Source: an uncultured Clostridia bacterium (GTDB lineage Bacteria > Bacillota > Clostridia > Christensenellales > UBA1242). Taken from it: a stretch of 24,000 bases of DNA. Below are positions 1-24,000 of the stretch, one piece after another (within the stretch, counting starts at the first letter, position 1; every line of letters begins with the position of its first letter). Made by a program: the position numbers and the translations under genes. The DNA is taken from NCBI GenBank assembly GCA_934757865.1, contig CAKVLS010000001.1, forward strand, positions 243,545-267,544, given 5' to 3'. The notes under the pieces were generated by a model. The model was not told the DNA's origin. It searched no databases and saw only the letters and a list, made by a program, of their open reading frames with translations.

Positions 1-735
1 GTTGTTGACGAAAAACTTATCAAAAATGTTCTTGAAGAAAGAAAAGCTAAGATGGCACAAGATATGGTTGATAAAGGTCTTGGAACATCACTTGATGACT
101 TCTTCAACACTCCAGCCGGAAAAGATAAAAAGGCTCTAAATATCATCATCAAATCTGATGTACAAGGTAGTGCAGAGGCTTTGAAACAAATGCTACAAAA
201 AGTAAGCAATGATGAGGCTGAAGTAAAAGTTATTCATAGTGGCGTAGGTGCTGTAACAGAGACTGATGTACAACTTGCACAAGTTTCTAATGCTTTGATT
301 ATCTGTTTCAATATTAAGGCAGATGCTAAGGCACAAGCACTAGCTGATCACAATAAGATTGAGATTAGAAATTATAGCATCATCTACGAAGCTCTTGACG
401 ATATCGAGAGAGCAATCAAAGGTATGCAAGCTCCAAAATATGAAGAAAAAGTTACAGGTCATGCTGAGGTTAGAATGCTATTTAAGATTAGCTCAGTTGG
501 TACAGTTGCTGGCTGCAGAGTAATAGATGGCAAAGTCGTAAGAAATGGCTCTGTAAAAGTATTGAGAAAAGATAAAGTCGTATTTGAAGGCAAGATTGCA
601 TCTCTAAAACGTGAAAAAGACGAAGCTAAAGAAGTTGCAAGCGGATTTGAATGCGGTATTAAGATTGATGGATTCAATGATATTCTTGAAGGAGATATCA
701 TCGAGTGTCTTGTAAAAGAAAGAATTGATTTATAA
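1..735 (+). CDS. infB: Translation initiation factor IF-2, C-terminal part (5' end lies outside the window)
   Basis: Frame 1 is open from base 1 to TAA at 733-735. The translated C-terminus (DVQGSAEAL, VIHSGVGAVTETDV, GFECGI, GDIIE) is typical of the IF-2 C-terminal domains. rbfA follows, as in nusA-infB operons. Confidence 0.9.
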   Translation, partial: VVDEKLIKNVLEERKAKMAQDMVDKGLGTSLDDFFNTPAGKDKKALNIIIKSDVQGSAEALKQMLQKVSNDEAEVKVIHSGVGAVTETDVQLAQVSNALIICFNIKADAKAQALADHNKIEIRNYSIIYEALDDIERAIKGMQAPKYEEKVTGHAEVRMLFKISSVGTVAGCRVIDGKVVRNGSVKVLRKDKVVFEGKIASLKREKDEAKEVASGFECGIKIDGFNDILEGDIIECLVKERIDL

Positions 736-751
736 TAAAAGGAGTTAATTT

Positions 752-1111
752 ATGGCTTCTAACAATAGAATGGAGAGAATCAACTCTGAGATACAAAAAG
801 AAGTTTCTTTGATAATAAACAATGAGATAAATGACCCAAGGGTTAGCGGCTTTGTGTCTGTCCTAAAAGTTCAAACTACTCAGGACCTAAAGTTTGCAAA
901 AATTTATATCAGTGTTTATAGCGAGAATAAACAAGAGGCTTTTGAGGCTTTGCGTAGTGCAAGCAACTTTATCCGTAAACGCCTAGCTCAAAATATCAAC
1001 TTGAGAGAAATCCCAAAACTAATATTTGAGTTAGATGACGGAATAGAGTATAGTGACAAAATAAACAAAATTATTAAATCCCTAGATATAAAACCTTTGG
1101 AGGATGAATAA
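752..1111 (+). CDS. rbfA: Ribosome-binding factor A
   Basis: 119-aa ORF with GGAG 8 nt upstream. The sequence (RMERINSEIQKEVS...DPRV..V.V..DL..AKIY) is RbfA-like. Conserved position between infB and truB. Confidence 0.9.
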   Translation: MASNNRMERINSEIQKEVSLIINNEINDPRVSGFVSVLKVQTTQDLKFAKIYISVYSENKQEAFEALRSASNFIRKRLAQNINLREIPKLIFELDDGIEYSDKINKIIKSLDIKPLEDE

Positions 1112-2082
1112 TGGTTTCTATCAAAAAAGTAACAACCTTTTTGAAATCATATAATTCTTTTGCACTATTTACTCATATCAGCCCTGATGCAGACGCTTTT
1201 GGGTCAACAAAAGCCCTAAAATTAGCTCTAGAGAGCTTAGGTAAGACTGTCTATGTATTTTGCGATGGCATTGTAACTAAGAATTTAGAGTTTTTAGAGC
1301 CGGAACTATGCGATGATGTGTCGGTTATTAGTTCTGTAGAAGTTGGTATTTTGGTAGACTGCAATATACCTTATAGAGTTGGCAAATACGAAGAATTTTT
1401 TGAAAAAATACCTGTGAAGATGTGTATAGACCATCATGTCCCAGAAAAGTACAAGTTCAACCTAAAATTTGTCTCAACCAAAAGCCCAAGTGCAAGCAAC
1501 CTTGTTTATAAAATAATCAAGGGTCTAAAAGTAAAAATTACAAAAGAAATTGCAACGCTACTTTATGCGGGAACAGCTACTGATACTGCTGGCTTCAAAA
1601 ACACTAATACCACAGCAGATTGTCACAGAGTAGTCGGCGCGCTTATAGATAAAAAGTTTGATTTAGAAAAAGCTAACTATTATCTATTTAAGTTTAAGCC
1701 AAAAAAGCAAATGGATTTTTATTCTTATTGCTTTAAGCATTTGCAATACTTTTATGATGATAAGATTTTGTTAATTTTTATACCATATAAAGAATATCAA
1801 AAAGTCGCTGATATCATAGATACCGGCGGCATTTATGAGTTTTTGACCGGTATTGAGGGCAACGAAATTATTATCAAAATAACCGAAAAACAACCTAAAC
1901 ATTACTTTATATCTTTGAGATCTAACATATACGCCAATGTCCGTGATATAGCGGCAGAATTTGGCGGTGGCGGACACAAAATGGCTTCTGGCTGCAATTA
2001 TGTTGGCGACTATAAAGAGTGCTTAGACAAACTGATTAAGCTATCAATAAGCGAGATAGAAAAGCATGATAGGAATAATTAA
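1111..2082 (+). CDS. DHH/DHHA1-family phosphoesterase (NrnA-like oligoribonuclease / pAp phosphatase)
   Basis: 323 aa. Contains the DHH motif (CIDHHV) and DHHA1 motif (GGGGHKMASG). The start overlaps the rbfA stop (TAATG). This is the common position of the family between rbfA and truB in Firmicutes. Confidence 0.75.
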   Translation: MVSIKKVTTFLKSYNSFALFTHISPDADAFGSTKALKLALESLGKTVYVFCDGIVTKNLEFLEPELCDDVSVISSVEVGILVDCNIPYRVGKYEEFFEKIPVKMCIDHHVPEKYKFNLKFVSTKSPSASNLVYKIIKGLKVKITKEIATLLYAGTATDTAGFKNTNTTADCHRVVGALIDKKFDLEKANYYLFKFKPKKQMDFYSYCFKHLQYFYDDKILLIFIPYKEYQKVADIIDTGGIYEFLTGIEGNEIIIKITEKQPKHYFISLRSNIYANVRDIAAEFGGGGHKMASGCNYVGDYKECLDKLIKLSISEIEKHDRNN

Positions 2083-2923
2083 CTTAAACAAGCCAAGTGG
2101 TATGTCTAGTAGTAATGCTGTGGTAAAAATCAAAAAGCTGACTCATCAAAGTAGAGTCGGTCATATGGGAACTTTGGACCCACTAGCAAGTGGCGTTCTA
2201 ATTATTGGCGTTGGCAAAGCGACAAGGCTATTTGATTATTACTTAAAAAAATCAAAAACTTACATAGCAAAATTTAAGTTTGGAGTTTTGACTGATACAC
2301 TTGATAGCGAAGGAACTATCACAAATACAAGTGATAAAATACCAACTGCTGATGAAATAATTAAAGTACTTCCTACATTAACAGGCAAAATTAGCCAGTA
2401 TCCGCCGGCTTTTTCTGCCAAATGCATAAATGGTACTCGTGCATACAAACTTGCAAGACAGGGCGTAGAGGTTAATCTAGAGCCAAAAGTTGTCGAGATT
2501 AGTAGTATTGAACTTTTAGAAAAAGTATCTCAAGATGAGTATACATTTAGGATAGATTGTTCAGCCGGTACTTATATTAGAAGCATAGCAAGAGATATGG
2601 GTAAGGCTCTTGGAACATACGGCATTATGACAGCCCTAACTAGGACAAAGTGCGGAGTATTTACCCTTAGTGAAAGTGTCAATTTAGACGATCTTACAGA
2701 AGATAACATTGAAAACTTTTTGACGCCACTTGATAAGGCACTAGAAAACTTAGAAGAATATAATGTCGACAGTGTAACAAAGCTTAAAAAGGTCTTAAAC
2801 GGTGTGCCTATTGATGCGTGCGGCGAAGATAGACAAGTAGTCGTAAAAAGTCAAGGCGAAGTACTAGGTATTGCAGAAATAAATGACGGTAAACTAAAGA
2901 TAATAAATTATTTGAAAGAGTGA
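2066..2923 (+). CDS. truB: tRNA pseudouridine-55 synthase
   Basis: 285 aa. Contains the TruB catalytic motif GHMGTLDPLASGVL. Overlaps the upstream gene by 17 nt. Confidence 0.9.
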   Translation: MIGIINLNKPSGMSSSNAVVKIKKLTHQSRVGHMGTLDPLASGVLIIGVGKATRLFDYYLKKSKTYIAKFKFGVLTDTLDSEGTITNTSDKIPTADEIIKVLPTLTGKISQYPPAFSAKCINGTRAYKLARQGVEVNLEPKVVEISSIELLEKVSQDEYTFRIDCSAGTYIRSIARDMGKALGTYGIMTALTRTKCGVFTLSESVNLDDLTEDNIENFLTPLDKALENLEEYNVDSVTKLKKVLNGVPIDACGEDRQVVVKSQGEVLGIAEINDGKLKIINYLKE

Positions 2924-2930
2924 GAACTAT

Positions 2931-3782
2931 ATGATAAAATTTGGACCATCAGGAAATAGTGAAGAATTTTATAACGAGGGGCACAAGCATACAATAGAAG
3001 CTCCTATTTGGTTAAGCGAAAGAGGCCTAAATGCATTTGAGTATCCATTTAATAGAGGTGTAGCACTAAAAGACGAAACTGCTATAGCTCTTGGAAATGA
3101 ATTTGCTAAATATGGAATAACAGTTAGTGTGCATGCTCCATATTATATCAATTTAGCCGGAACTAATGATGAACTATTAGAAAAATCTTATGGATATGTT
3201 ATAGACAGCTTAAAGAAATTAAAATTACTAGGCGGAACACATTGTGTTATGCACCCAGGGACATGTGGAAGTCTTCCTCGTGAAGAAGCCTTTTCACTTC
3301 TAAAAGAAAGAACAAAAGAACTTGTAAAAAGAGTAAAAAAAGCTGGCATCACAGGTGTTTACATTTGCCCAGAGACTATGGGTAAGTCTCAGCAACTTGG
3401 AACTTATGAAGAGATAGCTGAGATATGTTCTTACGATGATATGCTTATCCCAACAGTGGATTTTGGACATATCAACGCACTAGAACATGGCAGTCTTAAG
3501 ACCCCAGAGGACTTCGAGAGAGTTATCAAATGCTTTATTGATAAAATTGGTATTGAAAAAGTAAGACATATGCATATTCACTTTTCAAAGATAGAATATG
3601 GCGAAAAAGGTGAGATTAAACACTTAACTTTTGAAGATACAAAATATGGCCCTGAGTTTGAAAATTTGGCAGTTGTACTTAAAAAGTACAATCTAGAGCC
3701 AATGATTATTTGCGAATCTCGTGGAACTCAGGCAAAAGATGCAAAAATTATGAAAGAAATTTACGAAAATACTACCATTTAG
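2931..3782 (+). CDS. Endonuclease IV (Nfo)-family / xylose-isomerase-like TIM-barrel protein
   Basis: 283 aa. Contains HAPYYINLAG, VMHPG and CPETMGK..QLG motifs resembling the metal-binding blocks of AP endonuclease family 2. The exact function is not resolvable by eye. Confidence 0.55.
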   Translation: MIKFGPSGNSEEFYNEGHKHTIEAPIWLSERGLNAFEYPFNRGVALKDETAIALGNEFAKYGITVSVHAPYYINLAGTNDELLEKSYGYVIDSLKKLKLLGGTHCVMHPGTCGSLPREEAFSLLKERTKELVKRVKKAGITGVYICPETMGKSQQLGTYEEIAEICSYDDMLIPTVDFGHINALEHGSLKTPEDFERVIKCFIDKIGIEKVRHMHIHFSKIEYGEKGEIKHLTFEDTKYGPEFENLAVVLKKYNLEPMIICESRGTQAKDAKIMKEIYENTTI

Positions 3783-3845
3783 GAAAATTTTATGATATAC
3801 TAATGTAGTATTAAATTGTGCTAAAAATTAACTAGGAGGATATAT

Positions 3846-4403
3846 ATGTTATTAGCAGGTGATTTCAGAAAAGGCGTTAACTTTGAAATGGAAGGAAAAA
3901 TTTACAACGTTGTAGATTTCCAACACGTTAAACCAGGTAAAGGTGCTGCCTTTGTAAGAGCAAAAATTAAAAATATCGTAACTGGACAAGTTCTTGAGAG
4001 AACTTTTAACCCAACAGAAAAGTTTGAGCCAGTAAGAATTGAAACTAAAGAAATGCAATACCTATACAATGAGGGCGGTTTGTATTATTTTATGGATATG
4101 GAGACTTATGAGCAAGTTCCATTTAACAAAGACCAAGTAGAAGAGGCTTTGAAATATATCACAGAGAATATGACAGCTACTGTTCAATTCTACAAAGGTA
4201 ACGCTTTCTCAGTAGTTCCACCAAACTTCGTAGAGCTAACTATTGTAGAGTGTGAGCCAGGGGTTCAAGGTGATACTTCTAAAGCAGGTAACAAGCCAGC
4301 TAAACTTGAAACTGGTACGACTATCCAAGTTCCATTATTTGTTAACAACGGCGAAAAAATCAGAGTTGATACAAGAACTGGAACATATATGGAAAGAGTA
4401 TAA
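3846..4403 (+). CDS. efp: Elongation factor P
   Basis: 185 aa with a strong AGGAGG RBS. Typical EF-P sequence ([28 protein letters not shown]). Confidence 0.95.
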
Positions 4404-4424
4404 TTTTGTAAAAATTAGTAGAAT

Positions 4425-4454
4425 AAAACGATACTTTGCGGTATCGTTTTTTTT
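4425..4454 (+). terminator. Rho-independent terminator after efp
   Basis: Stem 4425-4434 pairs with 4441-4450 (core AACGATAC/GTATCGTT). The loop is TTTGCG and the U-tract runs to 4454. Confidence 0.8.
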
Positions 4455-4515
4455 ATTGCTAAATAGCATATTTGTAGCATATTTATATAATAGCTTGTCT
4501 AGGAGGCAATTAGTT

Positions 4516-5427
4516 ATGGATAGTATATTTGAAGAGCCTTTATCTGAGATTTTCAAAAAATATGTCAACCTCAATAAAGTAAACGAAATAAGACTTAGAC
4601 TCGATAAAAGAATAGTCATTTATATAGGTGGTAAGCCTTATTATTTATCTTATGAAGGCATAACTAATAACGCCGAAAAAGCCATCATAACAAGTAGAGA
4701 AATGCTATATAACATAATAAGGCGAGCAACCGAAAATTCTGTTTATGCCGTCAATAATCAACTAAAACGAGGCTTCTTGACTGTAAAAGGCGGAATTAGA
4801 CTAGGCATTTGCGGAGAGGTCGTAGTAGAAAATGGTGCTGTCCAAACTATTAAGAATTTTTCTAGTATCAATATCCGTATAGCAAGAGAAGTGAAAAATT
4901 GTTCTCTCAATATTTTTGAGACAATAATGCAGGGCGGCTTCAATAATACTCTTATTATATCTCCGCCCGGAGCTGGTAAAACTACAATGATAAGAGATAT
5001 CTTGTGCCAAATGAGTGAGAGAAGTTATACATATAACATACTTCTTGTAGACGAAAGGTACGAGATTGCTAATTGCTTCAATGGACAACAAACGCTCAAT
5101 GTCGGCGAGTTTGCAGATATTATAAGCGGATCAAATAAAGGTTACGCACTTGAGTGTGGTGTTAGAAGTATGAGCCCAGATATTTTGGTCACAGACGAAC
5201 TAGCCAATAGCCAAGATATTAACAGTATTTTAGATATCGCTAACTCAGGTGTTAAACTGTTGTGTAGTGTGCATGCAAAGAATATTGAGGAATTAAGAGC
5301 TAAACCTCAGTTTAAGCAACTACTTGACCAAAAGATTTTTAAGAGGTTTGTTGTGTTAAGTAAGAGTAGGGGCCCCGGCACTATAGAAGGCGTGTTTGAC
5401 GAGTCTTTTAGGTGCTTGTATGTATAA
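4516..5427 (+). CDS. spoIIIAA: Stage III sporulation protein AA (AAA+ ATPase)
   Basis: The track ORF starts at 4252 inside efp. ATG 4516 is preferred because AGGAGG lies at 4501-4506 and it follows the efp terminator. Contains Walker A (PPGAGKTT) and Walker B-like (ILVTDE) motifs. It is the first gene of an eight-gene spoIIIA-like operon. Confidence 0.85.
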   Translation: MDSIFEEPLSEIFKKYVNLNKVNEIRLRLDKRIVIYIGGKPYYLSYEGITNNAEKAIITSREMLYNIIRRATENSVYAVNNQLKRGFLTVKGGIRLGICGEVVVENGAVQTIKNFSSINIRIAREVKNCSLNIFETIMQGGFNNTLIISPPGAGKTTMIRDILCQMSERSYTYNILLVDERYEIANCFNGQQTLNVGEFADIISGSNKGYALECGVRSMSPDILVTDELANSQDINSILDIANSGVKLLCSVHAKNIEELRAKPQFKQLLDQKIFKRFVVLSKSRGPGTIEGVFDESFRCLYV

Positions 5428-5902
5428 GTTAATTATTTGTGCTATTTTGGCTGGGGCTTTTATATATTTAGGAATTTGTATTTCAAACAATCTAAAAAAG
5501 AAAAAGCAGTTTTGGGAAGAGATTGTTAAATTGTGCGATTATATGTCTTGTAATATTGGCTTTGGGCAAAAGAAACTAAATGAAATTGCAATGGAATTTT
5601 CTAGTAATGTTGCTAAGGTAAGTAATGATGTCGTTAAAACAATGAGTAGTGAAAAAGATTCTTCTCAAAAAAGTCCTATCAAAAGTATTGATATGACTAG
5701 TGAAGAAAATGCACTTATTAAAGAATTTTTTGATGGGCTAGGCAGTATGGATAGCAAAAGCGAAATTGCTAGAATTGCTAGTTATAAGGCAAGATTTGAG
5801 AGTATAGAGACACTATACACAGAGAGATATAAGAAGTTTTCGCCGCTTATTGTAAAATTGTGTCTAATATTTGGGTTAATGTTATGTATAGTGCTGATTT
5901 AG
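5420..5902 (+). CDS. spoIIIAB: Stage III sporulation protein AB
   Basis: ATG 5420 has AGGTG 6 nt upstream and overlaps the spoIIIAA stop. N-terminal TM helix (MYKLIICAILAGAFIYLG), ~160 aa, and operon position all match SpoIIIAB. Confidence 0.75.
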   Translation: MYKLIICAILAGAFIYLGICISNNLKKKKQFWEEIVKLCDYMSCNIGFGQKKLNEIAMEFSSNVAKVSNDVVKTMSSEKDSSQKSPIKSIDMTSEENALIKEFFDGLGSMDSKSEIARIASYKARFESIETLYTERYKKFSPLIVKLCLIFGLMLCIVLI

Positions 5903-5944
5903 CATATTTTGTGAATATATAGTTGAATAGTACACTATATATTG

Positions 5945-5960
5945 GCATAGTACTATGCAA
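5945..5960. repeat. Palindromic motif GCATAGTACTATGC(AA), copy 1 (spoIIIAB-spoIIIAC spacer)
   Basis: Perfect 14-bp palindrome at 5945-5958. The 16-mer GCATAGTACTATGCAA is identical to 22428-22443. Confidence 0.6.
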
Positions 5961-5975
5961 AAAGTGAGTATATAT

Positions 5976-6173
5976 ATGAATTATGAGATTATTCTTAAAA
6001 TAGCTGCTATAGGGATACTTACTGCAGTTATTTCGCAAGTCCTAAAAAATGTAAATAAAGATGACATAGCAACTATAGCAACATTAAGCGGAGTTGTGAT
6101 AGTTCTTATTATGGTTGTTCAGCTTATTGCAGAACTTTTTGAAACGGTTAAAACTTTGTTTTTGATATATTAG
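5976..6173 (+). CDS. spoIIIAC: Stage III sporulation protein AC
   Basis: 65-aa two-TM protein (ILKIAAIGILTAV..., VKTLFLIY) resembling SpoIIIAC. ATG 5976 is chosen over track start 5955 for length and a purine-rich tract upstream. Confidence 0.75.
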   Translation: MNYEIILKIAAIGILTAVISQVLKNVNKDDIATIATLSGVVIVLIMVVQLIAELFETVKTLFLIY

Positions 6174-6180
6174 GTAGCAT

Positions 6181-6567
6181 ATGGAAATAGTAAAAATAGT
6201 TTGCGTTGGCATAGTTACGACTATAGCGTATCTTTTGGTAAAAGAGGTAAAAAGTGACTTTGCTATTTTTATAGCTTTGAGCGGCAGTATCATAATGATA
6301 ATGCTGATTGTTGGACAAGTCTCTACGGTTGTTGGGTATTTTAACGAAATAGTCCAAAGAACTGGTATAGACAAAACTATATATTACACCATATTGAAAA
6401 TTATTGGAGTTGGCTACCTTACAGAATTTGCTGCTAATATCTGTGCAGATTCTGGGGTTGCAAGTGTCGGGAATAAAATTATTTTGGGAGGCAAAATTGT
6501 TATATTGTGTTTATCTCTACCAATAATAACATCTCTAATAGACATTATTATAAGTATTTTGCCATAG
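6181..6567 (+). CDS. spoIIIAD: Stage III sporulation protein AD
   Basis: 128-aa polytopic membrane protein. Contains the conserved block ILKIIGVGYLTEFAANICADSG, matching the SpoIIIAD pattern. Confidence 0.85.
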   Translation: MEIVKIVCVGIVTTIAYLLVKEVKSDFAIFIALSGSIIMIMLIVGQVSTVVGYFNEIVQRTGIDKTIYYTILKIIGVGYLTEFAANICADSGVASVGNKIILGGKIVILCLSLPIITSLIDIIISILP

Positions 6568-7718
6568 TACTTTTATTTTTTATAGTTATATTTTTTACTC
6601 CAAGTGTAAAGCCTGCGTATGCGGACGAGGTAGAAAAATCGCTTAGCGAAACGATAGAATCTCAGCTTGAAAAATTAGACCTAACAGCCTTGGAGCGTTA
6701 CCTTAGCGGTATATCGTCTAATTTTGAAGGACTTTTTAGTGGCTCATTTATTGAGAATTTAAGGAATATTATATCTGGGCAAAAACAATTCGATTATTCC
6801 AACTTTTTCTCTTATGTTGTTAGTATCATTTTTGACGACTTAATCAAGGTTATTCCTATGCTGTCGGCTATAGTTGCTATTTGCGTAGTTTGTAGCTTGC
6901 TAGGACAATTATCGCCGGACAAGCAAGGGGAGAAGATTAGTAAAGTTATATATTTTGCTTGTTTTGCGCTTGTGGCTACTATTATATTCTCGGCTTTTAA
7001 GTCACTGCTTAGTAGTACGACAGGAGTCTTAGAGTCTATCAAAACTCAAATGCAACTTATATTTCCTATACTTCTTACGCTTATTACCTCCATTGGCAGC
7101 GTAGTTACAGTTTCAACTTTTAAGCCGGCTGTTGCACTTTTGAGTTCTAGCATTGTATCTATGATTAGCTCAATAGTACTTCCTATATTTATCTTTTCAT
7201 TTATCTTCAATATAGTAGGTAATATGTCGTCCAATGTGAAATTAGAAAAGTGTGCAAAATTTTTGTCCTCTATGTTTAAGTGGCTACTTGGGACGATTTT
7301 TACAGTCTTTATGACAGTGCTTTCTCTTCAAGGCATCTTAGCGTCAGTTAGTGATAATATATCTATTAAGACGGCGAAATTTGCTCTAAAAAGCTATGTC
7401 CCACTAATTGGCAACTTTATGTCAGACGGGCTAGGATTTATTCTTGCTAGTGGTGTGCTTATAAAAAATGCTGTTGGTTTGACGGGGTTGTTTTTGCTTT
7501 TATCAACAATAGTTTTGCCACTCGTTGAGATTATTATCTTTATGTTAGGGCTAAAACTCGTTGCGGCTATTGTTGAGCCTCTTAGCAATAACAATATGTC
7601 TAACTTTATTTATGGTTGTTCTAAATGCCTAAGCATGCTTATAGCTTGCATTGTGGCAGTTGGATTTATGTATATTTTGTCTGTTGGGCTTTTGATGTGT
7701 ACATCTAATATTTTTTAG
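6507..7718 (+). CDS. spoIIIAE: Stage III sporulation protein AE
   Basis: 403 aa. Signal peptide with an AYA/DE cleavage-like site followed by a multi-TM permease-like body. GTG 6507 is the only canonical in-frame start upstream of the signal peptide. It overlaps spoIIIAD by 61 nt. Confidence 0.8.
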   Translation: MFISTNNNISNRHYYKYFAIVLLFFIVIFFTPSVKPAYADEVEKSLSETIESQLEKLDLTALERYLSGISSNFEGLFSGSFIENLRNIISGQKQFDYSNFFSYVVSIIFDDLIKVIPMLSAIVAICVVCSLLGQLSPDKQGEKISKVIYFACFALVATIIFSAFKSLLSSTTGVLESIKTQMQLIFPILLTLITSIGSVVTVSTFKPAVALLSSSIVSMISSIVLPIFIFSFIFNIVGNMSSNVKLEKCAKFLSSMFKWLLGTIFTVFMTVLSLQGILASVSDNISIKTAKFALKSYVPLIGNFMSDGLGFILASGVLIKNAVGLTGLFLLLSTIVLPLVEIIIFMLGLKLVAAIVEPLSNNNMSNFIYGCSKCLSMLIACIVAVGFMYILSVGLLMCTSNIF

Positions 7719-7728
7719 GAGTGGGTAA

Positions 7729-8205
7729 GTGAGTGCAGTTTCTAGTTGGGTTTTGACTATAGTTGGGGTGATAATCATAACGGTAATTGTCGAGATAACT
7801 ATGCCAGATGGCAATATCAATAAGTACATAAAAGGCATACTCGTTATTTTTACGGTTTTTGTAATGGTGTCGCCTATCACCAATCTTAATGTTTTTGGGA
7901 ATATCAAAAATATCGATTATGATATCAAGCTTGACGATAGCTATCTAGGAGATGTCAATAGCCAAATAGCTAATGAGTATAAAATAATTATTGAAAGTAA
8001 ACTCAAAACAAATGGCTACGAAAATGTAACTGTTGATATTGATCTAAAAGATGACGAAAAGTTGGAGATAGATGCAGTTTTTGTCTATTTGTGTGATTTA
8101 GTTCTTAAAAGCAATGACGAGAGTATAAATATTTATAACAACATAAAAAGCATTATAAAAAGTGTTGTTGTGGTGGATGCGGAGGATATAATTTTTTATG
8201 AGTGA
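7729..8205 (+). CDS. spoIIIAF: Stage III sporulation protein AF
   Basis: 158 aa with a GTG start and AGGAG ~7 nt upstream. Two N-terminal TM helices (WVLTIVGVIIITVIVEITMPDGNINKYIKGILVIFTVFVMVSPI) parallel SpoIIIAF. Confidence 0.8.
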   Translation: MSAVSSWVLTIVGVIIITVIVEITMPDGNINKYIKGILVIFTVFVMVSPITNLNVFGNIKNIDYDIKLDDSYLGDVNSQIANEYKIIIESKLKTNGYENVTVDIDLKDDEKLEIDAVFVYLCDLVLKSNDESINIYNNIKSIIKSVVVVDAEDIIFYE

Positions 8206-8749
8206 AGAGAAAAAAGGCTTTTGGTCAAAATTTAAGTTCTTCAAAAAAATCAAAATGTCCAAAAATGTCAGTATAGCCATAGCTGTCATACTGAGTCTTG
8301 TTGTTTTGTTGATTTTTTGTTCCTCACTCGATAAAAGCAAAACATCTACTGTGACTTCAGAAGAAGAGTATACATCAATGATTGAGTACACAAGGAATAT
8401 GGAATCAAAACTCCAAAAAGTACTAATGCAGGTAGAGGGCGTTGACAATGTCGAGGTTATGATAACTTTTGAAAATAGTATCGAGCTTATCATATCAAGT
8501 TCTAAGGAAACTAAGACAATAAAGAGCGGTAATTCTAGCACAACAGTTATAGTTGAGACTCCCGTTCTTGTCACCGAAAAAGGTGTGTCAAAACCTATAG
8601 TACTGCAAGAAAAATTGCCTGAGCCAAAGAGTGTATTTATCGTAGCAAAAGGCGCTGACAATGCAAAAGTAAAACTTGAGATAATAAAAGCTGTAGAAGT
8701 ATTATTTTCGCTTCCTAGCTCAAAAATCGAAGTTTTGGTGGGTAAATAA
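8198..8749 (+). CDS. spoIIIAG: Stage III sporulation protein AG
   Basis: 183 aa. Basic N-terminus, one TM helix, and a C-terminal block (VFIVAKGADNAKVKLEIIKAVEVLFSLPSSKIEVL) like the SpoIIIAG ring-forming domain. Confidence 0.8.
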   Translation: MSEEKKGFWSKFKFFKKIKMSKNVSIAIAVILSLVVLLIFCSSLDKSKTSTVTSEEEYTSMIEYTRNMESKLQKVLMQVEGVDNVEVMITFENSIELIISSSKETKTIKSGNSSTTVIVETPVLVTEKGVSKPIVLQEKLPEPKSVFIVAKGADNAKVKLEIIKAVEVLFSLPSSKIEVLVGK

Positions 8750-8761
8750 GGGGGTTAATGT

Positions 8762-9238
8762 ATGTTTACTAAGAAAAAGAAAATAATTATTTTAGCTAGC
8801 ATGGTGATGCTTTTGGTTATTACTGGGTTTTTGAATATCAAACTTAAATCAGGAGTTAATAAAACTCAAACTGTTTCTGGTTATAATTCAGCTACATTTT
8901 TTGAGACATATAGAGAAGATAGAACTTCTAATAGAAATGAGAGTATAGCGTATTATAATTCTATTATTTCGTCTACTTATTCTTCAAAAGAGGCTATAAA
9001 AACAGCTGAGGAAAAGAAGCAATTGCTTATCGAGAATATGACTCTTGAGCTTACTATGGAAGGACTTATTAAGGCAAAAGGTTTCAATGATGCAATAGTA
9101 TGTTGCAGTGATAGTTATATCAATGTCATCGTTAAAGCTGAGGCTTTGGCTGATAGCGAAGTAGCTCAAATAGTAGAAGTAGTGCAAGGTCAAACTCAAA
9201 AAGATATTGATTATATCAAAATTATTCCCGTAGAATAA
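8762..9238 (+). CDS. spoIIIAH: Stage III sporulation protein AH
   Basis: 158 aa with an AAGGGGG RBS. N-terminal TM anchor and a C-terminal YscJ/FliF-like region. Last gene of the operon. Confidence 0.75.
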   Translation: MFTKKKKIIILASMVMLLVITGFLNIKLKSGVNKTQTVSGYNSATFFETYREDRTSNRNESIAYYNSIISSTYSSKEAIKTAEEKKQLLIENMTLELTMEGLIKAKGFNDAIVCCSDSYINVIVKAEALADSEVAQIVEVVQGQTQKDIDYIKIIPVE

Positions 9239-9267
9239 TTGATTTTGAGACAATCCTATGATATAAT
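9239..9267 (+). promoter_or_regulatory. Sigma-A-type promoter upstream of asp23-family gene
   Basis: TTGATT (9239-9244), 17-nt spacer, extended -10 TGaTATAAT (9259-9267). Confidence 0.55.
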
Positions 9268-9292
9268 AACCAAGTAATTATAGGAGTCTATT

Positions 9293-9679
9293 ATGGCATT
9301 TAACGGAAATCTATATCAAGATAGTGATAACGGCAAAGTATTTTGTAACAAAAATATTATGCTTTCTATAATCAATTTGGCAGCAAAAGAGATTAGCGGT
9401 GTATCATCTCTTACAGCAAAATTTGGTAGCAGAATCAAAAGATGGCTTTCTCCTTCTAACTACTTTGAAGGGGTTAAGGTATCTGATAACAAAGACGGTA
9501 TCAATATAGATGTTTATATCAATGTATTCTTTGGGTATAGCGTGTCAGATGTAGCTTATAGAGTTCAAGAGAATATCAAAAACAACATCGCATCTATGCT
9601 TGACTCAAAGATAAATACCATCAATGTTCATGTTATGGGTGTTGATTTTTCTAAAGAAGAATTGTCAAAAAATATGTAA
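9293..9679 (+). CDS. Asp23/Gls24-family (alkaline shock) protein
   Basis: 128 aa with a TAGGAG RBS. The pattern (IAAKEISGVSSL... GINIDVYINVFFGYSVSDVAYRVQENIKNNI) is typical of the Asp23 family. It precedes nusB, as in many Firmicutes. Confidence 0.8.
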   Translation: MAFNGNLYQDSDNGKVFCNKNIMLSIINLAAKEISGVSSLTAKFGSRIKRWLSPSNYFEGVKVSDNKDGINIDVYINVFFGYSVSDVAYRVQENIKNNIASMLDSKINTINVHVMGVDFSKEELSKNM

Positions 9680-9686
9680 CAGATTT

Positions 9687-9711
9687 GCCTTCTTTTTAAG
9701 AAGGCTTTTTT
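9687..9711 (+). terminator. Rho-independent terminator between asp23-family gene and nusB
   Basis: Stem GCCTTCT (9687-9693) pairs with AGAAGGC (9699-9705). The loop is TTTTA and the U-tract spans 9706-9711. Confidence 0.75.
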
Positions 9712-9732
9712 GGTGAAAGGAAGAAATTTTTT

Positions 9733-10122
9733 ATGAGTAGAAGAAATTGTAGAGATAGTTTATTTAAGTTAATATTCGAATATCTATTTAACAAAGATAT
9801 GGTAGCTAATGAGGCGCTAGATAATATTGCAGAAGGCATGCCCATTGAGGACCAAAAGTATGTCCTAGATAACTTCGCAAGCATTGTAGAAAATTATGAT
9901 AAGCTTACAGCTACCATCGCAGATGCAACACAAGGTTATGAGCTAAAAAGAATATACAAGGTAGACCTTGCTATACTACTTGACGCTGTGTATGAGATAG
10001 AGTATCTAAAAGAGCCAGTAGCCGTTGTTATCAACGAAGCTGTAGAACTTGCTAAAAAGTATTCTAACGAAAAGAGCCCGTCATTTATTAACGGAATTTT
10101 GTCAAAAATAGTTAATAAATAG
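9733..10122 (+). CDS. nusB: Transcription antitermination factor NusB
   Basis: 129 aa. The conserved C-terminus (EAVELAKKYSNEKSPSFINGILSKI) is typical of NusB. xseA and xseB follow. Confidence 0.85.
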   Translation: MSRRNCRDSLFKLIFEYLFNKDMVANEALDNIAEGMPIEDQKYVLDNFASIVENYDKLTATIADATQGYELKRIYKVDLAILLDAVYEIEYLKEPVAVVINEAVELAKKYSNEKSPSFINGILSKIVNK

Positions 10123-10132
10123 AGGAGTAAAC

Positions 10133-11314
10133 ATGGGACTTAGAACATTAAGTGTTACTGAGGTTTCAAACTATGTAGCAAATGTCTTTGAGGCGGAAGA
10201 AATGCTGCATGACATCTCTGTAAGGGGAGAGGTTAGTGGATTCCAAATCAAAAGCGGTATAGCATATTTTTCGTTAAAAGATAGCAACTGCATTATTAGT
10301 TGTATAGCTTTTGGTGCGGAGAAATTTGGCGAGATAAAAAATGGTGACGATGTCTTAGCTGTTGGAACTGTTAGGTACTATGCTAAGGGCGGAAGACTTA
10401 ATTTTAATGTTTATAAACTTGAGCCGTACGGCATGGGTGATATATATAAGCAATTTTTGCTACTAAAAGAAAAACTAGAAAAAGAAGGACTTTTTGATAT
10501 AAAACATAAAAAGCCACTTCCAGAAAACATAAAAACAATAGGGGTAGTATCTTCAAGTACAGGCGCTGTTATACATGATATTATAGATGTGTCAACAAGG
10601 CGAAATCCTAGTATCAACATCAAACTTTTCCCTGCCAAAGTACAAGGAGAGGGGGCAGACCTTACTATAATTGATGGCTTAGAGTATTTTGAAAATACCG
10701 ATGTTGATGTAGTTATAGTAGCTCGTGGTGGTGGCTCGTATGAAGATTTGCAGCCATTTAACTCAGAAGCTCTTGCTAGAAAAGTATACGAGTGCAATAA
10801 AGTTATTGTTTCTGCGGTAGGACACGAAACAGATTATACAATTATAGATTTTGTGGCAGACCTTAGAGCTCCTACACCGTCAGCGGCAGCTGAAATCGTG
10901 ACTCAAGATGTCTTAGTATTAAGACAAAATATTGAAAATTTGAGGTATGACTTAGTATCTAATTTTGAAAATTTGGTTAACAAAAAGTTAGAGCTATTGC
11001 AAGAAAATAAAGATTTAATGCTAGAGAACTTTACAGATAATATTGATGCTAAGAAGTCTTATATTCTTGCCAAAAGCGAAGCTCTCGTTATGCTAAAAGA
11101 TAACATTTATGCTAAAAAAGAAGCTAAGACAAAGATGCTTACTAAACTTCTTGATAGCCTAAATCCTTTGCATATACTTATGAAAGGTTATAGCAAGATA
11201 TATAAGTCAGACAAAAATATTAAGAGTGTAAAAGACCTAAATGTTGGAGATACAGTTTCTATTGAACTTGTTGATGGAAAGGCTGTTGCCAACATTACAG
11301 GAGTTGAGGTATAG
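10133..11314 (+). CDS. xseA: Exodeoxyribonuclease VII large subunit
   Basis: 393 aa. N-terminal OB-fold pattern (SV.E...Y........L....V.GE.S), catalytic core (GVV.S..GA...D......RR.P; ARGGGS.EDL..FN; SA.GHE.D.T..DFVAD.RA.TPSAAAE) and a C-terminal coiled coil. Confidence 0.9.
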   Translation: MGLRTLSVTEVSNYVANVFEAEEMLHDISVRGEVSGFQIKSGIAYFSLKDSNCIISCIAFGAEKFGEIKNGDDVLAVGTVRYYAKGGRLNFNVYKLEPYGMGDIYKQFLLLKEKLEKEGLFDIKHKKPLPENIKTIGVVSSSTGAVIHDIIDVSTRRNPSINIKLFPAKVQGEGADLTIIDGLEYFENTDVDVVIVARGGGSYEDLQPFNSEALARKVYECNKVIVSAVGHETDYTIIDFVADLRAPTPSAAAEIVTQDVLVLRQNIENLRYDLVSNFENLVNKKLELLQENKDLMLENFTDNIDAKKSYILAKSEALVMLKDNIYAKKEAKTKMLTKLLDSLNPLHILMKGYSKIYKSDKNIKSVKDLNVGDTVSIELVDGKAVANITGVEV

Positions 11315-11317
11315 ATT

Positions 11318-11527
11318 ATGACATTTGAACAAAATGAAAAAAGACTTGAAGAAATAGTTAATCTTTTGCAAGGAGATGTTACCCTTGAAGAAGGCACTAA
11401 ACTTTTTGAAGAGGGCGCAAATCTTATTAAAGAAAGTTTGAGTCTTTTGACCAAAACAAAAGGTAAAATTGAAACAATAAACAAAGATTTAGATAAATTT
11501 ATAAATGATACAGAGGTTAATGAATAA
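11318..11527 (+). CDS. xseB: Exodeoxyribonuclease VII small subunit
   Basis: 69 aa. Begins FEQNEKRLEEIVNLLQ and lies immediately after xseA. Confidence 0.9.
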   Translation: MTFEQNEKRLEEIVNLLQGDVTLEEGTKLFEEGANLIKESLSLLTKTKGKIETINKDLDKFINDTEVNE

Positions 11528-13254
11528 TGTATTTATCAAAATTAGTTGGAGAGAGAAGTAAACAAACTCCAAGTGGAGCTATTGTAAAAAATCATATTAT
11601 GCTACTTAGAGCAGGATATATTAAGCAAGTAGCGTCTGGTATATATACTTTACTTATGCCAGCACAAAAGAGTATATTAAAAATAGAAAAAATCGTTCGT
11701 GACGAGATGGATAAAATCGGCGGACAAGAGATGTTGTTCCCAGTTGTTATGCCAAAAGAACTTTGGGACGAAAGTGGCAGATATTCTTCTATTGGCGATG
11801 AGATGGCAAGATTTAATGATAGAAACAACCATGGTATGGTACTAGGCATGACTCACGAAGAGGCAGCTGTACACACTGTTCGCAATATTATTAAGAGTTA
11901 TGATCAGTTGCCTGTTATGATCTACCAAATGCAAACAAAATTTAGAGATGAGCCTCGCCCAAGGGCTGGACTTATAAGAGTAAGAGAGTTTACTATGAAA
12001 GATGCTTATTCTTTCCATATGACTCAAGAAGATCTTGAAAAATATTATCAAGTTGTTTTTGATTCGTATAACCGCATCTTTAAGAAAATAGGTATGAAGA
12101 ACTTTATATCAGTTCAAAGTGATACTGGTATGATGGGTGGTAAAGTTGCTCATGAGTTTATGCTTCTTACACCATCAGGAGAGGACAATCTTGTACTATG
12201 CGATAGTTGTGATTATAGAGCTAATCAAGAGGTTGCTGATTGTGTATTTGAAAAAGTTAATGGTGAAGATAAGCCTCTTACACTTGTGGCAACTCCTCAT
12301 TGTAAGACTATTGATGAAGTTTGCAGCTTCCTAAAATCAAAACCTGAGCTAAGTTGCAAAGCTGTTTGCTATGCTGTTAAAGGCGATAACAACCGTAGCG
12401 TAGTTGTATTTATTAGAGGCGATTTAGAGGTTAATGAGATTAAACTAAGTAAGATTGTTAAAGCTGAAGTTGTTCCTAATGACTTAACTAATAGCAAGCT
12501 TGTTGCAGGTTTTATTGGACCTTACAACATAGAGCTTGATGACGGAACAGAAGTCGTTTTTGATAAATCTTTAGAATGTATGCAAGGACTTATTGCTGGT
12601 GGTAACAAAGAAGGCTTCCACTATGAGGGGCTTTCTATGTCAAGAGATGTAAAAGATGCTAAGTTCTATGATATAGCTAATGTTCAAGAGGGCATGACTT
12701 GTCCTAAGTGTGGTAAAGGTCATCTTCATCTAAGCAAAGGTATTGAAATAGGAAATATCTTCCAACTAGGTACTAAATACACTAAGAGTATGGGTATGAC
12801 TGTACATGATAAAGATGGCAATGAAATTAACCCAATCATGGGCTGCTATGGTATAGGTATAGGCAGAGCTCTTGGTAGTGTTCTTGAAGAGTGGAGTGAT
12901 GAAAAAGGACTTGTATTCCCAATGAGTATAGCTCCATGGCAAGTTGTTTTGTGTCCTTTGAGACTAAATGACGAAAAGGTTCTTGCAGAGACAAATAGAT
13001 TGTATGAAGAACTTACAAAGAGCGGAGTTGAAGTTCTTTATGATGATAGAGATATTTCAGCTGGTGCAAAGTTTGCCGAAAGCGAGCTTATGGGTATGCC
13101 AATAAGAGTGGTAGTAAGTCCAAGATCGTTAGAAAATGGCGAAGTTGAAATAACAATTCGTAAGTCTGGCGAAAAGATTATGGAAAAGGCAGAAAATGCT
13201 GTTTCAAAAGTAAAAGAATTGATTGCTGCCGAGATGAAAGAGTACAAGTGTTAG
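11527..13254 (+). CDS. proS: Prolyl-tRNA synthetase (bacterial type with editing insertion)
   Basis: 575 aa. Class II motifs (FRDE.RPRAGL.R.REF.MKDAYSF; GCYGIG..R), a central INS-like region and a C-terminal anticodon-binding domain. The start overlaps the xseB stop (TAATG). Confidence 0.9.
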   Translation: MYLSKLVGERSKQTPSGAIVKNHIMLLRAGYIKQVASGIYTLLMPAQKSILKIEKIVRDEMDKIGGQEMLFPVVMPKELWDESGRYSSIGDEMARFNDRNNHGMVLGMTHEEAAVHTVRNIIKSYDQLPVMIYQMQTKFRDEPRPRAGLIRVREFTMKDAYSFHMTQEDLEKYYQVVFDSYNRIFKKIGMKNFISVQSDTGMMGGKVAHEFMLLTPSGEDNLVLCDSCDYRANQEVADCVFEKVNGEDKPLTLVATPHCKTIDEVCSFLKSKPELSCKAVCYAVKGDNNRSVVVFIRGDLEVNEIKLSKIVKAEVVPNDLTNSKLVAGFIGPYNIELDDGTEVVFDKSLECMQGLIAGGNKEGFHYEGLSMSRDVKDAKFYDIANVQEGMTCPKCGKGHLHLSKGIEIGNIFQLGTKYTKSMGMTVHDKDGNEINPIMGCYGIGIGRALGSVLEEWSDEKGLVFPMSIAPWQVVLCPLRLNDEKVLAETNRLYEELTKSGVEVLYDDRDISAGAKFAESELMGMPIRVVVSPRSLENGEVEITIRKSGEKIMEKAENAVSKVKELIAAEMKEYKC

Positions 13255-13267
13255 GATATTTATTAGT

Positions 13268-13296
13268 AAGGGCGATTTTGTCGCCCTTATTTTTTT
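13268..13296 (+). terminator. Rho-independent terminator after proS
   Basis: Stem AAGGGCGA (13268-13275) pairs with TCGCCCTT (13281-13288). The loop is TTTTG and the U-tract runs to 13296. Confidence 0.85.
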
Positions 13297-13388
13297 GATC
13301 AAAATTGTATTGCTAATTTACTTTTGTCTATTATTTAACCCGAAAAAGTTTAATTTTTGAGCCAATTAGCTAATTACTTTGAAAACAC

Positions 13389-13417
13389 TTGAAAATTATC
13401 ATAATTTATGCTATAAT
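13389..13417 (+). promoter_or_regulatory. Near-consensus sigma-A promoter driving the large ncRNA
   Basis: TTGAAA (13389-13394), exact 17-nt spacer, extended -10 TGcTATAAT (13409-13417). Predicted start near 13424-13426. Confidence 0.7.
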
Positions 13418-13424
13418 CTCAATA

Positions 13425-14010
13425 TACATATATTAAGATACAGTATTCTAGTCGAGAGATGTTGTTTGGAAGGTGATTTAGTCATAAAGCACCATAGAGC
13501 ACATCGATGAAACTTCTGGTGTGTGCTTCGGTTGCCCAAACTGGGGTGCATGCTGGAAGGTAGAATTATGGAAGGACTATAACGGCATATAGTTTTCTCT
13601 CCATTTTTCGCGGAGGCTTATCTCGGTAAATAGGTCTAATGGTCTTATTTACTGACTAAGATTAAACCTGCTATGCGGCAAAATATAAAGCTGTGTACAG
13701 AGTAGCTTGCTATGAGTGGAGTATTGCGAATTAGTGTCTTAGTGGCTGTTTGCTGGCCGGCGACAGCTACTATCTGGCTATGAAACATATTCTGCAAAAA
13801 TAGATAAAAACGGCGTCTTTCGTTAAGGAAAACTTCTAGACTGTTAACAAGTATTTGTTTTGCTTATTAGGGATTATAGTGTGGTCTTATAGGCGATTTG
13901 GTTAGGCGAGTGGTAACACCGCCTTGCGGAGATTAAATGGAAACGGCTTGTGCGGCGACGGCAAGTTCTCAGTAGGGAAATCCTACCAAACCAATGCCGC
14001 AAGGTTTACT
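13425..14010 (+). ncRNA. ole: Large (~580 nt) highly structured non-coding RNA, best interpreted as an OLE-class (ornate, large, extremophilic) RNA
   Basis: No ORF in the supplied track occupies this gap on either strand. It has a dedicated promoter, and G+C is ~50% in several 60-nt blocks versus ~25% in flanking spacer (hand counts). Multiple helices are listed in the findings, including an 11-bp hairpin 13740-13772, a GUAA-capped hairpin 13905-13923, and a 14-bp long-range helix 13663-13680/13995-14008. No terminator precedes the downstream 4-TM protein gene. The neighbourhood (asp23, nusB, xseAB ... argR, recN) matches published OLE loci. The boundaries are approximate. The class assignment rests on context and architecture, not on a verified consensus match. 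Confidence 0.6.
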
Positions 14011-14076
14011 TAATAAGTATTCTTAATTAATATGTATATTTTTTATAATATAATGGAGTAGAATAAATAATTTATT

Positions 14077-14682
14077 ATGGAAAGTCCGAGTGGTGAAAAC
14101 CCGAATAGTACCAAACAAAAACCTCAAAAAGATAAAGTAACAACAAAGAATAAAAAACCTTTCAAATACGCATGGCCAATTAAAGCTGGTATATTAACAC
14201 TTATGCTTGCTCTTATGTTTGGCGTATTGTCAGAGGTGCTTTTGTCCAACGCAAGTATAGTTATAGCAATCATCGTTATAGTATTCCTTATGGCAATTAG
14301 TATTGTATTTGATCTTATAGGTGTTGCATTTGCTTGTTGTCCGTTGGAGCCTATTCTTGCAATGGCGTCAAGAAAGGTAAGAGGTAGTAAGGCTGCCATT
14401 GCCATGGTAAGAAGAGGAGACATTGTATCTTCTGTTTGCTCTGACATTATAGGTGATATGTGTGGTATCCTAAGTGGTGCTGCAGGTGCTGCTGTTGCGG
14501 CAAAAATTATTATGTCACAAACTGGAGCAGTAGCGGTAATTATTGCGTCTGTTGTATCAGCTGTTATTACAGCTCTTACTGTATTTGGTAAAGCTATGTG
14601 TAAGCGTCTTGCTGTTGAAAAATGTGTTCCTATTGTATCTTTTGTAAGTAAATTATTAAGCATTTTTAGTAAGAACAAATAA
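14077..14682 (+). CDS. oapA: Small four-TM membrane protein with a basic N-terminal tail, OapA-like (OLE-associated protein A candidate)
   Basis: 201 aa. Lys-rich N-terminus (KQKPQKDKVTTKNKKPFKY) followed by four predicted TM helices carrying intramembrane acidic residues (SIVFDLIG, CSDIIGDMCG). It lies directly downstream of the structured RNA with no intervening terminator. The Shine-Dalgarno is weak or absent (GGAG is 18 nt upstream). Confidence 0.6.
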   Translation: MESPSGENPNSTKQKPQKDKVTTKNKKPFKYAWPIKAGILTLMLALMFGVLSEVLLSNASIVIAIIVIVFLMAISIVFDLIGVAFACCPLEPILAMASRKVRGSKAAIAMVRRGDIVSSVCSDIIGDMCGILSGAAGAAVAAKIIMSQTGAVAVIIASVVSAVITALTVFGKAMCKRLAVEKCVPIVSFVSKLLSIFSKNK

Positions 14683-14717
14683 TCTAATAATATAGAAAAA
14701 TAATAGAGTAGTACCGA

Positions 14718-14746
14718 GTAGTACCTGTTTTGGGTGCTACTTTTTT
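14718..14746 (+). terminator. Rho-independent terminator after the OapA-like gene
   Basis: Stem GTAGTACC (14718-14725) pairs with GGTGCTAC (14733-14740), with one G-U pair. The U-tract spans 14741-14746. The left arm is part of a perfect tandem 10-nt duplication, GAGTAGTACC x2 (14706-14725). Confidence 0.75.
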
Positions 14747-14912
14747 ATTTTATTTAGAGATTTTGGGCTGTTTTAAGCTATCTTAGTCTCTACATTTTGT
14801 GATGGGGTTGTGTTTAATATTTTCGCTTATATACAATATTTTGTATACATTTATATTTATGCAATACTATATGTATGGTTTTTCTATTTTCTGTATGTTT
14901 ATGCAAAAAATT

Positions 14913-15017
14913 ATTGCATAAATATTCAAAAAGTACTTGCATAAATATTTATCAAAGTGTATAATTATGTTCGAGCGATTGAAAATTTATGCATAAATAT
15001 TTATGCATAATTATAAA
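14913..15017. promoter_or_regulatory. Cluster of ARG boxes (ArgR/AhrC operators) upstream of argR
   Basis: Four 18-bp sites have the form TGCAT-N4-ATTCA/ATTTA/ATAAA: 14913-14930 (atTGCATAAATATTCAaa), 14936-14953, 14988-15005 and 15002-15019. The last two form a perfect 20-bp palindrome, ATGCATAAATATTTATGCAT (14989-15008). Compare the ARG-box consensus TNTGAATWWWWATTCANW. Confidence 0.65.
14937..14965 (+). promoter_or_regulatory. Candidate sigma-A promoter of argR, overlapped by an ARG box
   Basis: TTGCAT (14937-14942), 17-nt spacer, TATAAT (14960-14965). Confidence 0.5.
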
Positions 15018-15043
15018 CCCCAAAAAAAAGGAGATATAGAGCT

Positions 15044-15502
15044 ATGACAAGATCTGTTAGACAATCTAAGATTTTGGATATCATTTCTGCATACGAGATT
15101 GAGACACAAGAAGATTTGGTTAATCAATTAAGAGCGGCTAACTTCGATGTAACACAAGCCACAATTAGCAGAGATATCAAAGAGCTTGGTCTTATCAAAA
15201 TACTTTCGTCTGAGAGCAATAAGTATAAGTATGCTGTTGTAGACGCTAGCGAAAAGCAGACTTCTAATAAGTATCTATATCTTTTTAAGGAATCGGTTAT
15301 TTCTATTAAGCAGGCACAATCTTTTGTTGTTCTTAAAACTCTTAAAGGTATGGCTAATGCTATATCTAATATGCTTGATAAATTTAACTTAGAGAACCTT
15401 ATGGGTTGTACTTTTGGCGATGATACTGTACTGGCTATTTTCCCAGACAGTACAGATAGTATCAAAGCTCTTGGAAAACTAACCGATATGTTTAATGCCT
15501 AA
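15044..15502 (+). CDS. argR: Arginine repressor
   Basis: 152 aa with an AAGGAG RBS. Winged-helix N-terminus (RQSKILDIISAYEIETQEDLVNQLRAANFDVTQATISRDIKELGLIK) and a C-terminal oligomerisation domain (GTFGDDTVLAIF). The conserved argR-recN pairing is present. Confidence 0.9.
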   Translation: MTRSVRQSKILDIISAYEIETQEDLVNQLRAANFDVTQATISRDIKELGLIKILSSESNKYKYAVVDASEKQTSNKYLYLFKESVISIKQAQSFVVLKTLKGMANAISNMLDKFNLENLMGCTFGDDTVLAIFPDSTDSIKALGKLTDMFNA

Positions 15503-15627
15503 ACGACTTAAAGTTTTTGACCACCACAAGAATGGCATATTCAAATAGTCAAAAGTCATAGCTAATTGATAATAAGCAGTATCTAATAGATAATAAATAA
15601 TATATATTATATTGTATAGATAAAAAA

Positions 15628-15662
15628 GAATCATTTGCGCTTATCTCGCAAGTGATTTTTTG
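15628..15662 (+). terminator. Rho-independent terminator after argR
   Basis: 10-bp stem ATCATTTGCG (15630-15639) pairs with CGCAAGTGAT (15647-15656), with one G-U pair. 7-nt loop, then U-tract 15657-15661. Confidence 0.8.
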
Positions 15663-15719
15663 TTATTTATTGTTGTTATTTTTGGTCATATTTGTTATAA
15701 TTTTAGCAGGTGGAATTTT

Positions 15720-17420
15720 ATGTTAAGTTATCTAAAAATAAATAATGTAGCTTTGATTGATAGTCTTACGATTAACTTTTGTGATGGCTTTAATGTTTTG
15801 ACCGGCGAAACAGGTGCTGGTAAAAGTATTATTGTTGATTCCCTAACTTTTGTTTTGGGCGGAAAAGTTAACAAAAATCTTATCAGGTCTGGACAATCTC
15901 AAATGAGAGTCGAGGCTATGTTTGACGGTCCTTTTGACAAGAAGATAACTGACATTTTGGCAGAATATGATATAGAAGAAGATGGCGAGCTTTTGATAAC
16001 TAGGTCTTATACAGAAAATGGCAAAAACGATATAAAAGTTAACGGCAGCACCATTACAACAACTATGCTAAAACCTATAACCTCAGCCTTAGTAGATATT
16101 TTGGGTCAACACGAGCACCAGTCTATTTTGAAAGAGAAATTCCAACTAGATATAATAGATATATTGGGCGGAACAGATATAAGCTTGCTAAAAGTAAATG
16201 TAAGTGACCTTTATACAAAACTTCAAAATATCAATAGAGAGATAGAATCTCTAGGTAGTGATGCTCACAGTAGAGAGCGTATGATGGACCTTCTACAATA
16301 TCAAATAAAAGAAATAGAAACCTTTGGGCTAAAAGAAGGCGAAGAAGAAGAACTTACTAATGAAAGGCTAAAAAGTCTAAACGGCGAAAAGATAACAACA
16401 GGTCTTAACCTTGCTTGTAACGAATTATCTAACGCTAATTACAGCGTTTGTGATGGCATCAAAAAGTCTATCTCAGCTCTAAATAGTATCGTAAAATATG
16501 ATGAGAGATTAGACAATATAATTGCTAGATTAGACTCGGCTAAGATAGAACTTCAAGATATAGCTGATACATTAGAGCAGTATAACGAAGAGTGCACTTT
16601 TGATGAGAGCTATTTTGAGAAAATAGACAAGAGGTTAGACGAACTAAAAAGCCTAAAGAAAAAGTATGGTTCAAGCTACGAAGAAATAATGCAGTTCCTA
16701 AATAGCGCAAAAACTGAGTTTGACAATTTGGTTAATAGCGAAGGTAGACTAAGAGAGCTGAATGACGAAAAGGCACAAGTTGTAACAGAGTTATACAAAG
16801 ACTCTGTTAAACTATCAAATGCAAGAAAATTGACAGCCAAAAAGTTTGAGTTCCTTGTAAAAGGACAGCTTGATGACCTTGGTATGAAAAATGCTAATTT
16901 CCAAATTGACTTTGAGCCATTTGGCGATAAAGACGAGGTTAAGTATACATCTAACGGACTTGATAAAGTTACATATATGTTCACCGCCAATGTAGGTCAG
17001 CCGTTGAAATCTCTATCTGAAATTATCTCTGGTGGTGAGATGAGCAGATTTATGCTAGGACTAAAAAATATACTAGCTGATATAGATGATATCGGCACTA
17101 TGGTATTTGACGAAATTGACACCGGTATTAGCGGTAATATCGGTTATGTTATAGCTTGCATGATGGCTAACATCTCTCACAAGCACCAAGTTATAGCTAT
17201 ATCTCATTTACCTCAAATAGCTGCTATGGCAGATAAAAACTTCTTTATAGAAAAAACCATAGTTAATGTCGACACTGTAACTAGTCTAAAAGAGCTTGAC
17301 GAGGCTGGCGTTCTTACAGAAGTTTCTAGACTATCTGGTGGACAGAGCGGAAGTCTTGTTTCTCTAGACCATGCAAAAGAGCTAAGAGATACTTGTAACA
17401 ATTATAAAAAAAGTATTTAG
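15720..17420 (+). CDS. recN: DNA repair protein RecN
   Basis: The track ORF starts at TTG 15660, inside the argR terminator. ATG 15720 is preferred because AGGTGG lies upstream and the canonical N-terminus MLSYLKINNVALIDSL begins there. Contains Walker A (GETGAGKS), a long coiled coil and the SMC signature (SGGEMSR) with Walker B (MVFDEIDTG). Confidence 0.9.
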   Translation: MLSYLKINNVALIDSLTINFCDGFNVLTGETGAGKSIIVDSLTFVLGGKVNKNLIRSGQSQMRVEAMFDGPFDKKITDILAEYDIEEDGELLITRSYTENGKNDIKVNGSTITTTMLKPITSALVDILGQHEHQSILKEKFQLDIIDILGGTDISLLKVNVSDLYTKLQNINREIESLGSDAHSRERMMDLLQYQIKEIETFGLKEGEEEELTNERLKSLNGEKITTGLNLACNELSNANYSVCDGIKKSISALNSIVKYDERLDNIIARLDSAKIELQDIADTLEQYNEECTFDESYFEKIDKRLDELKSLKKKYGSSYEEIMQFLNSAKTEFDNLVNSEGRLRELNDEKAQVVTELYKDSVKLSNARKLTAKKFEFLVKGQLDDLGMKNANFQIDFEPFGDKDEVKYTSNGLDKVTYMFTANVGQPLKSLSEIISGGEMSRFMLGLKNILADIDDIGTMVFDEIDTGISGNIGYVIACMMANISHKHQVIAISHLPQIAAMADKNFFIEKTIVNVDTVTSLKELDEAGVLTEVSRLSGGQSGSLVSLDHAKELRDTCNNYKKSI

Positions 17421-17442
17421 TACATAAATTACACATAAAAGC

Positions 17443-17475
17443 AAAAACTATCTTGTAAAAGGGATAGTTTTTTTT
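17443..17475 (+). terminator. Rho-independent terminator after recN, abutting the spoIVB start codon
   Basis: Stem AAAAACTATCTT (17443-17454) pairs with GGGATAGTTTTT (17461-17472), with two G-U pairs. The loop is GTAAAA and the T-run continues to 17475. The ATG of spoIVB is at 17476. Confidence 0.7.
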
Positions 17476-18696
17476 ATGAAGAAAAGAAGTTTGTTGTTAG
17501 TGACATTTACTATATTCTTAATACTAGGAATTATGGTATTTGTTCCTTTATATAATCTATCATCGCTTCCAGAAAGCATTGTTGTTTTTGGTTCAGATAT
17601 TGATGATATGAGAAACTCTAATGCTTTTGGCAACTTTGTCAAAGCGGAAATTGCAGACACCGATGTCCTAGCTGACAGCTCAAATAAGAACCCCAACACT
17701 TACATAGACTTTAAGTTATTTGACCTAATACCTATCAAAAGGCAAAAGGTTCAAATAATAAATGACGATGAGGTCTTGAGCGGTGGTGTTCCTATTGGAC
17801 TTGCGCTTAAGGCAAATGGTGCATTAGTTATAGGCAGCAGCAGTGTTAAGACAGAGGACGGTGACTATGATATAGCTACTATTGGTAGTCTTAAAGTAGG
17901 AGATTTGATAACAAAAATTGACGACAAAACGGTTATGAACACAACGGATATCTCAAATTATCTCAACACCAAGGAAAATCAAGAAGACATAGTTAAATTA
18001 ACATATATAAGAAATGAAAAAGAAAATACTATAGAAATTAAACCTGTAAAGGACATACTGACCGACAAGTATAGACTTGGAGTGTGGGTTAGAGATGACG
18101 CTTCTGGTATTGGTACTTTGACCTATGTTAAGGGTAACAACAGATTTGGTGCTTTGGGGCATCCTTTGTGCGATGCAGATGCTAAGAGTATTGTTTCTGT
18201 AAGGTCGGGCAAAGTATATAATTGTTCAGTCTTAGGTGTCAACAAAGGTAAGTCTGGCTCTCCGGGAGAACTTAGAGGTATGTTTTTGCACGGCAAAAGC
18301 GAGCAAGGGTATATAGATAAAAATAACGAGTATGGCATTTTTGGTGAGCTGAAAGAAGACTCTAATTTATTCCAAAAACTAGACAAGGTCAAAGTAGGAG
18401 GAAGATTCTCTGTTAAGCCTGGCAAAGCAAAAATCAAATGCTCTATAGATGGCAATATAAAATTGTATGATATAGAGATAATTAAGACTAATTATAAAAA
18501 TTATAACAATGATAAAAGTATGGTAATAAGGGTAGTGGATAAGGAACTCCTTGCCAAAACTGGTGGCATTGTACAAGGTATGAGTGGTAGTCCTATCATC
18601 CAAAATGGCAAAATAGTAGGTGCCGTAACGCATGTTTTTGTTAACGATCCAACCAAAGGTTTTGGCGTTTATCTTGATTTTATGCTTAACGAATAA
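17476..18696 (+). CDS. spoIVB: SpoIVB signalling serine peptidase (S55) with PDZ domain
   Basis: 406 aa with an N-terminal TM anchor. A PDZ-like region (GDLITKIDDKTV) and the highly conserved catalytic C-terminus (GIVQGMSGSPIIQNGKIVGAVTHVFVNDPTKGFGVYLDFML). Canonical position between recN and spo0A. Confidence 0.9.
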   Translation: MKKRSLLLVTFTIFLILGIMVFVPLYNLSSLPESIVVFGSDIDDMRNSNAFGNFVKAEIADTDVLADSSNKNPNTYIDFKLFDLIPIKRQKVQIINDDEVLSGGVPIGLALKANGALVIGSSSVKTEDGDYDIATIGSLKVGDLITKIDDKTVMNTTDISNYLNTKENQEDIVKLTYIRNEKENTIEIKPVKDILTDKYRLGVWVRDDASGIGTLTYVKGNNRFGALGHPLCDADAKSIVSVRSGKVYNCSVLGVNKGKSGSPGELRGMFLHGKSEQGYIDKNNEYGIFGELKEDSNLFQKLDKVKVGGRFSVKPGKAKIKCSIDGNIKLYDIEIIKTNYKNYNNDKSMVIRVVDKELLAKTGGIVQGMSGSPIIQNGKIVGAVTHVFVNDPTKGFGVYLDFMLNE

Positions 18697-18711
18697 GGCT
18701 ATTTGACATAA

Positions 18712-18718
18712 TTCGACA
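18712..18718 (-). promoter_or_regulatory. Perfect 0A box (TGTCGAA on the minus strand) upstream of the spo0A-like gene
   Basis: TTCGACA at 18712-18718 is the reverse complement of the Spo0A recognition heptamer TGTCGAA. It is adjacent to TTGACA (18703-18708) and overlaps an 8-bp inverted repeat, ACAATATT/AATATTGT (18716-18737). Confidence 0.45.
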
Positions 18719-18767
18719 ATATTTTTAATAATATTGTAAAAAAACATTAAATAATATTCAAAAATGC

Positions 18768-18796
18768 TTGATTTATATTAAAAATAGTAATATTAT
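18768..18796 (+). promoter_or_regulatory. Candidate sigma-A promoter of the spo0A-like gene
   Basis: TTGATT (18768-18773), 17-nt spacer, TATTAT (18791-18796). Confidence 0.4.
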
Positions 18797-18824
18797 GTCT
18801 ATGTAACAACAAAAGAGGGAAAAC

Positions 18825-19526
18825 ATGTACACAGCATACTATTACACAAAAGAGAATAACGAGACTACCGAAACAGTTGAGTATTTGGCTAAAAAATATT
18901 GTCTTAAACTAGAAAGAATTACAGACCTTAGACAAATGATTTTGCGTGGTTCTGATTTGACTAAATATTCTTTGATAGTAGATACTACTAATGTTAATAT
19001 TAGCGATGATCTAATTGATTATATGATTAACTGTGGCGGAAATTCTAAGCTTATGGGTATAATATTGATTGGGGACAAGGATTATACCTGCAAAGTTGCT
19101 GATAACTTACATGTTTATGTTGTTCATATTGGGGAAGGGTTCGGGGCAGAACTTGTTGATAAGTCTTATAGACTCAAAGACAACGATGCGGTAAAAATGC
19201 TTACAGATAGCTTGAGCGAAAAAGTAGATGATATCTTGCTATCTGCCAAGGTTACCCCAAAGTATTTAGGTTATGGATTTTTGAAAGATGCAATTATTTA
19301 TTGTCTAGCTGGTAATGGCAGTGTAGAGAAGTTAAGTAATGTTGTTTATCCTTATATCGCTGGCAAAAATGGAACAAAAGCTAGCAGTGTTGAGAGAAAT
19401 ATAAGAATAGCTATAGAAGTGGCTTGGAGAGGAACAAACACTTCTTTTGGATTTGAAGAAAAACCATCTAATAAAGCATTTATTGCTTTTGTCGTTAATG
19501 ATATAAAAAGATTAGCTAACAAGTAA
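18825..19526 (+). CDS. spo0A: Spo0A-like sporulation master regulator with a degenerate (pseudo-)receiver domain
   Basis: 233 aa with an AGAGGGA RBS. An in-frame TAA at 18804-18806 excludes a longer N-terminus. The C-terminal half matches the Spo0A DNA-binding domain (KYLGYGFLKDAI..., TKASSVERNIRIAIEVAW, KPSNKAFIAFVVNDI). The N-terminal ~125 aa has the alternating beta/alpha receiver pattern but lacks the acidic pair, the conserved Thr/Ser and the conserved Lys. Position downstream of spoIVB is canonical. Confidence 0.8.
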   Translation: MYTAYYYTKENNETTETVEYLAKKYCLKLERITDLRQMILRGSDLTKYSLIVDTTNVNISDDLIDYMINCGGNSKLMGIILIGDKDYTCKVADNLHVYVVHIGEGFGAELVDKSYRLKDNDAVKMLTDSLSEKVDDILLSAKVTPKYLGYGFLKDAIIYCLAGNGSVEKLSNVVYPYIAGKNGTKASSVERNIRIAIEVAWRGTNTSFGFEEKPSNKAFIAFVVNDIKRLANK

Positions 19527-19557
19527 TTTTTTGTAAATATTTTGCATATTTTGTTAT

Positions 19558-20181
19558 ATGGATTGCAAATATTATAATAGTGCCTATATACTAAAACAAA
19601 AAGCCAAAAGGTATGTATCTTTTAACAAGTACTTACTAATGTTTTTGGCTTTTATTTTTTTGATAGCGATGGTAACTGGTATATTTGTAGGAATAAAAGG
19701 TTCTGACAATATCTCTATATCTAATATAAATGATAAGACTCTTGTCAAATTCTTTAAGGGAGATATGGGACCCTTTGCGTTCTTTATAACGAGAATTACC
19801 AAATACTTTTTTGTGCTTACTATAATATTCCTTTTGGGTAAGACAAAATTTTGTTTTCCTATCATAAGCATCTTTTTGGCGTTTATGTCATATAGCTTGG
19901 GGCTTAACTCTTCTGTCTTTATCATACTGTTTGGCATAGGCGGAACAATTAACGCTATAATTGTTATAATACCTATAAGAGTTGTAGTTTTAGCGGTATA
20001 CATTATCGCCTCATGCCTTGCGATAAAGAGTAGTAGTTATATCAAAAAGTACGGAACATGTTACTCACACCCTAAGGCATACCTTAGATGGGGCTGGTTT
20101 TTGGCGGTACTTGCAGTTGTTACTATACTAGAAACGATTTTGATAAATATGTTTAGTAGTGCATTTATCTTTGATTTTTAA
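19558..20181 (+). CDS. Polytopic membrane protein, SpoIIM-like (stage II sporulation protein M family candidate)
   Basis: 207 aa. Cytoplasmic N-terminus, one TM helix, a short loop, then 3-4 further TM helices, the same layout as SpoIIM. Gene order (this ORF, a PNP-family gene, a DD-carboxypeptidase) echoes B. subtilis spoIIM...punA-dacF. There is no clear Shine-Dalgarno. Confidence 0.45.
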   Translation: MDCKYYNSAYILKQKAKRYVSFNKYLLMFLAFIFLIAMVTGIFVGIKGSDNISISNINDKTLVKFFKGDMGPFAFFITRITKYFFVLTIIFLLGKTKFCFPIISIFLAFMSYSLGLNSSVFIILFGIGGTINAIIVIIPIRVVVLAVYIIASCLAIKSSSYIKKYGTCYSHPKAYLRWGWFLAVLAVVTILETILINMFSSAFIFDF

Positions 20182-20241
20182 TAGTCAAATAAAAAATTGT
20201 GTGTTATAATCAAAATATAGTAACAAAAGAGGTGTTTGTTG

Positions 20242-21048
20242 ATGGTAAAAGTAAATACTATCATTGATTATGTAAGAACAAAGACCGATATGGTTCCGGA
20301 GATTGCACTTATAGTAACCAATGGATTTAAGAATATTGAAAAAATAATTGAAAACAAAGTTGTTATCAACCTAACTGATATCAAAGGTATAACAGTTTTA
20401 GGCAAAGATAAAAAGAATAAGCTTGTCTTTGGCAGAATTTCTGGCCGTAATGTTGTAGTGCTTATTGGCAGAATGCATTCTTATTTTGGCTACACACCAC
20501 AAGATTATGCTTGCGTTGTGTTTGCTATGAAAGAGCTTGGTTGCAAAAAGTTAATTTGCTCAACAGGTGTTGGAGCTATCTCAAAGAATTATAAAGTTGG
20601 AGACTTGTTTATAGCCAATGACTATATTAACTTTTCAGGCAATAGCCCTCTTATTGGTTTAAGCGAAGATACTTATGGTAGTAAGTATTTTGATATCAGC
20701 GTACCATACAGTGCAGAGCTAAATAAAAAAGCTATGGAAGTTTCTAAAAAGCTTGGTATGAGAACTAGACAAGGCGTACTTATTGAGTTTAGCGGCCCTA
20801 ATAGCGAAACAGCTGCTGAGATAAGAATGGCTCATTTAGTTGGAGCAGATGCAGTAGGTTCTCATATTATCAAAGAAACTATTCTTGCTCGTTACTGTGG
20901 TCTAAAACCTATGAGTATTAATCTAGTAACTAACTATGCTAGCGGATATTCTTATTCAAAAGTAAAATATGAAGATATCCACTACAACCTAGATGTATCT
21001 AGCGATTACTTTAGCGAGTACATCACAGAGGTATTAAAGGTTATTTAA
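20242..21048 (+). CDS. Purine nucleoside phosphorylase family protein (PunA/PNP-I-like, divergent active-site residues)
   Basis: ATG 20242 is preferred (AAGAGGTG 7 nt upstream) over track TTG 20236. It aligns by eye to trimeric PNPs (GRMHSYFGY, SGPNSETAAE, LVTNYASG), but GSG becomes TNG and VGMST becomes VGSHI. Confidence 0.65.
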   Translation: MVKVNTIIDYVRTKTDMVPEIALIVTNGFKNIEKIIENKVVINLTDIKGITVLGKDKKNKLVFGRISGRNVVVLIGRMHSYFGYTPQDYACVVFAMKELGCKKLICSTGVGAISKNYKVGDLFIANDYINFSGNSPLIGLSEDTYGSKYFDISVPYSAELNKKAMEVSKKLGMRTRQGVLIEFSGPNSETAAEIRMAHLVGADAVGSHIIKETILARYCGLKPMSINLVTNYASGYSYSKVKYEDIHYNLDVSSDYFSEYITEVLKVI

Positions 21049-21060
21049 TAAAACATTTTA

Positions 21061-21089
21061 AGGCATCTAAATATAGATGTCTTTTTTTT
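21061..21089 (+). terminator. Rho-independent terminator after the PNP-family gene
   Basis: Stem AGGCATCTA (21061-21069) pairs with TAGATGTCT (21074-21082). The loop is AATA and the U-tract runs to 21089. Confidence 0.8.
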
Positions 21090-21135
21090 GCATAAATTTT
21101 GATATTTGACAAAAACTAACTGCAAGGAGAATAAT

Positions 21136-22284
21136 ATGAAAAAGTTTTTTATTTTAGCTGTTTTAGTTTTTGCAGTGATATTCAGTTTTGGCGTTATGCC
21201 AGCGTATGCAGATACTGATTTGATAGACGGAAAAGCCTGTTGTCTTATAGATTTTAATACTGGTAAAGTTCTATATGAGCAACACAGTGATGACCAGTAT
21301 CCGGTAGCTAGTATTGTTAAGCTAATGACAATACTACTTACTACCGAGAATATAGAAAAGGGCAATATCAACCTTGAAGACAAAGTCATAGCTTCTAGTA
21401 CCGCAGCTGGTATGGGCGGCTCTCAAGTATTTATAGAAGAAAATGGTGAGTATGCTATCAAAGACCTTCTAAAAAGCGTAATCATGGCGTCAGCTAATGA
21501 TGCGAGTGTTTTACTAGCGGAGACTATCGCAGGGAGCGAAAGCAATTTTGTAACCCTAATGAACAATAGAGCACAAGAGCTAGGACTTGCCAATACTCAT
21601 TATGCTAACTCTACAGGACTTCCTGCGGCAGGACAATTTTCTTCTGCAAAAGACTGTGCAATTTTGCTAAGAGAAGTATCTAAACATGATATCTATCACA
21701 ACTATAGCAAAATCTGGATGGATACTCTAAGTCACCCAAAAGGCAGAGAAACAGAGCTTGTTAACACTAATAAACTAATTAGATATTATAAAGGCTGTAT
21801 CGGTGGTAAAACTGGTTCTACTGACGAGGCTGGTTATTGCTTGTCAGCTGTTGCTAAGCGTGGTGATATGAAGCTTATCGGCGTAGTATTAGGCACTAAG
21901 AGTAGTAAAGATAGATTTGGCCAAACTTCAAAACTTTTGGATTATGGTTTCAATAGTTATGAGAACAAAAAGATTGTAGCAAAGGGCGAAAAAATAGATA
22001 GTCAAATTAAAGTTAAATTTGGCAAAGAGTCTTATATAAATGGTATCTATGAAGATGACTTTTATGTAATTAGTAGCAAACTTGACAAGTCTAACATAAT
22101 GACAAATATAGAAGTTGAGCAAGAGCTAAAAGCTCCTATAAAAGCTTGTGACAAAATAGGTACAATATATATAACAAGAGATGGAGAAGTTATAGGTGAG
22201 GTTAACATACTAGCCGAAAGAGATGTGGACAAATTAACAACTATAGATAATATCTATAGAATTAGTGAAAACTTCTTTATTTAG
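21136..22284 (+). CDS. D-alanyl-D-alanine carboxypeptidase (PBP5 / DacB-DacF type, peptidase S11)
   Basis: ATG 21136 is preferred (AAGGAG upstream, and a signal peptide MKKFFILAVLVFAVIFSFGVMPAYA begins there) over track start 21106. Contains the SxxK (SIVK), SxN (SAN) and KTG (KTGST) motifs plus a C-terminal PBP5_C-like domain. Confidence 0.85.
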   Translation: MKKFFILAVLVFAVIFSFGVMPAYADTDLIDGKACCLIDFNTGKVLYEQHSDDQYPVASIVKLMTILLTTENIEKGNINLEDKVIASSTAAGMGGSQVFIEENGEYAIKDLLKSVIMASANDASVLLAETIAGSESNFVTLMNNRAQELGLANTHYANSTGLPAAGQFSSAKDCAILLREVSKHDIYHNYSKIWMDTLSHPKGRETELVNTNKLIRYYKGCIGGKTGSTDEAGYCLSAVAKRGDMKLIGVVLGTKSSKDRFGQTSKLLDYGFNSYENKKIVAKGEKIDSQIKVKFGKESYINGIYEDDFYVISSKLDKSNIMTNIEVEQELKAPIKACDKIGTIYITRDGEVIGEVNILAERDVDKLTTIDNIYRISENFFI

Positions 22285-22310
22285 AATTATTGAGAATATG
22301 AAGATATCAA

Positions 22311-22340
22311 AAACGCTAAATATTATATTTAGCGTTTTTT
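22311..22340 (+). terminator. Rho-independent terminator after the DD-carboxypeptidase gene
   Basis: Stem CGCTAAATA (22314-22322) pairs with TATTTAGCG (22326-22334). The 3-nt loop is TTA. An A-tract lies upstream and a U-tract runs to 22340. Confidence 0.8.
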
Positions 22341-22405
22341 CTTATGTTTATTACAATAAGGTAGGTTATAGGTGTATATTTTGGCATATTTCGTGCCAGT
22401 TTTTA

Positions 22406-22443
22406 GTATATTGACAGTCTCAAACTTGCATAGTACTATGCAA
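22406..22443 (+). promoter_or_regulatory. Promoter/operator region upstream of the M50 protease gene containing palindrome copy 2
   Basis: Perfect 18-bp palindrome TTGCATAGTACTATGCAA (22426-22443). It overlaps two promoter readings. The sigma-A-like reading is TTGACA (22411-22416), 17 nt, TACTAT (22434-22439). The forespore (sigma-G/F)-like reading is GTATA (22406-22410), 18 nt, CATAGTA (22429-22435). Confidence 0.4.
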
Positions 22444-22544
22444 ACTTTTTAATAAAAAACTTCGCAAATATATTATATTTGCACAAAGTGTTTGCTTATT
22501 TTCATAATTTAGATTATACTAGACAAGTAATAATTGGAGATATT

Positions 22545-23288
22545 ATGTTATTAGAGTTAATTAGTCAGGATTACGACTTTGAGAGTAAGGTAATAATATT
22601 CTTCACATTTTTGATAGCACTTGTTGTGTCTATGACAATACATGAGTTTGCTCATGCCTTTACGGCGATAAAATGCGGAGACCCAACACCTAAGTCTTTT
22701 GGGCGTAACACACTTAATCCACTTGCTCACATAGAGCCTCTTGGATTTATATCGTTTTTGCTTTTAGGTTTCGGTTGGGCTAAACCTGTACCTATCAATA
22801 CACTTAATTTTAGACATTACAAGAGAGATACATTTCTTGTTAGTGTAATGGGTGTTGTTAGCAATATAGTTCTAGCATTTTTATTCATGCCACTTGTTAT
22901 GCTTGTAGTTGTTAATGTATCTAGTTTTGCAAGCTACACATTGTTCCGTATTTTGCTATATCTTACAATTTATTTTGTAACTATCAATGTAGTTATGTTT
23001 GTTTTTAACTTGTTCCCAATTTATCCTCTAGATGGCTTCAACGCAATGTCAGCTTATATGAGATATGAGAACAAATTTGTTGTATTTATGCGTAAATACG
23101 GCACAGCTATTTTGCTTGCACTTCTTATTGTTTTTGATGTTGTTTACAACATTTGGGAAATTGATATTTTGAGTTATATTTGTTTCTATGTTTCTTGGCC
23201 ACTTACAAAATTCTGGTCTTGGGTATTTGGATATGGCGCTCTAAATTTCAATTATCTTGGACTTGTATTATTTGGTATCGTGGGGTAG
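22545..23288 (+). CDS. Site-2 protease family zinc metalloprotease (peptidase M50)
   Basis: ATG 22545 (GGAGA 6 nt upstream) is preferred over track start 22479. Contains HEFAH (the HExxH motif) in the first TM region and NLFPIYPLDG (NxxPxxxLDG motif). Polytopic membrane protein. Confidence 0.8.
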   Translation: MLLELISQDYDFESKVIIFFTFLIALVVSMTIHEFAHAFTAIKCGDPTPKSFGRNTLNPLAHIEPLGFISFLLLGFGWAKPVPINTLNFRHYKRDTFLVSVMGVVSNIVLAFLFMPLVMLVVVNVSSFASYTLFRILLYLTIYFVTINVVMFVFNLFPIYPLDGFNAMSAYMRYENKFVVFMRKYGTAILLALLIVFDVVYNIWEIDILSYICFYVSWPLTKFWSWVFGYGALNFNYLGLVLFGIVG

Positions 23289-23292
23289 ATTT

Positions 23293-24000
23293 ATGGCAGC
23301 GACAGAAAAAAATAAAGAGGTACTTAACCAGCTAAGTATGTTTGATGCTGGTTACAAATTCCATTTGCAAAACTTTGATGGCCCACTAGACCTTCTTTTG
23401 CACCTTATCAAAGAAAGCAAAATGGAAATATTTGAAGTTAATTTGTCAGAGATAACAGAGCAGTACTTGGCATACCTATCAGAGCTAGACACTTTAGATA
23501 TGGACAAGGCTGCGGACTTTATAGATGTGGCATCAACACTTGTTGAGATAAAATCAAAGAGCTTACTTCCTAAACTTGATGAAGGCGATGAGGAAGACGA
23601 TGTTGACCCTGCTACAAAACTTAGACAACAAATTATGGAGTATAAGCTTTTCAAAGATGTTTGCGAAAGACTTAAAGTATATGAAAATGTTGATAGATTT
23701 TATAAAACTCCAGACGAAAAAGTTAACGACTATAGATTTGTGCTACAAGACATGAAACTTGACGGACTTCTTAATGCTTTTGCTAATGTTTTGACAAGAA
23801 TAAAAACTGAAGAAAAAGACGATGAGCCTAAGAAAATTGTAAGAGATAGATGGACCGTTGCCGAAAAGATTGAGTCTATCAAAACGACTCTTACTTTCAA
23901 AGAAAAGGTTAAGTTTACAGAGCTATTTGATAGCGATTATAGTAGAAGTGAGGTTATCAATGTTTTCCTTGCTTTGCTTGAACTTTTGAAGAGACAAGTA
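23293..24000 (+). CDS. scpA: Segregation and condensation protein A, N-terminal part (3' end outside the window)
   Basis: This ORF is absent from the track because it has no stop within the window. My own translation from ATG 23293 is open to base 24000. It reads MAATEKNKEVLNQLSMFDAGYKFHLQNFDGPLDLLLHLIKESKMEIFEVNLSEITEQYLAYL...DFIDVASTLVEIKSKSLLP, the ScpA signature. Confidence 0.85.
   Translation, partial: MAATEKNKEVLNQLSMFDAGYKFHLQNFDGPLDLLLHLIKESKMEIFEVNLSEITEQYLAYLSELDTLDMDKAADFIDVASTLVEIKSKSLLPKLDEGDEEDDVDPATKLRQQIMEYKLFKDVCERLKVYENVDRFYKTPDEKVNDYRFVLQDMKLDGLLNAFANVLTRIKTEEKDDEPKKIVRDRWTVAEKIESIKTTLTFKEKVKFTELFDSDYSRSEVINVFLALLELLKRQV

What the first reader, a model, noticed from the sequence alone, without database searches (positions are those of the whole stretch)
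13389..14010. Promoter-driven, ~580-nt ornate structured RNA in the ORF-free gap after proS (OLE-class candidate)
The gap 13255-14076 has no track ORF on either strand. It still carries its own near-consensus promoter (TTGAAA, 17 nt, TGcTATAAT) immediately after a strong proS terminator. G+C jumps sharply: hand counts give 32/60 for 13501-13560 and 32/60 for 13921-13980, versus 15/60 for 13321-13380. Hand folding yields many helices. Local hairpins: 13497-13504/13521-13528; 13573-13581/13588-13596; 13626-13634/13644-13652; 13688-13694/13702-13708. There is an 11-bp hairpin at 13740-13750/13762-13772, a GUAA (GNRA)-capped hairpin at 13905-13912/13917-13923, and another hairpin at 13972-13977/13981-13986. 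One helix closes a 5' domain (13447-13453/13654-13661). An interrupted 14-bp long-range helix (13663-13669/14002-14008 plus 13674-13680/13995-14001) closes a ~330-nt 3' domain. No terminator separates the RNA from the downstream membrane-protein gene, which implies co-transcription. The size, multi-domain fold and neighbourhood match what is published for OLE RNA. OLE is a rare giant bacterial ncRNA that forms a membrane-bound RNP of still unclear biochemical function. I cannot recite the OLE consensus, so this could instead be a divergent variant or a distinct large RNA class occupying the same locus.
Basis: partly seen in the sequence, partly recalled or inferred. Interest (0 to 1): 0.85.

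Follow-up and report, generated by a model that had tools for sequence, protein, structure and literature searches.

The report
Ordinary full-length OLE RNA gene

Summary
The finding is real and the class call is correct. Rfam's OLE model (RF01071) matches window 13419-14040 (+) end to end, at 380 bits against a cut-off of 50 (E 1e-108). It is the only Rfam hit in the window. The RNA core, bounded by helix P1, is 13433-14027. A near-consensus promoter (13389-13417) drives it and follows the proS terminator (13265-13291). The next gene is oapA (14077-14682), with no terminator in between. oapA carries the OapA-specific DxxxD motif.

I aligned 75 homologous RNAs, found directly upstream of oapA in gut and other Bacillota genomes. 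Covariation strongly supports the Rfam structure: 84.8% of cells pair against 66.9% in shuffles, and 128 of 157 pairs change on both sides. It also supports the published helices P1, P2 and P3, which the Rfam model lacks.

Its two domain-closing long-range helices are not supported. The 5' domain is really closed by P3 (13453-13467 with 13807-13821).

The source is an uncultured human-gut Clostridia bacterium. Such hosts are already described for OLE. The only local oddity is gene order: proS replaces ispA, and dxs and tlyA are absent. This is a known family, so interest is low.

The parts
13265..13291 (+). Intrinsic terminator of proS. It insulates the OLE gene from upstream transcription.
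   Evidence: 12-bp stem with 5 G-C pairs, a 3-nt loop, then TTTTTGATCA.
13389..13417 (+). Sigma-70-type promoter of the ole gene (TTGAAA, 17 nt, TGcTATAAT). The inferred start is near 13424, about 9 nt before P1.
   Evidence: 11 of 12 match with TG, the best site in the region; 60 of 73 related loci have a promoter matching at least 9 of 12 within 90 nt upstream of P1. Their -10 box mostly ends 5-15 nt before P1, and 15 nt before it here.
13419..14040 (+). Extent of the Rfam OLE (RF01071) match.
   Evidence: 380.2 bits, E 1.4e-108, model 1-616/616, not truncated. Of 157 model pairs, 144 are canonical in this sequence.
13433..14027 (+). OLE RNA core as bounded by helix P1 (13433-13438 with 14021-14026), 595 nt.
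   Evidence: P1 is 90% paired across 75 sequences, and 5 of 6 pairs change on both sides. Cognate duplexes average -11.3 kcal/mol against -6.0 for non-cognate ones, better in 72 of 73. The thermodynamic fold also closes the ends.
13441..13451 (+). 5' strand of P2 (CAGU..CUAG). It pairs with 13836-13843 (CUAGACUG).
   Evidence: both halves are 100% paired in 74 sequences. The CAGU/ACUG half shows compensatory changes (GC to UG, CG or UA in 10 sequences; CG to UA in 2). The CUAG/CUAG half is invariant.
13453..13467 (+). 5' strand of P3, the long-range helix that closes domain 1 (P4-P9). Its partner is 13807-13821.
   Evidence: 15 contiguous pairs, -19.6 kcal/mol. Across relatives, cognate duplexes average -14.1 against -6.0 kcal/mol for non-cognate ones, better in 74 of 74 (p = 4e-14). 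The minimum-free-energy fold predicts it independently. MAFFT columns are misaligned in this variable region, so the support comes from the per-sequence test.
13807..13821 (+). 3' strand of P3.
   Evidence: Same as for the 5' strand of P3.
13472..13493 (+). P4 hairpin with the loop UUAGUCAUAA. In the published dimer structure this loop forms the A-A bridge.
   Evidence: helix 1, 83.5% paired, 5 of 6 pairs change on both sides. The loop differs from the consensus UAAAAA but keeps AUAAA. The numbering is my mapping onto PMC12265935.
13494..13512 (+). Conserved junction GCACAUCGAUGAA. It holds the AUCGAU palindrome (P4a region, mapped OapA site) and the GA of the kink turn.
   Evidence: These columns are invariant in A2 (G81 to A93). 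The roles come from PMC12265935 and PMC12286853. The mapping to these bases is my inference.
13513..13559 (+). P5/P5.1, a 20-bp hairpin with loop GCCCA.
   Evidence: 20 of 20 pairs canonical. helix 2: 96.1% paired and 12 pairs change on both sides. UGCC at 13533-13536 is complementary to GGCA at 13584-13587 in the P6.1 loop, the published intermolecular kissing contact (PMC12265935).
13563..13609 (+). P6/P6.1, with loop AACGGCAU.
   Evidence: helices 4 and 5 (81.5% and 98.7% paired).
13617..13660 (+). P7 hairpin (17 pairs).
   Evidence: 16 of 17 canonical. helix 6: 14 pairs change on both sides.
13668..13700 (+). P8 hairpin, rich in G-U pairs. Only 9 of 13 pairs are canonical here.
   Evidence: helix 7: 84% paired and 8 pairs change on both sides.
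13709..13804 (+). P9 three-part long arm. Its terminal loop UGGCCG (13754-13759) carries the GGCC palindrome.
   Evidence: helices 8-12. The outer parts are 87-89% paired. The distal parts are poorly aligned by MAFFT. The GGCC kissing-loop role comes from PMC12286853.
13825..13860 (+). P10 (13825-27/13833-35) and P11 (13845-48/13857-60), flanking the P2 3' strand.
   Evidence: helices 13 (98.7% paired) and 14.
13861..14019 (+). 3' domain closed by P12 (13861-71/14009-19), P12.1 (13880-84/13997-14001) and P12.2 (13897-902/13985-90). It contains P13, P14 and P14.1/P15.
   Evidence: helices 15-17: 98.1%, 98.9% and 98.2% paired, with 10, 4 and 4 pairs changing on both sides. Cognate against non-cognate duplex for P12: -12.9 against -4.7 kcal/mol, better in 75 of 75.
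13904..13924 (+). P13 hairpin with a GUAA (GNRA) tetraloop and a single bulged A13909. These are the published OapB-binding determinants.
   Evidence: 8 of 8 pairs canonical. The requirement for a GNRA loop plus a one-base bulge comes from PMC7936274. A second GNRA loop (GCGA, 13955-13958) caps P14.1/P15.
14077..14682 (+). oapA, encoding the 201-aa membrane partner of OLE RNA.
   Evidence: DIIGD (the DxxxD motif) lies at residues 123-127, with basic clusters and about four hydrophobic segments. D123 and D127 are invariant in A1. The weak CNNM hit is 23.3 bits, below the cut-off of 28.4, as published for OapA (PMC11332333). An OLE lies directly upstream of the homologue in 78 of 84 loci.
14716..14742 (+). 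Terminator ending the inferred ole-oapA transcription unit.
   Evidence: 12-bp stem followed by a T-run.

Best explanation
Window 13433-14027 (+) is the gene for a full-length OLE (ornate, large, extremophilic) RNA in an uncultured human-gut, spore-forming Clostridia bacterium.

**Shown here**
- The RNA matches the family model end to end.
- Its secondary structure, including P1, P2 and P3, is supported by covariation in 75 relatives.
- It has its own conserved promoter.
- It lies directly upstream of oapA with no terminator in between.

**Inferred from published work on Halalkalibacterium halodurans and two Clostridium OLE RNAs**
- The RNA is made from its own promoter together with oapA mRNA.
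- It folds into a 5' domain (P3-P9) and a terminal domain (P1, P2, P10-P15).
- It dimerises through the P5.1/P6.1 and P9 loop contacts. The sequences for these contacts are present here.
- OapA dimers hold it at the cell membrane. OapB (on the P13 GNRA loop and bulge) and OapC or bS21 (on the kink turn) probably also bind.

Its most likely job is as the RNA subunit of a membrane stress-response particle. That particle would tune an OapA-dependent activity, probably divalent-cation transport, since OapA is a distant CNNM/MpfA relative. The biochemical activity of the RNA itself is unknown in the field.
For: - Rfam RF01071 matches at 380.2 bits, E 1.4e-108, model 1-616/616. Relatives score 264-528 bits.
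- In the Rfam structure, 144 of 157 pairs are canonical in this sequence.
- Across 75 homologues, 84.8% of cells pair against 66.9% in shuffles and about 42% in slid controls. 128 of 157 pairs change on both sides.
- P1, P2 and P3 are supported.
- The fold has z = -4.5.
- A promoter is conserved in 60 of 73 relatives.
- An OLE lies directly upstream of oapA, on the same strand, in 78 of 84 loci.
- OapA has the DxxxD motif and a sub-threshold CNNM match, as described in PMC11332333.
- The OapB determinants, the kissing-loop complementarity and the GGCC palindrome are present (PMC7936274, PMC12286853, PMC12265935).
- Synteny is nusB-xseA-xseB-[..]-ole-oapA-[..]-argR-recN-spoIVB-spo0A. Relatives carry ispA upstream and dxs or tlyA downstream.
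Against: - No expression, localisation or binding data exist for this organism.
- OapB and OapC genes could not be looked for, because only 24 kb is available.
- The P4 loop departs from the A-rich consensus, and P8 has only 9 of 13 canonical pairs here. Some published contacts may therefore be weaker in this species.
- The function of OLE RNA is unresolved even in model species, so the mechanistic part rests on inference from other organisms.
Confidence: 0.95

Rival explanations
1. The region is mainly a long structured 5' leader that controls oapA expression in cis, like a riboswitch or attenuator, rather than a stable RNA working in trans.
For: No terminator separates it from oapA, and the two are probably co-transcribed. 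The gap to the oapA start is only 49 nt.
Against: P1 pairs the 5' and 3' ends into a closed unit that covaries. There is no expression platform and no terminator or anti-terminator pair. In the model species the RNA accumulates as an abundant species of about 630 nt and binds OapA protein (PMC9723947, PMC12265935). About 100 invariant positions over 600 nt are far more than a leader would need.
Confidence: 0.03
2. It is a divergent variant, or a distinct large RNA class that happens to occupy the OLE locus.
For: The P4 loop differs from the consensus. The gene neighbours differ from the classical ispA-ole-oapA-dxs order.
Against: The family model matches full-length at 380 bits, in the middle of the 264-528 range seen in relatives. 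P7, P8, P9 and P13, the elements shortened or lost in published variants 1 and 2 (PMC11332333), are all present.
Confidence: 0.01
3. The RNA also adopts the first reader's alternative conformer. In it, 13663-13680 (J7/8 plus the P8 5' strand) pairs with 13995-14008 (the P12.1 3' strand plus J12.1/12). This would link the two domains and act as a switch.
For: In this sequence the duplex is -19.2 kcal/mol. It is the best partner for that segment anywhere in the RNA, and only 4% of shuffles do as well. The complementarity is largely conserved, at 82-87% of cells paired. The competing helices P8 and P12.1 are rich in G-U pairs.
Against: There is no covariation. Cognate and non-cognate duplexes are equal (-11.10 against -11.13 kcal/mol), and pairing is no better than column shuffles. 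Where the 3' strand varies, the change is compensated in its Rfam partner (P12.1 98.9% paired) and not in the proposed partner (27 of 75 mismatches at one position). The invariant CC faces a variable position, which is 'aa' in the Rfam consensus. The published architecture puts the two segments in different domains (PMC12265935).
Confidence: 0.05

Closest known systems
OLE RNA (Rfam RF01071; Puerta-Fernandez et al. 2006), 'full-length' type of Fernando & Breaker 2024
   Same: Full-length match to the covariance model. About 600 nt. The same helices, P1 to P15. The same invariant sequence blocks. oapA lies immediately downstream. It has its own promoter, as reported for H. halodurans (PMC9723947). 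The host is an anaerobic Bacillota. The syntenic block is nusB-xseAB ... argR-recN-spoIVB-spo0A.
   Different: The host is a human-gut commensal known only from metagenomes, not an extremophile. proS sits where ispA usually sits, and dxs, tlyA and nadK are missing from between oapA and argR. The P4 loop is UUAGUCAUAA rather than the UAAAAA consensus. The -10 box lies about 10 nt further from P1 than in most relatives.
[quoted passage not shown]
   Same: The habitat is the same: uncultured gut Bacillota. The P4 stem-loop resembles the type seen in relatives that lack P13.
   Different: This RNA keeps full-size P7, P8 and P9. It also keeps the P13 GNRA hairpin with its bulge. 27 of the 75 relatives aligned here lack that hairpin.
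MpfA/CorB/CNNM divalent-cation transporters (PF01595)
   Same: The partner protein OapA gives a weak match to the CNNM transmembrane domain (E 5.8e-5). This agrees with the published distant relationship.
   Different: The score is below Pfam's cut-off (23.3 against 28.4 bits). OapA has no CBS or CorC domains, and it carries DxxxD, which CNNM domains lack (PMC11332333). In the published proposal the RNA takes the place of the missing domains. That idea is not tested here.

Membership tests
OLE RNA (RF01071) | Match to the curated covariance model above its gathering score, over the full model | tested here: met
   380.2 bits against 50, E 1.4e-108, positions 1-616 of 616, not truncated.
OLE RNA (RF01071) | About 600 nt with a multi-helix structure (about 25 paired elements) supported by covariation | tested here: met
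   The core is 595 nt. 144 of 157 model pairs are canonical. 84.8% of cells pair against 66.9% in shuffles, and 128 pairs change on both sides. P1, P2 and P3 are also supported.
OLE RNA (RF01071) | Large blocks of near-invariant sequence (about 25% of positions) | tested here: met
   about 100 invariant and about 90 nearly invariant columns among 75 sequences. The window sequence carries the consensus base at the invariant ones.
OLE RNA (RF01071) | oapA gene immediately downstream on the same strand | tested here: met
   oapA is at 14077-14682, 49 nt after P1. 78 of 84 oapA loci have OLE directly upstream.
OLE RNA (RF01071) | Host is an anaerobic or extremophilic member of Bacillota | tested here: inconclusive
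   The window carries spoIIIA, spoIVB and spo0A homologues. The exact OapA protein occurs in human-gut metagenomes, and the nearest genomes are 'Clostridia bacterium' MAGs. No species name or physiology is available.
OLE RNA (RF01071) | OapB site: GNRA tetraloop plus a one-base bulge in P13, next to P12.2 | tested here: met
   GUAA loop at 13913-13916, bulged A13909, P12.2 with 6 of 6 pairs. The criterion comes from PMC7936274. Binding itself is not testable here.
OLE RNA (RF01071) | Dimer contacts: complementary P5.1 and P6.1 loops, and a palindromic P9 terminal loop | tested here: met
   UGCC 13533-36 against GGCA 13584-87. GGCC lies in loop 13754-59. The criteria come from PMC12265935 and PMC12286853. 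Only the sequences were checked, not dimer formation.
OLE RNA (RF01071) | Abundant stable RNA that forms a membrane-bound ribonucleoprotein with OapA, OapB and OapC | not testable with these tools
   This needs transcript, localisation and binding experiments. OapB and OapC genes lie outside the 24-kb window, if they are present at all.
OapA protein | Small membrane protein with four transmembrane helices, a DxxxD motif and a basic cytoplasmic cluster | tested here: met
   201 aa, with DIIGD at 123-127. D123 and D127 are invariant in 24 homologues. There are about four hydrophobic segments: three clear peaks on a 19-residue Kyte-Doolittle window, plus residues 36-56, which I judged by eye. 6 of 21 residues at 95-115 are basic.
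CNNM/MpfA transporters (PF01595) | Pfam CNNM domain above the gathering score, with CBS and CorC domains | tested here: not met
   23.3 bits, below 28.4, with no other domains. This protein is therefore not filed as an MpfA-family member. It is only a distant relative, as published.

The most novel reading that the evidence does not exclude
In this gut lineage the conserved 12-14-nt complementarity between J7/8-P8 (13663-13680) and P12.1-J12.1/12 (13995-14008) may be a real alternative pairing. In this sequence it is 14 bp and -19.2 kcal/mol. The G-U-rich helices P8 and P12.1 would open to link the two OLE domains. That would be a conformational switch not described for OLE RNA.
Probability: 0.04. 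Interest if true: 0.55.

Novelty: already known. Interest (0 to 1): 0.15.

Why it matters
[quoted passage not shown] A correct annotation therefore has some value. It marks this uncultured human-gut Clostridia lineage as carrying the full-length form with an intact OapB site, unlike the reduced variants reported for other gut clades. It also shows the ole-oapA pair staying together with its own promoter after the usual isoprenoid neighbours (ispA, dxs) were lost or moved. This argues that the isoprenoid link is not obligatory. None of this changes what is known about the family.

Tried and rejected
I tested the five helices absent from the Rfam structure, plus the long-range pair, in two ways: column counting and a per-sequence cognate against non-cognate duplex test. 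Neither gave covariation support.
- **P3 by column counting.** This failed on the MAFFT alignment (39.8% paired), because the region is variable and has indels. The per-sequence duplex test replaced it.
- **Distinct-class and reduced-variant readings.** Both are rejected by the full-length model match and by the presence of P7-P9 and P13.
- **Naming the organism.** The cluster look-up returned no names. The nearest species-level genome has only 62% OapA identity.
- **Solved structures.** A PDB sequence search with the OapA profile found no real relative (best E 0.63).
- **Protein family libraries.** NCBIfam has no model that matches OapA.
- **Small ORFs in the gap.** I did not pursue the 42-50-aa ORFs. 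They overlap a covarying RNA structure, and one of them starts upstream of the promoter.

Full report
**1. What is at the coordinates**

The stretch between proS (11527-13254; NCBIfam proline-tRNA ligase, 652 bits) and the next gene (14077-14682) holds only mechanical ORFs of 42-50 aa.
- A terminator lies at 13265-13291.
- The best promoter-like site in the region is at 13389-13417: TTGAAA, 17 nt, TATAAT with an upstream TG, 11 of 12.
- No terminator-like site occurs before 14716-14742.
- The three G+C counts are reproduced exactly.
- The RNA core is 41% G+C. Its flanks are 24% and 10%.
- Folded alone, 13433-14027 gives -186.6 kcal/mol, z = -4.5, and none of 100 shuffles folds as well.

**2. 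What it is**

A scan of the whole window against Rfam 15 gives one hit, RF01071 OLE, at 13419-14040 (+). The score is 380.2 bits against a gathering score of 50, with E = 1.4e-108. It covers model positions 1-616 of 616 and is not truncated. Mapped onto the window, 144 of the model's 157 base pairs are canonical.

**3. Independent support from relatives**

The downstream protein occurs with an identical sequence in human-gut metagenome assemblies, including Hadza samples. A profile of its homologues (A1) found relatives in more than 586 species-level genomes. Of these, 80 loci were fetched.

nhmmer with the window RNA finds a homologous RNA directly upstream of the oapA homologue, on the same strand, in 78 of 84 loci. 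Rfam confirms OLE in the 8 of those that I re-tested, at 264-528 bits. Thermoanaerobacterium is among them.

On a MAFFT alignment of 75 of these RNAs (A2), the Rfam structure is strongly supported.
- 84.8% of cells pair, against 66.9% in column shuffles and about 42% in slid controls.
- 128 of 157 pairs change on both sides.

**4. Helices missing from the Rfam model**

The recent literature describes a two-domain architecture: P3-P9 as one domain, and P1, P2 and P10-P15 as the other (PMC12265935). The Rfam consensus leaves P1, P2 and P3 unpaired. I located all three in the window.

| Helix | Window coordinates | Support |
|---|---|---|
| P1 | 13433-38 / 14021-26 | 90% paired, 5 of 6 pairs change on both sides. 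Cognate against non-cognate duplex -11.3 against -6.0 kcal/mol, better in 72 of 73. |
| P2 | 13441-44 / 13840-43 and 13448-51 / 13836-39 | 100% paired. Compensatory changes in the first half. |
| P3 | 13453-67 / 13807-21 | 15 contiguous pairs, -19.6 kcal/mol. Cognate -14.1 against non-cognate -6.0 kcal/mol, better in 74 of 74, p = 4e-14. |

The thermodynamic fold finds P1 and P3 on its own. The mapping of helix numbers onto coordinates is my own reading of the papers' text, because the figures are not available.

**5.

Four of its hairpins coincide wholly or partly with real helices (P6.1, P7, P9 and P13). The others are not family pairs.

The proposed 5'-domain closure (13447-53/13654-61) has the wrong partner. 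P3 closes that domain.

The 14-bp long-range helix (13663-69/14002-08 plus 13674-80/13995-14001) is thermodynamically plausible in this sequence. It scores -19.2 kcal/mol and is the best partner in the RNA for that segment, and 4% of shuffles do as well. Its complementarity is mostly conserved. Three results count against it.
- It shows no covariation (75.8% against 75.2% in shuffles; cognate equals non-cognate).
- Where its 3' strand varies, the change is compensated in the P12.1 partner (98.9% paired) and not in the proposed partner.
- The invariant CC faces a variable position.

I treat it as a by-product of conserved sequence. There is a small residual chance that it is an alternative conformer.

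**6. Functional elements present by sequence**

- P13 carries a GUAA tetraloop and a single bulged A13909. These are the two features required for OapB binding (PMC7936274).
- A second GNRA loop, GCGA, is at 13955-58.
- The P5.1 loop (UGCC) and the P6.1 loop (GGCA) are complementary. The P9 terminal loop contains GGCC. Both match the published intermolecular dimer contacts (PMC12265935, PMC12286853).
- The conserved GAUGAA and GGAG junctions of the kink turn are invariant.
- The P4 loop departs from the A-rich consensus but keeps AUAAA.
- All elements that are shortened or lost in published gut variants 1 and 2 (P7, P8, P9, the end of P13; PMC11332333) are present here. This is therefore the full-length type.

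**7. Partner gene and surroundings**

The 201-aa downstream protein fits OapA as described in PMC11332333.
- It has DIIGD (DxxxD) at 123-127, invariant in its homologues.
- It has about four hydrophobic segments and basic clusters.
- It gives a sub-threshold CNNM match (23.3 against 28.4 bits).

The window is syntenic with the classical OLE neighbourhood: spoIIIA genes, an Asp23-family gene, nusB, xseA, xseB, then ole-oapA, then argR, recN, spoIVB and spo0A.

Among relatives, the gene upstream of ole is most often ispA (18 loci), xseA (11) or proS (5). The gene after oapA is most often dxs (14), argR (10) or tlyA (7).

In this lineage proS starts on the last base of xseB and occupies the ispA position. 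dxs and tlyA are absent from the locus.

**8. Promoter**

A dedicated promoter is a family-wide feature in this set. 60 of 73 relatives have a site matching at least 9 of 12 within 90 nt of P1. The -10 box usually ends 5-15 nt before P1. An own promoter was already reported for H. halodurans ole (PMC9723947).

**9. Mechanism, known state and novelty**

I commit to the published model. The RNA is the scaffold of a membrane-bound, dimeric ribonucleoprotein with OapA. The particle helps cells cope with alcohol, cold, excess Mg2+ and poor carbon sources, probably by modulating an OapA cation-transport activity (PMC12265935, PMC11332333, PMC10898510).

In this window, identity, structure, promoter and gene linkage are shown. 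Everything about binding, localisation and physiology is inferred from other species.

OLE has been catalogued in 2,822 Bacillota genomes, including uncultured gut clades (PMC11332333). This is therefore an ordinary member of a known family, and any Rfam-based annotation would detect it. Interest is low.

Noticed in passing
window 18825-19526: The Spo0A homologue matches Pfam only through its C-terminal Spo0A_C domain (residues 135-226). The 130-residue N-terminal part gives no response-regulator receiver hit even at E <= 0.01. The phosphorylation domain may be degenerate.
   Followed up: partly
window 11318-13254: proS begins on the last base of xseB, so the two look translationally coupled. 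proS occupies the slot where relatives carry ispA. dxs, tlyA and nadK are missing from between oapA and argR.
   Followed up: partly
window 14027-14054: A second promoter-like site (TTAATA, 16 nt, TATAAT, 10 of 12) lies between the end of OLE and oapA. It could give OLE-independent oapA transcription. The region is 10% G+C, so it may be a chance match.
   Followed up: no
window 13975-13983 (A2 columns 708-716): The conserved GGGAAAUCC, single-stranded in the Rfam model, could form a 3-bp GGG/UCC stem. Two of its pairs each show compensatory GC-to-AU changes in two sequences (helix 7). The evidence is too thin to call.
   Followed up: partly
A2 columns 616-651; e.g. L018, L012, L077, L007: 27 of the 75 related OLE RNAs lack the P13 GNRA hairpin entirely and have short P7 stems. 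This matches the published 'variant 1', which has lost the OapB site.
   Followed up: partly
L054, L061, L063, L080: These loci encode OapA homologues and have about 4 kb of upstream DNA, but no OLE by nhmmer or Rfam. L054 has two tRNA genes there instead. oapA is therefore not always next to ole.
   Followed up: partly
L079, L058, L043 (A2 columns 149-170 and 333-350): The OLE RNAs labelled Neopoerus, Pelethomonas and Oscillospiraceae carry extra G+C-rich hairpin inserts between P5 and P6 and in the P8 loop.
   Followed up: no
window 15660-17420: The listed recN ORF starts at a TTG with an odd 20-residue extension. The gene called on identical metagenome contigs is 566 aa, so the real start is probably the ATG at 15720.
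   Followed up: no

What the first reader, a model, noticed from the sequence alone, without database searches (positions are those of the whole stretch)
14077..14682. Co-transcribed basic-tailed 4-TM protein: candidate membrane anchor (OapA-like) for the large RNA
This 201-aa ORF starts 67 nt after the last RNA helix, with no terminator between them. It has a strongly basic, probably cytoplasmic N-terminal tail (10 Lys in the first 31 residues). It has four TM helices with acidic residues inside TM segments (FD in TM2, SD..GD in TM3). That is the expected design for a membrane protein that binds an RNA, and it matches the described OapA partner of OLE RNA. It lacks a properly spaced Shine-Dalgarno, so translation may depend on the upstream RNA context. 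An antisense mirror ORF (14124-14678) is most likely an artefact of Ala/Ile/Val-rich codons.
Basis: partly seen in the sequence, partly recalled or inferred. Interest (0 to 1): 0.65.

Follow-up and report, generated by a model that had tools for sequence, protein, structure and literature searches.

The report
OapA membrane partner of OLE RNA

Summary
The ORF at 14077-14682 (+) is real. It lies 57 nt after the last helix of a full-length OLE RNA (Rfam RF01071, 380 bits, 13419-14040).

It is an OapA orthologue:
- It is 34% identical (E 2e-23) to a published OapA sequence.
- An OLE RNA lies upstream on the same strand in 74 of 79 testable homologue loci.
- It has four TM helices.
- It has invariant intramembrane Asp residues D79, D123 and D127. 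D123/D127 align with the DxxxD pair mutated in the H. halodurans PM1 mutant.
- It has a position-conserved basic loop (R99, K100, R102, K105, R112) plus K172/K176.
- It gives the published sub-threshold CNNM/DUF21 match (23.3 vs 28.4 bits).
- Its AlphaFold2 model matches only CorB/CorC transmembrane domains.

A strong promoter (13389-13417) and two terminators (13265-13291, 14716-14742) enclose ole and oapA as a two-gene unit. Relatives keep this layout.

- There are 8 Lys, not 10, in the first 31 residues.
- The Lys-rich N-tail varies between lineages and is not the conserved basic element.
- The misplaced Shine-Dalgarno (18 nt) is real but specific to this lineage, and no leader structure supports RNA-dependent translation.

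The antisense ORF is a composition artefact. Verdict: already known, low interest.

The parts
13265..13291 (+). Intrinsic terminator-like hairpin ending the upstream proS gene. It marks the 5' boundary of the ole-oapA unit.
   Evidence: 12-bp stem followed by a T run. proS identified.
13389..13417 (+). Sigma-70-type promoter TTGAAA-17-TATAAT with an extended -10 TG, directly in front of the OLE RNA.
   Evidence: 11/12 match. The same promoter is at the same place in relative L001, and a weaker one in L002.
13419..14040 (+). OLE (ornate, large, extremophilic) RNA gene, full length.
   Evidence: RF01071, 380.2 bits (gathering score 50), E 1.4e-108, model positions 1-616.
14020..14076 (+). A/T-rich 57-nt spacer between the last OLE helix and the oapA start. 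It has no terminator. Its only GGAG (14055-14058) lies 18 nt before the ATG. The promoter-like match at 14027-14054 is not conserved.
14077..14682 (+). oapA coding sequence (201 aa plus stop).
14077..14169 (+). Residues 1-31: disordered Lys-rich N-terminal tail (8 K, net charge about +5). Predicted cytoplasmic by the positive-inside rule. Length and sequence vary among homologues.
   Evidence: (pLDDT below 50 for residues 1-20).
14170..14247 (+). TM1 (residues 32-57), with W33 and E53 nearly invariant. It lies outside the CNNM-like region. It may be a signal-anchor; the literature treats the equivalent helix of C. botulinum OapA as a signal sequence.
   Evidence: PMC12265935.
14257..14337 (+). 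TM2 (residues 61-87) with invariant D79 (codon 14311-14313). Aligns to the start of the CNNM/DUF21 profile.
14341..14424 (+). Basic loop between TM2 and TM3 (residues 89-116), formed of two short helices. R99, K100, R102, K105 and R112 are conserved in at least 88% of homologues. This is the family's conserved positive cluster.
   Evidence: The published description of a conserved positive cluster on the cytoplasmic face is in PMC12265935.
14416..14511 (+). TM3 (residues 114-145), carrying the invariant motif D123-x-x-G126-D127-x-C129-x-I131-x-S133-G134. D123/D127 are the counterparts of the PM1 pair D100/D104 of H. halodurans OapA.
   Evidence: PMC9723947.
14527..14667 (+). TM4 and the juxtamembrane/C-terminal amphipathic helices (residues 151-197). 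S161 is nearly invariant (>=90%); K172 and K176 are invariant.
14716..14742 (+). Intrinsic terminator-like hairpin plus T run, 34 nt after the oapA stop. It marks the 3' end of the unit.
   Evidence: Equivalent terminators follow oapA in L001 and L002.
14124..14678 (-). Antisense 184-aa ORF. It is a composition artefact, not a gene.
   Evidence: plus direct reading of the frame. Stops in this antisense frame require a sense Tyr codon, or a His/Gln codon preceded by a codon ending in T. The protein has 1 Tyr, 0 His and 3 Gln. The same frame is open over at least 150 of 170 codons in 29% of homologues, and substitutions follow the sense frame.

Best explanation
The ORF is oapA, the gene for OLE-associated protein A.

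What is shown or directly supported here:
- It is transcribed from the promoter at 13389-13417 as the second gene of a two-gene ole-oapA unit that ends at the terminator 14716-14742.
- The product is a small integral membrane protein with four TM helices, with both ends and the TM2-TM3 loop predicted to face the cytoplasm.
- Helices 2-4 and the short cytoplasmic helices form a CNNM/DUF21-like transmembrane domain. The CBS-pair and CorC domains found in MpfA/CorB/CorC Mg2+ transporters are absent.

What is inferred from work on H. halodurans OapA:
- The protein dimerises.
- It binds OLE RNA with at least 2:1 stoichiometry.
- It is what brings the RNA to, and possibly into, the membrane.
- The conserved basic loop (R99, K100, R102, K105, R112) and K172/K176 are the most likely RNA-contacting surface. 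The Lys-rich N-tail of this lineage may add non-specific electrostatic affinity.
- The invariant buried D79/D123/D127 with S133/S161 most likely form a divalent-cation site, so the complex acts as an RNA-regulated Mg2+ (or similar) transporter or sensor in stress adaptation.

Identity, fold, gene order and co-occurrence are shown here. RNA binding, dimerisation, membrane localisation and ion handling are inferred.
For: - OLE RNA lies immediately upstream on the same strand.
- The ORF is real and under purifying selection in the sense frame.
- It is 34% identical over 173 residues, E 2e-23, to the sequence labelled OapA in the AlphaFold 3 input table of Kretsch et al. 2025. D79, D123 and D127 align to its D55, D98 and D102.
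- At least 590 relatives exist in GTDB genomes.
- All 20 loci tested with Rfam have an OLE on the same strand upstream. Counting nhmmer plus Rfam, 74 of 79 loci with usable flank do.
- The median distance from the OLE end to the conserved motif is 420 nt in those loci, against 412 nt in the window.
- The CNNM PF01595 match is sub-threshold, 23.3 bits against a 28.4 cut-off, covering residues 66-198. 73/76 homologues also hit CNNM. This is the behaviour published for OapA (PMC11332333).
- The AlphaFold2 model has mean pLDDT 80.8 and pTM 0.72.
- The six best Foldseek hits in the PDB are MtCorB 7M1T/7M1U and the CorC TM domain 7CFF/7CFG, probability 0.98-1.00. All other hits have probability 0.21 or less.
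- The invariant DxxGD pair matches the i/i+4 spacing of PM1 D100A/D104A.
- The basic loop is conserved.
- The unit architecture of terminator, promoter, OLE, oapA, terminator is seen in the window and in relatives L001 and L002.
- The neighbourhood xseA-xseB-proS-ole-oapA-argR-recN-spoIVB-spo0A fits the Bacillota ole cluster.
Against: - Nothing tested contradicts the identity.
- No experiment exists for this protein.
- The species of the published comparison sequence was not visible in the text I read. That sequence is machine-read, and its Asp numbering (98/102) is two short of the published D100/D104.
- Six homologue loci have no OLE within 3 kb, so adjacency is not universal.
- A promoter-like match at 14027-14054 (10/12) sits in the spacer, so some independent transcription cannot be excluded.
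- Ion transport by any OapA remains a hypothesis in the literature.
Confidence: 0.92

Rival explanations
1. The protein is a truncated, free-standing CNNM/MpfA-type cation transporter that merely happens to lie next to the RNA and has no physical link to it.
For: - It has CNNM-like sequence and fold.
- Six homologue loci have no adjacent OLE.
Against: - 74/79 loci keep OLE directly upstream on the same strand across hosts labelled Clostridia, Bacilli and Thermoanaerobacterium.
- It lacks the CBS and CorC domains and falls below the Pfam CNNM threshold.
- It is homologous to a published OapA.
- The literature reports direct binding for the H. halodurans orthologue (PMC12265935).
Confidence: 0.03
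2. oapA is OapA, but it is expressed mainly from its own promoter in the spacer (TTAATA-16-TATAAT, 14027-14054) rather than by read-through from OLE.
For: - A 10/12 promoter-like match lies in the spacer.
- OLE RNAs are abundant stable RNAs, so separate control of the protein would be reasonable.
Against: - The region is A/T-rich. The scan finds 11 such matches against 8.0 +/- 2.8 expected by chance.
- The -10 hexamer is changed in L084, which encodes the identical protein, and is absent in L001 and L003.
- No + strand promoter-like site lies in the spacer of L001 or L002.
- No terminator separates OLE from oapA.
Confidence: 0.1
3. The Lys-rich N-tail plus TM1 is a cleavable or non-functional signal or anchor sequence. 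The mature, functional protein would be the three-helix CNNM-like core, and the N-tail would play no part in RNA binding.
For: - TM1 lies outside the CNNM match, which starts at residue 66.
- The literature refers to an N-terminal signal sequence of C. botulinum OapA and omits it from models (PMC12265935).
- Tail length and sequence are not conserved, ranging from 7 to 53 residues.
- S-N-A-S follows TM1, loosely resembling a signal peptidase site. This is read directly from the sequence.
Against: - W33 and E53 in TM1 are at least 90% conserved.
- TM1 is modelled with pLDDT 87-88.
- The small-x-small motif after TM1 is not conserved in the alignment.
- A 36-residue n-region is atypical for a signal peptide (general knowledge).
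Confidence: 0.15
4. The antisense ORF 14124-14678 is the real gene, or a second overlapping gene.
For: It is 184 codons long and open. The same frame is open in 29% of homologues.
Against: - Substitutions against relatives peak at the third position of the sense frame.
- The sense protein has hundreds of homologues, a confident fold and a known family.
- The open antisense frame follows from the scarcity of Tyr, His and Gln codons in a TM protein.
Confidence: 0.01

Closest known systems
OapA (OLE-associated protein A; BH2780 of Halalkalibacterium halodurans; CLB_RS09010 of C. botulinum)
   Same: - The gene lies immediately downstream of ole on the same strand.
- The protein is about 200 aa with four TM helices.
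- It has a conserved basic cytoplasmic cluster.
- It has the invariant DxxGD aspartate pair (the PM1 positions).
- It shows weak CNNM/DUF21 homology and a CorB-like fold, with no CBS or CorC domains.
- It is 34% identical to a published OapA sequence.
   Different: - It has a longer Lys-rich N-terminal tail: 32 residues before the conserved Trp, against 9 in the published sequence, which carries its Lys-rich tail at the C terminus.
- ole-oapA here has its own promoter and flanking terminators, and sits between proS and argR without ispA, dxs, tlyA or nadK.
- The SD is displaced to 18 nt.
- The host is an uncultured human-gut Clostridia lineage, not an extremophile.
MpfA / CorB / CorC (CNNM-family Mg2+ transporters; PDB 7M1T, 7M1U, 7CFF, 7CFG)
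   Same: The transmembrane DUF21 fold matches over about 140 aligned columns (Foldseek probability 0.98-1.00, TM-score 0.54 normalised to the query for 7M1T). Polar and acidic residues are buried in the TM helices.
   Different: - The Pfam score is below the family cut-off (23.3 against 28.4).
- There is no CBS pair and no CorC/HlyC domain.
- There is one extra N-terminal TM helix.
- It is genetically tied to an RNA, which is proposed in the literature to stand in for the missing regulatory domains (PMC11332333, PMC12265935).

Membership tests
OapA (OLE-associated protein A) | The gene lies immediately downstream of an OLE RNA gene on the same strand. | tested here: met
   OLE is at 13419-14040 (+) and the ORF at 14077-14682 (+). 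The same arrangement holds in 74/79 homologue loci.
OapA (OLE-associated protein A) | Sequence homology to a protein published as OapA. | tested here: met
   BLASTP gives 34% identity over 173 aa, E 2e-23, against the OapA sequence in the supplement of PMC12286853. The sequence is machine-read and its species was not visible. It is also 35% identical, E 2e-34, to the OLE-adjacent gene of Thermoanaerobacterium butyriciformans, L064.
OapA (OLE-associated protein A) | A small protein (about 21 kDa) with four predicted transmembrane helices. | tested here: met
   The protein is 201 aa. Hydropathy and the AlphaFold2 helices 32-57, 61-87, 114-145 and 151-181 agree. No dedicated topology predictor was available.
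OapA (OLE-associated protein A) | [quoted passage not shown] | tested here: met
   R99, K100, R102, K105 and R112 are conserved at 88-99%. K172 and K176 are at 100% and K192 at 93%. The sidedness is inferred from the positive-inside rule and was not tested.
OapA (OLE-associated protein A) | Two strictly conserved aspartates four residues apart (D100/D104 in H. halodurans; the PM1 mutant). | tested here: met
   D123 and D127 are invariant in 76 homologues. They align with the DVIGD of the published OapA. The PM1 definition is from PMC9723947.
OapA (OLE-associated protein A) | Weak CNNM/DUF21 similarity, ranking just below true MpfA proteins, and a CorB-like TM fold. | tested here: met
   PF01595 gives 23.3 bits against a cut-off of 28.4. 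73/76 homologues also hit it. The top six Foldseek hits are CorB/CorC. The published pattern is in PMC11332333.
OapA (OLE-associated protein A) | Binds OLE RNA cooperatively (at least 2:1) and is required for its membrane localisation. | not testable with these tools
   This needs EMSA or filter binding, plus imaging of co-expressed RNA and protein.
CNNM / MpfA / CorB / CorC Mg2+ transporters | The PF01595 CNNM domain scores above the curated threshold. | tested here: not met
   23.3 bits is below the 28.4 cut-off.
CNNM / MpfA / CorB / CorC Mg2+ transporters | A tandem CBS pair and a CorC/HlyC domain follow the TM domain. | tested here: not met
   The protein ends at residue 201, right after the TM domain, and Pfam finds no other domain.
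CNNM / MpfA / CorB / CorC Mg2+ transporters | The DUF21 transmembrane fold. | tested here: met
   Foldseek against 7M1T_A gives probability 1.00, TMq 0.54 and rmsd 3.6 over 140 columns.

The most novel reading that the evidence does not exclude
In this gut Clostridia lineage the long, disordered, Lys-rich N-terminal extension of OapA is a functional addition rather than a topogenic signal. Such an extension is absent from the published OapA, which carries its Lys-rich tail at the C terminus. The extension would wrap or charge-shield OLE RNA at the membrane. That could supply part of the 'missing shield' needed by the recent model in which OLE helices span the bilayer. Terminal basic tails would then be an interchangeable RNA-handling module of OapA proteins.
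Probability: 0.1. Interest if true: 0.45.

Novelty: already known. Interest (0 to 1): 0.15.

Why it matters
OLE RNA with OapA is one of the few large bacterial non-coding RNPs whose biochemical function is still unknown. Recent cryo-EM work suggests the RNA may span the membrane.

This window adds one more clean example from an uncultured human-gut spore-former. It is compact, a single self-contained promoter-ole-oapA-terminator cassette of about 1.35 kb. That could make it a convenient construct for heterologous co-expression.

It does not change what is known. The value of this check is that the ORF can now be annotated as oapA rather than as a hypothetical protein.

Tried and rejected
- NCBIfam has no model for the protein.
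- Sequence searches of the PDB found nothing significant, either with the single sequence or with a 76-sequence profile (best E 0.65, a CatSper chance hit). Only the fold comparison linked it to CorB/CorC.
- I looked for the authors' custom OapA HMM in the supplement of PMC11332333. It is not held there; the file has only 5 kb of text.
- I could not retrieve the H. halodurans BH2780 sequence by name. I used the OapA sequence from the supplement of PMC12286853 instead. The part of the table I read did not show its species.
- I tested the idea that an RNA structure in the leader compensates for the misplaced SD. Region 14017-14110 folds at -9.4 kcal/mol against -11.5 +/- 2.8 for shuffles (z +0.75), so there is no support. 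An all-A/U palindrome (AATAAATAATTTATT, 14062-14076) between the GGAG and the ATG is too weak to count.
- I tested the internal promoter idea by comparing spacers. The match is not conserved.
- I considered the antisense ORF as a gene and rejected it.
- I checked six OapA-homologue loci without OLE for a divergent RNA. Rfam at E<=0.01 found none, and the upstream DNA there is coding.

Full report
**1. What is in the sequence**

The mechanical ORF list gives a 201-codon ATG ORF at 14077-14682 on the + strand and a 184-codon ORF at 14124-14678 on the - strand. Rfam's gathering-threshold scan of the whole window returns one hit. It is OLE RNA (RF01071) at 13419-14040 (+), 380.2 bits against a gathering score of 50, E 1.4e-108, covering model positions 1-616. 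By the structure line of that alignment the last paired base is 14019, so the ORF starts 57 nt after the last helix.

The first 31 residues hold 8 Lys, not 10, with 3 acidic residues.

Hydropathy and an AlphaFold2 model built on 76 homologues (mean pLDDT 80.8, pTM 0.72) agree on four long hydrophobic helices:
- 32-57
- 61-87
- 114-145
- 151-181

Two short helices (90-98 and 104-112) lie in the TM2-TM3 loop. A C-terminal amphipathic helix spans 183-197. The first 20 residues are disordered (pLDDT below 50).

**2. Is the ORF real, and is the antisense ORF real?**

The protein has 127 database homologues with E <= 1e-3, the best at E 4e-114. At least 590 relatives occur in the species-representative genome collection.

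Codon-aligned comparison with relatives shows differences concentrated at sense-frame third positions:

| Relative | Differences at codon positions 1 / 2 / 3 |
|---|---|
| L002 | 41 / 25 / 95 |
| L001 | 61 / 37 / 107 |

This shows purifying selection on the + strand frame.

The antisense frame reads sense position 3 plus positions 1-2 of the next codon. A stop there requires a sense Tyr codon, or a His/Gln codon preceded by a T-ending codon. The protein has 1 Tyr, 0 His and 3 Gln, so the frame is open by composition. The same frame is open over at least 150 of the last 170 codons in 29% of homologues.

**3. Transcription unit**

The consensus scan finds these sites:
- A terminator-like hairpin at 13265-13291, right after proS.
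- A near-perfect promoter TTGAAA-17-TATAAT with an upstream TG at 13389-13417, ending 2 nt before the Rfam match.
- No terminator between OLE and the ORF.
- A terminator-like hairpin plus T run at 14716-14742, 34 nt after the stop codon.

The same order of terminator, promoter, OLE, oapA, terminator is found in relative L001, which is 62% identical in protein and has the identical promoter hexamers. A weaker promoter occupies the same place in L002.

A 10/12 promoter-like match at 14027-14054 lies in the A/T-rich spacer of the window. Several results argue it is a chance match:
- The region yields 11 such matches against 8.0 +/- 2.8 expected.
- The -10 hexamer is altered in L084, which encodes the identical protein, and is absent in L001 and L003.
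- No + strand match lies in the spacer of L001 or L002.

Co-transcription is therefore the best reading, but it is inferred and not shown.

**4. Shine-Dalgarno**

The only GGAG in the spacer (14055-14058) ends 18 nt before the ATG. Other genes in the window with a GGAG-type motif have it mostly 5-12 nt upstream.

It is lineage-specific, though. L001 and L003 have AAGGAAGAGAG or AAAGGAATAAG directly before the ATG. L002 shares the long spacing seen in the window.

The leader (14017-14110) folds no better than shuffled sequence, at -9.4 against -11.5 +/- 2.8 kcal/mol (z +0.75). Nothing supports translation that depends on the upstream RNA structure. An unstructured A/U-rich leader is the simpler explanation.

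**5. What the protein is**

*Sequence families and fold*
- Pfam gives one match: CNNM (PF01595, formerly DUF21), residues 66-198 against profile positions 1-128 of 181. The score is 23.3 bits, below the 28.4 cut-off.
- 73 of 76 homologues also hit CNNM at E <= 0.01.
- NCBIfam and PDB sequence searches are empty.
- The six best Foldseek matches of the model in the PDB are all CNNM-family transmembrane domains: MtCorB 7M1T and 7M1U, and CorC 7CFF and 7CFG. Their probability is 0.98-1.00. For the chain-A matches to MtCorB (7M1T_A, 7M1U_A) the TM-score is 0.54 and the rmsd 3.6 A over 139-140 columns. Every later hit has probability 0.21 or less.

This is the published signature of OapA. Fernando and Breaker (PMC11332333) report three relevant points. 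[quoted passage not shown] An AlphaFold2 model of H. halodurans OapA overlays on MtCorB 7M1U. [quoted passage not shown]

*Direct homology*
- The sequence labelled OapA in the AlphaFold 3 input table of Kretsch et al. (PMC12286853 supplement) aligns with the window protein at 34% identity over 173 residues, E 2e-23.
- W33, D79, D123 and D127 match its W10, D55, D98 and D102.
- That text is machine-read. Its numbering is two short of the published D100/D104, and I could not see the species.

*Co-occurrence*
- 20 of 20 homologue loci scanned with Rfam carry a full OLE RNA (353-528 bits) upstream on the same strand.
- A profile built from those hits finds OLE in 73 of 80 loci, and Rfam adds L071.
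- One locus has no upstream flank, so the count is 74 of 79 testable loci. They are labelled Clostridia, Bacilli, Christensenellales, Oscillospiraceae and Thermoanaerobacterium.
- The distance from the OLE end to the conserved GDxCGILSG motif has a median of 420 nt, against 412 nt in the window.

**6. Conserved residues and likely mechanism**

Across 76 homologues, D79, D123, G126, D127, C129, I131, S133, G134, K172 and K176 are invariant. W33, E53, G82, S98, K105 and S161 are at least 90% conserved.

The PM1 dominant-negative mutant of H. halodurans OapA is D100A/D104A (PMC9723947). These are two strictly conserved aspartates (PMC7936274). D123/D127 have the same spacing and align to the same DVIGD motif.

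*Basic residues*
- The position-conserved ones are R99, K100, R102, K105 and R112 in the TM2-TM3 loop, plus K172, K176 and K192.
- The N-tail is basic in 88% of homologues (net charge at least +3, median 8 K/R). Its length ranges from 7 to 53 residues and it has no conserved positions apart from K26.
- The published OapA has only 9 residues before the conserved Trp and carries a Lys-rich C-terminal tail instead.

*Topology.* All three basic regions fall on the same side under an N-in, four-TM topology. This follows from the positive-inside rule and is inferred.

*Mechanism, by homology.* An OapA dimer binds OLE RNA (at least 2:1), brings it to the membrane, and probably handles a divalent cation through the buried Asp/Ser site. 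The RNA possibly replaces the CBS and CorC regulatory domains of MpfA-type transporters (PMC11332333, PMC12265935). None of this was or can be tested here.

**7. Context and source**

Pfam annotation of the neighbours and the called genes on identical contigs give this gene order:

infB ... truB ... spoIIIAA-AH, asp23, nusB, xseA, xseB, proS, OLE, oapA, argR, recN, spoIVB, spo0A, and a D-Ala-D-Ala carboxypeptidase (Peptidase_S11).

This is the usual Bacillota block in which ole sits, in a spore-former. The exact protein occurs on 12 contigs, including assemblies from Hadza human-gut samples. The window is 34% G+C.

**8. Verdict**

The thing is a known system, an unannotated orthologue of OapA next to its OLE RNA.

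Lineage-specific details are the own promoter and terminators, the long Lys-rich N-tail and the displaced SD. These are minor. Interest is low.

Noticed in passing
L038, L040, L044, L048, L063, L067 (whole loci): Six OapA-homologue loci have no OLE RNA within 3 kb upstream. nhmmer and Rfam at E<=0.01 both find none, and the DNA upstream is coding. The literature calls OLE and OapA almost completely mutually inclusive, so OLE may lie elsewhere in these genomes, or these may be OLE-less paralogues.
   Followed up: partly
L071:1087-1589: A Bacilli MAG carries a short OLE RNA (503 nt, 238 bits) upstream of its oapA. It is probably one of the published variant OLE classes.
   Followed up: no
L055 (whole locus) and L006 (whole locus): OLE plus oapA sit on contigs binned as 'Corallococcus sp.' (locus 43-47% G+C, against the roughly 70% I recall for that genus) and as 'Spirochaetales bacterium' (31-35% G+C). 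These are most likely mis-binned Bacillota contigs rather than OLE outside Bacillota.
   Followed up: partly
window 14053-14061: ATGGAGTAG is a two-codon mini-ORF overlapping the only GGAG of the OLE-oapA spacer. Compared with L001 and L003, the window and L002 have about 16-18 extra A/T-rich bases between the GGA-rich element and the oapA ATG.
   Followed up: partly
window 13389-13417 and L001:2267-2295: The OLE promoter hexamers, the 17-nt spacer length and the extended -10 TG (TTGAAA-17-TATAAT) are the same in a relative whose OapA is only 62% identical. This suggests strong constitutive expression of the RNA.
   Followed up: partly
window 11315-15043: Between xseA/xseB and argR this genome has proS, ole and oapA. 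From memory of the published cluster, H. halodurans has ispA, dxs, tlyA and nadK flanking ole, and those genes are absent here. The ole cluster is rearranged in this lineage.
   Followed up: no
window 15660-17420: The mechanical recN ORF starts at a TTG 20 codons upstream of the start called on identical contigs (566 aa against 586 aa). The shorter ATG start is probably correct.
   Followed up: no
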